From the NCBI GenBank assembly GCA_963752595.1, contig CAVVYZ010000002.1:256001-320000 (forward strand): a stretch of 64,000 nt of DNA. The letters run 5' to 3'. This DNA is from an uncultured delta proteobacterium. Its GTDB lineage: Bacteria > Desulfobacterota > Desulfomonilia > UBA1062. Positions 1 to 64,000 of the stretch are shown piece by piece. Numbering within the stretch: the first letter of the stretch is position 1; each line of letters opens with the position of its first letter. Both the position numbers and the translations under genes were made by a program. The notes beneath the pieces are model-generated. The model was not told the origin of the DNA and ran no database searches. It was given only the letters and a program-made list of their open reading frames with translations.

Positions 1-1209
1 GATGGGGCCGAATTCCTTGTAGAACTGCTCGTATTTTTCCTTTTCCAGACCTTCGAGGAGCTCGAGAATCTTCTTGACGAGGTTCTTCCGGATATTCCTG
101 ACCAGGGCGTCCTGCTGGAGGATCTCGCGGCTGACGTTGAGGTTCAGGTCCGGGGCGTCGACGACGCCCTTGATGAAGCTCAGATACTGGGGCATCAGTT
201 CCTTGCAGTCCTCCATGATGAAGACGCGCTTGCTGTAGAGCTGGATCCCGTGCTTTCTGTTCCTGGATGGAGAGGTCGAACGGGAGCTTGGACGGGGATG
301 TACAGAAGGGCGTTGTATTCCGTCGTGCCTTCGAGCTTCAGGTGGAGGTGCGCGAGCGGCGGGTTCCAGTCGTGGCTGATGTGCTTGTAGAATTCGTTGT
401 ATTCCTCCTCGGTGACTCCTGATTTGTTCCTGGCCCAGATGGCCTTCATGGAGTTGAGCGTTTCTTCCTGGATGACCTTTCTGGTCGTGTAGCCGATCGG
501 TTTGCCGTCCTTATCCTTATGAGCTCATCGTCCGGGATGGGCTCCTGTTTTTTCGACATCCATGACGACGGGATAGTCCACGAAGTCGGAGTGTCTCTTT
601 ACGATCCCTCGGATGGTCCATTCTTCGGTGAAGTCCTGCTCGTCCTTCCCCTGCCTTTTTCAGATGGAGGATGATGGTCGTGCCCCGCGATGCCTTTTCG
701 GTTTCCTCGATGGTATAGGACCCGTCGCCGGTGGATTCCCACCTGACGGCCTGTCTCCTGCCCGGCGGCTTTGGTGATGAGGGTGACCTTGTCGGCGACG
801 ATGAAGGAGCTGTAGAACCCGACGCCGAACTGGCCGATGAGCTCCGGCGTCAGAAGCTCTCTTTCTTCTTCGCCCCGTCGATTGCCTCCAGAAAAGCTTC
901 GGTGCCGCTCTGGGCGATGGTGCCGATGTTCTCCACGACCTCGTCATAGGTCATGCCGATGCCGTTGTCCTCGATCTTGAGGGTCCGCTTCTCTTTGTCC
1001 GGGATGATCTTGATCTTGAATTCCGTGTCGCCGCCCAGGATGTCGGAATCGGTCTGGGACTTGAACCTGATCTTGTCGATGGCGTCCGAGGCATTGGAGA
1101 TGAGCTCCCGCAGGAAGATCTCCGGATGGGAATACAGGGAGTTGATGATGAGGTTGAGAAGTCTCTGTACTTCGGTCTTGAACTGACGGGTTTCCTTCTT
1201 ATGCTCCAT
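1..1209 (-). CDS. htpG: Hsp90 chaperone HtpG, 5' part; runs off the window start; split by apparent indel frameshifts
   Basis: Fragments read [14 protein letters not shown]...[18 protein letters not shown]...DNGIGMT, then [12 protein letters not shown], then [12 protein letters not shown]...[13 protein letters not shown], all typical Hsp90/HtpG motifs. Confidence 0.95.
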
Positions 1210-1261
1210 AGCACCTCCGTTTTGTCTGGTATCTCAAATACGTGCCGGATATCACTGGATT

Positions 1262-1290
1262 ATATAGGAACCCGGGGCTCATAATTCAAG
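1262..1290 (-). promoter_or_regulatory. Putative sigma-32 (RpoH)-type promoter of htpG
   Basis: Minus strand CTTGAA-N15-TCCTATAT resembles the heat-shock consensus CTTGAA-N13/17-CCCCATNT, about 50 nt upstream of the htpG start. Confidence 0.55.
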
Positions 1291-1516
1291 GCCCGGCTCC
1301 AGAGGAATATCATCTTAAGATATCCCATTTCACTTCCGGCACGCTCATTCCGCGGTTCAATTAGCATATGCTTTTGTCCAGTTCAATACCTCCCATTGGT
1401 GAAAAGGGCAAACCGATTATACCATCCACACACTTGAACTTTCCGGCAGATTGAGTTATGGTGCAGCCCCGGGCCGTACTGTATGAGCCACCAAAGAGGA
1501 AGGAGTTTAGGGGTCA

Positions 1517-2665
1517 TTGGTATTCAATGCATGCATGAAGCATAAACTGGTTCGCAAGAGCGTGCGGGAGTTCGCAGAGGCCGAGCTCGGGCCCATTGCC
1601 CATGAGATCGACCGCGAGGCCCGGTTTCCCGTAGAGGTTGTCGAGAAGATGCGCTCTTTGAATTTTTTCGGGCTTCAGGTCCCGAAAAAGTATGGCGGAG
1701 CCGAGGCTGACAGCATCAGCTACGCCATTACGGTGGAGGAGATCTCGCGGGTGAGCGGCGCCATGGGCCTGTGTATCACGGTCCACAACAGCGTGGGCAT
1801 CTATCCCATCCTCAAATACGGCACGGAAGAGCAGAAACAGCGCTTCATCCCCAAGCTCGCGAGCGGTGAGCATATCGGTGCATTCTGCATCACCGAGGCC
1901 AATGCAGGCTCGGATGCAGGCGGCGTTGAGACGAACGCGGTCCGCGACGGCGACGAGTACGTGATCAACGGCACCAAGATTTTCGTAACCAACGGCGGGG
2001 TATGCTCCACGCCTCTGATCTTTGCCGTTACAAACCCGGAAAATCCCGGCAGGAGTGCAAGCCTGTTCATCGTGGAGAAGGGCATCCCCGGCTTTACCGT
2101 GGGCGAGATCGAAGACCTGTGCGGGATGCGTGCAAATCCTGTTTCCTCACTGTTTTTCGAAGACTGCCGGGTTCCGAAGGAGAACCTGCTCGGGAGAGAG
2201 GGCGACGGCCTCAAGATCGGGTTCAAAGCGCTGGATACGGGCCGGATCGGGATCGGGGCCCAGGCCGTGGGCATTGCCCAGGCGGCTCTGGAGGCATCCG
2301 TCAAGTATTCCAAGGAGCGCCAGCAGTTCAGGAAGCCCATCGCTTCGTTTCAGTCCATCCAGAACATGCTGGCAGACATGGCCACCGAGATCGATGCGGC
2401 ACGCCTCCTGGTCTACCGGGCCTGCGCATCCAAGGACGCAGGCCGGGATTTCGGCAAGGAAGCCGCCATGGCAAAGCTCTATGCCAGCGGCGTTGCCTCC
2501 CGAGTGACCGGGAACGCGATGCAGATTCACGGAGGGTACGGATACAGCAGGGAATATGACGTGGAGCGGTTTTTCAGGGACGCGAAAGTAACCGAGATCT
2601 ATGAAGGAACGAGCGAGGTCCAGCGCATGGTGATCTCGAGGGCGATCCTGACGGAGCCCATATGA
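1517..2665 (+). CDS. Acyl-CoA dehydrogenase (butyryl-CoA dehydrogenase-like)
   Basis: GAFCITEANAGSD, YVINGTKIFVTNG, RQQFRKPIASFQ, QIHGGYGY, EIYEGTSEVQR motifs; exact start uncertain. Confidence 0.95.
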   Translation: MVFNACMKHKLVRKSVREFAEAELGPIAHEIDREARFPVEVVEKMRSLNFFGLQVPKKYGGAEADSISYAITVEEISRVSGAMGLCITVHNSVGIYPILKYGTEEQKQRFIPKLASGEHIGAFCITEANAGSDAGGVETNAVRDGDEYVINGTKIFVTNGGVCSTPLIFAVTNPENPGRSASLFIVEKGIPGFTVGEIEDLCGMRANPVSSLFFEDCRVPKENLLGREGDGLKIGFKALDTGRIGIGAQAVGIAQAALEASVKYSKERQQFRKPIASFQSIQNMLADMATEIDAARLLVYRACASKDAGRDFGKEAAMAKLYASGVASRVTGNAMQIHGGYGYSREYDVERFFRDAKVTEIYEGTSEVQRMVISRAILTEPI

Positions 2666-2685
2666 GAGCAGGGAATGCGACAGAC

Positions 2686-3507
2686 ATGCTGAAGATGATC
2701 GTCTGCTTAAAGCAGGTGCCGATGGTGAGCGAGCTCCCGTGGGACCCGAAGACCGGGACTCTCACCCGGGATGCTGCGGAGGGCATGATGAACCCGGCGT
2801 GCAAGTCCGCCATGGAGGCAGCACTGCGCCTCAAGGAAACCCATGACGGCCACATCACGGCGATTACCATGGGCCCTCCCATGGCCATGGAGGTTCTCCA
2901 CGAGGCCATCGCCATGGGAGCGGACCGCTGCCTCATGCTCTCCGATCCCCGCATGGCCGGCGCCGATACGCTGGTGACGTCCTTTACTCTGGCCCGGGCC
3001 ATCGAGATATTCTGCGCCGACTATGATCTCATTCTCTGCGGGTGCCACACCTCGGACAGCGAGACCGCCCAGGTCGGACCGCAGATCGCAGAGGAGCTCG
3101 ACATCCCCTCGGCAGCATATGTGGAAGACCTCTCCGTGAGGGGCAAGACCATGAGGATACAGAGGATCTCGGACCACTTTCTCGAAACCCTGGAGATGGA
3201 TCTCCCCGGGCTCATCACGGTCACGACCGGGCATTTCACGCCCCGGTACATCCCCATCGGAGGGCTGCAGGATGCCTTCAACGAGCCCAATATCCTGACC
3301 GTAGGCGCCCATGACTTAAGCCTGGACGAAGATACCATCGGCCTCAAAGGCTCGCCCACGAAGATCCTGGAGGTCTTCTCGTCCACGGCGGGAAAGAAGA
3401 ACGTGGTCCTCACCGGCGCGCCCAAGAAGATCGTGGAAGAGCTGTTCAGACGGTTCGACGACACCATCGGCAGCGTGATCAGAAAAGACCTGAAGGCGGT
3501 GAAGTAG
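2686..3507 (+). CDS. etfB: Electron transfer flavoprotein beta subunit
   Basis: IVCLKQVP, MNP, AITMGPP, GADTLVTS, DSETAQVGP, GLKGSPT motifs. Confidence 0.93.
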   Translation: MLKMIVCLKQVPMVSELPWDPKTGTLTRDAAEGMMNPACKSAMEAALRLKETHDGHITAITMGPPMAMEVLHEAIAMGADRCLMLSDPRMAGADTLVTSFTLARAIEIFCADYDLILCGCHTSDSETAQVGPQIAEELDIPSAAYVEDLSVRGKTMRIQRISDHFLETLEMDLPGLITVTTGHFTPRYIPIGGLQDAFNEPNILTVGAHDLSLDEDTIGLKGSPTKILEVFSSTAGKKNVVLTGAPKKIVEELFRRFDDTIGSVIRKDLKAVK

Positions 3508-3510
3508 GCC

Positions 3511-4512
3511 ATGGCGAGTAAGAAGCGCAGCATATGGGTGTTCGGCGACTACCGGAACTATTTTCAGAACCGGGTGACCCTGCAGCTGATCTCCCGGGCG
3601 AACGATCTGGCGAAGATCATCGGGGCAGAGGTCTGCGTCACGGTGTTCGGCCATGAGACGGATGAGTGGGTGGGAGAATACGTTGCTCACGGGGCCATGA
3701 AGGTGTACGTGTGCGATCACCCGGACCTGAAATTCTACAGCAACGACGTGTACATCACCCTGATGGAGCGTCTCGTGCGGCAGTACGGGCCGGAGATTCT
3801 CCTCGTGGGTGCGACCACCTTCGGCAGGGAGTTTGCACCACGCCTGGCAAAGCGTCTGAAGACCGGGCTCACTGCCGACTGCATCGGCCTCGACATCAAT
3901 GAAGACGGGATTCTCGTCCAGACCGCGCCTGCATTCGGCGGCAACCTCCTCAGCAGGATCATCACCCCGGAGAAACGGCCCCAGATGGCAACGGTGCGTC
4001 CGGGGACGTTTCAGGAGATTCCCCATAACTACCAGGCAACCGGAGAGATCGTTTCTGTGCCCCTGCCCAAGGATCTTCCCAAAGACAGGATACGCCTGAT
4101 CAGCTCGGAACGGCAGCCTTTACGCGAGCAGAAGCTCGAGGATGCGGCTGTTGTGGTGTGCGGCGGTCGGGGCATGGGGAGCAGGAAAAAGTTCAAGAAC
4201 CTTTATGAGCTTGCCAGGGTTCTGGGAGGGGAGGTCGGCGCCACCCGGCCTGTGGTCTATTCCAAGTGGGCGGAGGAAGACACCCTCGTGGGACAGGCGG
4301 ACAAGCACATCAAGCCCAAGGTGCTCTTCTCGCTCGGCATCAGCGGCGCGATCCAGCATACGGCGGGGATCAAGGACGCAGGGTTCATCATTGCCGTGAA
4401 CAAGAACCCCAACGCCGTCATGATGAAGATGGCCGATGTGGCGATCGTGGCAGATGCCGGCCAGGTCTGCACGGCCCTGATCAGGGAGCTCAAGAAGCGC
4501 ATCCGTTCCTGA
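3511..4512 (+). CDS. etfA: Electron transfer flavoprotein alpha subunit
   Basis: TGLTADC, PAFGGN, RPQMATVRPG, VVCGGRGMG, LGISGAIQH, IIAVNKNP motifs; follows etfB. Confidence 0.93.
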   Translation: MASKKRSIWVFGDYRNYFQNRVTLQLISRANDLAKIIGAEVCVTVFGHETDEWVGEYVAHGAMKVYVCDHPDLKFYSNDVYITLMERLVRQYGPEILLVGATTFGREFAPRLAKRLKTGLTADCIGLDINEDGILVQTAPAFGGNLLSRIITPEKRPQMATVRPGTFQEIPHNYQATGEIVSVPLPKDLPKDRIRLISSERQPLREQKLEDAAVVVCGGRGMGSRKKFKNLYELARVLGGEVGATRPVVYSKWAEEDTLVGQADKHIKPKVLFSLGISGAIQHTAGIKDAGFIIAVNKNPNAVMMKMADVAIVADAGQVCTALIRELKKRIRS

Positions 4513-4529
4513 TGCCCGCTTTCTTTACG

Positions 4530-5141
4530 CTAAGAAAAAAGCCTGGATGCCGTCGTTGCAACGAGCCTGCCCTGGTATCTCGCTCCTTCGAGCTCTGCTT
4601 CAGACGGCCACCTTTCCCCTTTAGGCCCTGTGATCGTGGATGCGCCGTACGGGGAGCACCCCATTATCTGATCCATGCCGGTCTGCCCTTTGAAGGAATA
4701 CGGAAGACCTACGACGATCATCCCTAAATGGAGCAGGGTTATATGAACGGTAAGGATGGTCGATTCCTGGCCGCCATGCTGCGTCCCTGAGCTGGTAAAT
4801 ACGCTTCCCACCTTTCCCACCAAGGCATCACCGGCCCAAAGCGATCCTGTTGCATCGAGGAACTGGCGCATCTGGCCGATCATATTCCCGTAGCGCGTAG
4901 GGGTTCCGAATATGAAGGCATGATAATCAGCCAGGTTTTCCACCTTTGCTTCCGGGATGTGGGCAAACTTCTTCTGTGCCTCTATCGCACCCTGCCTGGC
5001 AAGGATTTCCTGGGACAGAGTTTCCGGGACGCGGAGTATATCCACCCGGGCTCCGCTCACTTCCCTTGCACCTTCCGCTGCTGCCTCCGCCATGCGGTAG
5101 ATGTGCCCATAGGTCGAATAGAACAGGACAAGCACCTTCAT
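4530..5141 (-). CDS. wrbA: NAD(P)H:quinone oxidoreductase WrbA
   Basis: [44 protein letters not shown]; GGAGA RBS precedes ATG at 5141. Confidence 0.95.
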
Positions 5142-5371
5142 ATCTCCTATCTCCTTCTTTTTTTGTCCGGGGTTGGTTATGGTGGTATGATAATTTTTTT
5201 CCATCATTTCTTGTAGGACATAGTACGGACGGAACAGTCATAATCAAGGCATATCAGATGGGTATGGAAGGAAGAATGCAAGCAGTGGCGGTCCGGGCAG
5301 CTGTTTATCAGACGGCTGAGATCGATGGCGGAGAGAATTAAGGGGACGTTTTTCCCAGACAGGCGGGCTGC

Positions 5372-6262
5372 ATGATTCAGATAGATGAACGCTGGAATGA
5401 TCTGAGCTCGGAGCTCAAAAGGTGCAAGGCTGGAAAGCTCGTCTATGCTGTCGGAGCAAGTGATCGCGGCAAAACGACATTCTGCGGGTATCTTGCGGAT
5501 GCCTTGAGCAAGGGCGGCCTGACCGCATATATTGACTGCGATCCCGGGCAATCTTTCATCGGCCCGCCGACAACGATCGGGCTGCAGGCAGTGGGATCGG
5601 AAGTTCCTGAAGACTGTTTCCCCCTCCTGTATTTTACCGGAGCGCTTTCTCCAGAAGGCCACCTGCTCCAGAATCTGACCGGAATAAAGAAGCTTGCCCA
5701 AAAGGCAGCTACCTTGGGATTTCAATCTATCATCCTCGACTCTTCGGGTTTTATATCGGGGAGCATCGCACAGGAATTTCAATTCCAGGTCATCGATCTC
5801 CTTCAGCCGGGATACCTCGTTGCCTTTCAATACGAGGAAGAGCTGGAAGGCCTTCTCAGGAACTTTGCCGGATATCCCGGGATGAATATAATCAGAATGC
5901 CGGTTTCAGCAGCAGTGCAGGCACGCAGCATGCGGGAACGATATCAATACCGGACAGAAAGGTTCAAGGAATATTTCAAAGGAAGCCGTCTCCATGAGCT
6001 CCTTCTGTCCGAGACAGGACAGCATGGGATGATTCCGGATTATACCCGGCCGGACACTTTTGACAACCTCCTTGTCGGCCTGTGCGATCCGGAGAACCTC
6101 ACCCTGGCAGTCGGCATTGTCAGGGCATATAACGGGGAGGACGCAATACTGACCGTATGCGCACCATTATCGGATATCTCTGCGGTGAGAACGATCCGGT
6201 TCGGCTCCGTGTATCTGAATACCAGGGATTTCAAGACAAGCTCAGCACCCTTTCGGCAATAA
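5372..6262 (+). CDS. Clp1/Grc3-family polynucleotide 5'-OH kinase-like protein
   Basis: Walker A GASDRGKTT, Clp1-type DCDPGQSFIGPPTTI, ILDSSGFI, lid-like RSMRERYQYR. Confidence 0.85.
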   Translation: MIQIDERWNDLSSELKRCKAGKLVYAVGASDRGKTTFCGYLADALSKGGLTAYIDCDPGQSFIGPPTTIGLQAVGSEVPEDCFPLLYFTGALSPEGHLLQNLTGIKKLAQKAATLGFQSIILDSSGFISGSIAQEFQFQVIDLLQPGYLVAFQYEEELEGLLRNFAGYPGMNIIRMPVSAAVQARSMRERYQYRTERFKEYFKGSRLHELLLSETGQHGMIPDYTRPDTFDNLLVGLCDPENLTLAVGIVRAYNGEDAILTVCAPLSDISAVRTIRFGSVYLNTRDFKTSSAPFRQ

Positions 6263-6427
6263 ATTTCTCAAGAAAACAGGACCATGAACATGCTATGTAC
6301 GTTACAGGCTGGAAATCCTGAAAAAACTGTGCTAGAGGAAAACACCTTTATTTTTAAGCTATGCATGCATAGAGACACTTAAAGATGAGCAGGAATTTGA
6401 TTAAGATCCAGAGTGAAAGGAGAGCAT

Positions 6428-6805
6428 ATGGCATCGAAGCTTCGGAGTGCAAGAGAGACCCAGAAGGCAGTATGGCAGGACAAGCTTGCGGGGCGAATGA
6501 ATGAGTTGAAAGGTATGGGGGTAGATGGCAAAAATATCGAGAAGGATCCCATCATCAGAAAATTAAAGGCCAAGGTTCGTGAAGCAACCTTCAGGCTTAC
6601 CGCCATAGTGGGCAGAGAGAAGAAACTCGAAGATATGGCCAGAACCAGGGAAGAAAAGAAAGCCGCGCCTCCGAAGGAAAAGGGGAAGAAGGCTGCCGCT
6701 CCGGTAGAGGAGAAGAAGTCCAAGAAGAAGGAAAAGAAGAAAGAAGGATCTGAACAGGCACCAAAGAAAGAATCGAAGAAAAAGGCTGAGGCAACGGCTT
6801 CGTAG
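6428..6805 (+). CDS. Hypothetical basic protein with Lys/Glu-rich low-complexity C-terminal tail
   Basis: Open frame with AAGGAGAG RBS before ATG 6428; helical N-terminus and KKAAAPVEEKKSKKKEKKK tail. Confidence 0.75.
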   Translation: MASKLRSARETQKAVWQDKLAGRMNELKGMGVDGKNIEKDPIIRKLKAKVREATFRLTAIVGREKKLEDMARTREEKKAAPPKEKGKKAAAPVEEKKSKKKEKKKEGSEQAPKKESKKKAEATAS

Positions 6806-7308
6806 GAAAAACCGGCAGAACTCGGCGACATCGTTATCCAAGGGGAGAGTAATCTCAGCCCTTTTAAGGAACAGATACAACGATCCCCCCGCTCCGCACA
6901 AGGGAGCGAGGGGCGCCTTGCATTAAATGTATCAGCTGCAATCTGACCTTACAAATAAAGAATATAGACTACAATAAGGCCTGACAGTAGACCCTTTCCC
7001 TATTCGCTGAAAGCAAAGATATCGTGCCAAGATATGGACTTTCACGTTGTATGCTCCAGAGTATAGATTATATCAGGAGATTATAGGTCTTCAAACTCGT
7101 CGATACCATCATTAGATCGCAGATATTCAGGGTCTGGATAGAGCTTCATATTTTATAGATTGTCTTCCAGCATTGCCGGTTATGATCTTTTTTAATGCTC
7201 TTTGTGCTGAGCTTTGTATCATGACATGAAAAATCCAGGGATTTGTGATTACAACCCCGGTATGATATGAATGTATTCTGAACTGAATGAAATGAAGGAG
7301 CATGGGGG

Positions 7309-9426
7309 ATGGCAGTCCAAACGCACAACCAAATGGCTAATTTCATCTGGAGTATCTGCAATCTCCTCCGCGGCCCGTATAAACGCAACGAATACCGGAA
7401 AGTGATCCTCCCTTTAACCGTTCTCCGGCGCTTCGATTGCATCCTATCTCCCACAAAACAGGCTGTTCTGAACGAATTCAGCCGGCTCAAGGGCAAGTCG
7501 GAGAACATCATTCAGGCCCGCTTGCGCGAGATCACGGGAGTGCCCTTCTACAACCTCTCCCGGCTCACCTTCGAGCGCCTTCTGGACGATCCGAACCAGC
7601 TCGCCCCGAACCTGAACAGCTACATCAACGCCTTCTCGCCCAATGTCCGCCGGATATTCGAGCGGTTCGATTTCGGCGTCCAGATACACAGGATGAATGA
7701 AAAGAACCTCCTGTTCGAGGTCATCAAGAAATTCGCGTCTCCCGATATCGATCTCTCCCCGGTCAGGATCGACAATATGCAGATGGGCTACATCTTTGAA
7801 GAGCTGATCCGGATCGGTGCCGAACAGTCCAACGAGGAGGCCGGAGAGCACTTCACCCCGCGCGAGGTCATCAGGCTCATGGTGAATCTCCTGCTTCAGC
7901 CCCTCCGAAGACATGGCCATGCTGAGCAAAAGCCATGTGGTCGTGAAGATCTACGACCCGGCCTGCGGGACGGGCGGCATGCTTTCCGTCTCCGAAAGCC
8001 ATATCAAAACGCTCAATGCCACCGCACAGCCCCACCTGTTCGGACAGGACTGGAACGACGAGGCATGGGCGGTCTGCCGCTCGGACATGCTGATCAAGGG
8101 CGAGGAAGCGGACAATATCAAGCAGGACTGTTCGTTTGAAAGAGACGGCTTCCAAGACGGAGAGATTCGACTATATGCTCGCCAATCCTCCCTTCGGCGT
8201 GGAATGGAAGCAGCAGGCCAGGGCCATCATCTCACGAGCATGAAAAGCTGGGGTACGACGGCCGTTTCGGAGCCGGGCTCCCGCGCATCAACGACGGGTC
8301 GCTCCTTTTTCTGCAGCACATGATTTCCAAGATGCGGCGCCCCGAAGAAGGCGGCAGCCGCATCGCCATCGTCTTCAACGGCTCGCCGCTCTTTACCGGC
8401 GACGCGGGAAGCGGGGAGTCCAACATCCGCCGCTGGATCATCGAGAACGACTGGCTGGAGGCGATCATCGCTATGCCCGACCAGCTTTTCTACAATACGG
8501 GCATCTCCACCTATATCTGGGTCCTGACCAACCGGAAGGAGAAACGCCGGAAAGGGAAGATCCAACTCATCGATGCCCGCGAGTTATCCGTCAAGATGCG
8601 CAAGAGCCTCGGGAACAAGCGCAACCAGATCGGCGACGGCGAAGAAGGCCGGCCGGACCAGATCGCCGACATCAGCCGGATCTACGGGCATTTCACCCAC
8701 GATGAGACCTACACGTTGACCACAAACGGAACGCACAAGACGGTCATTGTCTCCAAGATCTTCGACAACAGCGATTTCGGCTACCATAAAATCACGGTGG
8801 AAAGGCCCCTGCGCCTGAACTTCCAGGCAAGCGCCGGGCGGATCGCCCGCCTGGAGGATGTCAGGGCCTTCCGGAAAATCGCCGAAAGCGACAAGAAGAA
8901 CGAAGCCGTCCGCATCCAGGAGATCGAGGCTGGCAGAGAGCGGCAGGATGCCGTCAGGAAGCTGCTTGCCGACCTGGGTGCAGCAACGGGAGAGAGGCTG
9001 TTCAAGGATCGTCCCGAGTTCCTGAAGGCATTGAAACCCCTTGAACATCAATCGGGCATCCGCCTTTCATCCGCCGAATTGAAGGCGGTCCTGGAAGCAT
9101 TGAGTGAGCGCGATGAAACCGCCGGGATCTGCCGGGACGCCAGGGGGAACCCGGAGGCGGACAGCAGCCTCCGCGACACGGAAAACGTCCCGCTGAAGGA
9201 AAACATCGAGGCATACTTCCAGCGGGAGGTCCTGCCGCACGTGCCGGATGCCTGGATCGATCATGATAAGACCAAGGTCGGCTACGAGATCCCCCTCAAC
9301 CGCCACTTCTACCAATACGAGCCGCCGCGGCCCCTGGAAACGATCGAGGCCGAGATAAAAACGCTGGAAGGTGAGATCCTGGGCATGCTGGCCGAGGTCA
9401 CCGGCAGCGCCGGAGGCAGGTCATGA
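7309..9426 (+). CDS. hsdM: Type I restriction-modification methyltransferase subunit M (frameshifts near 7900 and 8130-8240)
   Basis: FIWSICNLLRG, GEHFTPREV, motif I YDPACGTGGML, motif IV LANPPFG, GSPLFTGDAGSGES, FYNTGI, VGYEIPLNRHFY. Confidence 0.93.
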
Positions 9427-9459
9427 CAGGATGCTCATCAGGCCCGCCGTACAAAGGGG

Positions 9460-9488
9460 TTGACTTCCTGCCTGAAGATGACGATAAT
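9460..9488 (+). promoter_or_regulatory. Sigma-70-type promoter of the leader RNA / abi gene
   Basis: TTGACT (9460-9465), 17-nt spacer, GATAAT (9483-9488). Confidence 0.7.
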
Positions 9489-9493
9489 ATCTG

Positions 9494-9553
9494 TAGCAAA
9501 CCTGCCGCGCCTCTGCTTTCGGGCATGCGAAATCCGGTGGGTTTTTCTTTTTT
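9494..9553 (+). ncRNA. Candidate abiF-type structured leader / antitoxin RNA ending in an intrinsic terminator
   Basis: Outer stem AAACCTGCCG (9498-9507) / CGGTGGGTTT (9535-9544) with two G-U pairs, inner CGC/GCG, TGCT-TTCG-GGCA hairpin, then a T-rich tract; lies between a promoter and an Abi gene. Confidence 0.6.
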
Positions 9554-9564
9554 CCGGGGCTGTC

Positions 9565-10464
9565 GTGCACTACTCTAAGCCCCCCCTCACCTTCGAGGCC
9601 CAGGCCGAGCTGCTCCTTTCCCGGGGCCTTCAGGCGGATAAAGACGTCCTGATATCCCGCCTGCACAGCGTCAATTATTACCGGCTGAGCGCCTATCTGT
9701 ACCCGTTCAGACAGCCTTCGAATGATGCGTTCAGGGGAAACACGACCCTCGATCTTGTCTGGTGCCATTACACCTTCGACCGCCAGCTGCGGATTCTGGT
9801 CATGGATGCCGTTGAGCGGGTGGAGGTCGCAGTCAGGACCCAGCTTGTATATCATTTTGCACAGGCGCATGGCGCGTTCGGCTATCAGGACCAGAGCTTT
9901 TTCCCAAAGCTGGGCACTGACCGGTACAAGCGCTGGCTCGATGAAATGAAGGACGAGATAGATCGCAGCCGGGAAACGTTCATCAATCACTTCCAGACAA
10001 AATACGGCGACTGCCATGACATGCCTCCCCTCTGGATGCTCTGCGAGGTCATGAGCTTCGGCAGAATGCTGACACTTTTCAACGGCGTTGACGACAGCAT
10101 CCGCCGCCTGATTGCCCGCGAATACGGGACAGAAGACAGAATCCTTCAGTCCTGGCTAGGCGCGCTGAACGTGATCAGAAACATCTGCGCCCATCACGGC
10201 CGCCTCTGGAACCGGGAGCTGGGCTTCAAGCCGTTCATCCCGAAAAGACAGAAATACCCCCAGTGGCATGATCCTTTCGAAGTGCCCAACAACCGGATCT
10301 TTTGCATACTCACCATCCTCAGATATCTCCTTGCGAGAGTGGCCCCCACGAGCCAATGGGATTGCCGGTTTCGAGACCTGCTCGGCCGCTACCCGGAGAT
10401 ACCGCTCAGGGCAATGGGGTTCCCGAATAATTGGGAAACCCATGCGATCTGGAGGAGGGCATGA
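9565..10464 (+). CDS. Abi family protein (AbiF/AbiD, Abi_2), HEPN RNase-type
   Basis: KPPLTFEAQAELLLSRGL, VNYYRLSAY, YTFDRQLR, PPLWMLCEVMSFG and HEPN motif RNICAHHGRLWN; GTG start at 9565 (the computed upstream extension runs through the promoter and leader). Confidence 0.9.
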   Translation: MHYSKPPLTFEAQAELLLSRGLQADKDVLISRLHSVNYYRLSAYLYPFRQPSNDAFRGNTTLDLVWCHYTFDRQLRILVMDAVERVEVAVRTQLVYHFAQAHGAFGYQDQSFFPKLGTDRYKRWLDEMKDEIDRSRETFINHFQTKYGDCHDMPPLWMLCEVMSFGRMLTLFNGVDDSIRRLIAREYGTEDRILQSWLGALNVIRNICAHHGRLWNRELGFKPFIPKRQKYPQWHDPFEVPNNRIFCILTILRYLLARVAPTSQWDCRFRDLLGRYPEIPLRAMGFPNNWETHAIWRRA

Positions 10465-11779
10465 AAACGTATCGAGCGTATCCGAAATACAAATCTTCCG
10501 GGGTGGAATGGCTCGGCGAGGTGCCGGAGCATTGGGAGGTGAAGAGACATAGATTTGCTTTCACATTTGTTAGTGGAGGCATATCCCTCAACGGAAGAAT
10601 TAGATTATAGGGCGAGGTAACATTCCTTGGGTTTCATCGAAGGACATGAAGACGATTTTATCTTGAAGATACCGAAGATCATATTACCGAAGAAGCAATA
10701 AAGCAGAGTGCAACAGATCTCATTCCCAAGAATAATATATTGGTTGTAATGCGATCCGGAATTTTACGACATTCTATACCTGCTTGTGTAACTAGGCGGG
10801 ATATGACTATTAACCAGGATATCAAAGCTTTTATTCCGGTAGTTCCAATACTCCCATGCTTTCTATGCACGATTTATTGAAGGTAATCAAAGTCAGCTCT
10901 TAACGGAATGGCGAAAAGAAGGAGCAACTGTTGAAAGCCTTGATATGGAACTGATTAATAATTTTGATGTCATCCTCCCATCCTCTCCCGAACAGCAAGC
11001 CATAGCCGCATTCCTCGACTGCGAGACGGGGAGGATTGATGCGCTGGTGGAGAAGAAGGAACGCCTCATCGAACTATTGCGGGAAAAGCGCTCGGCCCTC
11101 ATCTCTCAAGCCGTCACCAAGGGGCTTGATCCATCGGTGAAACTAAAACCTTCCTGGGTGGAATGGCTCGGCGATGTGCCGGAACATTGGGAAGTGAAAA
11201 AAGGGAAATATATAGGTTCCTTACAGAAGCACCCCAAGTGTTACAGAGGAAGAGCAAAATGAAGATGAAGGAACTTTATTTTATATAAAAGTTGAAGACT
11301 TAAATACACTTGAGAACCATGTGTATTTTTCCAAGTCAGCAATTTATTGTATTAAAAATAAAACACCCTTTGTGAATAATGCGTTGATTTTTCCTAAAAG
11401 GGGTGCGGCAATATTTACAAATAAAGTCTCCATCTTAATGAATAGAGCTTTGCTTGACCCTAATATGATGGGCTGGCAAATAAAAAGCTCCCTCGAAATT
11501 AAGTTCTATTACTATGCACTGATTGCCCGCCGCTTAGATGATTTAGCTGATACATCAACAGTTCCTCAAATAAATAATAAACACATATATCCTGAAAATT
11601 TCCCTCTCCCCCCTCTCCCAGAGCAACAAGCCATCGCCGCTTTCCTCGACCGCGAAACAGCCAAGATCGACACCCTCATCGCCAAGGTGGAAACAGCCAT
11701 TGCAAAGTTGAAGGAGTACCGCATCGCCCTCATCAGCGCGGCGGTCACGGGTAAGATCGACATCCGGGAGGCCGCATGA
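10461..11779 (+). CDS. hsdS: Type I restriction-modification specificity subunit S (several apparent frameshifts)
   Basis: [21 protein letters not shown] and [14 protein letters not shown] repeats, [11 protein letters not shown] twice, C-terminal [18 protein letters not shown]; two AT-rich TRDs. Confidence 0.92.
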
Positions 11780-14700
11780 AGGCAACCACGGAAAAGGCTT
11801 TTGAAGCCTATATCGAGGAAACCCTGAACAGAAATGGTTGGGAGGAGTGCTCCAACCTGCTCTGGGACAAGAAGCGGGCGCTTTTCCCGGACGTGGTAGT
11901 CCGGTTTATCAAGGATACCCAGGTCGGCCTCTGGACGCAGATGGACAAGCTCCATGGGAGCGAGCTGGGGCAGAAGCTCATCGAGGCCCTGGTCAAGGAA
12001 CGCGCCGCCAAGGGGACCGTCCATATCCTCCGCCACGGCTTCAAGTTCTACGGCAAGACCTTCCGCATGGGGTTATTTCAAGCCTGCCCACGGTCTCAAT
12101 CAGGAAACGCTTGCGCTGTTCCGGAAAAACCTCCTGACCGTCACCCGCCAGGTCCCCTGCCATCCGGCGGACAGCAGCACCATGGACATCGTCCTTGCCA
12201 TGAACGGCCTGCCCGTCGCGACCATGGAGATCAAGAACCCTGTGACCGGGCAGAGCTGGCAGGACGCCGTCCGCCAGTATAAAATACGACCGTGATCCGC
12301 GGGCTCCCCTGTTTCAGTTCCGAACCGGGGCGATCGTCCATTTTGCCGTGGATCCCAACGAAGTGCACATGGCGACCCGCCTGAATGGGGAAAGGACCTT
12401 CTTCCTGCCCTTCAACCGCGGCAGCCATCCCGGCGAGATCCAGTGCGGCAAAGGCAACCCGCAGCACCCGTCCGGGCATCGCACCGGCTATTTCTGGGAA
12501 GAAGTCCTCGGCGAGGAAAGCTTCATCGACATCATCGGGCAGCTTTGTCTTCCTTGAAACCATCGAAGAGACCGTGGACGACGGCAGGGGCGGCCGGATG
12601 AAGGCTGTCAGGGAAACCATGATCTTCCCCCGCTACCACCAGCTCGATGCCGTCCGCAAGCTTGTCGGCACTGCCCGAGGGGAAGGGGGCGGGTATAATT
12701 ATCTCATCCAGCATTCCGCAGGGAGTGGGAAGACGAACAGCATCTCCTGGCTCTCGCACCGCCTTTCCAGCCTCCATACCGAGGCGGACGAGAAGGTGTT
12801 CGACTGCGTCATCGTCATCACGGACCGGCGCGTGCTGGACCGGCAGCTTCAGGACGCCATCTATCAGATCGAGCATGCCCAGGGCGTGGTGAAGGCAATC
12901 GACGAGGATTCCACCCAGCTTGCCGAGGCCCTGGTGGACGGGACCAAGATCGTGATCACCACCCTGCAGAAATTTCCCTTCATCCTCCGCGGCCTGCTCC
13001 GCATTGCCGGGGCCGAGGACCCGGACAATCCCGACGCCGCTTCCGTCGAACGAGGCCAAGGAGTGGGAAGAGAAGATCGCTTCGCGCAGGTATGCCGTGA
13101 TCGTCGACGAGGCCCATTCCAGCCAGACCGGGGAAACCGCGCGGGAGCTTAAGACGAATCCTGGGCGCAGGCACGGAAAACAACGGCGAGGAAGGGGAGT
13201 TCGACTGGGAAGACGGGCTGAACCAGCGTCATGGAATCACGCGGGCAGGCAGAAAAACCTGAGCTTCTTCGCCTTTACCGCGACACCCAAGGGAAAGACC
13301 ATGGAGCTGTTCGGCCGGGCCGGCGCCAGTCCGGCAAGCCGGAGGCCTTCCATACCTATTCCATGAGGCAGGCGATCCAGGAGGGGTTCATCCTCGATGT
13401 GCTGCAGCGCTACACCACCTACAAGACCTATTACAATCTCCTGAAGGAAACCGAGGAAGACCCGTCCATGCCCAAGAAGAAGGCGATCAAGAAGCTGACG
13501 AAGTTCCTGTATCTGCATCCCTACAGCATCGAACAGAAGACGGAGATCATCGTCGAGCATTTCCGGCAGCATGTGAGGAACAAGCTCCGGGGGCGGGCCA
13601 AGGCCATGGTCGTGACCGGCTCGCGCCTGCATGCCGTTCGCTACATGCTCGCCTTCCAGAAGTATATCGCCGAGCACGGGTATATCGGATATCCGGCCCC
13701 TCGTCGCCTTCAGCGGTACGGTGAAAGACCCTGAAACCGGGATCGAATACACCGAGCCGGGAATGAACATCGACGTGGTTACGGGAAAGAACATCTCGGA
13801 AGGCCGGCTTCCGGATAAATTCGACACCTCGGACTACCAGGTGCTGCTGGTGGCCAACAAATATCAGACCGGTTTCGATCAGCCCCTTTTGTGCGCCATG
13901 TACGTGGACAAGCGCCTGGACGGCGTCCAGGCAGTGCAGACCCTTTCGCGGCTGAACCGGACGTATGCGCGGGAAAGAACCTCCTTTCGTTCTGGACTTT
14001 GTCAACGATGCGGAGGGCATTTTCAAGGCATTCAAGCCGTACTATGACGCGACCACCCTGCAGGAGGCCTCCGACCCCAACCACCTGGAAGTCCTGAAAC
14101 ACGAACTGTCGGCCATGCAAGTGTATCATTGGTCGGAAGTGGAGGCCTTCGCCCGGATCTTCTATGTGCCCGAGTACATGCAGAACCCGTCGGATCATGC
14201 CAGGATGCACAAACATATCCAGCCTGCCATGGACCGGTACAAGGCCCTCGATGAGGAAAAAAAGGGCGTCTTCCATGATAAGCTGACGGCGTATGTCCGC
14301 TTCTACGCCTTTGTCAGCCAGATCATCCCGTATTCCGATGCAGAGCTGGAGATGCTGTACAGCTTCGGGCGCTTCCTGCTTCCCAATCTTGGAGACGACG
14401 ATACGGGGATTGCTTCGCATCCTGAAAGACAGGTCATGCTGGAATATTACCGGATCGAGCAGGTCATGTCCGGGGCCATTGTCATGGAAAAAGGCGCGCC
14501 CTACGGGGTAAAAAGCCCGACTGCGGTCGGCACCGGCAAGGCAAAGGATGAAGACAAACCGCTCTCCGAGATCATCAAGACACTGAATGACCGTTTCGGG
14601 ACCGACTTCACAGAGGAAGACCGCCTGTTCTTCGAACAGATCAAGGAAAAGGCCAGCAAAGACGAGCGGGTGATTCAAACCGCCAGAGCAAACACCCTCG

Positions 14701-14876
14701 ACAAATTCGAGCTCGGCATCCGAAAGATCATCGAGTCCCTGATGATGCAGAGAATGGCGGAAAACGACGAGATCGTCACCCGCTACATGGATGACGCGGA
14801 TTTCCAGAAAACCGTTTTCCCCTTGCTGGCGAAAGAAATATACCAGGGTGTGTTATCGGCAGCAGGTGACCTATGA
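11776..14876 (+). CDS. hsdR: Type I restriction endonuclease subunit R (several apparent frameshifts)
   Basis: DIVLAMNGLPVATMEIKN nuclease motif, FPRYHQLDAV, QHSAGSGKT, DEAHSSQ, FAFTATPK, VANKYQTGFDQP, AVQTLSRLNR. Confidence 0.93.
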
Positions 14877-15369
14877 CGCGACATCCTTTACCGGTATAGG
14901 CCATCCTTTTTTTGAGTTAATGAAAACCTAGCTGAGTTTTCGTCCTGTATAATTCCACTTTTTATTAAAACGTATGTGAGGGTTCTTCTCAAAGAAAGTG
15001 AACATCTCTCTTGCGGTCATCAAAGATCGCGCTGTTTTAAAGGTAGTAAACGGAGATCTTTACTCACTGATCAGAGAGACAGACCATAAATATCTATAAG
15101 ATCACCGTACTCCCGAAAGACTTCCTAAAGTTGAGCAATCTGCAAGATAGTATCGTAGCTATATAAACTGTACTGTTAGATCAGATCTCAACTTATTATA
15201 CACATTACGGCATGGAATGTTATTTCCGCATGGTTTATCCGGCCTCGTCCCGGCGCAGCTCCTGTAATTCTTTTTATCTTGAATAAAATCAGAAATGATC
15301 CGCTGCTGATCAATGACGGCGGGATAACGCTCCGGCCTTTCCCTTTGAAGGTCCGGGCCTCCCGCCGCT

Positions 15370-15918
15370 TCATCCGGTAAAGCGCTTACCCTGGGGGCTA
15401 CTGAATTCACAGCCGCAATAGCCCTGTCTGTAGAGGTTGTATGCCTTGCTGAGCTCGATACTGCGAGAGTAGCCGTTTTGCTTTTTGAAATCAAAAGGCT
15501 TGAAAGCCGGGAACGCCTTCCCCACCTCGAAGATCTGTTGGGAAGATTTATAGCGGCTCACGGTCAGAGTTGTGGCGAAAGCCGGGAATTCCAGAATATC
15601 TGCTGCCCGGGCAGTCCTTGCAAGGCTGAACTCGAAGCATTTCATGCATCTCTTGCCATGTTCGGGCTCATCTTCGAATCCACGGATGTGGCGGAGCCAT
15701 GCTTCGTGGTCGTATCCGTCCTCCTCGATTTCCAGATTCAGGATCCCTGCCAGCCTTACGGCATTTTCGAGCCGCTTCAGATACTCATCTTTGGGGTAGA
15801 TATTCGAATTGCTGAAAAACAAGACAGTCTCACAGCCTGAAGCGATCAACCGTTCCGTACACGTGGTTGCGCACGGGCCACAGCAGGTATGGAGCAAAAT
15901 CCTTTTTAAAGTGTTCAT
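15370..15918 (-). CDS. queH: Epoxyqueuosine reductase QueH
   Basis: ILLHTCCGPC, NIYP..EY.KR, EPEHGKRCMKCF, FATTLTVS, YRQGYCGCEFS. Confidence 0.9.
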   Translation of the reverse strand: MNTLKRILLHTCCGPCATTCTERLIASGCETVLFFSNSNIYPKDEYLKRLENAVRLAGILNLEIEEDGYDHEAWLRHIRGFEDEPEHGKRCMKCFEFSLARTARAADILEFPAFATTLTVSRYKSSQQIFEVGKAFPAFKPFDFKKQNGYSRSIELSKAYNLYRQGYCGCEFSSPQGKRFTG

Positions 15919-15978
15919 AGAATTTCTTTTGTAGCGTAAACATTGAGGCCTTACAAGCCCATGCCTTGACGATGATAT

Positions 15979-16008
15979 TTGAAAGTACTGCGTTGATACT
16001 GTTATAAT
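15979..16008 (+). promoter_or_regulatory. Putative sigma-70 promoter of the receiver-domain gene
   Basis: TTGAAA-N18-TATAAT with an extended -10 TG. Confidence 0.5.
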
Positions 16009-16042
16009 AAGTTATAAAGATGCTTTTCAAAAGGGACAGGCA

Positions 16043-16477
16043 ATGACGGTGAAAAGAAAAAAGATCATGCTTATCGTGGATGACAAGAGGGTGATCAGGT
16101 CATTCTTACGGGCAATCGTCGAGAGCAATTTCGATGAATATGATCTGGAAATACTCACCGCGCCGTCAAGCGATACGGCGCTGCAGATCATCGACAAGAA
16201 AAAAGGAAACATCGATCTCATCTCCACGAACATCCACCGGCCCGGTATGGACGGATATGTATTCGTGAATTTCGTCAAGTTCAAGTATCCCCAGATCAAG
16301 ATCCTTATCTGCTCCGGGAGCGCCAAAACAACGGACCTCAAGGAGATGTTCGACAGCAGGCTGGTTGACTCCTACATCAGAAAACCCATCAAAGAAAAGG
16401 ATTATTCGGAAAAGATCAGAAACTTATTCGAATCACAGAACCTCGTCCGGCTGAACTTCCCGGAACATACCCGCTGA
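16043..16477 (+). CDS. Single-domain response-regulator receiver protein, atypical (Asn at the phosphoacceptor position)
   Basis: MLIVDD, IDLISTNIHRPGMDG, ILICSGS, YIRKPI CheY-like pattern. Confidence 0.8.
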   Translation: MTVKRKKIMLIVDDKRVIRSFLRAIVESNFDEYDLEILTAPSSDTALQIIDKKKGNIDLISTNIHRPGMDGYVFVNFVKFKYPQIKILICSGSAKTTDLKEMFDSRLVDSYIRKPIKEKDYSEKIRNLFESQNLVRLNFPEHTR

Positions 16478-16538
16478 CCCGTTCTTCACCGCCGCATTCC
16501 TGCATGATGATCTTCGCGCAAAGCCGGGAACTGCAAAG

Positions 16539-19331
16539 TCAGGTCAGTGCTTCCGTAATGTGCTTGAGCGCTCCTGCAATATCTCTCCCGTCGACATGGA
16601 GACGGATAACCTTCCTGCCTTTTGCCTTCAATGCATTCCAATCGCCCAGGGCCTGGGCGTCTTTCAGGGTGCCGAAGGTAATCGAGGAGCCTCTGGATCC
16701 GGGCTTGTCCGGGATTGCGAGATCCTCAGGATTCGTGCAGGTGATCTGGATAAAGAGACCTTTTCCGGCATCTCCTTTGTGAAGCTGGCCGGTTGAGTGA
16801 AGATAGCGGGGCCCATAGCCGCACATCGTGGCGACCCGGTAGGAGTCCCTGATTTTCATGCGGATAGCGAAGAGGCCGTCAGTTATCCGGGACGAGGGCG
16901 GAAGGTAGGCCTGGATGGCCACGTAGGAGCCGGGCCCGATGAGACCGAGAAAACCCTTCAATGCCTCTTCCAAACTGCCCGCCTTGATATCTCCCAGGAC
17001 GCTGACGCCTTTTCCCTGCCATACAGGTGCGGTTTCCGGCAGTGTTCCGGTCTTCCTGAATGCATCGACCGCCTCACGGGCGCGCACTTTGGCAGCCTCA
17101 ACATCGGGCTGGTCGAAGGGATTGATCGCGAGGATCGTCCCGGCGACGGCCGTGGCCATTTCCCAGAGGAAAAACTGCCCGCCGAGATCATACACATCGT
17201 GAAGATTGATTCCTACCACCGGGTGTCCGGCCTTCTCGAGATCTTTTATGGCGTCGTCATATGTCTCGTCCTCATCCAGCCTCATGTGAACGAAGAGCCT
17301 GTCGTCTCCGTACTGGCCGGGAAAGCCCGGATGCTCGTGCACGATGGGGACGATGCCTTTGCCGGCTTTGCCCGTACTTTCTGCAATGAGCTGCTCAACC
17401 CAGTCGCCGAAGGCCCCAAGGCCCTGGGATATGATAAAGGTGGCCTTATCGCGGCCGGCGCAGGCGAGTTCTCCCAGGATGGCGCCGAGCTTACCGCCAT
17501 GGTTGTTTCCGTCGACCGGGCAGTTGCCGGCTGCGCAGTTCTCGGTCATGACGAGCGCCCTGTCCAGGAGTGTTTTTATATCGACTCCGATGAGCGCGGC
17601 AGGCACGAGACCGAAATGGGAAAGCGCGGAATACCTGCCTCCGATGTCGGGGTTGTTCAGGAACACCGTTCTGAACCGGCGGCTCTTTGCAAGGTCAACC
17701 AGGGATGAGCCGGGGTCGGTAATGGCAATGAAATGCTCCCCGGCCTTTTCTCTCCCCAGGGTTTGTTCGAGAACGGTATAGAAATACGTGAACGCAGAAA
17801 GCGTCTCAACGGTCGAACCCGATTTCGTGGATACGATGAAGAGGCTTTTCGCAGGGTCGAGCCCTTTGCACAGTTCTGCCAGGGCAGCAGGGTCGGTGGT
17901 GTCCACGATGGAAAGGGCGAGCCGGCCGGTGCTTATCCCGAAGATATCGCGCATCACCTCCGGGGCCAGGGAAGACCCGCCCATGCCCAGGAGGTAGGCA
18001 TGGGTATACCCCTCGGAACGTACCAGCCCGGCAAACTGTTCGATCTCGTCTGCATGATCGAGCATCATGCCCGCGATTTCCAGCCAGCCGAGCCTGTTCG
18101 TGATCTCTTTCGGACTGTCCGACCACACGGTGTGGTCATGATTCCAGATCCTCGGGATGATGCCGTCCGCTTTTATCCTTTCCAGGCGGGAGTCGACGGC
18201 CTGCCCGAATCTGCCCAGGCGGGGGTTCAACAGGTGCTTTCCCGCAATGAGCTCTCTCCGCTTTGCCCTGATGCTGTCCATCAGCGAATGGAAAGACCCG
18301 GCGAAGAGGTCCACCCCGTCTTTCTGGAGCTTTGCCGTGAGTGCATCAATGTCTATGCCCTCCCGGGAGAGCCTTTCTATCAGAGCCTTTGCTTCATCCA
18401 TGCCCTGTTCGATCTTGTCTTCCACCTGTCCGTGATCCAGGAATGCCTGCAGCGTCGCAGGGGGGACGGTGTTGACGGTATGAGGCCCGATGAGTTCATC
18501 GAGATAGAGCGTGTCGGGATACTTGGGGTTCTTCGTGCCGGTGCTGGCCCATAAAAGCCTCTGGGGCATTGCGCCCTTCTCTTTGAGGTGCTGCCAGGCT
18601 CGGGAGCCGGATATTTCCTTGAATATCCCGTAGGCCACCTTGGCATTGGCGATAGCTGTCCTGCCCGTGAGTTCTCCGAGACCGAGCCTTTCGAGCTCAG
18701 GATCAAGGGCGGTATCGACCCTGCTCACGAAGAACGATGCCACAGAAGCTGTCTTGCTGATATCTTTGCCGGAAGCAAGGAGCTTTTCCAGGCCGGCAAG
18801 ATATGCCAGGGCTGTTTCCCTATAGCGCTTGACGCAGAAGAGCAGGGTTACATTGACATTGATGCCTTCGCCGATGAGGACTTCGGTCGCGGTCACTCCC
18901 TCCGGCGTTGCCGGGACCTTGATCATGATGTTGGGGCGGTTGAGTGTTGAATAGAGCCTCCCGGCCTCATCGATGGTCTTACTCGCGTCATAGGCGAGCG
19001 ACGGGCTTACCTCGATGCTTACATATCCGTCCAGGCCGCCTGTTTTGTCGTACACGGGCCTGAAAAGGTCGGCGGTATGGGATATGTCCCACAGGGCAAG
19101 GTTTTCGTAGATCCCTTCGATGGAAGTGCCTTTCTTCACCAGGGCTTTGATGTCTTCGTCATAATCCGAGCTGCCTGCAATGGCCTTCTCGAAGATCGTA
19201 GGGTTGGAGGTTACGCCGAGCACTCCCTGATCGATGAGAGACTGCATCTCGCCCGACACGATGAGAGATCTCCGTATATAATCAAACCATATCGCCTGCC
19301 CGATCCCGGCCAATGTATGAAGCTTCGCCAT
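16539..19331 (-). CDS. Bifunctional transaldolase / phosphoglucose isomerase
   Basis: GVTSNPTIFEKA, NIMIKVPAT, LWASTGTKNP in the N-terminal half; LGMGGSSLAPEV, STKSGSTVET, IGGRYSALS, QLIAESTGK, INPFDQPDVE in the C-terminal half. Confidence 0.93.
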   Translation of the reverse strand: MAKLHTLAGIGQAIWFDYIRRSLIVSGEMQSLIDQGVLGVTSNPTIFEKAIAGSSDYDEDIKALVKKGTSIEGIYENLALWDISHTADLFRPVYDKTGGLDGYVSIEVSPSLAYDASKTIDEAGRLYSTLNRPNIMIKVPATPEGVTATEVLIGEGINVNVTLLFCVKRYRETALAYLAGLEKLLASGKDISKTASVASFFVSRVDTALDPELERLGLGELTGRTAIANAKVAYGIFKEISGSRAWQHLKEKGAMPQRLLWASTGTKNPKYPDTLYLDELIGPHTVNTVPPATLQAFLDHGQVEDKIEQGMDEAKALIERLSREGIDIDALTAKLQKDGVDLFAGSFHSLMDSIRAKRRELIAGKHLLNPRLGRFGQAVDSRLERIKADGIIPRIWNHDHTVWSDSPKEITNRLGWLEIAGMMLDHADEIEQFAGLVRSEGYTHAYLLGMGGSSLAPEVMRDIFGISTGRLALSIVDTTDPAALAELCKGLDPAKSLFIVSTKSGSTVETLSAFTYFYTVLEQTLGREKAGEHFIAITDPGSSLVDLAKSRRFRTVFLNNPDIGGRYSALSHFGLVPAALIGVDIKTLLDRALVMTENCAAGNCPVDGNNHGGKLGAILGELACAGRDKATFIISQGLGAFGDWVEQLIAESTGKAGKGIVPIVHEHPGFPGQYGDDRLFVHMRLDEDETYDDAIKDLEKAGHPVVGINLHDVYDLGGQFFLWEMATAVAGTILAINPFDQPDVEAAKVRAREAVDAFRKTGTLPETAPVWQGKGVSVLGDIKAGSLEEALKGFLGLIGPGSYVAIQAYLPPSSRITDGLFAIRMKIRDSYRVATMCGYGPRYLHSTGQLHKGDAGKGLFIQITCTNPEDLAIPDKPGSRGSSITFGTLKDAQALGDWNALKAKGRKVIRLHVDGRDIAGALKHITEALT

Positions 19332-19517
19332 GTGAACACCTCTTTGCATATTAATTTTCAATGGTTCCCTACCTTACAGGATTCTTCGGTGAATTCTCAA
19401 GTACCTTTCTGCATGAATTCTCGTGAAGGAACCATTCTCTTCAAGAGCCTCAGTACAAACGCATCAATAGCCTTTCTTCTTCACCCGGCTAGGGTATGAG
19501 GAGAAATGTACTATGGC

Positions 19518-20525
19518 TTAAGGCGGAGTACCCATGGCTTCGAACCCTGCAGCTGCAGCGCCGATCAGGCCTGCCCTCGGGTTGAGGATCACATGGACAG
19601 GCATGGGATGAAGGACCTTGGAAAGACGTCCCTTGCGGAGGAAGGATTCCATGAAACGGCCCTTTTTCAGGGTATGGAGGATCCTTGGAGGGATGCCTCC
19701 GCCTATGTATACCCCGCCTGTCGCAAGGATTTTCAGGGCCAGGTTTCCGGCTTCGGCCCCAAGTATGGAGACGAACATCTCGAGGGTCCCTTTGCAGATG
19801 TCGCAGGATGCATTCGCATCCAGGGCGTTATTGATGATGAGAGCTGTCGGGTCTTTCCCTGCCGAGAGCTCGTCCGAAAACCATTCGGGCTCCGGGTAGT
19901 ATTTCTTATCCTTCAGGAAGGCATAGAGATTCGGGATGCCCGAGCCCGAGCATACCAGCTCATAGCTGACGTGATCGAATCTATTCAGGAGATACTTCAG
20001 CAGCTCGATTTCTTTTTCATCGGAGGGACCGAACTCCGTATGGCCGCCTTCGGATGCATGGGGAACGTAGTGCGAACCGTCCCAGGTGAGATATGTCTCT
20101 CCCAATCCGGTGCCGGGGGCAATGACCGCCTTCGGCCCCGTTTGAGCAGGGGTTCCTTCATTGAGCATGGAGAGGTCTGATTCGTCGAGGAGAGGGATGC
20201 CGTATCCCATTGCCTCCAGGTCGTTCAGGAGGTGCACATAGGTGAATTCCAGCATGGACGCAAGCCGTGATTCCTCGATCACCCACGGAAGGTTCGTTAT
20301 GGCCGCCTTTCCCTCCACGACAGGGCCTGCCAGACCGAACACGGCATATGCTGTCTTCTTGATGCCGTACTCGTTAAAGAACGTATGGATCACGTCTTCA
20401 AGGGTACTATAGGCACCGCTTGCATAAGTAGCTTCGGCAACGGGCTCCTTCAGGCTGCCTTCAGACCTGAAGAGAGCAAGCGTGGTCTTGGTTCCCCCGA
20501 TATCACCTGCGATCAGTTCCATCAC
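19518..20525 (-). CDS. glk: Glucokinase
   Basis: IAGDIGGTKT, TNLPW, LLNDLEA, APGTGLGE, SEGGHTEF, GGVYIGGGI. Confidence 0.93.
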   Translation of the reverse strand: MMELIAGDIGGTKTTLALFRSEGSLKEPVAEATYASGAYSTLEDVIHTFFNEYGIKKTAYAVFGLAGPVVEGKAAITNLPWVIEESRLASMLEFTYVHLLNDLEAMGYGIPLLDESDLSMLNEGTPAQTGPKAVIAPGTGLGETYLTWDGSHYVPHASEGGHTEFGPSDEKEIELLKYLLNRFDHVSYELVCSGSGIPNLYAFLKDKKYYPEPEWFSDELSAGKDPTALIINNALDANASCDICKGTLEMFVSILGAEAGNLALKILATGGVYIGGGIPPRILHTLKKGRFMESFLRKGRLSKVLHPMPVHVILNPRAGLIGAAAAGFEAMGTPP

Positions 20526-20819
20526 TCACCTCAATTTCGATTCTACATATATTATTCGCAATAACGGTATATTTACAAGCATAAGAACTCATCGGCCGGA
20601 GCATATAATTTTCCGAAGAGAAAATGAAAAGGTTTTCTCATTTCGGGAAAAAAACTCCACAATGTGAAGAATAATGAGCTTTCATTCTGCTGCTGACGAT
20701 GATAAGTTCTTTATATATAAATAGATTTTATGTTGTATGATATTTGCATAGAAAGAAGCCTTATCCATTTGTAATGGGCCGTTAGGCCGGCTATCCCATG
20801 AGGGGGTTTACTGAACAGT

Positions 20820-23646
20820 ATGAAGAGTAGATGGAGAAAGAGATATTTTAAAAAAAGGTTCCTTTCCGAAAATGGCCGACGCCGTTTTGCGGTCATTATT
20901 GCGTCCATTGCCCTGATTCTGTCTGCCGTTTCCTGTTCGGAGACTCCTCAACCGCAAACCGGAACCCTGCCCATTCAACAGGCCGGGAAATCAGTCCCCC
21001 TTGAAGCAGGGATCCTATCACCCACCGGCCGGGTAATGATATACAATGGCCGCTCCGTCCATTTCAAAGGGATGGTCGGCGGAGGCAAGAAACCGTATGC
21101 AACCCGCTGGGATTTCGGCGGAACAGCTGAATCCGTGCTTGCAGAGGATGCCGGGCTGATAACGTTCAGTACCCCGGGTATCAATGAGGTCTCCTTCGAG
21201 GTCAGTGATGCACAGGGTGACGAGATAAAGAAATCGGTTATCGTAGAGGTGATCGAGGATACCAAGCCTGTCTGCCGTATTGATTCTCCTTCTCCCGGGA
21301 TCTCGATAAAGGAAGGCGGATCAGTGATTTTCAAGGCATCCGTCACCGGGGGCAACGAGCCGTTGGCGCTCCTGTGGAATTTCGGCAAGGGGATCCCCGC
21401 CTCTGCAGTAAAGGACCCCGGCCCCATTATCTATCCGGTTGCCGGCTCTTATCAGGCGGCATTGACGGTGCGCGATGAGAACGGGGATATCGGTGAAGCT
21501 GTCGTAAAGGTGGAGGTGACGAAGGATATCCCGAAGGCGATGATTACCTCACCCGAGAAAGAACCCGTTGTCTATGAAGGAAAGGCGGTGCGTTTCTCCG
21601 GCTCCTTCTCCGGAGGGAACCAGCCTTTTACGTTCCACTGGGATTTCGGCGGGGCAGGGGTATCCGCTCTAAAAGAACCCGGGGAGGTGATATTCCCGAA
21701 ACCTGGGGTATACAAGGTCATTTTCACGGTACGTGATGCCCAGGGAGATCAGGACTCTGCTTTCACAACCGTGAGAACGGTCGATGATACGAAGCCTCTC
21801 GCAAAGATTCTCACCCCTTCCTCGGACCTTACGGTATTTGAAGGAGCGCCGGTTGATTTCCACGCAAAGGTCACCGGCGGAGATGAGCCGCTTAAAACCT
21901 GGTGGGATTTTCAGCAAGGGGCACCCGCTACCTCTGAGCTTCAGCCCCGGCAGATAAAATTCGCCAAAGCGGGCATGTATCGCGCAACCTTCCATGCTGC
22001 AGATTCCACAGGAGATGCGAGCGAGGATTCCGTAAGGATCACGGTCGTCAGGAATACCGTTCCCAAGGCCGCCATCCTCGATCCCCCTTCCAATGTGGTT
22101 ATCACCGAGAAAGGCAAGGTTTTTTTCAGAGGCTCCGTGAGCGAAGGGAATGAGCCGTTCACTTACAGCTGGCAGTTCGGTGCAACCGCTAAGGAATGGA
22201 GAGGCAAGGACCCGGGCGAGATTTCCTTTGATGCCATAGGCGACTACCGGATCCGCTTCACGGTGCAGGACGCCGATGGAGACACGGACAGTGCAACCAT
22301 GCTTGTGAGCGTGGTGAAGGATGCCAAGCCTGCAGCGAGCATAGACCTGCCGCTCCAGGACAAAGAGATATTCGAAAGCGAGTCGCTTAAATTCCAGGGC
22401 TCTGTCAAGGACGGCAATCTCCCGATCAGGTTCAAATGGGATTTCCACGGCGGAGCAAAGAATTCCGACAAAGAGGACCCGGGAGAGGTGGAATTCAAGA
22501 AGGCGGGGGTTTACGCTGTTACCTTTACGGTGAAGGATAAAGACGGGGATACGGATACCGTCACAAGGACCATAACCGTTCAGAAATCAACCTGGACGTA
22601 CGCCTCGGGAGGCTGGTCCAATTCGGCAGCCATAAGGACGGACGGGACGCTCTGGGCGTGGGGCCTGAACTCGTACGGCCAGCTGGGAAGCGGCCTTGCC
22701 CGCAGTTCGAGTTATCCTGTCCCGATCGGGGACAACAGGGACTGGGCAAAGATCGTAGTCGGAGGCGGATATACCCTTGCCCTCAAGACGGACAGGACGC
22801 TGTGGGCATGGGGTGCAAACGGGAAAGGCCAGTTGGGAAACGGAAGCTTGAGGCATGCGCTGTCCCCGGTCCTGATTGCGGCCACGAGCAGGTGGAAGGA
22901 AATCACTGCAGGGACATCGCATTCCGTGGCAATCAGGGAAGACGGCAGCCTGTGGGCCTGGGGAAGAAATGTTGAAGGGCAGCTGGGAGACGGGATCAGA
23001 ACTTCCAGCGCCGTCCCGGTACGGGTGGGAAACGATTCCGACTGGAAACTCGCTCGCAGCAGGGGAATCTCACACCCTGGCCGTCAAGGAAGACGGCAGC
23101 CTGTGGGCCTGGGGCTCGAATGAGCTCGGCCAGCTCGGAGACGGTTCCCGGGCCGACAGCCCGATACCGAAAAACATCGCACCCGGTGACAGATGGTCTG
23201 CAATTGCTGCCGGGAAACTGCACAGCATTGCAATTCGAAGCGACGGCAGCCTGTGGGCCTGGGGTGCGAATATGTACGGCCAGCTCGGGGACGGCACCAA
23301 GGTCTTCAAGCTTTCGCCGGTCCGGGTGGGCAAGGATACGGAATGGAAGATCATCACTGCAGGCGAATATCACAATGTTGCACTCAAGAAGGATTCAACT
23401 CTCTGGACCTGGGGATGGAATGCCTTCGGCCAGCTGGGGCTGGGGAACACAAAAGACTGTTCCAGGCCGGTGAAGGTCTGTCCGGATTCCGACTGGCAGT
23501 GCGTGGATGCAGGAGACCATCACAGCCTTGCAGTGAAAAGGAACGGAAGCCTCTGGACATGGGGGTATAACGGCTACAGCCAGCTCGGCAATAACGGGTC
23601 GGAGGACTTGACCGCCCCGGTTTTCATAAGGCCCGGACGAAAGTAA
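20820..23646 (+). CDS. Putative lipoprotein with six PKD/Ig-like repeats and a seven-repeat RCC1/BLIP-II beta-propeller (one frameshift near 23050)
   Basis: Hydrophobic signal ending LSAVSC; six roughly 90-aa repeats with GGxxP..W(D/N/Q)F and F..PGxY.V; seven DGxLWxWGxNxxGQLG repeats. Confidence 0.85.
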
Positions 23647-23742
23647 CCTTTGGGTTTCTCATTGAAGCGTCTCTGGGCCGTGCTCGGCATGCAAGATGCC
23701 GGTCTTTCGCGGCCGAAAGACGCTTCCGATAACCCCAAAGGG
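23647..23742. repeat. Long nested imperfect palindrome between convergent genes (REP-like or bidirectional terminator)
   Basis: CCTTTGGG/CCCAAAGG, GAAGCGTCT/AGACGCTTC, GGCCG/CGGCC and CGGCAT/ATGCCG nested stems. Confidence 0.6.
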
Positions 23743-23757
23743 TCAGCAGCCTATAGG

Positions 23758-24608
<851 letters not shown>

Positions 24609-24640
24609 ATAGAGCTCCTTTTCGTAAGTAAATGAACTGC

Positions 24641-25829
24641 TTATATCTTATCCCGCCTGACCACGAGAGCCACTGCTTCGCCGCCGCCGAGGCACAGGGA
24701 TGCCAGCCCGATCTTCTTGTCTGTCCTGATCAGCTGGTAGAGCAGGGTGGTAAGAACCCTCGCGCCGCTTGCTCCGATGGGATGGCCTATGGCGATGCTC
24801 CCGCCGTTTACGTTGACCTTCTCCGGATCGAGTCCGAGTTCCTTGATGACCGAGACAGTGGAACCTGCAAAGGCCTCGTTGATCTCGAAGAAATCCACGT
24901 CCCCGATCCCGATGCCTTCTTTCTTCAAGACCTTGGGGATCGCCAGGATCGGCGCAACGAGGACGTATTTCATGTCCAGGCCTGCGCTCGCCTGGGCGCC
25001 CACGGTCGCCAGGATCGGGCAGCCGAGAGCTCACGTGCTTTCTCTCTGGACATGAGCGTCACTGCTGATGCGCCGTCCGCAATGACGGATGCATTCGCCG
25101 GCTGTGGTGCTGCCGCCTTTCTTGAAGGCCGGTGCCAGCTTGGAGAGGATTTCAAAGCTCGTTTCCCTTGGGTTTTCATCGACAGCGAAGATCTTGGGGT
25201 CGCCTTTTCGCTGAGGCACCTGTGACCGGTACGATCTCATCCTTGAACAACCCTTCCCTGATGGAGCGCAATGCCCGTTCGTAGCTCATCAGGGCGTATC
25301 TGTCCTGGTCTTCCCTGCTGACGCCGTACTTCTCGACACACAGCTCGTTGGACATACCCATATGGAAATCATTGACGATATCCCACAGGCCGTCATGCAC
25401 CATATGATCCTGGATCGAGCCGGGGCCCATGCGATAGCCGAACCGGGCTTTATCAAGATAATACGGTGCAGCGCTCATGTTTTCCATGCCGCCGGCCACG
25501 ATTACATCCGCATCACCTGTCTGGATGGCCTGGGCAGCGAGCATGACTGATTTCAGGGCGGAGCCGCATACCTTGTTTACGGTGAAGCACTCCACTTCCC
25601 AAGGCAGTCCGGCCAGGACAGCTGCCTGTTTGGCAGGGTTCTGGCCCCGTCCGCAGGGCAGGACCATGCCCATGATGACCTCATCGACGACTTCTTTTTT
25701 GATGCCCGAGCGAAGGATTGCCTCTTCTATGGCAATTGCCCCGAGTTTGTTCCCATCGATACTTGCAAGGCTGCCGTTGAAGCCCCCGATCGGGGTCCGT
25801 ACGGCGCTGGTGATTACGACTTCCCTCAT
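24641..25829 (-). CDS. Acetyl-CoA acetyltransferase (thiolase; apparent frameshifts)
   Basis: [61 protein letters not shown]. Confidence 0.93.
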
Positions 25830-26016
25830 TGTTTCCTCCTTATTCCATCACTGGATTGCTTTTGCTGCATGGTCTTTTCAAGATTAAAACGATGCAGGAA
25901 GCATCCGAGTCTGCGACATTTGTTGGTAAATCATACAGCCGGAAAAATCAAGATGAAAGGCTCTTGTCTTTTCCTTCAATAGATTGCATATGGAAAATAC
26001 TAAAGGGGAGGACTCT

Positions 26017-26313
26017 ATGGCATCCGACATAAAGGATATCACCATTCAGTATGAAGAAGACGATGTAGTCCTGGTCAAGGAACTGGAAAAGGAGGTCCTT
26101 TCCAAAGGGGCGTGGACAACGATAATCTTCCGGTATCGGCAGTGGGACGCGAAGACTGAGGCGTATGGGCCTGACCGCTACTCCATCCGCAGGTACCGCA
26201 AGGTCAATAATGAATACAAACAGCAGTCGAAGTTCACCATCTCGAGTGTTCAGCAGGCTCAGAAGATCATCGAGACACTCCAGAAGTGGGTCGGGTCAGT
26301 GGAAAGCGACTAG
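26017..26313 (+). CDS. Hypothetical protein (98 aa)
   Basis: GGAGG RBS, typical codon usage; beta-rich core followed by a C-terminal helix. Confidence 0.75.
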   Translation: MASDIKDITIQYEEDDVVLVKELEKEVLSKGAWTTIIFRYRQWDAKTEAYGPDRYSIRRYRKVNNEYKQQSKFTISSVQQAQKIIETLQKWVGSVESD

Positions 26314-26389
26314 ATTGCGGGGTTCACCCAGCGCCTCTCCTTCTCCCCGGAAGCAAGGCAGAGGGGGCGCGGGAATTTCCCATCAGGAT

Positions 26390-27376
26390 CTATTGTTGAA
26401 GATACCCCGGAATTCGCTCCGGGCAGTAGGGCTTGAGTGCTCTGCTCGCCTTGACGTTCCCTTTGTCGTCTACGGCGATCCAATCGATCCCTTTCTTTTC
26501 GAGAACAGGGCCGAGCACATCCGGTCCTTTGATGAACAGGGCGGTCGCCCAGGCATCGGCCAGAACGCAGCTTTCTGCGACGACCGTTGCGCTGATCCAT
26601 CCCCGTGCAGGCATGCCGCTCGCCGCGTCCAGGATGTGGCAGTACCGCTTCGAGTCCCGGATGAAAAACCTTTCATAATCCCCTGAAGTGGCAATGGCCT
26701 TGTTCTGCAGCGGGATCACGGCAAAGACCCCTTCGGATCTCGGGTTTTTGATGCCGACCTTCCACGTCCGTCCGCCGAAGACCATGATGTCGCCGCCGGC
26801 GTTGACGAGTCCGGTGTCTATGCCTGATGCCTTCATCACCTTACATGCTCTGTCTGCCGCATACCCCTTGGTGATGCCGCCGAGGTCGATCATCGTACTT
26901 TCGGGTACCTCGATGGTCAGGCCGTCATCGAGCAGGCGGATCTTTTCATCCGAGGGAGATCTCTTCCATGCATCGAATTCGGCAGGCGCGGGCAGCCGGT
27001 AGGGATGGAGCCCGGTGAATCCCCATGCATCGAGCATGGGCCTCAAGGTTATGGAAAACGCTCCGGAGGAGGCATCGTGGATATCCCGGGAGAGCCTGAT
27101 GAGGGCAGAGGCCTCCCTGTCTTTGAGGGTGCGGTCTCTGTTGAGCCCATCGACAAGGGAGTTCTGGTACCCGAGGCGTGCATCGATGCGCCTGAGCTCG
27201 GTGGCGGCCTTTTTCACCGCGTCGTCGGTCTTGGTTTGCGTGCCCTTGGCCGTGAGCTCGACAAGGGTGTCCATAATGAAGATCCTGGTGGAATGGAGCT
27301 CATTTGACCTGCTGTGCCAGAGCGAAATCGCAAGGCCTGCGAGGAGAAGAACGATGATTGGGACTGTTTTTTTCAA
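26390..27376 (-). CDS. apbE: FAD:protein FMN transferase ApbE
   Basis: FIMDT, IDLGGITKGYAAD, NAGGD, ATSGDYERFF, YCHILD, ADAWATALF; N-terminal signal. Confidence 0.92.
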   Translation of the reverse strand: MKKTVPIIVLLLAGLAISLWHSRSNELHSTRIFIMDTLVELTAKGTQTKTDDAVKKAATELRRIDARLGYQNSLVDGLNRDRTLKDREASALIRLSRDIHDASSGAFSITLRPMLDAWGFTGLHPYRLPAPAEFDAWKRSPSDEKIRLLDDGLTIEVPESTMIDLGGITKGYAADRACKVMKASGIDTGLVNAGGDIMVFGGRTWKVGIKNPRSEGVFAVIPLQNKAIATSGDYERFFIRDSKRYCHILDAASGMPARGWISATVVAESCVLADAWATALFIKGPDVLGPVLEKKGIDWIAVDDKGNVKASRALKPYCPERIPGYLQQ

Positions 27377-27379
27377 TGG

Positions 27380-27408
27380 AAAAACGAAGGGGCGGCCGTG
27401 GCCGCCCC
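27380..27408 (-). terminator. Intrinsic terminator after eno
   Basis: GGGGCGGC-CACG-GCCGCCCC followed by TTCGTTTTT on the minus strand. Confidence 0.7.
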
Positions 27409-27416
27409 GGTATATG

Positions 27417-28708
27417 CTATTTCTTTATGCTGTACAATACGTTCCGGCCTCTGAACACCGCGCTTGTACCGAGCTCTTCCTCGATCCGCATGAGCTGGTT
27501 GTATTTTCCCAGACGCTCGCCGCGTGAAGTGGACCCGGTCTTGATCTGGCCGGTGTTGCAGGCTACTGCCACATCGGCGAGCCATGCATCGTCCGTCTCG
27601 CCGGAACGGTGGGAAAAGACAGCGGTAAAGCCTGCGCGGCGCGCCATCTCGATGTGTCTGGACGGTCTCGGTCAGGGTGCCGATCTGGTTTACCTTGATG
27701 AGTACGGAGTTCGATGCCTGCTCTTTGATCCCCCTCTTCGAGGAACTTCGTATTGGTTACGTAGAGATCGTCGCCCACGATCTGGATCTTGTTGCCCAGC
27801 TTCTTCATCATGAGCTGCCAGCCGGCCCAGTCGTTCTCGTCGAGCCCGTCTTCGATGGATACGATGGGGAAGCGTTTGAGCAGACCTTCGTAGAAATCGA
27901 TCATCTCTGCAGTGGTCCGTTCGGGATCCTTTTCGGAGGCGAGGATATACTTGCCGTCCTTGAAGAACGAGCTCGCCGCCGAGTCGATGGCGATGGCGAT
28001 GTCTTCTCCGGGCTTGTATCCGGCCTTCTCGATGGCCTGGACGATGAGCTCGAACGGCTCGACATTGGATTTGAGGTTCGGTGCGAATCCGCCCTCATCG
28101 CCTACGCCCGTTGCATAGCCTTTCTTGATGAGGATTTCCCGCAGGGAATGGAAGGTCTCTGCGGCGTAGCGCAGCGACTCACGGAAATCAGGGGCGCCCA
28201 GCGGCATGATCATGAATTCCTGGAGGTCGACGTTATTGTCGGCGTGCTTCCCGCCGTTTATGACGTTGAGCATCGGGACCGGGATCTCCCGGGCAAAGGT
28301 CCCGCCGATATAGCGGTACAGGGGCATTCCCATAAAGATGGAAGCTGCGCGAGCAACGGCCATGGACACGCCCGTGGTGGCATTCGCCCCGAGATTGGAC
28401 TTGGTCTCTGTGCCGTCGATCTCCAGCATCATACCGTCGATCCCCACCTGGTCGAGGGCATCCATTCCCACCAGTACCGGCGCGATCTTGGTATTTACAT
28501 TATCGACAGCCTTGAGTACGCCCTTTCCCTTATACCGCTTGGGATCGCCGTCCCTCAGTTCGATGGCTTCGTGCTCACCGGTCGAGGCTCCCGAGGGTAC
28601 GGATGCCCTTCCCATATCGCCGGTGGAGAGGTAAATGTCGACTTCTACTGTCGGGTTTCCCCGTGAATCCAGAATCTCCCTTGCAATGATATCAAGAATC
28701 TCACTCAT
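27417..28708 (-). CDS. eno: Enolase (frameshifts near 27650-27740)
   Basis: [63 protein letters not shown]. Confidence 0.96.
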
Positions 28709-28751
28709 CTAGCACCTTCCTCCTTCATCGTTTCTTTTCTGTTTTTGATGG

Positions 28752-29378
28752 TTATAGCCCTATTACGACACATGGAATGCCGCGGCTACCGAATATATTG
28801 GCAAGCTCTTGCGCGGGCTCCAGAGAGCCGAATGAACCGATTCTTACCCGGTAGAAGTACCTGCCATGGGCGGAAGCACCTTCGACGCTCGGATTATGTC
28901 CTAACCTCTGGAGCTTTTCCGCCAATGTCACGGCATTTTGCCTTTCTGTAAATGCTCCGAATTGCACGGTGTATCGCTCAGTAAATGCGCGGGGAGTTTG
29001 TACCACTTCGATGCGTACCTTGGCAAGACCTTCTTTCACCAATCCCAGTTGGTCGGCTGCCCCATACGAGAGGTCGATGATGCGGTCCCCCACGAAAGGT
29101 CCCCTGTCATTGATAGGAATAACGATCCGGCGGCCGTTTTCAAGATTAGTCACGCGTACCCGGCTCCCGAGGGGCAGGGTCCTGTGGGCTGCGCTCAGGC
29201 CGTACATGTTGTAAGGTTCACCCGTGGCAGTGGGTTTCCCATGAAAGTCCTGCCCGTACCATGAGGCAGTCCCTGTCTGCTCCCAGGCACCCTCACGGGG
29301 CCGCAGATGGGAACATCCTCCGGCAATGAGGAGAGAAGCCATCAGAATACACGCGAAAAGATGAAGGTAAGATCCCAT
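28752..29378 (-). CDS. rlpA: Septal ring lytic transglycosylase RlpA family lipoprotein with SPOR domain
   Basis: Lipobox IAGGC, GTASWYG, AAHRTLP, INDRGPF, RIIDLS; SPOR-like YTVQFGAF...YRVRIG. Confidence 0.9.
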   Translation of the reverse strand: MGSYLHLFACILMASLLIAGGCSHLRPREGAWEQTGTASWYGQDFHGKPTATGEPYNMYGLSAAHRTLPLGSRVRVTNLENGRRIVIPINDRGPFVGDRIIDLSYGAADQLGLVKEGLAKVRIEVVQTPRAFTERYTVQFGAFTERQNAVTLAEKLQRLGHNPSVEGASAHGRYFYRVRIGSFGSLEPAQELANIFGSRGIPCVVIGL

Positions 29379-29453
29379 GCCCCTCTCCCCCGTAAATACG
29401 CATCAAATCCTTATGTCATTAGGAAAACGTGTACGCGGCCCGGTTACAGGAGC

Positions 29454-31934
29454 CTAGTCCTCAAGGAATGCCTCAAGGTCCCTGATGAGATTCTGAAGCG
29501 CCTTCTCGTCGACCAGCTTGTTCCTGTCGTCGATCAGCTTCTTTGCCCGGAAGGTATCGAGCGCGCCTTTGTAAACCGGCAGGCACAGAGCTTCATACCG
29601 GTGTATCTCACCTTTTTTATAGATCCGTGAAGCATACCTGTTGATTGCTTTCAGAGGGTCTTTCTTTCCGAGGTCTTTGGTTTTCAGGACAAACTTTGCC
29701 ACGCACAGGTACGACTCGATGTAATTTTCAAGGAGCCCGTCGAACATGAGTGCGACATTTTTCTTCTCCGGATTGATCGTGTAGACTGATTTTTTCTGGA
29801 GGATAATTTCCTTTTCTGTCATGAACCGGATAGCCTTCTTGAAACTCTCCATATCCAGGATGAATTCGCTTTCAAGCAGGTCTGCAAGGCTCTTCACCTG
29901 CCCATTGAAGCTCTTTTCGTCAAGGCCGTCCGGGTATTTGATGATGACGCTGCATATGAGCGATGCGGGCACAAAGAAGTTGAGGATGGTATTCTTGTAA
30001 TATTCAAGATGTATCCTTTTTTCGCCCACGGTGTTCAGGAGAGATGCGTCATTTTCGCTGTCCGGCTCGTCGATGGAGACGAGGTGTTTTGTCTTGAGCA
30101 GGGAATACGCCTCGTCAAAGGCCTTCTGCTCGTCAGCGAGCGAGGAGGCCATATCGCACCCGAGGTACGAGAGGTAATCCCGGAAGATATGAAACCCTTC
30201 CCGGAGCACATGCTCTTCGATAGCCGAATCAAAGCTCGTGAGCACGCAGGAGAGGATCGAGAACGGGGTGGCAACGGTCTGCTGGTAAATGGAGGAGATG
30301 ATCTCCTGGGCGACCGTATCATAGAGCTCTTCCTTCTGGTCGCTGTCCATGCTGGAATACAATGACTTTCCCTTCATGAAGTCATTCATGGAGATGGGCC
30401 TGGCAAAACGCACATAAACCTTGCCGTAGCGGTTTTTCAGAACATTGCCTGCCTTGATGAGCTGCCACAGGCTTTCCTTCTCCTTTGGAGCACCTTTCAT
30501 TTCTTGGATGTAGGAGCTTTCCTCCACGACGGTATCATACCCCACATAGACCGGGACAAAGATGACATCGCGGGTCACTCCCGATTCCCACCCCTGAATA
30601 ATCATGGACAGCAGGCCCTTTTTCGGAAGCATCAGCTTGCCTGACCTGCTCCGTGTCCCCTCTATGAAGAATTCCAGGGGGATCCTTTCCTGGAGAATGG
30701 TCCTTACATAGGCCGCAAAGGTATGGGCATAGAGAGGGTTGTCCTTGAATGAACGCTTCATGAAAAAAGCACCACCCTTCCTGAAAATCGTACCCAGAGG
30801 GAAGAACGAGAGATTGATTCCGGCGGCAATCACCGGGACGCTCATCCAGTTCTGGAAGAGGGTATAGGAAAGGATAAGGTAATCGAAATGGCTCTTATGG
30901 CAGGGGACATACACGATGGAGCCGTTGCGTGCCATTTCCTTCACTGCCTGAATGCCCGGTTCGGCCACATCGAGGCCGTCATATATATTATTGAAAACCC
31001 ATGTCAGGGACTTGTTCAGGAAATTGATGGTTGCAGGGCTCAAGTCCGATGCAATCTGGTCAAGGTGTTTGTATGTCGTGCCTTCCAGTTTTTCGAGGCT
31101 CATCCCGGTTTCGGCTGAGTTGGACCTCAAGTATGACTGGAGGAGGGGGTCTCTGATCGTCTTCTTGATGATGAACCCCCTGTCACGGATGGGCGCGCCG
31201 GAGATATTCCTGCCCAGGACGGCGAGCTTCTGCTGCAGATCATTTTTGATATCGGTCGAAATCTCCTCGAAGAATTTCGACCCTCCCACGCATTGCCTGA
31301 TGATCTCTTTGAGGTTAATGGGTTCGCCGTGCTCCAGGAATCCATGCTCCTCGGCCCTGATCAGCGTCATGACCTTGCGTATACCCCTGACGGAGGCCTT
31401 TTCCTCTTTTGTCGCATCTTTGAGTTTCAAGGGCATCCGGTTATAGACGATCCTCTGGGGGAGGAGATAAATGGGCCGGTCCGTATCACGCTGTATCTTC
31501 AGGAGCTCGAGTATGGGGTCAAGCATCCGACCGCCGTTTATGAGATCCAAAGACAGCAGCGATGCACTCTTTTCATCTTCCATGAACTGCCGGTAGAAGT
31601 CGTTTTCAAATGGAGATGACGGACCGGCGATAAGCGCCTTCAGCATGCTTATGGTTCTCCCTACCGGCTGCAGGAGGGTGAATTTCCTGCCGAAGACCAC
31701 CCTTGGAACCGGGAGCCCTTCCCGCGGGAAGCGGTTGTTCATAAGCATGCCGTCGATGGTGCTCTCCATGCTGTGTACGAATACGATATGCCCTTTCTGG
31801 GAAAGGCTCGAGACGGATTCCTTATACAGCTCCGGAATGGTAATCTGGTTGAAAAGCCGTCGAAGGACCGGGCCTAAGAGAAAACCGTAATCGCCCTCGA
31901 AAAGATATGCGTAACCTTTCTTTCTATGACTCAT
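29454..31934 (-). CDS. plsB: Glycerol-3-phosphate acyltransferase, PlsB-like
   Basis: PCHKSHFDY (HxxxxD), AAGINL, GAFFMKR, EFFIEGTRSRSGK, GKVYVRF. Confidence 0.85.
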   Translation of the reverse strand: MSHRKKGYAYLFEGDYGFLLGPVLRRLFNQITIPELYKESVSSLSQKGHIVFVHSMESTIDGMLMNNRFPREGLPVPRVVFGRKFTLLQPVGRTISMLKALIAGPSSPFENDFYRQFMEDEKSASLLSLDLINGGRMLDPILELLKIQRDTDRPIYLLPQRIVYNRMPLKLKDATKEEKASVRGIRKVMTLIRAEEHGFLEHGEPINLKEIIRQCVGGSKFFEEISTDIKNDLQQKLAVLGRNISGAPIRDRGFIIKKTIRDPLLQSYLRSNSAETGMSLEKLEGTTYKHLDQIASDLSPATINFLNKSLTWVFNNIYDGLDVAEPGIQAVKEMARNGSIVYVPCHKSHFDYLILSYTLFQNWMSVPVIAAGINLSFFPLGTIFRKGGAFFMKRSFKDNPLYAHTFAAYVRTILQERIPLEFFIEGTRSRSGKLMLPKKGLLSMIIQGWESGVTRDVIFVPVYVGYDTVVEESSYIQEMKGAPKEKESLWQLIKAGNVLKNRYGKVYVRFARPISMNDFMKGKSLYSSMDSDQKEELYDTVAQEIISSIYQQTVATPFSILSCVLTSFDSAIEEHVLREGFHIFRDYLSYLGCDMASSLADEQKAFDEAYSLLKTKHLVSIDEPDSENDASLLNTVGEKRIHLEYYKNTILNFFVPASLICSVIIKYPDGLDEKSFNGQVKSLADLLESEFILDMESFKKAIRFMTEKEIILQKKSVYTINPEKKNVALMFDGLLENYIESYLCVAKFVLKTKDLGKKDPLKAINRYASRIYKKGEIHRYEALCLPVYKGALDTFRAKKLIDDRNKLVDEKALQNLIRDLEAFLED

Positions 31935-31995
31935 AATTTTTCGGGATTATAGACCAAGCATCCGGCCTTGGGAAGATCATTTTCGCGTGAAGCGA

Positions 31996-33786
31996 TTAAC
32001 CATCCTGTTCAGAATACGGCCGGCTGCTCTCGCGCACGAATTGCAGGATATGGGTTACATCTTTTTCAGTAAGGCCTTTGCATCCTTTGAGGTCTTCGCG
32101 CTTCAGCCGCGATATCTCCGGTACATGAGCGGTGTGCATGAGGATCGAGCGGGCCTTTTTCGGCCCTATCCCCGGTATATCCTCCAGCGCGGTAGATATG
32201 TTCTTTCCCCGGAGATGCTTGTGGTATTTCACGGCAAAGCGGTGGGCTTCGTCCCTGATCTGCTGCATCAACCTGAGGGCCTGACTCCTTGGGGGCAGGA
32301 TGATGGCGTCCTTTCTTCCGGGGAGGAAGAACCGGTCTCCCTTCGTGCCCTTGGGCTTTGCCATGGCAACGACCGGGAGAGAGGAAAGGCCGAGGCGGGC
32401 GAGCACTTTGCAGCATATGCCGAGCTGGCCCTTGCCTCCATCGATTATGAGAAGGTCCGGCTTTATCTCGCTGCTGCAGAGCCTCCTCGTCAGCACCTGC
32501 TCCATCATGGCGAAATCGTCCTGGCCTTGGATGTCCCTGATGCGGTAGTGCCTGTAGAGGGTCTTGTCCGGCTCGGAACCCATGAAAACCGCCCGCGAAG
32601 CCACTGGATGGCTCCCCTGGAAGGATGAGATGTCGAAGCATTCCATGCGGTAGGGCAGAGATTCCAGGTTGAAGGAGCGGGCGACATCATCCAGTACGGA
32701 TGTGTCGTTCTTCTTTCCGTATGACCGGGCGTTTTCCTGTGCCATGCTCACCCACAGCCTGGGTTTGCCGCGGACAGCCTTGCGGATGGAGACCCTTGAA
32801 CCTCTCAAGTCCGAGAGGATCTGCTCCAGGATGTCGTTTCCCTCGGGCAGGGTGTCCGTATAGATGAAGGGTGGGATATTGTTGTTGTGAAGATAGAACT
32901 GGAGGATGCAGTTCGTCATGAAGCCATCTTCTTCGGTGTTGCGCACGGCAAAGGTGCTGCTGTCGGTCAGGGTGCCTTTGGCGATGTGCAGGACTGCGAT
33001 CTGCACCTGGTCCTGGTGCCGGTGGGTGCCGAAGATGTCGATGTCGGTAGGGGCGTTTCCGACGACCACCTGGGGCACGAGGCTTTCCTGTATCGCCAGG
33101 ATCTGGTCGCGGATTTTTGCAGCGGTTTCGTAATTCTGCCTGGCCGCCTCCTTCTTCATGCGCTCCTGGAGCCTCTGTTCGAGGAAACTGTTCTTGCCTT
33201 CCAGGAAGGTGATAAGGTCCTCCACGACTTCGTCGTAGCGGGCCTTGGTGATTCTGTTTGCACAGGGGCCGGTGCACAGCCCTATCTGATAGTACATGCA
33301 CGGCCTTATCCTGTTCTTGAAAACGGAGTCCTTGCACCTTCTCAAAGGAAATATCCTGTTGATCGCCCTCAGCGTAGTTCTGATCGCATATGCCGACGAG
33401 TAGGGGCCGAAGTAGCGGGCACCGTCTTTGAGAACCTTCCGGGTGATCGATATCCGCGGCCACTGCTCACTGGCGCTGATCTTGATGCGCACATAGGTCT
33501 TGCCGTCCTTGAGGTCGACATTGAAGCGGGGCTTGTGGGTCTTGATGAGCTGGTTCTCCAGAAATAAGGCTTCTTTTTCATTCCTGGTGATGATGAAATC
33601 CACGGTTTCGGTCTGATCCGCGATATACGGGACATTCGGCCTCGTATCCTGCCCGAGGTAGGCATGGACCCGTACTTTCAGGTCTTTTGCCTTGCCGATA
33701 TAGATGATTTTCCGCTCGGCGTTTTTCATGAGGTATACGCCCGTAGAGCGAGGCAGCTTCTCGATGATCTCCTGATTGAGGGCCAT
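31996..33786 (-). CDS. uvrC: Excinuclease ABC subunit C
   Basis: GVYLMK..IYIGKAKDL GIY-YIG domain, YFGPY, ECFDIS, DDFAMM, PDLLIIDGGKGQL, IRDEAHRFA, HhH IPGIGPK. Confidence 0.96.
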   Translation of the reverse strand: MALNQEIIEKLPRSTGVYLMKNAERKIIYIGKAKDLKVRVHAYLGQDTRPNVPYIADQTETVDFIITRNEKEALFLENQLIKTHKPRFNVDLKDGKTYVRIKISASEQWPRISITRKVLKDGARYFGPYSSAYAIRTTLRAINRIFPLRRCKDSVFKNRIRPCMYYQIGLCTGPCANRITKARYDEVVEDLITFLEGKNSFLEQRLQERMKKEAARQNYETAAKIRDQILAIQESLVPQVVVGNAPTDIDIFGTHRHQDQVQIAVLHIAKGTLTDSSTFAVRNTEEDGFMTNCILQFYLHNNNIPPFIYTDTLPEGNDILEQILSDLRGSRVSIRKAVRGKPRLWVSMAQENARSYGKKNDTSVLDDVARSFNLESLPYRMECFDISSFQGSHPVASRAVFMGSEPDKTLYRHYRIRDIQGQDDFAMMEQVLTRRLCSSEIKPDLLIIDGGKGQLGICCKVLARLGLSSLPVVAMAKPKGTKGDRFFLPGRKDAIILPPRSQALRLMQQIRDEAHRFAVKYHKHLRGKNISTALEDIPGIGPKKARSILMHTAHVPEISRLKREDLKGCKGLTEKDVTHILQFVRESSRPYSEQDG

Positions 33787-33853
33787 AAATTTTCCTTACC
33801 ATGAATAGTATATCATAGCAAACAACTCTGATAGGAAGCAGGAAGCAGGCTTC

Positions 33854-33883
33854 TTGACACCTCGATACACCCCGCGATATGGT
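33854..33883 (+). promoter_or_regulatory. Putative sigma-70 promoter of pth
   Basis: TTGACA-N18-TATGGT. Confidence 0.5.
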
Positions 33884-33918
33884 AGCAATGTTCGTTTATT
33901 ATACATTAAGGTGCAAAG

Positions 33919-34497
33919 ATGAAAATAATATACGGTTTGGGAAATCCCGGAAGGCGGTATGCGAACACGCGTCACAACATCGGGTTTCTGGTCGCCGACT
34001 TCCTGTCTTCCAAATGGCGTATTCCCTTAACATACGGGACGGGTGAGCTGGTGTGCGGCAAAGGCACGGCTCGGAGAACTCCCGTGCTGATAGCAAAGCC
34101 GCAAACATATATGAACCTGAGCGGCATGCCGCTGCGAAAATTAAGTTTTGAGCTCGAAGACCTCATCGTGATCCACGACGACATGGATATCCCTGCAGGA
34201 AAAGTCCGCGTGAAGCTCGGCGGCGGGACCGGAGGGCATAAGGGGCTTGACTCCATCACCAGTGCCATCGAGGCCGACGGATATGTGCGGATTCGATGCG
34301 GCATCGGCAGGCCGGAAGACGGATCCGACCCAAGTGACTATGTCCTCGGAGCATTCACGGGAGAGGAACTTCCGGTTGTGAGGAAGCAGATCGAAGATGC
34401 GGCCTCTGCCGTCGAGATGTGCCTGAGGGAAGGCGTGGCAAAGGCAATGAACACCTTCAACAAACGCGACAGGGAAAATAAGGATAGTGATGCATAG
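33919..34497 (+). CDS. pth: Peptidyl-tRNA hydrolase
   Basis: GLGNPG..YANTRHNIGF, KPQTYMNLSG, VIHDDMD, GGHKGL, RIRCGIGRP. Confidence 0.96.
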   Translation: MKIIYGLGNPGRRYANTRHNIGFLVADFLSSKWRIPLTYGTGELVCGKGTARRTPVLIAKPQTYMNLSGMPLRKLSFELEDLIVIHDDMDIPAGKVRVKLGGGTGGHKGLDSITSAIEADGYVRIRCGIGRPEDGSDPSDYVLGAFTGEELPVVRKQIEDAASAVEMCLREGVAKAMNTFNKRDRENKDSDA

Positions 34498-34646
34498 AAC
34501 CCCGCCATCGACAATATCCTTCTCGTGTCAGGATGTATCCGGGCGGGAGAAATTCATCTCTTGGCTTGGGGGGAGTGAGGATTACTATTTTCTGTAGAGA
34601 CTTTTCGGAAGTCCAAAGGCCGTCCGAGCAATAAGCAGGTATTTCC

Positions 34647-35300
34647 ATGGATGATTCCCGCTTACTGATGATTGAATCAGCACCGTTGCGCTACCTCATT
34701 TCTGTTCCCAACCTCCCTGCACCGAAAACGGAAATGTGGCCGGTCCTCTGTTTTCTCCATGGATACGACGAGGCCGCGCCGCTGGAAATCCGGAAGGCCC
34801 TTACCCGCCACGGCCCCTTAAGGAAAGGGAGCTCGTCAAGGGCAGCCAATGAGTTCATAATTATCGCTCCCCAAGTGCCTGCTCCCGGCGGGGATGTATG
34901 GTACCAATACGAGGATGATGTCCTGCGGATCGTCGACGAGGCCCGGAGAATCTATCAGGGGGACGAGGACCGAACGTATCTGACCGGCTTCAGCTTCGGA
35001 GGGAGTGGGGTTTTTGATCTTGCATTGATCCAGTATGATTTCTGGGCAGCTCTCTGGCCGGTGGATCCCACGCGAATACCGGACAGCGACCCTGGATGCC
35101 CGGTCTGGCTTTCATTCGGAGAAATCTCCCGGAGAGCCAAGAATGGTTTTATCCGTGAATTGGGGTTGAAGCCGGCACACAGCACCATAGAGGCTGACCG
35201 TATCTATCTCGATCAGGGCCAGGATCACGTGGGGTCGGCTACGCTGGCATACCGGGATGACCGGATCTATTCCTGGCTTCTTTCAAAAAGCCTGAAATAA
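34647..35300 (+). CDS. Alpha/beta-hydrolase (predicted peptidase/esterase family)
   Basis: PVLCFLHG, IIIAPQ, RTYLTGFSFGG nucleophile elbow, late His (QDH). Confidence 0.8.
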   Translation: MDDSRLLMIESAPLRYLISVPNLPAPKTEMWPVLCFLHGYDEAAPLEIRKALTRHGPLRKGSSSRAANEFIIIAPQVPAPGGDVWYQYEDDVLRIVDEARRIYQGDEDRTYLTGFSFGGSGVFDLALIQYDFWAALWPVDPTRIPDSDPGCPVWLSFGEISRRAKNGFIRELGLKPAHSTIEADRIYLDQGQDHVGSATLAYRDDRIYSWLLSKSLK

Positions 35301-35638
35301 AAAAACGATCCTGCACCAGGCAAAAAACTTAAATTATTTCAATCATACAAAAATAAATTATCCACGGTTCGATCATTCCCATATGTAAATATGCCTCTAT
35401 AGACAGATGTGAAAATATTAATATGGTTAACTGAACGATTATAATAATAATTAATAATAAAATATAATATTGGAGAAATTAAATCATTCCAAAGCCAACA
35501 ATTCAAGGAGATAAGAAAAGCTTGACCTTTGGATTTCATATGGGTATAGGGGAATCAGCTACCACACTACTTCAGGAGATATCTTTCCTGGTAGTGTAAT
35601 TGCTCAATCGACTAACCTGAAATATTGAGTGGGGTATT

Positions 35639-37408
35639 ATGAATGTGTTGAGGAAGGTATCGAGGGTTGGGCACTGTGGAAGGGCGATGTTCTCCATGTT
35701 CCTTGTCGTGGTCTTTCTGATCGCTTCAGGGGATTGTGCGAGAGGATATATTAGAAATTATGAGTTGAATAAGGCTCCCAAGAACCAGGAGTCGAAGCTC
35801 ATCGCTTCATTCTACAAAGGGCAGAGCCGGGAAATCCCTGCCGGGCAGGCGGAGCCTATCAGCAGATCCTACACCGTCGAAGACGGGGACACCTTTTTCG
35901 AAATCCTGAAAACAAACGGCGTGTCCGGGGAAGATGCGCTATCGATTATCAAAAAAACCCGGCGCGTTTTCAATGTATCCAAGATCAAGCCCGGAAACCA
36001 GATCCAGCTCATTTTTTCTCCCAATGACCAGAGCCTGATCGAACTCAATTACGAAATCTCCGATTTGAAGAAGCTCGTGATCACTGTGTCTGGTGAGAGG
36101 ATCAAGGCTCGGAAGGTCGAGGTGGACAAAGAGGAGCACTTTATCCCTGCAAACGAATATGCACTGGTTCAGGATGAGTATCCAAGCATGCAGGCTCAAC
36201 CGGCCGAACGCCCCCAGGGGAGTGAACGGACGGCCATGGAAAAGCAGGAAAGCTCAGTACCCGGCAAGCGGCAGATCGATATAAAGGTGAAAAAAGGGCA
36301 CAGCCTGTTCGATATACTCAGTGATCTCGGTGTCGGGAGAAGTGAAATCGATACGTTCACGAAGTCGGTAAAAGGCGTGTATAACCTTGCATCCATCAGG
36401 CCTGAGAAAACCATCAGCATCTGGCTCTCCCAGGAAAAGCCCTCACAAATCGAGAGACTGACCTACGAGGTAAACGATACCGACTACCTCGACGTTACCG
36501 CCGAGGAAGGCTCTTTTCTCGCCAGGATGCGGACTTTGACCAGAGACGTACGCTTTGAGAGTGCAAGCGGTAAGATCGGAAGCAGCCTGTACGGATCGGC
36601 GGTAGCAGGAGGGGTCAATCCCGAGATCGTGATGAAGCTGGCAGATATATTTGCCTACGATATCAACTTCTTCACCGGGATTCACCCGGGAGATACCTAT
36701 TCAGTGCTCTACGAGAAATACTACGTGAAGGATCAGTTCAAGGGGTACGGAAGGGTCATGGCAGCCAAATTCGTCAACCAGGGCGTGGAACATGTGGCCG
36801 TTTACTATGACAACAAACGCAAGGACGTTCAGGGGTATTACGATGCCAAAGGACGGCCGATCAAGAAGATGTTCCTGAAGGCGCCGCTCAGTTACCGGCG
36901 CATATCATCAAGTTTCTCCCGTAACCGGCTGCACCCCATCTCCGGAGTGGTAAGGCCTCACCTGGGGGTAGATTATGCAGCACCATCAGGCACCCCGGTG
37001 TGCTCTCTCGGTCCGGGCAGGGTGGTCTACAGGGGCTGGGTGAACGGTTTTGGAAATACCATCCGGGTCAGGCATCCTGAAGGGTATATTTCCTACTACG
37101 GGCATCTTTCGAGATTCGCCAAGAGGATTGCCATGGGCAAAAAAGTCGATCAGGGAGACACAATCGGATATGTCGGTTCAACAGGATATTCCACCGGTCC
37201 TCACCTGGATTTCAGAGTAAGCTGCAATGGTAAATACATCAATCCGCTTGGCATCAAGAACGTGAACGGTCCTGCCTTGCGCGGTCGAACCCTGGCGGAT
37301 TTCAAGCGTGTATCCAACCAGAGGCTTGCCATGATGGAAAACATGAGCCGGAGCATCGCTCTGGCAATACCTAATCAGTCCGGTAAAGACAGCCGGGGTG
37401 TCAATTAG
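35639..37408 (+). CDS. M23 family peptidoglycan DD-endopeptidase (MepM-like) with LysM/OapA-like domains
   Basis: YTVEDGDTF, HLGVDYAAPSGTPV (HxxxD), YGHLS, STGPHLDF; N-terminal hydrophobic segment. Confidence 0.9.
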   Translation: MNVLRKVSRVGHCGRAMFSMFLVVVFLIASGDCARGYIRNYELNKAPKNQESKLIASFYKGQSREIPAGQAEPISRSYTVEDGDTFFEILKTNGVSGEDALSIIKKTRRVFNVSKIKPGNQIQLIFSPNDQSLIELNYEISDLKKLVITVSGERIKARKVEVDKEEHFIPANEYALVQDEYPSMQAQPAERPQGSERTAMEKQESSVPGKRQIDIKVKKGHSLFDILSDLGVGRSEIDTFTKSVKGVYNLASIRPEKTISIWLSQEKPSQIERLTYEVNDTDYLDVTAEEGSFLARMRTLTRDVRFESASGKIGSSLYGSAVAGGVNPEIVMKLADIFAYDINFFTGIHPGDTYSVLYEKYYVKDQFKGYGRVMAAKFVNQGVEHVAVYYDNKRKDVQGYYDAKGRPIKKMFLKAPLSYRRISSSFSRNRLHPISGVVRPHLGVDYAAPSGTPVCSLGPGRVVYRGWVNGFGNTIRVRHPEGYISYYGHLSRFAKRIAMGKKVDQGDTIGYVGSTGYSTGPHLDFRVSCNGKYINPLGIKNVNGPALRGRTLADFKRVSNQRLAMMENMSRSIALAIPNQSGKDSRGVN

Positions 37409-37630
37409 CCTCCCTGCGATCGTATATGGGTGCCCTACGCCCTGCAGGGTTTAAGGAGACGATCCTTACGCTTACCTGACACCTTTTATGGCATCTGTCG
37501 AATTAAGGGTTGACGTCCCCTCTGCAAGTCTGCAATGCTTGCCCTGAAACATGAAGAGAGTTGTAAGAAGCGCTGCCTTTTCAAATCAGATACCAAACCA
37601 GGACACGGATTGAAAGCCACAGACACCGCC

Positions 37631-38971
37631 ATGAAACCTTCAGATGCTGTCCGGAAGAAAACCGGCCGTACAATTTCCATCCTGCGGTCATTCCGCTCAA
37701 AAAACTACCGGCTTTTCTTTACCGGTCAAAGTTTTTCCCTTATCGGCACCTGGATGCAGCAGGTCGCCATGAGTTGGCTTGTGTACCGCCTTACAGGTTC
37801 GGCGCTCCTCTTGGGCGTCGTAGGCTTCGTGAGCCAGATACCTACTTTGCTCGTCGCTCCTATTGCAGGCGTTCTTGCCGACCGGTGGAACAGGCGAAAT
37901 CTCATCCTTGCAACACAAGGCCTTGCCATGGTGCAGGCCTTTATCCTGGCCTGGCTCGTGCTGGCCGGGAACATCAGGGTATGGGAGATCATCCTCTTGA
38001 GCGGGGTGATGGGTGTCATAAACAGTTTTGATGTCCCTTTCCGGCAGGCATTCGTCGTGGAAATGGTCAATGACAAAGATGATCTGGCCAATGCCATTGC
38101 TCTGAATTCCTCCATGTTTCACGGTACCAGGCTCATCGGGCCTTCACTTGCCGGTATCCTCATCGCTTCCGTGGGTGAAGGAGTGTGCTTCCTCATCAAC
38201 GGCATCAGCTATCTGGCTGTTCTCTGCTCCCTTTTGACGATGAAAATACTGCCAAGGCCGGTAACGCCACGTAAGCGCCGCATTCTGCATGAGTTGCAGG
38301 AAGGATTCACGTATGCCTATCAATTTACCCCCATACGTTCCATACTCATGCTGATTGCGCTGGTGAGCCTTCTCGGCATACCCTATGTCGTCCTGATGCC
38401 GGTTTTTGCCAGGGAGATACTCCATGGCGGTCCGCACACGTTCGGGTTCCTCATGACCGCTTCAGGGGTCGGCTCATTCACCGCTGCCCTCTATCTTGCC
38501 TCACGGAGGAGCATCCTCGGTCTGGAAAGGATCATTGCCGCTGCTCCGGCTCTCTTCGGCCTCAGCATCGCAGCATTTGCATTTTCCTCCATGACGTGGC
38601 TTTCTCTGGCCATTCTTGTGTTTGCAGGATTCGGTATGATGATCCATATTGCATCGAGCAACACGGTGATTCAGACGTTGGTCGACGATGACAAACGGGG
38701 ACGGATCATGAGCTTATATACTATGGCATTCATGGGAATGGCCCCGTTCGGGAGCCTTCTGGCAGGGGCGCTGGCCGGACAAATCGGTGCACCCCGAACC
38801 GTCATGCTGGGAGGCCTTTGCTGCATCCTGGGAGCCGCCGTCTTCTCACTCAAGCTGCCCAAGTTCAGAAAGGGCGCCCGTCCTGTATATGAGCGGCAGG
38901 GGATCATCCCGGCAGGCGGGTCAGCGGCCGATTCCGCGGCAGAGCTTGCCAAGACCCAGGAAGAACAGTAG
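37631..38971 (+). CDS. MFS transporter
   Basis: NYRLFFTGQSFSLIGTWMQ, GVLADRWNRR, FDVPFRQAF, DDKRGRIMS; about 12 hydrophobic segments; start uncertain. Confidence 0.9.
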   Translation: MKPSDAVRKKTGRTISILRSFRSKNYRLFFTGQSFSLIGTWMQQVAMSWLVYRLTGSALLLGVVGFVSQIPTLLVAPIAGVLADRWNRRNLILATQGLAMVQAFILAWLVLAGNIRVWEIILLSGVMGVINSFDVPFRQAFVVEMVNDKDDLANAIALNSSMFHGTRLIGPSLAGILIASVGEGVCFLINGISYLAVLCSLLTMKILPRPVTPRKRRILHELQEGFTYAYQFTPIRSILMLIALVSLLGIPYVVLMPVFAREILHGGPHTFGFLMTASGVGSFTAALYLASRRSILGLERIIAAAPALFGLSIAAFAFSSMTWLSLAILVFAGFGMMIHIASSNTVIQTLVDDDKRGRIMSLYTMAFMGMAPFGSLLAGALAGQIGAPRTVMLGGLCCILGAAVFSLKLPKFRKGARPVYERQGIIPAGGSAADSAAELAKTQEEQ

Positions 38972-38995
38972 AAGCTATCCGATAGCGGACAAGCA

Positions 38996-39035
38996 AATGC
39001 GGCAAGAAGGGCTGTTTTTCCCCTCTTGCCGCATT
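38996..39035. terminator. Hairpin between convergent genes (likely bidirectional terminator)
   Basis: AATGCGGCAAGA / TCTTGCCGCATT 12-bp perfect stem. Confidence 0.65.
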
Positions 39036-39086
39036 CACGATGCAGCCGGTTCCCAGTGCCGATACGGCAGTATGCGGAAGGTCCTT

Positions 39087-39860
39087 TTATTTCTTTCCTT
39101 TTCCTTCGTGCTTATTCTCTTTCCAAATTATATCCCCGCCGCTTTTGACAGAGCTGTTCTTTTCCTTGCCGCCGCTGTGCACGGCCTTCTCAGCGCCGCC
39201 TTTGCCCTTACTTTTGACAGAGCTGTTCTTTCCTTTGTCACCACCGCCGCGCTTGTGTTTTTCCTGCCTGATGTCCTGATCGATGACCGTAAATTTCCTG
39301 CCATCGGACCGATACTTCATGACCTGGTCAGGGGAATATCCGTAGCGATCAGATATGAACTTCAGGTTCACCTGATTGACGACATCGTCATCACTGAGAG
39401 ATATTTTTTTCCACTCCTGACGCTTGGGATGGTTTTTGTAATAGCCGTAGGCATGCCCGTGCGGGCGGCGGTCCTCGATGATCGTCACCGGGACATAATA
39501 AATCTCAGGGCTCAGACCGAAATGCAGCGTGATATCCATCCAGCTCATGCCCCTCAAGTGAAGATCCACGATAGCGCCGGGAGACACGCGAGCATTTTTT
39601 GCAAGGTAAAAAACAACGGGGAGCTCTTCATCATAAACCCCGCGGTCACGGATGATAACCACATCTCTTTCAGGGACATGGTAGTAATCACCGACAGAAA
39701 GATGAAATCCGTCTATGCCGTCTTTACCGCCTGAAATTCCCACGTCCCACTGGGTCTCTGCGATGGCCGGAGTGCTAAAGGCAAAGAGGCTTATGGCGCT
39801 CGCCAGAATGGCGATTAAGAAGCAGTGAAAAGCCGGTAATTCTTTCATTGTATTCTTCAT
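39087..39860 (-). CDS. Hypothetical exported protein with Gly/Lys-rich repeated tail
   Basis: AAGGAG RBS, signal-peptide-like segment, PHGHAYGYYK motif, duplicated KNSSVKS in the tail. Confidence 0.75.
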   Translation of the reverse strand: MKNTMKELPAFHCFLIAILASAISLFAFSTPAIAETQWDVGISGGKDGIDGFHLSVGDYYHVPERDVVIIRDRGVYDEELPVVFYLAKNARVSPGAIVDLHLRGMSWMDITLHFGLSPEIYYVPVTIIEDRRPHGHAYGYYKNHPKRQEWKKISLSDDDVVNQVNLKFISDRYGYSPDQVMKYRSDGRKFTVIDQDIRQEKHKRGGGDKGKNSSVKSKGKGGAEKAVHSGGKEKNSSVKSGGDIIWKENKHEGKGKK

Positions 39861-40421
39861 TTTATTATCTCCTTTTTCCCAAGAAAACGATAGGCTCATA
39901 TACGTTGCTATTCCTGAACATGATGGATAGGCCAGGCAGTAGGCGAAGCGGATTGTTGAAAAAATACCACAGGGTTTTGCCGCCGGTGAGCAGCACCGTC
40001 GAGGCGGATCCTACGCCGGTGCACATTCAAAAACCTCCACGCCCATTCCATATGCCTTTCCATCAGTTATATTCAAAAACCGTGCTCAACCAGAATATAT
40101 TTCCGATAAACTATATAACTCTATGAATCAACATGTTATCTGAGCACCTGTCATGTATGGACTTTATCGGTTCCCGGCATAGAGTATGACCTATGTGTAA
40201 CCTTTTGTACTCATTTTGTCATCAGGCGAATTACCGGAATGCTGTACCCATCGCCGGATCTTCATTTCGTATGCCTTGCTGGCCAGTTCGTCCTCTTACG
40301 ACTTGCATTGCGGGTACCCAGGGGAGAGGATACAGGAGAGGGGATAACTACTCCCTTGAACGTATGATGCCGAATGAGCGGCAATATATCTGCCGGTCTG
40401 CCCCTTTCCCAAAGAGCCGGT

Positions 40422-42488
40422 CTATTTTTGCCGGGTGTATTCCACCATCCGGCTGAATGCATACATTGCACGCTCGGGGGTAGGGTATGTCGGCACGCCG
40501 AGCGGGAAGAAGCCCTCGTGAATATGCAGGATCTCCTTTTTCGTCCCGCCGTAATAGCTTGCAAATACCGGCTTGCCGGGATACTCCCGGACGATCTCGG
40601 CAAAGGCTTCTCCAATATCGAAGATCGTCTCGGGCATGAGGACGAAGATGATGAGGAGCGCATCGATGTCCTTCTGGGCGAGCATGCTTTTTGCGATATG
40701 GCTCATGGTTTTCTTCGAACCGTGCTGCTCCACAGCAGACCAGATATCCACCGGGTTTCGTACAGGTGCCCAGGCAGGCATCACCTCCCGGAGCTTTCTC
40801 AGTGTGCCGGACTTGAGTGCGGGGAGCTCTATACCGTACTCTTCTGCTGCATCGGTGGTTACCACGCATCCCATGCCCGTTATGGAGAACACGCCCATCC
40901 TGTTGCCGCGGGGCCGGGGAAGGGCTTCAAAGGCAGCAAGCGTATCAAAGAAGGCCTCGGAATCATGTACCCGCACCATGCCGGTTTTTCTGCAGACGGC
41001 ATCGAACACCGCATCCGAACCTGCCAGAGAGCCGGTATGAGAAGCTATGGCCGCTGCGCCTGCCTCGCTCCGACCGGATTTCACCACCACGACAGGCTTT
41101 TTCGAGCATGCTCGGGCAGCAGCCCGGACAAACCGTTCACCTTCCACTACTCCTTCCAGATACATGCCGATGGTCGTTGTCTGCTCGTCATCGGCAAGGT
41201 ATTCGAGAAGGTCGCTCTCGTTTACGTCGCCCTTGTTGCCGATGCAGGCTACTTTCGCGATGCCGAAAGGTTTGAAGTCGGCAATCCATCGCCCCCATCC
41301 CGAGGAAAATACTCCGGATTGACCGATGAGCGACACACCTCCGGATCGTATCTGTTCGAGCCCTACGATCGATGTGGCAAGACCGGCGCTTGGATTGATG
41401 GTGCCGATACTGTTGGGGCCCATGATCCTGATGCCTGCCTTGCGGGCCTGTGCAACGAGTTCTTTCTGTTCAGCGGCACCTGATTCTCCCATATCGGAGT
41501 AGCCGCCCGTGCTGAGGATGATATTATGGACACCCTTGGCTGCACAATCAGCAACTGCATCAAGCACGGCAGCCTTTGGGATCACGACCATGGCGAGGTC
41601 AACCGGTTCCGGCACGTCACTCACCCTGGGATACGCCTTCATGCCGAGGATTTCATGTGCCGTGGGATTGATGGGATAGATCCTGCCGTTAAAGCCTGCC
41701 TTCTGAAGATTGCGCAGGATGATATTGCCTCCCTTGCCCTGGCTCCTGGATGCACCGATGAGGGCAAAGGCACGCGGATTGAAGAAAGGATCCACCGTCT
41801 CCGGGGCGCAGGCCTTTGCTTTTGCAGCTCGCGGGCTGCCGGTATATCGTACGAGTGCATCGACCGCCGCTGCACCGTTTGGATGTGCGATGAGGGGGTT
41901 GATATCGATCTCGACAATGTCTCTGCGTTTTGAAATCAGCCGCGAGAGTGTGTGTAACGCCCTTGCGACAGTATCCAGGTCAACAGGCGCCATTGAGCGG
42001 TAACCACTCAGCATTGCAGAGCCCTTCATGCGCATCAGCATGGAGCGGGCGGATCCTACGCTCAGCGGCGCAAGCTCTATTACGGTATCGCGGAAGATCT
42101 CGGTAAAGATACCGCCGATGCCCACGAGAACCACCGGCCCGAAAATGGGGTCTCGTTTCGCACCCAGAATGAGCTCGATCCCCGGGCAGGCCATCTTCTG
42201 GACAAGGAGATCATGGGGAATATGTGCAAATGATGACCGGATGTCACGGCAGGCCTTCATGAAAACCTTCTCATCGGGGATATTCAGCACCACCCCGCCC
42301 TGGTCTGTCTTATGGAGTACGGCCTCGGAACAAACCTTGAGGGCAACGGGAAAGCCCAGTTTACCGGCAGCCGTTGCCGCCGCCCTTTCATCTCCGGCAA
42401 GGGCCTGCTCGACCACCGGAATGCCGCACTCCTTGAGCAGGAGCGCTCCCTCGTATTCGCTCATCGTGAGAATCTCGTGTCCTTTCAC
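40422..42488 (-). CDS. Acyl-CoA synthetase (ADP-forming) family, ATP-grasp fused N-terminally to the CoA-binding subunit
   Basis: GFPVALK..HKTDQGGV, RDPIFGPVV, IDINPL; then IGASR..KGG, MGPNSIG, GQSG, GNKGDV, ASHTGSLAG, NPVD. Confidence 0.9.
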   Translation of the reverse strand: MKGHEILTMSEYEGALLLKECGIPVVEQALAGDERAAATAAGKLGFPVALKVCSEAVLHKTDQGGVVLNIPDEKVFMKACRDIRSSFAHIPHDLLVQKMACPGIELILGAKRDPIFGPVVLVGIGGIFTEIFRDTVIELAPLSVGSARSMLMRMKGSAMLSGYRSMAPVDLDTVARALHTLSRLISKRRDIVEIDINPLIAHPNGAAAVDALVRYTGSPRAAKAKACAPETVDPFFNPRAFALIGASRSQGKGGNIILRNLQKAGFNGRIYPINPTAHEILGMKAYPRVSDVPEPVDLAMVVIPKAAVLDAVADCAAKGVHNIILSTGGYSDMGESGAAEQKELVAQARKAGIRIMGPNSIGTINPSAGLATSIVGLEQIRSGGVSLIGQSGVFSSGWGRWIADFKPFGIAKVACIGNKGDVNESDLLEYLADDEQTTTIGMYLEGVVEGERFVRAAARACSKKPVVVVKSGRSEAGAAAIASHTGSLAGSDAVFDAVCRKTGMVRVHDSEAFFDTLAAFEALPRPRGNRMGVFSITGMGCVVTTDAAEEYGIELPALKSGTLRKLREVMPAWAPVRNPVDIWSAVEQHGSKKTMSHIAKSMLAQKDIDALLIIFVLMPETIFDIGEAFAEIVREYPGKPVFASYYGGTKKEILHIHEGFFPLGVPTYPTPERAMYAFSRMVEYTRQK

Positions 42489-42794
42489 AGATGCCTCCCC
42501 TGTGATGTATTGATACGTGAATCAGTACATACCAGAAAGATTCCTATTGTGCAATGTCATGGACATTTAAAGAGTTAGCCAAATTACTCCATCTTTATTT
42601 GTTGTTTCTCGTGGGGATTGCCTCGCTGTTTTTCCATGAGATAAGAGGTGGATAATAAAACGGATGGCCAGGCTTTATTTACTGTTGAATCTTTTGTCAG
42701 GGTGAGTCACTCAGAACTTTTATTATTCAATCCTCCCCGTAAGGGCGGGATTATCCCTTAGACAAGGTAGCGCATTGTGTTATAAGGAGAAAAC

Positions 42795-43022
42795 ATGATC
42801 GAAAAGATACCGTTTTTACATAGGAAGCAGATGTACAACATCATCATCTGTGAAGACATCTCCTTCATGGCTCTGCACTGTATCCTGGATATTCTCATCG
42901 AGCAGGGTGTATTCGTCGGTGAAGATGAAACCGAAAACCCCGATCTGTATACCGTGGTTTACGAAGAAGTGAAGTACACCGTGGGTGTGGATGGGATCGA
43001 CGTCATGATCGCTTGTTCCTAA
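42795..43022 (+). CDS. Small acidic hypothetical protein (75 aa)
   Basis: AAGGAG RBS; first gene of the run leading into nadCAB. Confidence 0.7.
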   Translation: MIEKIPFLHRKQMYNIIICEDISFMALHCILDILIEQGVFVGEDETENPDLYTVVYEEVKYTVGVDGIDVMIACS

Positions 43023-43031
43023 CGGTGCGCC

Positions 43032-43853
43032 ATGACGGATATCCATCTCTGCCAGCCCGACTCCTGCAAATCCTGTGCTGCATGCTGCGGCATCTATAAT
43101 TATGTTGAGAATACCCGGCCCGAGCTCGCGAACAGGTTTGAGTACCGGGGGCTGCTCATGGCAAAGGTGCGGGGAGGCGGTCTGTCTCTTGATAAGTACC
43201 GGGAAATCATCAGGCACCGGGAGGACGGGAGAAGGATTTACAAGACCATCTATGCCTGCGAATTCGCAGGATTTCTCGATGAAGGGAAGAAGAGGGTAGG
43301 GTGCATGCTCCATCCCATGGTCACCGGAGGCTGCGACCTGAGGGTGCACAGCTTCTACGGCCGGGAGATCTGTGACGGCCATTTCTGCCCCAGCTACCAG
43401 AAACTGACGGACAACGAGGTGACGGCCGTCCTGGCTGTCGTGGACGACTGGTATCTCTACGGCAGCGTCATCACGGATATCGACTTCGTCAAAACCTTTT
43501 TCACCATTGTCCAGAACATCCTGGGCGAAGAGATCGCTCCGGAAGCGGTCAAGGCAAGCCCGATTCTCAGAGAGATCCTCCACAGGTATTTTTCCCTGAA
43601 GATCACCTGGCCCTTCCGCGATGTCTCCAGACCCAGATTCGGGAAATATTATTTTTTAGGCGAAGAGTATGATATAGACCGGATCGATTACGAGAGGCTC
43701 GGAGCCTCCGTTCCACCATATGATCCCATATTTTTAAGCCTTTCATCATCGTTTGGGACAAAAGATGAACTTGACCGGGCGGACACAACAATAGATAACC
43801 TTATCAAAGGTTTCTGTGATGAATACGGAAGAGCTCATAACGCGCATCGTTGA
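43032..43853 (+). CDS. Cys-rich hypothetical protein (CxxCxxCC cluster, YkgJ-like metal/Fe-S binding)
   Basis: CKSCAACCG, YACEF, VGCMLHP, ICDGHFCP. Confidence 0.75.
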   Translation: MTDIHLCQPDSCKSCAACCGIYNYVENTRPELANRFEYRGLLMAKVRGGGLSLDKYREIIRHREDGRRIYKTIYACEFAGFLDEGKKRVGCMLHPMVTGGCDLRVHSFYGREICDGHFCPSYQKLTDNEVTAVLAVVDDWYLYGSVITDIDFVKTFFTIVQNILGEEIAPEAVKASPILREILHRYFSLKITWPFRDVSRPRFGKYYFLGEEYDIDRIDYERLGASVPPYDPIFLSLSSSFGTKDELDRADTTIDNLIKGFCDEYGRAHNAHR

Positions 43854-44652
43854 CCTTGCCCTTGCCGAAGACGGGGAAGATATTACCTCCACGGCCATCT
43901 TTCCTCCCGGCGAGCAGATGAGGGCTGTACTGAAGGCAAAGGCGGAAGGGGTGCTGGCAGGTATTGAGGTCGTGCACACGGTTTTTCAGCGGGTAGACCC
44001 TTTGATCAGGTGCGATTTTCTCAAGCAAGACGGTGATGAGCTGGAGCCGGGAGACACCATAGGAACGGTCCTCGGACCTGCAGTGGGGGTCCTCAGGGGA
44101 GAGCGCACAGCGCTCAACTTCCTGCAGCGCATGTCCGGCATTGCCACGAGGACAGCCCAATACGTGCGCCTAACCGAAGGGACAAAGGCGAAGATCCTCG
44201 ATACCAGAAAAACCGCACCGGGGCAGAGGATTCTGGATAAATATGCCGTGAAGACGGGCGGCGGCATGAACCACCGGATGGGCCTCTGGGATATGGCGCT
44301 CATCAAGGATAACCACATCGACCGGGAAGGTTCCGTGGAAGGCGCAGTGAGAAAGGTCAAAGAGTCCTGCCCGGGTATACCTGTAGAGGTGGAAGCACGG
44401 ACCCTGTCCGACGTGGAAAAGCTCCTCGGAATCGGTGTGGACAGGATCATGCTCGATAACTTCTCCGTCGAGAGTATGAAAAAGGCGGTAGATCTGGTGA
44501 GCGGGCGCATACCGCTGGAAGCCTCGGGAGGCATAACTCTGGAAACGGTCAGGGCTGTGGCTCTGACCGGAGTGGATTATATCTCTGTCGGAGACATCAC
44601 GCATTCGATCCGGGCACTCGACATTTCCCTGATTATCGAAGGGACACCATGA
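43819..44652 (+). CDS. nadC: Quinolinate phosphoribosyltransferase
   Basis: ERTALNFLQRMSGIAT, DTRKTAPG, NHRMGL, IKDNHI, EVEA, IMLDN, EASGGI. Confidence 0.96.
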   Translation: MNTEELITRIVDLALAEDGEDITSTAIFPPGEQMRAVLKAKAEGVLAGIEVVHTVFQRVDPLIRCDFLKQDGDELEPGDTIGTVLGPAVGVLRGERTALNFLQRMSGIATRTAQYVRLTEGTKAKILDTRKTAPGQRILDKYAVKTGGGMNHRMGLWDMALIKDNHIDREGSVEGAVRKVKESCPGIPVEVEARTLSDVEKLLGIGVDRIMLDNFSVESMKKAVDLVSGRIPLEASGGITLETVRAVALTGVDYISVGDITHSIRALDISLIIEGTP

Positions 44653-45680
44653 CAGACAGCGAAGCCAGAGACATCATCATTGCAAAGAAGAAAGAGCTGG
44701 GCGAGAACCTCATTATCCTGGGGCACCACTACCAGAGCGATGAAGTGGCAGCATGTGCGGACTTCGTGGGAGATTCCCTGGAACTCGCACGGAAAGCCTC
44801 CCAGATCGATAAAGCCAGGTTCGTCGTGTTCTGCGGGGTCTACTTCATGGCCGAGAGCGCGGCCGTCCTCGCTCCTGATAAATCCGTATACATCCCTGAC
44901 CTTAAGGCCGGATGTCCCCTTGCCGATATGGCGGGCTACGACGATGTCGTGAAGGCATGGGATCGTATCACCCGTGCATCGGGTTTTGTAATCCCGGTTT
45001 CCTATGTCAACTCGTCGGCTTTGATAAAGGCCTTCTGCGGTAAGCACGGCGGGGTTATCTGTACGTCGGGGAACTCATTGAAGATCCTTCAATGGGCATT
45101 TGAAAGGGCGGAAAAGGTGTTTTTCCTGCCGGATATGAACCTCGGGCACAACACTGCTCGGAAGATGGGGATACCGGACGGTCGGATCGTCCTGTGGGAT
45201 CCTGAGAAGACGGACGGCGGTCTCGATGAGGCGGACATGGAGAGGGCGAAGATCATCCTGTGGAAAGGGTGGTGCCCGGTACACTGGCCGCAGTTTAAGC
45301 CTGATGATGTGGACGCGGTGAAGGCGAGGTATCCGGGCATCAAGGTCATCGTCCATCCGGAATCGGACCCGCAAACGGTGGCTGCATCGGATGCATCCGG
45401 TTCAACCGCCGCCATCCTTGAATATATCCGGGATATGTCTCCCGGTGAAAGCCTCGCGATCGGTACGGAGGCCAATATGGTAAAACGGGCTGCTCACCAG
45501 AACCGGTCCGTTCGGATCGTTCCCTTAAGGGAAGTATACTGCGACGACATGGCCGGAATAACCTTGCCGAAACTGGCCGACACCCTGCTGCACTTAGGCG
45601 ACGAAACCTACCGGGTCACGGTGCCCGAGGATGTCGCCGGTGATGCTCGCGTCTCCCTTACGAACATGTTGAGGATATAA
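44649..45680 (+). CDS. nadA: Quinolinate synthase
   Basis: ILGHHYQ, GDSLEL, FCGVYFMAE, AGCPLAD, YVNSSA, PDMNLG, WKGWCPVH, VHPE. Confidence 0.95.
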   Translation: MTDSEARDIIIAKKKELGENLIILGHHYQSDEVAACADFVGDSLELARKASQIDKARFVVFCGVYFMAESAAVLAPDKSVYIPDLKAGCPLADMAGYDDVVKAWDRITRASGFVIPVSYVNSSALIKAFCGKHGGVICTSGNSLKILQWAFERAEKVFFLPDMNLGHNTARKMGIPDGRIVLWDPEKTDGGLDEADMERAKIILWKGWCPVHWPQFKPDDVDAVKARYPGIKVIVHPESDPQTVAASDASGSTAAILEYIRDMSPGESLAIGTEANMVKRAAHQNRSVRIVPLREVYCDDMAGITLPKLADTLLHLGDETYRVTVPEDVAGDARVSLTNMLRI

Positions 45681-45682
45681 AG

Positions 45683-47329
45683 ATGGCGGATGTGGTAAAG
45701 GAAACAGAGTGTCTTATCATCGGGACCGGTATCGCAGGGGCTACGTGCGCATACATTGCAGCTCAATCAGGTTTAAAGGTCTGCCTCCTCACCAAGCGGT
45801 CGGACCCGACGGCAACGAACACGAACCGTGCCCAGGGGGGCATTGTGTATGCCGGCAATGGAGACAGCCCTGAACTCCTCAAGCACGACATCATGGAAGC
45901 AGGAAGGTATCTCAACAGCATCGAGGCTGTCGAGTACCTGTCCCAGAACGGCCCCAGAGTGGTCAAGAAAATCCTCATCGATGAGTTGAAGGTTAATTTT
46001 ACGCATCTCAAGGGTCCCGAGGACGAGAATTACGACCTCACCCGTGAGGGGGCGCACTCCATAAACCGCATCCTGTATTCTGCCGATCATACGGGACGGG
46101 AAATCGAAGAGGCTCTTATCGATGCACTGAAAAAACAGAGCAATGTAGAAATCATCACAAACGCCACGGTCATAGACCTCATCACCCTCCATCACCATTC
46201 AACGGATATCCAGTCCCGGTATATTCTGGAAGACAGGTGTGCGGGCGCATATGTATACATGGAGCACGCCAAGGAGGTGCTCACCGTACTGGCCCAGTAT
46301 ACGGTGCTGGCCACAGGAGGGGTCGGAGACATTTATCTCCACTCCACGAGCGAGAAGGGTACGGTGGGAGACGGCATCGTCATGGCAGAGAGAGCCGGGG
46401 CCAACGTCATCAACATGGAGTTCGTACAGTTCCACCCTACCACCCTCTACATACCGGGGGCGAGGAGATTCCTCATGTCCGAGGCTCTCAGGGGCGAAGG
46501 TGCGAGGCTGCTGAACCTGCGGGGCGAGTATTTCATGGACAAGTACAATCCCGGGCTCAAGGACCTTGCGCCGAGAGACGAAGTGACAATCGCCATCTGG
46601 GACGAAATGCTGGAAAACTCCGAGGAGCATGTCTTGCTCGATATAGCGAACTATGTGGATGAGGATATACCGGTGAGGTTTCCGAGCATTTATGCTACGT
46701 GCAAGGAGGCCGGAATCGATATCACGAAGGAACCTGTGCCCGTGGTCCCTGCTGCACACTACCTGTGCGGAGGTGTTCAGGTGAACACCCTCGGAAGGAC
46801 TACCCTGAAAGGTCTCTATGCAGTGGGAGAGGTTTCTTGTACCGGCCTCCACGGGGCGAACAGGCTTGCATCAACCTCGCTTCTCGAAGGGCTCGTCTGG
46901 GGCTGTTATGCAGCCAAGGATATCGCGGTAAAGATCAATGCCGGAGAGACCATCGGGTTTAAGATGCTCAAGTCCGTACGGGACTGGATCCCCACCGGGA
47001 ATGTGGAAAATGAGGACCCGGCCCTCATCGCCCAGGACTGGGTTTCCATCAAGAGCACTATGTGGAATTACGTGGGCATTGTCAGGACAAGACAGAGGCT
47101 CAAGATAGCTATCGAAGACTTAAGGCATATGTATCTGCGCATCGAGGATTTCTACCGGGAAACGCCGGTATCGAAGGATATCATCAGCCTTTTCCACGGG
47201 ACGCAGTCCGCGATCCTGGTGGCGGATGCAGCGCTCAGGAACCAGAATTCCATCGGGTGCCACTTCCTCCGCGACTATAAAGGCTCGCCCCGGTCATATC
47301 CCGCGTTGCGGCGTGACGATAACCGCTGA
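45683..47329 (+). CDS. nadB: L-aspartate oxidase
   Basis: IIGTGIAG, AQGGI, REGAHS, EFVQFHPT, SEALRGEG, LAPRD, AHYLCGG, GLHGANRLASTSLLEG; adjacent to nadA. Confidence 0.95.
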   Translation: MADVVKETECLIIGTGIAGATCAYIAAQSGLKVCLLTKRSDPTATNTNRAQGGIVYAGNGDSPELLKHDIMEAGRYLNSIEAVEYLSQNGPRVVKKILIDELKVNFTHLKGPEDENYDLTREGAHSINRILYSADHTGREIEEALIDALKKQSNVEIITNATVIDLITLHHHSTDIQSRYILEDRCAGAYVYMEHAKEVLTVLAQYTVLATGGVGDIYLHSTSEKGTVGDGIVMAERAGANVINMEFVQFHPTTLYIPGARRFLMSEALRGEGARLLNLRGEYFMDKYNPGLKDLAPRDEVTIAIWDEMLENSEEHVLLDIANYVDEDIPVRFPSIYATCKEAGIDITKEPVPVVPAAHYLCGGVQVNTLGRTTLKGLYAVGEVSCTGLHGANRLASTSLLEGLVWGCYAAKDIAVKINAGETIGFKMLKSVRDWIPTGNVENEDPALIAQDWVSIKSTMWNYVGIVRTRQRLKIAIEDLRHMYLRIEDFYRETPVSKDIISLFHGTQSAILVADAALRNQNSIGCHFLRDYKGSPRSYPALRRDDNR

Positions 47330-47339
47330 TAAGTTTCTT

Positions 47340-47376
47340 TATGGTCATATTGCCATACTATGGCGCGATAACCCTT
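47340..47376. promoter_or_regulatory. Putative enhancer (UAS) palindromes for sigma-54 promoter 1
   Basis: TATGG-N8-CCATA (47340-47357) and weaker TATGG-N8-CCCTT (47359-47376). Confidence 0.45.
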
Positions 47377-47462
47377 TCTTTTGCAGTGGTATTGTTCCCT
47401 TACCCTGGATCTTAGGTGAATTAATTACTTAAATATCAAATAGATATACGATACATTCTCTG

Positions 47463-47478
47463 TGGCACGCCATTCGCA
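47463..47478 (+). promoter_or_regulatory. Sigma-54 (-24/-12) promoter of the zinc-finger ORF
   Basis: TGGCACG-CCAT-TCGCA, exact GG-N10-GC spacing. Confidence 0.7.
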
Positions 47479-47518
47479 TTTACCCTGGCCAGCAAATAGA
47501 AGGTAATCGGAGAAAAGA

Positions 47519-47815
47519 ATGAGTTCTCAGGAAAAGTCAGAGAGACTCTGTGATATATGCTCGTCCATAGATGTTGCGTCGACGTGCGAAGGCTGCGGAA
47601 AGTCATTGTGCAAAAGATGCCGGAGCATGGAAATATACGGCTCAAAGAATCTGGAAGTCACGGTTAAGTACTTCTGCCCGTCCTGCAGCAAGAACCCGAA
47701 GATCAATCCATCCTTGGGTTGTAAAAAGATATTCGGGCTCGAACACGTCACCGATATGGTCAATCAGGACCAGTCCAAAGGCAGCCGGTTCAAGATCAAA
47801 CTCAAGATGCCTTGA
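47519..47815 (+). CDS. Small zinc-finger-like protein with four CxxC pairs
   Basis: CDIC-x8-CEGC-x4-CKRC-x18-CPSC; GGAG RBS; sigma-54 promoter upstream. Confidence 0.8.
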   Translation: MSSQEKSERLCDICSSIDVASTCEGCGKSLCKRCRSMEIYGSKNLEVTVKYFCPSCSKNPKINPSLGCKKIFGLEHVTDMVNQDQSKGSRFKIKLKMP

Positions 47816-47836
47816 TGCCGGAATAATAACAAAGGT

Positions 47837-47909
47837 TATGGCAGATACACCAGAGTATCTATGGTGCCGGGACCAAATCCCCCAAACCGTGTAGGGCCAA
47901 TAAGCCATA
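47837..47909. promoter_or_regulatory. Three putative enhancer (UAS) palindromes for sigma-54 promoter 2
   Basis: TATGG-N8-CCAGA (47837), TATGG-N8-CCAAA (47860), TAGGG-N8-CCATA (47892). Confidence 0.5.
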
Positions 47910-47968
47910 AGCCATGCATGGACTATAAATAAAAGACATAATAACAATGACATATAAATTATCAAGAG

Positions 47969-47985
47969 CTGGCATGCATTTCGCT
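47969..47985 (+). promoter_or_regulatory. Sigma-54 (-24/-12) promoter with no convincing downstream CDS
   Basis: CTGGCATG-CATT-TCGCT, exact GG-N10-GC spacing; AT-rich tract upstream. Confidence 0.65.
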
Positions 47986-47995
47986 ATTTCATAGA

Positions 47996-48331
47996 GATAG
48001 CAGGGGCTTTTTAGTTCTTTGATAAAGAATGAAAAACATAGGAAAGATCGTAACACAGAGTGCAGAAGATTTACTAAAGGCATGCGCATCGGCTCGATGA
48101 CTGCATATAAGGAAAACAGGCAGTGCGGATATTCTAAGTATGGAATATCTACTGGGGTGATGTCGTTCCCCTTTTATGCCGTGAGGCAGTGGCAAGCCCT
48201 GTAAGCCGCATGCCTAAGATCCATCAGTACTCTTTACAAAGCTTAACTGAAACCTCCTTTTTGATGCCAGAAGAAGGGACAGATTGATACTCCGCTACTG
48301 TCCCCCACACCTTATCTTCTGGCTTTTTTTT
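47996..48331 (+). ncRNA. Candidate sigma-54-dependent structured small RNA (about 335 nt), family not recognised
   Basis: Promoter upstream, nested multi-stem domain 48078-48215, ACCTCCTT tract, terminator at 48266-48331, no good ORF. Confidence 0.5.
48266..48331 (+). terminator. Intrinsic terminator with internal stem
   Basis: GCCAGAAGA / TCTTCTGGC stem enclosing GGGACAG / CTGTCCC, followed by T8. Confidence 0.75.
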
Positions 48332-48453
48332 GTCCTCATGGTCCCATTCTCCAAATACCGTGATGGATTGGGGAAAATACCTTGACAATAGGCTTAAGTT
48401 TCATTAATAGCTCTTCATCTTTCTCTTAAGAAGAGAAACTCAGGAGTACAACT

Positions 48454-48774
48454 ATGTATGCAGTGATAAAGACTGGCGGGAAACAGTATAAGGTCGAAGA
48501 AGGCGACAGAATCCAGATCGAGAAGCTCGAAGCTGCGAGCGGCGATACGGTGACTTTCGAAGAAGTCCTCTTCGTCGGAGGAGACGAATATAAACTCGGC
48601 GCACCAAAGCTCCGGGGCGCTACGGTCAGCGGCACGATCGTACGGCAGATGCGGGCAAAGAAGATCATCGTTTTCAAGATGAAGAGAAGGAAAGGGTACC
48701 ATAAGAAAAAGGGCCACCGGCAGTACCTTACCGAGATCTTTATCACGAAGATCGATGCAGGCAAGGAGGCGTAA
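48454..48774 (+). CDS. rplU: 50S ribosomal protein L21
   Basis: [14 protein letters not shown]...KKGHRQ. Confidence 0.98.
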
Positions 48775-48777
48775 TCC

Positions 48778-49038
48778 ATGGCTCACAAGAAATCAGGCGG
48801 AACTTCCCGCAACGGACGCGACACAGCAGGGAAACGGCTTGGAGTAAAACGCTTCGACGGCCAGCAGGTGAAGGCAGGCAGCATTATCGTGCGCCAGAGG
48901 GGGACTAAGGTCCATCCTGGTCAGAACGTCGGCTGCGGCAGGGATTATACCCTGTTTGCCCTGACTGACGGTGTCGTGAAGTTTGAAACACTCTTCAACA
49001 AGAAAAAGAGGGTGAGCATCGTCGAAACCGCTGTATAA
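48778..49038 (+). CDS. rpmA: 50S ribosomal protein L27
   Basis: [29 protein letters not shown]. Confidence 0.98.
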
Positions 49039-49041
49039 AAC

Positions 49042-50037
49042 ATGGACTTTATCGATGAGTCCAAGATTTATGTAAAGGCCGGTGACGGCGGTAACGGTTG
49101 TTGTTCGTTTCGCAGAGAGAAATTTGTTCCCAAAGGCGGCCCTGACGGCGGCGACGGTGGAAAAGGCGGGGATATAATCATCGAAGCATCCCCCCACTTC
49201 CACACCCTGCTCGATCAGCGCTACCATCCGCATTACAAATCCCAAAGAGGGCAGCACGGCAAGGGAAAGAACTGTACCGGGAGGTCGGGTGATGACCTGA
49301 TCATTCATGTTCCCGTGGGTACGGTCGTAAAAGACTATGCGAGTGGAGAGATCATTGCCGATCTCGTCACGGAAGGCCAGACGATCGTCATTGCGCGGGG
49401 AGGAGGCGGCGGCAGGGGCAATGCAAAGTTCGCTACGCCCACGCTGCAGGCCCCGCGGTACTGCGAGCACGGGAAACCCGGGGAAGAAAAGGATTTTCTC
49501 CTCGAGCTCAAGCTCCTGGCCGATGTCGGCCTCGTCGGATTTCCCAATGCAGGAAAGTCCACGCTCATCTCGCGGGTATCGAGCGCACGGCCCAAGATTG
49601 CCGATTATCCCTTCACCACCCTTGCCCCCAACCTCGGTATGGTCAGGTGGAAGAATAACGATTTCGTCATGGCGGACATCCCGGGCATTATCGAAGGGGC
49701 GCACGAGGGGGTCGGCCTGGGCCTGAAGTTCCTCAGGCACATCGAGAGGACCAGGATCATTGTCTATATGATCGATCTCTCTCCATTCACGCAGCGGGAC
49801 CCGAAAGAGGAATTCATCATCCTGAGGCGAGAGCTCGAAGCGTATTCTCCCGAGCTTGTCACCCGCAAGCAGATCGTGATCCTGAACAAATGCGATCTTG
49901 CCGAGGCAAGAGGGAGGGCGAAAGACGTAGTTGCCTTTGTAAAAGACAAGGGGTATCCTTGCTTTATCGCTTCAGCCGCTACCGGTGAAGGGATAGATAC
50001 TGTGCTGGATGAGATGATAAAGGACCTCAATGGATAA
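49042..50037 (+). CDS. obgE: GTPase ObgE/CgtA
   Basis: FRREKFVPKGGPDGGDGG, GFPNAGKS, ADYPFTT, DIPG, NKCD. Confidence 0.97.
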   Translation: MDFIDESKIYVKAGDGGNGCCSFRREKFVPKGGPDGGDGGKGGDIIIEASPHFHTLLDQRYHPHYKSQRGQHGKGKNCTGRSGDDLIIHVPVGTVVKDYASGEIIADLVTEGQTIVIARGGGGGRGNAKFATPTLQAPRYCEHGKPGEEKDFLLELKLLADVGLVGFPNAGKSTLISRVSSARPKIADYPFTTLAPNLGMVRWKNNDFVMADIPGIIEGAHEGVGLGLKFLRHIERTRIIVYMIDLSPFTQRDPKEEFIILRRELEAYSPELVTRKQIVILNKCDLAEARGRAKDVVAFVKDKGYPCFIASAATGEGIDTVLDEMIKDLNG

Positions 50038-51175
50038 GAGTTCCCGCACAATCCTTGCCACCTGCAGACGCGTCCTGATCAAGATCGGCTCCCAGGCATT
50101 GAGTACCGGCAACGGTCTCAACAACCGCATGATCGAGCGTCTCTGCGACGAGCTTTCGCTGCTCAAGGACCAGGGAAAGGAGTTCGCCCTCGTGTCTTCC
50201 GGCGCCATTGCGCAGGGCAAGGCGATCATGAAGATCACGGACCCGAGCATTGCGCTGTCCCGGAAGCAGGCGTTGGCCGCCATCGGCCAGGGCAGCCTCA
50301 TCAGGGCCTACACCGATGCGTTCAGACGCTACGGATACACTGCAGCACAGATCCTCATCACCAGGGACGACCTCGATGTCCGCCACCGCTACCTCAATAT
50401 CCGCAATACCTTCTCCGCCCTCTTCGAACTCGGCGCAATTCCCATTATCAATGAAAACGATACGGTCTCTGTGGACGAGATCCAGTTTACCGACAACGAT
50501 ATGCTCTCGGCCATGATCATCCCCCTTGTGGAGCCCCAGGCACTGATCATCCTGACGGATATTGAAGGTGTCTTCATGGAAGACCCGCGTATCAACCCCG
50601 GCGCAAAGCTGCTCTCCGATATCAGGGATCTGAAAAGCAAAGATATCAAGACCCAGAGCGGAGAGGCTGGAAGCCTGGGAAGGGGCGGGATGAAATCGAA
50701 GCTCCAGGCCGCATATCATGCATCCATGCTCGGCATTCCCACGGTCATCACCTCTGCATATACCCCGCAGGTCATCAGTTCCGTGCTCGAAGGCCATGAT
50801 ATCGGGACATTCGTCCACCCGCGTAAACGCGGAAGACTCACACAGAAAGATCACTGGATGAGCTTTGTGACGAGGCCAAAAGGCAAAGTCGTCGTTGATC
50901 ACGGAGCAGCCGTCATGATCCTGGGCAGCGGCAAGAGCCTGCTTCCCTGCGGCGTTGTGGATGTCGAGGGCATGTTCAAGGCGGGAGACCCTATCGAGAT
51001 CGTGGAGCAGGGAGGAGATGTAATTGCCGTGGGTTTGAGCAACTTCACGACTGAAGAGGTCTCCAGGGTGAAGGGCGCGAACACCTCCCAGGTGTGCAGC
51101 ATCCTGGAAAAAGAATGTGACGAAGAGGTGGTCCACCGCAATAACATGATTTTGAGAAAGGATGCCGGGCAATGA
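50030..51175 (+). CDS. proB: Glutamate 5-kinase
   Basis: IKIGS, VSSGAI, IINENDTV, DND, GGMKSK; C-terminal PUA domain. Confidence 0.96.
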   Translation: MDKSSRTILATCRRVLIKIGSQALSTGNGLNNRMIERLCDELSLLKDQGKEFALVSSGAIAQGKAIMKITDPSIALSRKQALAAIGQGSLIRAYTDAFRRYGYTAAQILITRDDLDVRHRYLNIRNTFSALFELGAIPIINENDTVSVDEIQFTDNDMLSAMIIPLVEPQALIILTDIEGVFMEDPRINPGAKLLSDIRDLKSKDIKTQSGEAGSLGRGGMKSKLQAAYHASMLGIPTVITSAYTPQVISSVLEGHDIGTFVHPRKRGRLTQKDHWMSFVTRPKGKVVVDHGAAVMILGSGKSLLPCGVVDVEGMFKAGDPIEIVEQGGDVIAVGLSNFTTEEVSRVKGANTSQVCSILEKECDEEVVHRNNMILRKDAGQ

Positions 51176-52425
51176 GCGAGAGTCTGGTCGTGAGCATTGC
51201 GAGGAACGCAAGGAGGGCATCGAGATCTCTCGTGAGCCTCTCCAGCGTACGTAAGGCGGATGCATTGAAGCATATGGCAAAGAGCCTGCGGGAGAATGCA
51301 CAAACACTAAAAGAAGAAAACGCAAAGGACCTGGAAGAGGCAAGAAAGAGCGGTCTTCCCCCCGCCATGATCGACAGGCTTACCTTGAACGACAAGACCA
51401 TCGAGGCTATGGCCGGAGCACTGGAAGAGATAGCTGAACTGCCTGACCCTGTCGGGAAGATCACCGGCATGTCCAGAAGGCCCAACGGACTCATGGTGGG
51501 GAAGATGAAGATCCCCATCGGGGTGGTGGCCATCATCTACGAGTCAAGGCCCAACGTTACGGCCGATGCAGCAGGTTTATGCCTCAAGTCCGGCAACGCC
51601 GTCATCCTCCGGGGAGGATCGGAAGCGATCCACTCGAACAGGGCCGTCGCTGGTGTTCTGAAGAAGTCTCTGGAAGCCTCAGGCATCGATCCGGATGTAA
51701 TAGGCTTCATCCCTGTAACGGACAGGCAGGCGATCTTCGAGATGCTCACCCTGGAGCAGTACATCGACCTCGTCATCCCCCGCGGAGGGGAGGGGCTCAT
51801 CCGGAGCGTGGTCGAGAATTCACGGATACCGGTTCTGAAACACTATAAGGGTGTATGCCACATCTTCGTGGACAGGGACGCCGATCTGGAGAAGGCCTAC
51901 AGGATCTGCCTCAATGCAAAGGTCCAGAGACCGGGCGTCTGCAATGCCATGGAGACCCTGCTGGTCGATGAGGCAATAGCGCATGAATTCCTCCCGGAGA
52001 TGATCAGCATCTTCCGGCATCACGGGGTAGAGATCAGGGGGTGCGGGAAAACGCGCGAGATCGTGAGCGATGTAGTCCCTGCTACGGAAAACGACTGGTA
52101 TGAGGAATTTCTGGATCTCATCCTTGCGGTAAAGGTGAGCGGCGATATGCAGGAAGCCATCGACCATATCGAGCAGTACGGCTCGGACCACACCGAGGCC
52201 ATCATCACGGAAAATTACACGCGTGCCATGGAATTCCTCAGGCAGGTGGACTCCTCCACCGTGCTCGTCAACGCAAGCACGCGGTTTTCGGACGGGGGAG
52301 AATTCGGGCTGGGGGCAGAGGTGGGGATCAGCACCTCAAAAATCCATGCATACGGGCCCATGGGCATAGAAGACCTCACCATCGGAAAATTCATCTGCTT
52401 CGGGGACGGCCAGATCAGGACATGA
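51172..52425 (+). CDS. proA: Gamma-glutamyl phosphate reductase
   Basis: [55 protein letters not shown]. Confidence 0.97.
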
Positions 52426-53053
52426 GGCTCGGTATCTTCGGCGGCACATTCAATCCCATCCACTTCGGCCACCTGAGGGCCGCCGAAGAGGTCAGGCAGG
52501 ATATCGGTCTCGAACGAGGTTGTTTTCGTTCCGTCTTATATCCCGCCCCACAAGGAGCTTGCAGGAGAGGTTTCAGCAGAAAAGCGCCTCGAGATCGTAC
52601 GGCTGGCCATACGGAGCAATCCTTGTTTTACCCTCTCATCTTTCGAGGTCGACCAGGGGGGTAATTCCTACTCCATCAGGACCATAGAGCACATACGGGC
52701 AGACTACGGCATCACCCCATACTTCATCCTGGGGCAGGACGCCTTTAATGAAATATCCACCTGGTATGAGTCCAGGAAGCTCTTCGACCTTGCTCATTTC
52801 GTGGTCATGTCACGCCCCAATGCAAGGCGGCCTGAACTCGGAGAAGTGCTGGGAGAGAAAGCCGAACTGTTTGCAAAGAGCGGGGACGGCTATGTGAACA
52901 GCTCCGGGAACAAGATAATATATCGTAGAGGTGACCCCGCTCGATATCTCATCGTCTCTTATCCGTGAGGTCTGCCGGCAGGGGAGATCCATCAGATACC
53001 TGGTGCCTGAGGAGGTTGAAGAATACATGAGGAACGAAAGGATGTACGAATAG
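52422..53053 (+). CDS. nadD: Nicotinate-nucleotide adenylyltransferase (apparent frameshifts near 52520 and 52920)
   Basis: [40 protein letters not shown]; conserved proA-nadD-rsfS-rlmH order. Confidence 0.92.
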
Positions 53054-53374
53054 ATGAAACCTTTGTGGAGCAAGGCGGTAGAAGCCCTGGAGGATGTGAA
53101 GGCGACGGATGTCGTTGTCCTGGATGTGAGCGGCGTCTGTTCTTTTACGGATTGTATCATCGTATGCACAGGCATGTCGGACAGGCAGATCAGGGCTATG
53201 GCCGAACACGTGATAGATACTGTCGGGAAGCCATTCGGAGCGGAAGGATTGGATACCGGCCGATGGGTTCTCCTGGACTATGTTGAGGTCATCATCCATA
53301 TCTTCCAGGATGACTTGAGGAAGTATTACGATATCGAAGGCATGTGGTTCGATGCCAAAAGGCTTAAAGGATGA
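53054..53374 (+). CDS. rsfS: Ribosome silencing factor RsfS
   Basis: KATDVVVLDV, RQIRA, WVLLDY, HIF...YYDIEGMW. Confidence 0.93.
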   Translation: MKPLWSKAVEALEDVKATDVVVLDVSGVCSFTDCIIVCTGMSDRQIRAMAEHVIDTVGKPFGAEGLDTGRWVLLDYVEVIIHIFQDDLRKYYDIEGMWFDAKRLKG

Positions 53375-53781
53375 AGCTGGTCTTCTGCATGGCTGGGAAG
53401 ACCGAACGCGGCCCTGTAGGAGAGCTCGTAGACGATTACCGAAAGAGGATTTTCCGATATGGGCCGGTAGAGGTTATCGAGGCCAAAACCCTCAAACTCC
53501 AGAGCAGGGAGGGAACCCATGTGCTCCTGAGCCCTGATGGAGAGAGCATGACCTCGGAGGAATTCGCCCGGTTTATCGGGCAGCAGCAGTTGGGTTCGGT
53601 AAAACACATCTTTTTCTACACCGGCGGCTCCACCGGGTTTGACGAGTCGCTGGAAGAACATATTAAAAAAAAGATATCACTCTCCCCCATGACCTTCAGC
53701 CATCAGATGATCAGGATCATGCTGATGGAGCAGGTCTACCGGGCCTTCACCATCCTGAATAACGAACCCTATCACAAATAA
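53371..53781 (+). CDS. rlmH: 23S rRNA m3Psi1915 methyltransferase RlmH
   Basis: SEEFA, GGSTG, SLSPMTFSHQMIR..LMEQVYRA, PYHK. Confidence 0.93.
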   Translation: MKLVFCMAGKTERGPVGELVDDYRKRIFRYGPVEVIEAKTLKLQSREGTHVLLSPDGESMTSEEFARFIGQQQLGSVKHIFFYTGGSTGFDESLEEHIKKKISLSPMTFSHQMIRIMLMEQVYRAFTILNNEPYHK

Positions 53782-53961
53782 GGAAAAAGAAGTCCTCATC
53801 GGATGACATGAAAGCTCTTTGATTTTTCTATCTAACCAGGTCATTTCATACGATAATCCTATTGTGATAGGAAGACATATTCTTTATAATAGTTTATATG
53901 AATTGATGTATCGATTAACATACATTTGATGGGTAAAGTATTGTCACTACGGGGAGGGAGA

Positions 53962-54447
53962 ATGATGTATTCCAAATTGGTCAAGCTGATCGAGGACAAC
54001 CAGGACGAGCTGACAAGGCGGTCAAGCAAGGAACTTCTCAGCCGGGAAGAGACTCAGTGTTATCGAAGCCTTCCAGTGGATATCCTCAGCGAGCGCATTT
54101 ACGATGTGTACAGCAGGCTTATCTCATGGCTCAATAAGGAAAGGCGATCCGGAGATATCAAGAAATATTACACCGAGCTCGGGAAAAGGCGGTTCCATGA
54201 GGGAATTCCGGTCAGCGAAGTGATAATAGCCTTTATGCTCCTGAAGAGACATCTCTGGCTCTTCGTTACCGAGAGGCAGTTTTTTGATTCCACATATGAA
54301 TGCTATCAGGCCCTGGAGCTTAACAACAAGGTCGTTCTCTTTTTTGACAGGATTATCTATTTTTCCGCCCAGGGGTATGAAGAGGAACTGGGCAAGGCAG
54401 GGCAGCATAAAGAAGGGATCTTTTCAAAGCTGCTCAGGAAAAAATAA
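53962..54447 (+). CDS. Hypothetical all-helical protein (possibly RsbRD N-terminal/globin-like fold)
   Basis: GGAGGGAG RBS; LGKRRFHEGIPVSEV pattern seen in RsbRD_N-like domains; fold call is tentative. Confidence 0.65.
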   Translation: MMYSKLVKLIEDNQDELTRRSSKELLSREETQCYRSLPVDILSERIYDVYSRLISWLNKERRSGDIKKYYTELGKRRFHEGIPVSEVIIAFMLLKRHLWLFVTERQFFDSTYECYQALELNNKVVLFFDRIIYFSAQGYEEELGKAGQHKEGIFSKLLRKK

Positions 54448-54483
54448 ATTTCTTGGGGGAGAATGATCCACATTCCCCTTTGA

Positions 54484-54942
54484 TTATTTTTCGGGTGCCC
54501 CGAGATCGAATGAAACCTTTATCTTGAAGACGCGGCGGGCGGGAAGGTCGAGGACATGTAAGCCCAGCCCACTTTCTATCTCGCGGATTATCTCTCTCGA
54601 TCTTGCGGCATCAGGGGTAATCAGGGTGAACCAGCAGTTGGGCTCGCCCGTCCGCACATAGTTGTGAGTTACCTCGGGGTAGGAATTGACGAGCGTTGCG
54701 TAATCGGGGATCCTCCCTTCAGGAATCTGCACGGCGCAGAGGGTCGAATGCCACCCGAGGAGCCTCGGGTTGATAACCGCGCCGATCCTCCTGATGAAAC
54801 CGCGTTCCTTCAGTGCCCTGATCCGATCAAGGGTCTCGTCTTCGGAGATGCCGATCTTGTCGGCCACGGCCTTAAACGGCTGCTCTTCAAGAGGAAGCGA
54901 ATCATTGATGATGGTGAGGATGCTCCTGTCGATTGCGTCCAT
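54484..54942 (-). CDS. ahbA: Siroheme decarboxylase subunit (AhbA/NirDL-like, Lrp/AsnC fold)
   Basis: MDAIDRSIL..LPL..PF, GFIRRIG, STLCA, EVTHNYVR, NCWFT; downstream of ahbD and hemB. Confidence 0.82.
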   Translation of the reverse strand: MDAIDRSILTIINDSLPLEEQPFKAVADKIGISEDETLDRIRALKERGFIRRIGAVINPRLLGWHSTLCAVQIPEGRIPDYATLVNSYPEVTHNYVRTGEPNCWFTLITPDAARSREIIREIESGLGLHVLDLPARRVFKIKVSFDLGAPEK

Positions 54943-54947
54943 GTTTC

Positions 54948-55937
54948 CTATACCTTGTACCAGCATACGGGGTCGGTTTCCAGGAGGTCCGAACGCACTT
55001 CAAAGGCCCTGGCCCTGCATCCGCCGCAAACAGCCTTATAGCCGCATCTCCCGCATTTTCCTTTGAGCGCCTCCGTGTCCCGGAGGAGGTTCAGATAGTG
55101 CGAGCGCTCCCATGCGGCGCAGAACCCTTCTTTCCTGATGTCTCCGCAGGGAATCTGCAGAAACCCGCACGGCTGGATAATGCCTGTGGACGAAACAAAA
55201 CCGAAATGAGTCCCTGCAAGGCATCCCTTAGTATGGACAGGTTCGCCCTTCTCAGCCAGGAGCCGGTAGAACTGAGGCGCGCAGGTTGCCTTGCATTCTA
55301 TGCGGGCCGCTTTGTAGACAAGGAAAAAGGTGTCCAGCATTTCTTGATATTCTTTGACCTTTGCAGGTTCGAGGTCGACCCCCCTACCGGTGGGTACGAG
55401 GAAAAACACGTGCCAGGCAATGACGTGTAAATCTTCGAGGAATGCAGGGAATGCTTCCATCTGGGAGACGTTCATGGCTGCCACCGTGGTGTTGACCTGG
55501 ACCGGGATTGAGTTTTTGATGAGGATTTCAATTCCGCGCAATGCGAGCTCAAATGCCCCGTTCCGGCCCCGGAACCGGTCGTGCATATCGGCAGTGACGC
55601 CGTCGAGGCTTACAGAAACCCTTGATATTCCTGCCTCTTTCATGCCTTGGGCAATCCCGGGGGTGATGAGAGAACCGTTCGTGGCAAGGGTCATGCGTAA
55701 GCCGAGCGACTTTCCGAACCGGGCAAGATCGAGCACGTCGGAACGCATCAGCGACTCGCCGCCGGAAAGGATTACGAGTTTGGTGCCTGCAGCTGCGACC
55801 TCTTCGAGAAGCGCATATCCCTCGCCCGTGGTGAGCTCACCCGGTTTGGGATCCGGGGTGGCGGAAGCTCTGCAGTGGAGGCAGTCCAAGTTACAGGATG
55901 AAGTGAGCTCCCAGGCGAGTATCCGCGGTGCTTTCAT
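54948..55937 (-). CDS. ahbD: Radical SAM/SPASM heme b synthase AhbD-like
   Basis: [46 protein letters not shown]...CGGCRARA. Confidence 0.85.
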
Positions 55938-56905
55938 TTGAGAATCCCGGCTATCTCCGGTGCAAAATAGGTGATGATCATATCGGCCCCGGCTCTCTTG
56001 ATGGAGATAACGCTCTCCATCATGCACGCCTTCTCGTCAAGCCAGCCCATGGCCGCCGCAGCCTTGATCATGGAGTATTCTCCCGAGACCTGATAGGCGC
56101 ACAAGGGCTCGTCGAACTCATCGGCAAGGCTCCGGATCACATCCAGATACGGCAAAGCAGGCTTGACCATAAGGATGTCCGCACCTTCCTCCACATCGAG
56201 TCGAGCCTCCCGGAGGGCTTCACGGACATTTGCAGGATCCATCTGGTAGCCTTTCCGGTCACCGAAGGCAGGTGCCGACCCTGCGGCCTCCCGGAACGGG
56301 CCGTAGAAGGATGAAGCGTACTTGACCGAATAGCTCATGATCGGCATGTACTCGAACCCGCCTTCGTCAAGGGCTTCGCGGATAATGCCCACGCGGCCGT
56401 CCATCATGTCCGAGGGCGCGACCATGTCAGCGCCGGCCTTGGCATGCGACAGGGCTACCTTTGCCAGGATCTCGAGCGTCTCGTCGTTCTCGACCTCTCC
56501 CTTGGGGTTGAGGATTCCGCAGTGACCGTGGCTTGTATATTCGCACAGGCAGACATCGGTGATGACGAGGAGATCGGGCGCTGCATCCTTGATCCTTTTG
56601 ATTGCCTGCTGGACAATCCCGTCGCTCTTGTGCGCTTGGGTGCCGTAGTTGTCTTTTTTTAAGGGGATTCCAAACAGCAGGACAGCAGGTATGCCCAGAG
56701 AGACGATGTGTTTGGCTTCCGATGCAAGCTTGTCGGGCGAGTACCGGAACCGGCCGGGCATGGCAGCTATCGGTTCCTTGACGGCCTTCCCCTCCTTTAT
56801 GAACAGGGGATAGATGAGATCATCGGCCGACAGGGCAGTCTCCCTTACTATTCTTCGAATAACGGGCTTCAGCCTCAACCTCCGGGATCTGTTCTCAGGA
56901 AACAT
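55934..56905 (-). CDS. hemB: Porphobilinogen synthase
   Basis: [56 protein letters not shown]. Confidence 0.97.
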
Positions 56906-56980
56906 CTCGTTCTCCCTTCAATCGGAATAATTATATTGCTTATCGGATTAGATATATAACCTGTTTTCAGGCAATGCAAG

Positions 56981-57595
56981 CTATGGAATGGCGAACAGTA
57001 CCGGGAGAAGCTCAAAACCATGGAGGCGTTCGATCACGAGCATGACCATGAAGATCAGCGGGAACCACATGACGCTGAAGAATGCCCTCCTGAAGAGACG
57101 CGTGTCAATGGTATATGAAGGCTGCTCACGATAGATAGAAAGTTTTGGGATGAACATGGGGGTCTTCTTCCGGTATTCCTCGAAGTCTTTGCCGTGGATC
57201 CGGTATAAATGCTCTTCTTCCCCGCGGATGACGAAGGGATAATAGAGGCAGAAGAGGATGACGATCAGGATAAGGACCAGGGTATTCTTAGAAACGAGGC
57301 CGATGCCGAGGGCGCCGATGAGGCTGAACAGGTACAGGGGGTTCCGGACCATGGAGTAGGGGCCGTCCGCAATGAGATCTTTTGTCTTGTGGCCGCTGAT
57401 GTATGCCAATGCCCACAGCCTGCCGAATGTGGCAAGGAGGATGAGTGCAAAGGCGATCAGATCGATTGCGATAGACAAAGCAAAGCTCAGCCTCCAGGAA
57501 GTTTTGGAGAATATGACGAGAAAGACGATCAGCGCACCGAAGATACGCGAAACCGCTATCCGGTATTTCTGGGAAAAATGTTCAGTCAGCCCCAT
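56981..57595 (-). CDS. Isoprenylcysteine carboxyl methyltransferase family membrane protein
   Basis: GPYSMVRNPLY, EEEHL...F.EY..KTPMFIP; several hydrophobic segments. Confidence 0.85.
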   Translation of the reverse strand: MGLTEHFSQKYRIAVSRIFGALIVFLVIFSKTSWRLSFALSIAIDLIAFALILLATFGRLWALAYISGHKTKDLIADGPYSMVRNPLYLFSLIGALGIGLVSKNTLVLILIVILFCLYYPFVIRGEEEHLYRIHGKDFEEYRKKTPMFIPKLSIYREQPSYTIDTRLFRRAFFSVMWFPLIFMVMLVIERLHGFELLPVLFAIP

Positions 57596-57728
57596 ATGTA
57601 CTGACAGTTTCTAGGATACATGCATCTCTCCTGTCAATCTTTTTCAAAGATTTGATTTGTTCAATGGTATTGAGTGTTGTACTAAAATCGTAATAAACAA
57701 TTCCATACAAAATTATCGAGGTGGGAGC

Positions 57729-58775
57729 ATGGCGATACATGCGGTTATCATGGCAGGGGGAAAGGGAGAGAGGCTTTGGCCGGTTTCCAAGCCGGGCATG
57801 CCCAAGCAGCTCCATTCGTTCGGAACCGGGAAAAGCCTTCTCCGGAGTACGTTCGAGCGGCTGAACGGTATCACCGGCAGCAGCAACATCTATATCGTAA
57901 CCAATGCGGAAATCGCGGGAAAGGTTCAAGAACAACTGCCGGAGCTTACCCCCGGGAACATCCTGGTTGAACCCGTGGGCAGGAACACTGCACCCTGCAT
58001 CGCCTATGCGGCGCTTCATATTTCGAAAAAAGATCCCGATGCCGTCATGGCGGTGTTCCCTGCAGATCACCTCATAGGCAAAGAGGCTGATTTCCATGGT
58101 GCCATATCCTTCGGGATCAATGCCCTTGCCGCATGGCCGGATGTCCTCATCACGCTGGGTATGGTTCCTGATCACCCGGAAACAGGGTACGGGTACATCG
58201 CGCCTGGAAATATCATCGATCACGACGGTGATTTCTCGCTCCGCCGTGTTCTCACATTCAAAGAAAAGCCTGATGCGGCAACCGCCCGGGAGTACATCGA
58301 CAAAGGATTTCTCTGGAACGCGGGAATGTTCATATGGCGGGTGGACGCCATACTGAATGCCTTCAGGGCGCATATGCCCCGGATGTATGGCCAGCTTATG
58401 TCCATGGGCGTTGGTGGGGAGATAACTGAGGGAGAGCTCCGGGAATTCTATGAAACGGTCGAGCCGATCTCCATAGACTACGGCATCATGGAAAAGGTCT
58501 CTTCCGCAGGCGTTATCCCTGCAGAGTTCGGCTGGGACGATATCGGCTCATGGGATGCACTGGGGAAAATCCTCCCCCGGGATGAATCCGGCAATGTGAT
58601 CAAGGGTGACGCCCTGCTTGAAGACTCGACGAACAATGTGGTTTGGGCAACCGACAAAAAAATCGTGCTTATCGGAGTGGAGGACCTTGTCGTCATCGAG
58701 GGCGAAGAGGCAATACTCGTCTGTCCACGAAAAAAATCACAACACGTAAGCAAGATAGCGAAGCGGATGAAGTGA
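57729..58775 (+). CDS. manC: Mannose-1-phosphate guanylyltransferase
   Basis: VIMAGGKGERLWP, EPVGRNTAP, PADH, ETGYGYI, FKEKP, WNAGMF, SIDYGIMEK, WDDIGSW. Confidence 0.92.
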   Translation: MAIHAVIMAGGKGERLWPVSKPGMPKQLHSFGTGKSLLRSTFERLNGITGSSNIYIVTNAEIAGKVQEQLPELTPGNILVEPVGRNTAPCIAYAALHISKKDPDAVMAVFPADHLIGKEADFHGAISFGINALAAWPDVLITLGMVPDHPETGYGYIAPGNIIDHDGDFSLRRVLTFKEKPDAATAREYIDKGFLWNAGMFIWRVDAILNAFRAHMPRMYGQLMSMGVGGEITEGELREFYETVEPISIDYGIMEKVSSAGVIPAEFGWDDIGSWDALGKILPRDESGNVIKGDALLEDSTNNVVWATDKKIVLIGVEDLVVIEGEEAILVCPRKKSQHVSKIAKRMK

Positions 58776-59016
58776 ACAAGAGGCCGGCTCATCTCCCGGC
58801 ATTCCATGCGGTGGCTGGTTCAGCCGTGATCCAGGTGTAAAACAAGGCGCCCCCTGACCTGCCCGTGAGCCATATCCTACGAGGAACACTTCGCTCGCGT
58901 GCAGGCTCCCCGATCCCGATTCAATATTGAACTACAGTTTGGAATTACGGTTACCGATGAGATAAGATAATTTGCAGGTTGCATGTGCGCTGGACGGTCA
59001 GCAGTATGGGGTATCT

Positions 59017-59767
59017 ATGAAGATAGAAATTCTTGGTTGCAGCGGATCAGTGATGCAGGGATTCAATACCACCAGCATCCTGGTCAACGGAGACATCCTC
59101 ATCGATGCAGGCTCGGCCGCTTCCGTCCTGCCCGAATGACGGGTATCCGCGCCATCAAGCACATCCTGATCACCCATTCCCATATCGACCACATCAAAGA
59201 GCTGCCTTTCATCCTCGATACGCTGCTGCAACGGTCTCACGGGGTAACGGTCTGGGGAAGCAAGAATACGATCAGTGCCCTCAACGGGAATATCTTTAAC
59301 GGCATTATCTGGCCCGAGATCAGGGAGCTGAATAACCACAAGGATTTTGTGAAATTCCAGGAAGTCCCGGACAGGTGAATTCTCCGCAGGCAATGTCAGG
59401 ATCAGACCTATCCCGGTCGAGCATATCCCGGGTTCTTTGAGCTATCTGATCTCCGAAGGAGATGGCTATGTCCTCATCAGCGGCGATACCGGGTATAATC
59501 AGGCCCTTTTTGACCTGGCCTGCTCTCTTGGCACCGGTCTCAAGGCTTTTTTTATCGAGGTGTCGTTTCCAAACAGGATGAATGAGCTTGCACGAGCTCA
59601 CGCGGCATATCACGCCCATGCTCCTTCAGAAGGGGATTGCAGAACATGTGTCTCCTTCCACCCGCGTCATTGCCTACCATATCAAGCCCAAGCATATTGA
59701 CGAAGTAGTTGCAGAACTCCCCCCGAATGTTGCATATATAACAGGCGGGGAGGTGTTCGAATTTTGA
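59017..59767 (+). CDS. Metallo-beta-lactamase-fold 3',5'-cyclic nucleotide phosphodiesterase (class II-like; apparent frameshifts)
   Basis: MKIEILGCSGS, LIDAG, THSHIDH, IFNGIIWP, SGDTG, IEVSFPN, YHIKP. Confidence 0.8.
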
Positions 59768-60501
59768 GCGAAGTACTGGACATTGCAAAAAAAGACGGAA
59801 GATGGATCGAGTGTCGGAATTGCTCCGAAATCATCTTGACCAAAAAGCTCGTGGAAAACCTCTGGGTTTGTAATCATTGCGATCACCACTTCAGGCTTGG
59901 CGCCAGGGACCGTGTCAGGATAACATGCGATGAGGGGAGCTTTGTCGAACTCGGCATGGATGAGCAAGACGATGAGGGCGTTCCCGAAGAAGCGATTCTG
60001 TGCGGGAAAGGGGCCATCGACGGCAAGCAATGCTTCTTAGGCGTCATGGATTTCTCCCATAAAGGGGGCTCCATGGGGGTCGCCGTGGGACAGAAGATCG
60101 TGAGACTCATGAAAGCCGCCCAAGAGGGCTGCCTTCCTCTCATTATCTTTACCACTTCGGGTGGGGTTCGTATCCAGGAAGGAATCTGGGGGCTGTTCCA
60201 GATGCTCCGCACTGTCCATGCGCGGGATTCGATTGAGAGCTCCCCTGTGATCACGGTTTTTACCGACCCAACCACCGGAGGGGTCAGTGCGAGCTTCTCA
60301 GCCCTTGGCGATATCCTCATTGCAGAGCCAAAAGCCCGTATCGGATTTGCCGGGCCCAGAGTCATCCAGTCTACCGTACAATGTGCGATTCCTCCGGGGT
60401 TCCAGGATGCCGAGACCCTCATGGCAAATGGTTTCATCGACAGGATCGTACACCGCCGTGATCTTCGCAGCACCCTTTCATTCTTCCTGAAATGGTTCTG
60501 A
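59764..60501 (+). CDS. accD: Acetyl-CoA carboxylase carboxyltransferase beta subunit
   Basis: Zinc ribbon CRNC...CNHC, GGSMG..VGQK, SGGVRIQEG, PTTGGVSAS, IGFAGPRVI. Confidence 0.9.
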   Translation: MSEVLDIAKKDGRWIECRNCSEIILTKKLVENLWVCNHCDHHFRLGARDRVRITCDEGSFVELGMDEQDDEGVPEEAILCGKGAIDGKQCFLGVMDFSHKGGSMGVAVGQKIVRLMKAAQEGCLPLIIFTTSGGVRIQEGIWGLFQMLRTVHARDSIESSPVITVFTDPTTGGVSASFSALGDILIAEPKARIGFAGPRVIQSTVQCAIPPGFQDAETLMANGFIDRIVHRRDLRSTLSFFLKWF

Positions 60502-61640
60502 AAGACATCTCACCGAATGTCTGGTCTTTGGGCCTGGAACGGGTAAGGATTGCCCTTGACCGTCTCGGCCGTCCCGAGAGATCCTACCCGCATGTTCTCG
60601 TTGCAGGCACGAACGGAAAAGGCTCAACCTGCATCTATCTTGAGCGAATCCTCTCCGCCATGGGGTTTCGTGTGGGGACAACCATTTCACCCCATGTGAC
60701 CGATTTTACCGAGCGGTTCAGGATAGACGGCCATAACGCCGCTGAAGAAGAACTGGCGAGCATACGCATGGAGATCGAACCGCTGCTGGAAGATATCGGG
60801 CTGACGTATTTTGAGTGGTGCGTAATCCTCGCAGTCATGATCTTTGCACGGCACCGTGTCGATTACGGCATTTTCGAGATAGGTCTGGGCGGCAGATATG
60901 ATGCGGCAAATGCACTGGATCCGTGCGTGTGCCTGATTACCGAAATATCGCTGGATCACGTCAAGTACCTTGGATCGACCGTTGAGAAGATCGCTGCGGA
61001 GAAGGCAGCCATTGCACGCACGGGCATGCCTCTCATCACCATGGCAACAGGTCCGGCTTTGGAGGTAATACGGTCTTGTGCAGCAGAATCCGGGGCCATA
61101 TTCCGGGAAGTGAACGCGCCGTCCCCGCACAGGACATCTCTGAAAGGATCGAGCCAGCCCATGAATGCAGCCCTGGCCGTGGAGGCTGCTCGTGCACTGG
61201 GCTTCAACCCGAGTGAGAATCAGCTCTCCTATGCCCTGTCGACTGCTTTCCTCCCCGGTCGGATCGAGGATATCGGGGGAAAGATTATCCTCGATGTGGC
61301 CCACAATCCGTCGTCTCTCCGTGAATTGATAAAATATCTTGATCAATCCGGTTTCCATGGGGTAGGGGTGTTTGGTGTTCTTGCGGATAAGGACTACCCC
61401 TCAATGATCGAGATGTTAAAAGATGTCTGCTCACGCCTGTATATAGCACCGGTGCAATCGGAGAGGTCGTGGAGCCCCGCCGACATGGAGCCCTTTCTCG
61501 AGGCAGGGAAAATCATTCGGTTCGGCAGTGTTCGGGAAGCCTTCCAGAAAGCGCTGTCCGAAGGGGAGACCATCGTGGTAGCCGGTTCTTTCTATACCGT
61601 GGGAGAAGTGCGGGAGTCCATTGTATGTACAGGATTCTAG
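60492..61640 (+). CDS. folC: Folylpolyglutamate synthase / dihydrofolate synthase
   Basis: VAGTNGKGST, SPH, TYFE, EIGLGGRYDAAN, SLDH, DVAHNP, GSFY. Confidence 0.93.
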   Translation: MVLKDISPNVWSLGLERVRIALDRLGRPERSYPHVLVAGTNGKGSTCIYLERILSAMGFRVGTTISPHVTDFTERFRIDGHNAAEEELASIRMEIEPLLEDIGLTYFEWCVILAVMIFARHRVDYGIFEIGLGGRYDAANALDPCVCLITEISLDHVKYLGSTVEKIAAEKAAIARTGMPLITMATGPALEVIRSCAAESGAIFREVNAPSPHRTSLKGSSQPMNAALAVEAARALGFNPSENQLSYALSTAFLPGRIEDIGGKIILDVAHNPSSLRELIKYLDQSGFHGVGVFGVLADKDYPSMIEMLKDVCSRLYIAPVQSERSWSPADMEPFLEAGKIIRFGSVREAFQKALSEGETIVVAGSFYTVGEVRESIVCTGF

Positions 61641-63811
61641 CGTGTCTCCTTTTCTCCTTCCTCATAGCTGTCCCCTGTGCTGCAGCAGTCCTGGATGTGG
61701 AGGCTGAGAACGTCCAGAAGCAGGGGCAAAGGGTCGAGGCGTTCGGAAATGTGATCATCAGCGGGCAGGATATCACGCTGAAATCGAATTATGTAGTCTA
61801 TGATACCCTTACCGAGGATATCTGGGCGGCAGGAAATGTCTTTCTCAAAGAAAAAGGCGGGGAGATCACTGCCGAGAGCCTCTATTACAACACAAAGAGA
61901 AAGGATGTCCGCCTGGAGCAGGGCTCCATCTTTGTCTATGCCGAACCGGTCATCATCTCGGGAAAATCGATCACCCGCTACGGAGAAGATGAGTATGAGG
62001 GCGACGATATCGTGTTTACCCCGTGCCTGGGAGACAAGCCCGCGTGGTCCATTGCAGCCGGCAGTTTCGAAGCCCCTTTGGAAAAATACGGGCATGCGGC
62101 CCATGCGAGGTTCCAGATCAGAGATCTCCCTATCTTCTATCTCCCCTACCTCTATTTCCCGGTCAAGCTGCAGAGGCAATCCGGACTTCTTATGCCCTCT
62201 TTCAGCAATTCAACCGATTACGGCTACCGGGCAGGGGTACCACTCTATCTGGTGCTCGGACGAAGCGCAGATGCGACTGTCACACCCATGAATCTCTCCA
62301 GCAGGGGCCTGCTCCTGACAGGAGAGTTCCGGTATCGCCTCAGCGAGCAGGAGGATGGGGGGCTTTACCTCGAAGGCCTGATGAGCGACAAGAAAAGCGG
62401 TGAAGAGCTTCCGGGAAGTGTTCTTGGAACGATTCCCGACAGCAGATGGCTTTTCAGGGCTTACCAGGCCGGCGGAAACCTGACCTGGGATGTCAAGCTC
62501 GCCAGCAACCCGGACTATTTCAGGGACATAGGCTCTTTCTACGCCGACGAGGCAGTCTGGAGGGATTTCTACACCAACGAGCCGGACGACGACCTCGAGG
62601 AGCTCGTTTCACGGGCTCAGTGGAACGTGCAGCGGAAAGGTTTTACAGCCAACATCTCCGGCATATGGACCCAGGATCTTACTGCTCAAAATGATGACAG
62701 GACATTGCAGGAACTCCCGAGGATAGCCCTGAGGACGAATCAACGTAAAATTTCCAAGACTCCGGTATTCATAACCTCGGAGCTGAACTCGGTACATATC
62801 TATTCACTCGACTGGGTCCAGGCCCTCAAGAACGATGCGCAGGTCGGCTTCTCGCTTCCCCTGTCCTATTTCCCTTTTTTCACGCTCATGCCTTCATTTA
62901 CCCAGTACTATCGCGATACATACATCAACGACAACCCGGATCTCTTCCAGAGCGATGCTATCCGGAATCTCTGGGAGAACAGGGATAGTTCCCTTACCAG
63001 CCTCTACAATTCTCAGTTCTTCGGCGACAACCCCGGCATTCTCGAAGACGACACATACCGTGAACTCTGGCAGAGGCGGGAGGTCTCTCTCACCACCACA
63101 CTCTACAGCCAGAGATTTTTGGGCGGGTTGTACCACCAGATAGCCCCGAGCATATCATGGACTCATTTCTCCCGCGTTGGTGGGAACTACGATCCCGGCG
63201 ATGTGGAAGACGTCTTTCCTGAATTCTTACCTGAAGATGACTGGAACAAGGAATTCCAGATGCGGATAGCCATCGAGAATTACATCAGAAACTCCTCCGG
63301 ATGGCCGCTGGCTGATTTTTCGTTGAGCCGCGTATATGATTATCTGATAAGGGAATGGGATTACTATGAGGCCAATATCGTGCTCCAGCCTGTTCCCTGG
63401 TTTACTGCCAGGCATTTCAACAGGTTCGGCCGAGAACCGCACCCTTATGCCACCATCGAGCATTGGAGCCGGCTGACGGTTCGCGATGCGAGGGATGATG
63501 AGCTCTATGCAGCGGAAGAGTACAACAAGGTGGATACCAAATCCGCCCTCATGGGCATGAAGGTGAACCTTGTTAAGGGCTTGTCTGCCCGCTTCGAGCT
63601 CGAGTATGATTTCCTGGACGACAGGGTCGAGAACTCCCGGCAGGCGCTTACCTATACTGCCCAGTGCTGGAGCGTGGACTTCTATCGGGAGGTCGAGCCT
63701 AGTGAAGATAGCACCCCCAGGGAAACAACCATCGGAGTTGCCGCCAATCTTCTGGGAATTGGACAAGTGGTTCGCACAAAACGAAGCATGACAGGATCAA
63801 GCGGACAGTGA
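61625..63811 (+). CDS. lptD: LPS assembly outer-membrane protein LptD
   Basis: Signal peptide, OstA-like N-terminus (AFGNV, FTPC...PAWSI), PYLYFP..RQSGLL.P, C-terminal YTAQCW and LLGIG. Confidence 0.85.
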   Translation: MYRILACLLFSFLIAVPCAAAVLDVEAENVQKQGQRVEAFGNVIISGQDITLKSNYVVYDTLTEDIWAAGNVFLKEKGGEITAESLYYNTKRKDVRLEQGSIFVYAEPVIISGKSITRYGEDEYEGDDIVFTPCLGDKPAWSIAAGSFEAPLEKYGHAAHARFQIRDLPIFYLPYLYFPVKLQRQSGLLMPSFSNSTDYGYRAGVPLYLVLGRSADATVTPMNLSSRGLLLTGEFRYRLSEQEDGGLYLEGLMSDKKSGEELPGSVLGTIPDSRWLFRAYQAGGNLTWDVKLASNPDYFRDIGSFYADEAVWRDFYTNEPDDDLEELVSRAQWNVQRKGFTANISGIWTQDLTAQNDDRTLQELPRIALRTNQRKISKTPVFITSELNSVHIYSLDWVQALKNDAQVGFSLPLSYFPFFTLMPSFTQYYRDTYINDNPDLFQSDAIRNLWENRDSSLTSLYNSQFFGDNPGILEDDTYRELWQRREVSLTTTLYSQRFLGGLYHQIAPSISWTHFSRVGGNYDPGDVEDVFPEFLPEDDWNKEFQMRIAIENYIRNSSGWPLADFSLSRVYDYLIREWDYYEANIVLQPVPWFTARHFNRFGREPHPYATIEHWSRLTVRDARDDELYAAEEYNKVDTKSALMGMKVNLVKGLSARFELEYDFLDDRVENSRQALTYTAQCWSVDFYREVEPSEDSTPRETTIGVAANLLGIGQVVRTKRSMTGSSGQ

Positions 63812-64000
63812 TACCCACAAGGCAGTGGATTTATCGTCTCATGGAGCAGAAACGGATGCCCCTCCATATCATCCGGCACAGCTGCATGGTAAGGATGGCG
63901 GGGGTAATGCTGGCAAACGCCCTCCGGGAGGCCGGGTGCGATATCGATCTCAAGATAGTGGACAGGGCTGCCCTCCTTCATGACATCTGCAAGATGGACT
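63808..64000 (+). CDS. HD-domain (HDIG-type) protein, 5' part; truncated by the window end
   Basis: GTG overlapping the lptD stop; reads MPLHIIRHS...DRAALLHDICK. Confidence 0.8.
   Translation, partial: MIPTRQWIYRLMEQKRMPLHIIRHSCMVRMAGVMLANALREAGCDIDLKIVDRAALLHDICKMD

Follow-up and report, generated by a model that had tools for sequence, protein, structure and literature searches.

An AbiF-family HEPN gene and its conserved abiF-motif RNA between hsdM and hsdS, likely a type III-like anti-phage module, and solitary copies of the RNA in phages

Introduction

Among the described systems closest to the locus analyzed here is PbAbiF with its ncRNA AbiFr (PDB 8VZ6; Zilberzwige-Tal et al. 2025, via PMC12737573, PMC13064643, and 10.1101/2025.04.15.648962), in which R210 and H215 are the pair reported as catalytic (10.1101/2025.04.15.648962). 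The AbiF(Cd)/RCd22 system belongs to the C. difficile prophage phi027, and its RNA was shown to act in trans (10.1101/2025.04.15.648962). Lactococcal AbiF is an established phage-resistance system, and a phage protein binds the abiD1 mRNA and activates its translation (PMC13064643). On the phage side, pseudo-ToxI is an RNA mimic against ToxIN, and a hairpin of phage sk1, which is unlike AbiFr, inhibits AbiF (PMC13064643); the Racrs are solitary phage repeats that serve as RNA mimics (PMC10651486). An abiF sRNA was described in cyanophage S-CREM1, and three phage genomes are among the Rfam members (PMC9964418, section 3.5).

We analyzed a locus in a 64,000-nt stretch of DNA from an uncultured delta proteobacterium, referred to here as the window. 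An AbiF HEPN gene and its own conserved abiF-motif RNA lie between hsdM and hsdS, and the two very probably form a type III-like anti-phage module of RNA antitoxin and RNase toxin. The system type has already been published, and the locus is a new member of it.

The protein is equal in length to PbAbiF and 34% identical to it, its model matches the PbAbiF structure with a TM score of 0.88, R205/H210 correspond to R210/H215, and one structured RNA lies upstream. Unlike the PbAbiF gene, the window gene is inside a type I restriction-modification (RM) operon and has a stop/start overlap with hsdS. The window RNA differs from the Prevotella-type copies, which were compared in place of PbAbiFr itself, in its core and bulge variant and in a longer apical stem. 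With AbiF(Cd)/RCd22 the locus shares its own promoter, a short terminated abiF-motif RNA, and read-through into an Abi_2 gene, all of these being sequence-based predictions on the side of the window. RCd22 has two motifs and a separate terminator and is sited in a lysis module, whereas the window has a single motif, itself the predicted terminator, sited in an RM operon. In contrast to the classical type III toxin-antitoxin systems (ToxIN, CptIN, and TenpIN), there is neither a tandem-repeat pseudoknot antitoxin nor a ToxN-like toxin; the RNA is a single copy with a nested fold, and the fold search matches AbiF only. By analogy, the module would be type III-like in its working, but it lies outside these three families.

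The abiF gene lies within a type I RM operon

Pfam and PADLOC place the abiF gene (9565..10464; all features given here are on the + strand of the window) between hsdM and hsdS, in agreement with the initial annotation, which had described it as embedded in an RM operon. The gene and its RNA are inserted between hsdM, encoding the type I RM methyltransferase (7309..9426; Pfam HsdM_N and N6_Mtase, PADLOC MTase_I), and hsdS (10461..11779), whose ATG overlaps the abiF stop codon (ATGA). An hsdR-like gene in pieces follows (11776..14876), with SWI2_SNF2 and ResIII domains in the piece at 12385-13152; Pfam gives no match for its first and last pieces. Because hsdS and hsdR are downstream of the predicted terminator described below, their transcription, if driven from upstream, would likewise require read-through.

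In the assembly, hsdM is split by a frameshift into ORFs at 7309-8139 and 8320-9426, hsdS is also frameshifted, and all of hsdM, hsdS, and hsdR shift frame compared with the homologous locus L028. The RM operon may be decayed, since its genes are frameshifted; at the quality of this assembly (84% complete, 6.8% contaminated), the frameshifts may also be sequencing errors.

The order hsdM-abiF-hsdS was found in 7 of 51 homologous loci, and likewise on plasmid pT75-VIM. The overlap between the abiF stop and the hsdS start recurs in the RM operons of loci L027, L038, and L511, which suggests translational coupling of the two genes.

Two further observations concern the surroundings. Genes in pieces occur at 195-1209 as well as at 7309-14876 of the window, which suggests that the assembly is indel-rich; one of these broken genes is presumably HtpG-like. 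The RM operon is preceded, at a distance of about 1 kb, by a CLP1_P-family polynucleotide-kinase-like gene (5372-6262).

The abiF product belongs to the AbiF/Abi_2 HEPN family

The initial annotation had claimed an intact GTG-initiated ORF of about 299 aa without frameshift, carrying RNICAH as the HEPN motif of the AbiF family, and each part of this claim held. The ORF is unbroken at 9565-10464 with RNICAH at residues 205-210, and the family assignment follows from the Pfam match, an invariant R/H pair, and the PbAbiF fold. The match to Abi_2 (PF07751) scored 191 bits against a cut-off of 25.6 (E 3e-56), and PADLOC assigned the protein to AbiD (E 9e-73). Homologues of AbiF numbered 3016 among 4158 candidates. 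In an alignment of 40 homologues, R205, N206, and H210 of the motif R205-N-I-[C/S]-A-H210 (10177..10194) were invariant. By sequence, 8VZ6 was the only PDB match, and R205/H210 align with R210/H215 of PbAbiF. The structure model (pLDDT 91) superposed on 8VZ6 ('PbAbiF dimer bound to ncRNA') with an rmsd of 2.7, and 8VZ6 was the sole fold match at E <= 0.001. The protein is an AbiF/Abi_2 HEPN protein with the catalytic residues, and from its sequence and model it is predicted to be an RNase toxin.

A scan of genome contigs with the single protein returned distant relatives only (23-47% identical). In four database proteins (P0014, P0037, P0028, and P0038), the N-terminal extension is the 3' strand of the RNA mis-translated from an internal ATG, and such extensions of database AbiF proteins are a recurring annotation error.

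Promoter, hairpin, and U-tract upstream of abiF

A predicted sigma-70 promoter (9460..9488; 10 of 12 positions matching) consists of a -35 TTGACT at 9460-9465 and a -10 GATAAT at 9483-9488, separated by 17 nt. It precedes a predicted abiF-motif RNA, an AbiFr-like putative antitoxin of about 50-59 nt (9495..9553), whose 5' end was placed from the position of the -10 element and a conserved AG lead and whose 3' end falls within the U-tract. The structured core (9498..9544) comprises helices P1, P2, and P3, a CUC internal loop, and a 3' bulge, and is backed by covariation. In the predicted fold, the outer stem (9498-9507/9535-9544) contains two G-U pairs, CGC at 9508-9510 pairs with GCG at 9527-9529, CUC at 9511-9513 faces a single U at 9526, and the apical stem (9514-9517/9522-9525) is capped by UUCG, with a 3' bulge AAAUC at 9530-9534. 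The U-tract (9542..9553) is directly 3' of P1, and by prediction the RNA fold itself acts as the intrinsic terminator. A Shine-Dalgarno-like GGGG (9556..9559) lies 5 nt upstream of the GTG, and a G-rich run is similarly placed in homologues. The promoter pair and the T-tract noted in the initial annotation are present in the sequence; its nested hairpin is correct in stems, UUCG cap, and bulges but had omitted the U at 9526 opposite CUC.

Within the window alone, neither the promoter nor the hairpin stands out statistically. Promoter-like sites were not above chance (3 versus 2.5 +/- 1.7 in shuffles), the fold energy of the hairpin was unremarkable (z = -1.1 to -1.6), and a strict terminator scan missed the hairpin. 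The promoter and hairpin were therefore judged real from their conservation among homologues and not from the statistics of the window.

Searches with the Rfam model and a new covariance model

Searching with the Rfam abiF model, the check that the initial annotation had proposed, failed for the window copy, which scored 16.5 bits against a cut-off of 37 (RF03085; E 0.82 in a 101-nt search). The match was nevertheless full-length and colinear with the consensus, with the two stems in order. In larger Rfam searches, over 10 kb or the entire genome, the window element went undetected. Since the score is under the gathering cut-off, the RNA is classed as abiF-motif-like and not as a formal member of RF03085. 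It resembles RF03085 in the colinear consensus and the outer and inner stems, and relatives of the window copy do pass the cut-off, both among viral copies and in three genomes with more distant homologues. It differs in that the alignment described below supports an 8-bp P1 and a covarying P3, the latter being loop in the 37-position Rfam match. The Rfam abiF model thus misses many copies.

Our covariance model R1, which was built with the window copy, scored that copy at 70.3 bits and found one RNA copy in the whole source genome. Among 101 related genomes, strong matches appeared only in the two that encode the AbiF protein. Weak matches (26-31 bits) occurred in five others, at six loci; of the three that were inspected, two were plain terminator hairpins and one was ambiguous. 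Three matches were found among 151 genomes of the phylum: that of the window, one linked to the gene, and one before a PDC-S02 gene. At this last locus (L388:1501-2644, genome G123), an abiF-like RNA and a promoter precede a PDC-S02 (PD-D/ExK) gene instead of abiF. One query against 5,426 E. coli genomes gave no RNA match, and of three plasmid matches, one was without an Abi gene.

The RNA is conserved and covaries among AbiF homologues

Homologous loci were collected (135 matched), and 120 were distinct with enough upstream DNA after 10 fragments and 5 duplicates were skipped. By descriptor search, the RNA element was present in all 82 distinct loci at >=45% protein identity, in 26 of 32 loci at 30-45% identity (two of them spurious by eye), and in none of six loci below 30%. 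Alignment A2 contains 77 distinct, mutually related elements from the >=45% group and gives the structure P1 (8 bp), P2 (3 bp), a CUC/1-nt internal loop, P3, and a 3' bulge. RNAalifold recovers the identical fold. Of 1126 alignment cells, 98.8% are paired, with changes on both sides in 10 of 15 pairs. The covariation score was 0.336, compared with 0.159 for shuffled alignments (0 of 500 as high) and <=0.10 when the alignment was slid. The P1 counts are partly circular because the descriptor demanded P1 pairing; the variable P2 pair and P3 were left unconstrained. Compensatory changes are present in all three helices, and the variable P2 pair is AU in 23, CG in 22, GU in 19, GC in 7, UA in 3, and other in 3 of the 77 elements. 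Unpaired bases are strictly conserved across homologues. The apical stem-loop differs from copy to copy in both size and sequence, and its UUCG loop is not conserved.

A promoter-like pair in the register of the window was found in 45 of 78 loci, versus 12 of 648 background positions, and a U-tract (at least 6 T in the 8 nt after P1) in 72 of 78 gene-linked homologues. The proposed alignment of upstream regions therefore came out in favor of the conserved RNA, and the sequence data support the claim of a structured, probably self-terminating RNA upstream of AbiF. The end of hsdM lies within 300 nt in only 8 of the 59 loci with enough upstream DNA, and within 700 nt in 16 of 59. Since most homologous loci have no hsdM end nearby, the RNA belongs to abiF and not to hsdM. 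With its third helix, fully covarying P2 pair, and clade-linked bulge variants, the locus adds a better model of this RNA. The bulge variants cluster on a protein tree built by a quick method from 89 rows (31 changes versus 64.8 shuffled), which is no evidence of co-evolution because co-inheritance accounts for it.

Some loci hold two promoter-RNA units or tandem RNAs (L027:510-570, L106:2182-2239, L008:2573-2622, L048:280-332, L140:1492-1597, and L367), often of different variants, with one abiF downstream in all but L140. These are either stacked antitoxins or relics of cassette exchange. At L131:2475-2538, a second abiF-like RNA with its own promoter-like sequence lies directly 3' of abiF, with no gene after it.

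Solitary copies of the RNA in phages

A first viral pattern was too loose: most of its 120 stretches had no strong model match, and they were excluded from the counts. With a stricter RNA pattern, 90 viral loci were retrieved, representing 53 distinct cores; at 79 of these loci (48 cores), the flanking DNA, short for some, contained no Abi match. The P2 pair that this pattern leaves free still pairs in 41 of the 48 cores; 34 are Watson-Crick, against 16.2 in shuffles (0 of 10,000 as high). Whole-record Pfam searches found Abi_2 in 0 of 45 such viral records, mostly fragments, and in 2 of 2 controls. Sixty flanking proteins from 35 viral loci gave 23 PHROG matches, including portal, terminase, primase, and methyltransferase families.

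A second subtype was found at 120 or more viral loci; among the 120 listed, 2 were Abi-linked, 71 were solitary with at least 1 kb downstream, and 47 had less. Among the matches listed, 1 of 72 viral loci with at least 1 kb downstream was followed by an Abi gene. The P1 partner, which the pattern did not demand, was present in 96 of 99 distinct contexts among the matches listed; in the same set, 72 of 94 contexts had a Watson-Crick P2 pair (30.0 when shuffled), and 20 of 94 had A opposite G at the variable P2 position. Abi_2 was found in 0 of 48 solitary records, including 24 IMG/VR records at least 90% complete, with a positive control; these records were picked because they were long or carried arrays, and many are related to one another. 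In cells, the same pattern matched seven genomes, and in all seven an Abi gene followed the match, at 25-61 nt in six and, as a broken gene, at 432 nt in the seventh. This baseline consists of two partly overlapping samples of 401 genomes, and one matched genome was the chosen centre of a sample. A scan for a third subtype gave 22 viral loci, 3 of them Abi-linked; about 5 of the 19 unlinked loci showed no P1 by eye and are probably chance.

A strong U-tract was present in only 31 of 94 solitary viral copies, compared with 72 of 78 gene-linked homologues. Nine of 49 solitary copies are at least 90% identical to a gene-linked RNA, and the one closest to the window RNA is 78% identical to it.

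Seven complete cultured phages carry a copy above the Rfam cut-off (S-CREM1, S-SZBM1, S-SRM01, PZL-Ah8, CGphi29, Optimus, and T7-Ah), and no Abi_2 gene was found in their whole genomes, nor in any of the nine named phage genomes. In Pasto and PS-1, the motif is recognizable by eye, and both missed E 0.01 in the Rfam search. When three viral copies were compared with cultured phages by BLAST, most matches were due to chance, PS-1 being the sole useful one. The solitary carriers span cyanomyoviruses, T7-like Aeromonas phages, a mycobacteriophage, and gut phages. The cyanophage copies are located in tRNA clusters; those of PZL-Ah8 and T7-Ah are flanked by the portal and scaffold genes and come just after a promoter-like sequence, which we take to resemble a T7-type promoter.

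Among the matches listed, a further RNA unit occurred within 300 nt in 15 of 99 contexts and in 0 of 99 shuffled ones. These arrays, with 2-3 units in gut phages, come from two related phage groups (12 and 3 contexts), and their units are mostly different variants and not duplicates. In the larger group, the units follow one promoter-like site. Further units were seen by eye at L424, L478, L509, L293, and L322, and Rfam found two units in three of five array records, mostly under the cut-off.

Other features were observed near solitary copies. In record IMGVR_UViG_3300045988_037342 (L398:2141-2204), a DUF3800-VIII RNA (80 bits) lies about 300 nt after an abiF array, and no DUF3800 gene was found in this 97%-complete record; it may be another solitary RNA, forming a decoy island with the array. 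A ROOL RNA (270 bits; L340:3869-4451) shares a phage tRNA cluster with a solitary abiF copy. In Pseudomonas phage PS-1, the gene at L386:1-112, about 1.4 kb from a solitary abiF-like copy, carries the annotation of a restriction alleviation protein, Lar.

Phage copies as candidate decoys

We consider it probable, from the comparative sequence data, that phages widely encode solitary AbiF-antitoxin RNAs as decoys, some arrays forming a panel against several AbiF clades. Decoys fit best because the pattern was gene-linked in seven of seven cellular cases and in one of 72 among the viral loci listed, pairing is retained, and arrays hold multiple variants.

The viral copies could instead be relics of lost abiF cassettes, or co-opted terminators, stabilizers, or processing signals that do not inhibit AbiF, a reading that we find somewhat unlikely. 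Orphans or extra copies exist in cells (L388; L027, L106, L131, and L008), and some orphans can be relics, since the motif occurs in cells also without a directly following abiF; many viral copies have a U-tract or lie within tRNA clusters, many viral records are fragments, and the array-bearing phages come from few related groups. However, pairing that the patterns did not fix is kept well above shuffled levels (34 of 48 and, among the matches listed, 72 of 94), Abi_2 is absent from the 24 near-complete IMG/VR records and the nine named genomes, array units differ from one another where duplicates might stand, and all seven cellular matches to the same pattern are gene-linked.

As decoys, the solitary RNAs would resemble pseudo-ToxI and the Racrs, which are also phage-borne copies of a defence system's RNA without the effector gene. 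They would differ in their putative target, AbiF, and in form and setting: the copies look like native antitoxin RNAs and stand in tRNA clusters, behind promoter-like phage sequences, or as arrays of several variants. The S-CREM1 abiF sRNA is the same solitary phage copy; section 3.5 of PMC9964418 calls it only 'functional during phage infection' and makes no tie there to toxin neutralization. In the literature searched, passages of PMC13728456 among it, we did not find the decoy reading. The main text of PMC5737381 does not contain 'abiF'; its supplement and the Cell paper of 2025 may already mention phage copies.

This testable decoy hypothesis is the main interest of the locus. If it is true, phages would have a widespread RNA-only anti-defence strategy against a toxin family proposed as the ancestor of Cas13, and the array variants would map toxin-antitoxin specificity. 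AbiF would then be an active barrier to many phage groups, beaten by an RNA of about 40-60 nt. The cultured phages Optimus, T7-Ah, and S-CREM1 permit a direct test of AbiF triggering and evasion.

Proposed mechanism and alternatives

The type III-like reading made in the initial annotation, of an RNA antitoxin and a HEPN toxin, gains support from the comparative evidence and from the published AbiF precedent. Its observed components are the protein family, fold, catalytic residues, three-helix RNA, promoter register, U-tract, and RNA-gene co-occurrence, which are directly supported, and the RNA likely neutralizes the AbiF toxin. The mechanism is drawn by analogy from 10.1101/2025.04.15.648962, PMC13064643, PMC12737573, and PMC12165695. 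As in PbAbiF and the C. difficile systems, most transcripts would halt at the U-tract and yield an excess of short RNA, and rare read-through would yield AbiF, plus HsdS via the ATGA overlap. The HEPN site would be blocked by two RNAs bound to the AbiF dimer. Phage infection would stop the RNA supply or displace the RNA, and the free RNase would arrest the cell. Judging from the comparative data, phages may counter with expressed copies of this RNA that lack the toxin gene, in some cases arranged in multi-variant arrays. The AbiF-RNA system is central to the proposed origin of Cas13.

The same mechanism might serve mainly as an addiction module that stabilizes the RM island and not against phages. 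Siting in RM operons is recurrent (the 7 of 51 loci and pT75-VIM), and the C. difficile system is without demonstrated anti-phage action in the material from 10.1101/2025.04.15.648962. We regard this as improbable, as phages, including T7-like and T4-like ones, retain the RNA alone, which is hard to account for unless AbiF restricts phages, and lactococcal AbiF is established as phage resistance (PMC13064643).

A third possibility is that the RNA works only in cis, holding abiF expression down as an attenuator or as a leader controlling translation until relieved by a phage factor, as proposed for lactococcal abiD1, the protein itself not being inhibited. The U-tract-terminated fold ends about 20 nt upstream of the abiF start codon, and the activation of abiD1 translation by an mRNA-binding phage protein (PMC13064643) offers a precedent. 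Such a leader is very unlikely, however: a terminator does not need the strictly conserved unpaired bases, phage copies persist without the gene and mostly without the U-tract, the nearest structure is a protein-RNA complex, and RCd22 acts in trans (10.1101/2025.04.15.648962).

Lastly, that the hairpin is merely the hsdM terminator behind a chance promoter match, which the initial annotation had named as its refuting case, is excluded for practical purposes: although the hairpin is 70 nt past the hsdM stop and neither fold nor promoter is significant in the window alone, no hsdM end lies within 300 nt in 51 of 59 loci or within 700 nt in 43 of 59, the promoter register is conserved, the inner helices covary with five pair types at the variable P2 position, and the RNA travels with abiF.

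Follow-up and report, generated by a model that had tools for sequence, protein, structure and literature searches.

What is encoded in the gap between a small cysteine-rich protein gene and the ribosomal protein gene rplU in an uncultured member of the Desulfomonilia? The stretch analysed here (the window, 64,000 nucleotides, G000:C2:256001-320000; all coordinates below are window positions unless another contig is named) had been read in a first-pass annotation, which proposed that the gap holds a structured small RNA. The element sits between a 98-aa ORF and rplU (48454; Pfam L21), with all three on the plus strand, and the RNA is predicted to start at about 47996, downstream of a sigma-54-type site (Table 1). 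Our comparison with homologues indicates that the core of the proposal, a sigma-54-dependent, non-coding, trans-acting RNA with an anti-Shine-Dalgarno (anti-SD) seed that is possibly processed, is well supported by sequence, while several structural details are not. Most likely, the RNA represents a real, lineage-restricted and previously unlisted family of a known mechanistic kind.

Table 1. Features of the locus in window coordinates
Feature	Position	Strand	Remarks
Enhancer palindrome of the zinc-finger gene, TATGGT-N6-ACCATA type	47340..47357	.	Upstream in 27/27 loci carrying the gene
Sigma-54-type promoter of the zinc-finger gene	47463..47478	+	27/27 loci
98-aa protein, 8 invariant Cys, weak FYVE/RIM-zinc-finger-like predicted fold	47519..47815	+	Promoter type as for the RNA
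Three phased enhancer-binding-protein palindromes	47837-47854, 47860-47877, 47892-47909 (weaker)	.	133, 110 and 78 bp ahead of the promoter
Sigma-54-type -24/-12 promoter of the RNA	47970..47985	+	36/36 homologues with at least 330 nt upstream (4/40 P1 copies too short, left out); 0.2 in shuffles
Short conserved (G/U)(C/U)UCUUU motif near the RNA 5' end	48014..48020	+	21/38 homologues
Variable long irregular rod	48056..48233	+	Stems 48056-63/48227-33 (outer), 48078-86/48207-15 (first-pass), 48100-04/48186-90; corresponding stems built from differing sequences in relatives; missing in short homologues
Conserved three-way junction capping the rod	48116..48184	+	From homologue comparison; helices GGCA 48119-22/TGCC 48177-80, GATATTC 48128-34/GAATATC 48143-49, GGGG 48154-57/CCCC 48168-71; strands ACU and UUUYA
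Seed AACUGAA-ACCUCC-UUUUU	48245..48262	+	ACCUCCUUU identical to the 3' tail of the same genome's 16S rRNA
Terminator hairpin	48266..48323	+	Outer stem 48266-74/48315-23; inner stem 48276-82/48298-304; C-rich loop ACUCCGC 48289-95; C-rich 3' bulge CACACCU 48306-12
U8 tail	48324..48331	+	From sequence
Sigma-70-like rplU promoter, separate from the RNA	48382..48410	+	TTGACA...ATTAATAGC type; precedes rplU also at loci without the RNA (L021, L025, L026)

All strings quoted in the first-pass annotation are in place (AGGCATGCG at 48078, CGCATGCCT at 48207, CATCGGCTCGATG at 48087, GCATATAAGG at 48103, CCTTTTATGC at 48170, GATATTC at 48128, GAATATC at 48143, ACCTCCTT at 48252, and a T8 run ending at 48331), and the question is which of them matter. 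Judged by homologues, the conserved core is the 3' part of about 90 nt, consisting of the ACCUCCUUU seed, a long terminator hairpin with a C-rich loop and bulge, and U8. The folding signal likewise lies mostly in the 3' hairpin: the whole 336 nt fold better than 99/100 shuffles (z -2.91), with z values of -3.30 for the 3' 96 nt and -1.88 for the 5' 246 nt alone. A DNA search matched 26/61 relatives, chiefly over positions ~48224-48340, and a covariance model built from the 3' 92 positions recovered the module in 27/40 genomes of the family (24 strong, 3 weak; 1-10 copies per genome), the strong carriers belonging to genera g1, g3, g5, g10, g11 and g14. The predicted hairpin and U tail are kept across homologues, with the correction that the terminator is not branched; instead it comprises a stem, a 3'-side bulge, an inner stem and a loop. 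Covariation supports this module: across 69 distinct copies, pairing holds in 97.4% of cells and 8/14 pairs change on both sides, values reached by 0/500 shuffles in an alignment that was itself fitted to the model. The seed is located in a linker, and the hairpin loops of the family read ACUCCGC, CCUUCC or CCUCUC. The unpaired positions of the terminator hairpin are 37% C and 4% G, and 105/112 copies have loose C-rich motifs in the inner loop as well as in the bulge.

The module appears to be confined to one lineage. No copy was found below E 0.05 in 24 sister-family genomes (best E 0.054), and a 151-genome sample of the phylum yielded none beyond the family under strict filters; two phylum matches of a minimal pattern resemble ordinary terminators. 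Among 185,579 species genomes, a pattern scan returned 114 stretches. Testing 48 loci with the covariance model (45 from this set and 3 viral ones) left 30 that pass, and the matches in unrelated taxa and on three viral contigs all failed. Public records carrying the family are labelled Desulfomonilia, Deltaproteobacteria, Thermodesulfobacteriota, UBA1062 and Phox-21, among others, and these labels place the module in one family of Desulfomonilia. The earlier view that the RNA fits no riboswitch, 6S, SRP or tmRNA pattern agrees with a covariance-model check against Rfam 15, in which nothing reached the gathering threshold: the best score in positions 46500-49500 was 15.2 bits (E 4.8), and the best E value in twelve homologue loci was 0.7, all far short of gathering scores.

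Some relatives carry reduced or divergent versions. In g13 and g7, a shorter form keeps the seed and a U tail and has a small hairpin with an ACCU loop; this minimal form of about 55-60 nt (L311-L320 in G031 and G023; L313 in G017) exists in three distinct orthologous copies per g13 genome, and those of G031 are present twice, probably through duplication in the assembly. Weak model matches (L038, at G000:C30:66797-66876, L102, L082, L083 and L103) have an GCCAGAAGA-type terminator and an altered or missing seed and are possibly further divergent classes.

The 112 non-redundant copies fall into three classes, P1 (41 copies, including that of the window), P2 (37) and P3 (33), with one other. 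The -10-like hexamers just upstream suggest a length of about 105 nt for P2 and P3, both of which open with a short hairpin, whereas the predicted P1 transcripts measure 126 to 336 nt with a 5' part of 41 to 249 nt. The seed flanks differ by class. Neighboring genes of the module copies vary and face in both orientations, siblings often being convergent or divergent to both neighbors, which marks the siblings as stand-alone units. The host genome G000 has one copy per class (the window's P1; C1:215756-215847, minus strand; C17:21849-21935, plus strand) plus one weak match. Its P2 copy (L035) is divergent from a two-gene pair, presumably encoding an ammonium transporter and a PII-like protein, in a neighborhood shared with one close relative (L105) only. 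In G020 and G035 (g10; L069-L083), P2 has expanded to bring the family to 9-10 copies per genome, some in tandem about 0.8-1.3 kb apart, and the seed is changed to GCCCUCC in several.

The classes also differ in their predicted control. The sigma-54 promoter that had been proposed for the window's RNA recurs in every P1 homologue with sufficient upstream DNA (Table 1) and in 0/35 P2 and 0/33 P3 copies. At least one TATGGT-N6-ACCATA palindrome is found in 38/38 P1 homologues (3.2 in shuffles), and one lies 109-113 bp upstream in 36/38, often with partners at ~78 and ~134 bp; since the consensus was derived from the very sequences that were counted, just the fixed spacing is independent support. 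A loose IHF-like pattern, scanned without a control, matches 12/38 promoters. P3 copies instead carry a TGTAGG-N6-CCTACA-like box (24/33 vs 2.2 in shuffles), mostly 115-118 bp ahead of the seed, a consensus that in its exact form is not enriched in P2 (3/35 vs 2.4). This box resembles the GacA site that drives Rsm RNAs, TGTAAG-N6-CTTACA (PMC4950607). In G000, the P3 copy (C17:21744-21935; L268, L037) comes immediately after the genes of a PAS/HisKA_3 kinase and of a LuxR-type response regulator and has a perfect TGTAGG-N6-CCTACA palindrome; elsewhere in that genome the pattern occurs at one site only, inside a repeat.

Six sigma-54-like sites in G000 are accompanied by a palindrome scoring at least 10/12. 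Four of them look genuine, namely those of the RNA, the 98-aa gene, a CoA-transferase operon (C2:79334) and a 75-aa Cys-rich paralogue (C19:107659). In the two-subunit CoA-transferase operon (G000:C2:79200-81304; L267) the -24/-12 site is identical and the enhancer palindrome perfect, and the operon likely belongs to the same regulon as the RNA. The two small Cys-rich proteins (47519-47815, and L266:420-647 on G000:C19), both under the same kind of sigma-54 promoter and enhancer motif, are family-restricted, weakly resemble FYVE/RIM zinc fingers in fold and fall in no curated family. The gene content of G000 includes rpoN, 30 matches to the enhancer-protein domain, Hfq, CsrA, FliW and two RNase E/G proteins; the activating enhancer protein was not singled out among the 30. 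Several of these enhancer-protein genes are in pieces, and an ORF at 52422-52664, which we take to be nadD-like, breaks off after 80 aa; together, these suggest uncorrected assembly indels. Hfq occurs in 59/61 relatives, including genomes without the RNA, and so does not discriminate between carriers and non-carriers. Near position 309020 of G000:C1 there are repeated GTGTTCCCCAC...GTGGGGATGAACCG units, which to us look like a type I-E CRISPR array.

The 98-aa protein gene upstream shares its promoter type with the RNA. It was found in 27/30 rplU-linked loci tested, and the three loci without it also lack the RNA; the protein occurs in 33/36 genomes of the family and 0/24 of the sister family. 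Its model has a pLDDT of 70, with the best RIM/FYVE zinc-finger likeness at Z 5.5 and rmsd 2.4 over 50 residues. Foldseek against the PDB gave nothing at E <= 0.001, Pfam zinc-finger matches stayed below threshold, and searches for viral relatives and an NCBIfam family found none; the Atlas clusters are unnamed, apart from one with 36% zf-B_box. The C-terminal tail of the protein is conserved (FGL..VTDMVN, FKIKLK).

The proximity of the two genes raises the thought that the module acts mainly in cis, terminating or stabilizing the 3' end of the zinc-finger mRNA and insulating it from rplU. Indeed, in two genomes the module directly follows a coding sequence: the G022 copy, which scores weakly, is found ~60 nt past the zinc-finger stop codon, and in G013 the module directly follows an extra 76-aa ORF (L020:1269-1499), located between it and the zinc-finger gene and lacking homologues in the fetched loci or G000. 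In neither case was a second sigma-54 promoter seen. In the interval from the zinc-finger gene to the RNA promoter no terminator was detected, by a scan that overlooked the long terminator of the RNA itself as well. Against a role in cis, all homologues tested have a dedicated promoter and enhancer, the siblings stand alone, and a terminator would have no need of an invariant seed, loop and bulge. We consider a mainly cis-acting module very unlikely. Rather, the arrangement in G013 and G022, with the module at the 3' end of the zinc-finger transcript, fits release by processing. The module can, we infer without a tree, act as a 3'-UTR-derived RNA, to which P1 adds a second copy of the same promoter.

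What, then, is the function of the 5' part, which the first-pass annotation regarded as the main structured domain? Predicted transcripts as short as 126 nt show that the proposed ~140-nt domain is dispensable for family membership; it is a lineage-specific add-on, although a conserved fold does exist within it in the form of a three-way junction. Most of the helices read from the single sequence did not survive the comparison. A perfect stem of at least 9 bp, such as the one thought to close the domain, arises in 23/300 dinucleotide shuffles, and its sequence is kept in 5/38 homologues; the CATCG-GCT-CGATG hairpin is kept in 2/38 and the GCATATAAGG/CCTTTTATGC helix (GCATATA/TT.ATGC) in 3/38, and the alignment keeps neither the CAGT/ACTG helix nor the GTGA loop. 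The GATATTC/GAATATC hairpin, by contrast, is retained as an arm of the junction. The stems beneath the junction are built from different sequences in different relatives. In L017 and L259 a strand CCC(C)UUUCAUG is kept without the junction, apparently near the tip of another rod, where it may be a further seed.

Conceivably, the rod and junction form a sensor of a metabolite or of the zinc-finger protein that gates release of the 3' module, an idea compatible with the mechanism that we favor below. The 14 aligned homologues all share the junction strands ACUGGGG and UUU.AUG without change, and L022, from genus g5 outside the training set, scores 43 bits while both sides are changed in four pairs (GGCA/UGCC to AGCC/GGCU; GAUAU/AUAUC to GAUGC/GCAUC). 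Moreover, the zinc-finger gene next door has the same promoter type in all loci carrying it, and in Rhodobacter the small adjacent protein CcaF1 helps the CcsR RNAs to mature (PMC8034643), a precedent for a small neighboring protein in a part that the zinc-finger protein may play here. However, the junction pattern is present in just 14/38 homologues, and those of 126-135 nt lack any such domain. The 14 training sequences pair in 92.3% of cells with covariation no greater than in shuffles (241/500), and forcing the junction fold is free in 7/15 sequences and costs 0.2-6.1 kcal/mol in the other 8, the window's lying 4.9 kcal/mol above the minimum. The junction model gave one match per genome, always inside this RNA, in 14/91 genomes, with three more at E 0.03-0.04, and the zinc-finger gene is retained even where the junction has been lost. 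A sensor of this kind is thus improbable in our estimate. A riboswitch was also considered and rejected, as the junction is not found at other kinds of locus in the 91 genomes and rplU has its own promoter. We would rather see the 5' rod and three-way junction as an accessory part, likely a handle for processing or protein binding.

The claim that the anti-SD tract is exposed holds for the 3' fragment, in which ACCUCC is unpaired with a probability of 0.98, and fails for the full transcript (0.28). The same is seen throughout P1: ACCUCC is mostly paired in 29/38 full-length folds and in 0/38 3' fragments. Masking of the seed by the 5' part looks mostly like a composition effect: it beats shuffles in 8/38 homologues when the first 30 nt are considered (mostly near-duplicates) and in 2/38 for the whole 5' part. 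With the seed mostly paired in full-length folds and free in 3' fragments, but masked beyond shuffles in only those 8/38, release of the 3' module by processing is no more than plausible. Elsewhere in G000, the ORF C21:53667(-) is presumably of the RapZ/YvcJ family, a possible adaptor for sRNA processing.

The locus might instead specify a small peptide, or the antitoxin of a type I toxin-antitoxin pair whose toxin is read from the opposite strand. The RNA region of the window does contain a 61-aa ORF with a TTG start (48019-48204), and the opposite strand reads AAGGAGG. Yet SD-led sense ORFs of at least 15 aa occur in just 5/38 homologues and are mutually unrelated, in keeping with the earlier judgment that there is no convincing ORF; antisense SD-led ORFs of at least 15 aa occur in 17/110 copies and differ in start, length and sequence, and no Pfam match was obtained at E <= 0.001. 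As neither a sense nor an antisense ORF is conserved, we rejected both readings and rate their probability as very low.

Which mRNAs could such a seed address? Scans for single-site targets produced no outlier, and a search of 40 genomes for a 14-nt match to the seed complement showed none that is kept at the same gene throughout. The top predicted target, found post hoc after five patterns, is the mRNA of a PrpE/Acs-like acyl-CoA ligase (G000:C16:45161; best NCBIfam matches to propionate- and acetate-CoA ligases), whose gene has its own sigma-54-type site. Its 62-nt leader can form 11 perfect pairs with the seed across the SD and 11-12 pairs with the bulge. Scored for pairing at both sites, this 5' UTR ranks 1/3167 genes (-43.0 vs -34.5 kcal/mol for the next), with a permutation P of 0.003 and 0/25 shuffled-bulge controls reaching the score. 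Among the homologues, of which 30 of 39 matches were examined and which as relatives are not independent, the SD extension GG[AG]GGTTT[CT] is kept in 7/8 from g1, 3/4 from g10 and 1/2 from g11 (11/14 together), and in 0/7 from g14, 0/2 from g3 and g5 and 0/7 from other genera without the full family; genome-wide it is present at 20/1021 GG[AG]GG sites. Genus g14 has the same seed, yet its ligase lacks the extension. The bulge site is kept in 4/30 orthologues, and the G-rich site of the ligase leader can pair within its own hairpin. We therefore treat the ligase mRNA as a tentative target, about which we have somewhat more doubt than confidence.

Extending the two-site pattern to 52 genomes gave many matches to the RNA's own antisense strand or to coding sequence, and a reversed control matched as well. 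Further matches in 5' UTRs were limited to a gene in two g1 genomes that we take to be hydroxyacyl-CoA-dehydrogenase-like, the best G000 homologue of which is without a two-site match, a presumably AsmA-like gene in two g14 genomes, and one gene in the non-carrier G018.

In the absence of a single-site outlier, one might suppose that the RNAs titrate a protein, Hfq or one that binds C-rich RNA, and that copies under different regulators serve dosage, as for CrcZ/CrcY or Rsm. Up to 10 copies per genome, short motifs repeated in unpaired places and the closeness of the P3 box to the site driving Rsm RNAs (PMC4950607, as above) would all suit such a role. Titration does not readily account for motifs that complement the SD, one being equal to the 16S tail, for seed flanks that are specific to each class, or for a two-site candidate that stands out as the ligase does; GGA, moreover, is not enriched (106 vs 115 +/- 9). 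On this evidence titration seems unlikely to us, albeit the least so of the alternatives. Its special case of a Csr/Rsm sponge was rejected, as the 3' hairpins of all 112 copies are free of unpaired GGA and the 5' parts are not GGA-enriched. In L032 and L109, csrA lies directly after a flgK-like gene, with fliW on another contig.

The reading that we prefer, and consider probable, is that of a trans-acting small RNA whose 3' module pairs with SD regions via exposed C-rich motifs and represses translation. The RNA, both zinc-finger genes (the upstream one and a second) and the CoA-transferase operon would be turned on by one enhancer-binding protein. The primary transcript of ~336 nt would probably be cut, freeing a module of ~100 nt that resembles the short siblings. 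Hfq would probably bind the U-rich stretches: the RNA has Hfq-type features in its terminator with a U tail and the U-rich stretch ahead of it, and an Hfq gene is present. The seed would then pair with ribosome-binding sites that contain GGAGG, and preference would come from its 5' flank and from the bulge.

A bolder scheme joins the siblings of these syntrophic Desulfomonilia in one network. Acyl-CoA activation would be throttled by anti-SD RNAs under the joint control of a sigma-54 enhancer protein and a GacA-like regulator, and the sigma-54 sibling would be a gated precursor whose rod with its junction binds the co-expressed FYVE-like zinc finger or a metabolite to control release of the 3' module. 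This scheme is a long shot; if true, the sensing module would be new, and so would the class of bacterial zinc fingers, one that binds RNA. Ca. Phosphitivorax species are reported to be common syntrophic butyrate oxidizers in digesters (PMC7082340), and the available text of that study does not mention small or non-coding RNA. Likewise, searches of open papers found no description of this RNA or of sRNAs from this lineage. For organisms whose regulation is unstudied, the family supplies a concrete regulator, promoter motifs and a candidate acyl-CoA ligase target. It also suggests how a module of a 3' UTR may come to have a promoter of its own and a structured extension at its 5' end.

How does the family relate to known systems? 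It has the features of sigma-54-dependent sRNAs: a conserved -24/-12 promoter, upstream activator sites, rpoN and enhancer-protein genes. The Qrr RNAs of the Vibrionaceae are sigma-54-driven siblings with a promoter common to all copies, whereas here one class only has sigma-54 (0/68 copies of the other two). With RsmY/RsmZ/CsrB the family shares a GacA-like box in one sibling class and the presence of CsrA; it differs in lacking unpaired GGA in the 3' hairpin, and FliW is present in G000. NrsZ of Pseudomonas aeruginosa depends on RpoN and an enhancer protein and is processed to short functional modules, of which there are three similar ones with an ACAGGCAG loop, and activates rhlA (PMC4253122). 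Our RNA resembles it in its predicted dependence on sigma-54 and an enhancer protein and in its probable processing, but has a single C-rich 3' module. Pxr of Myxococcus xanthus, which needs a sigma-54 response regulator and is processed from longer to shorter forms (PMC10217877), likewise combines a deltaproteobacterial host with sigma-54. In contrast to Pxr, our RNA has no Rfam match to that family, and its neighbors are the zinc-finger gene and rplU rather than an adjacent sensor/regulator pair.

C-rich anti-SD sibling sRNAs have been described from Firmicutes, Actinobacteria and Alphaproteobacteria. Cuckoo RNAs consist of 2-4 adjacent hairpins, each with CCUCCUCCC (PMC4615179), and CcsR1-4 are cut by RNase E from the 3' UTR of a small adjacent protein gene in Rhodobacter (PMC8034643). 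The family resembles cuckoo RNAs, CcsR and NfeR in its anti-SD motifs and its tie to a small adjacent protein gene. However, its motifs differ among themselves, the main one lies in the linker and no loop has CCUCCUCCC; the neighbor, too, is an 8-Cys zinc finger and not a DUF1127 protein. LhrC1-5 of Listeria monocytogenes are multi-copy RNAs of ~110 nt whose expression depends on a two-component system. They have three CU-rich sites (loop, single-stranded stretch and terminator), every one of which binds an SD region (PMC4132741). Here, too, there are several independent copies (1-10 per genome) with C-rich motifs in the single-stranded stretch, loop and terminator (105/112). Unlike LhrC, these RNAs show no sequence match to that family (Rfam negative) and so do not belong to it proper; the siblings are scattered, answer to at least two predicted regulator types, include one sigma-54 class with a long 5' extension, and reside in a Gram-negative anaerobe. 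By analogy, the mechanism is most likely that of LhrC or cuckoo RNAs, in a member of neither family. What is new, as read from the genomes, is the RNA family itself, its control split between a putative sigma-54 enhancer protein and a GacA-like box, its link to a zinc-finger gene, and its accessory three-way junction.
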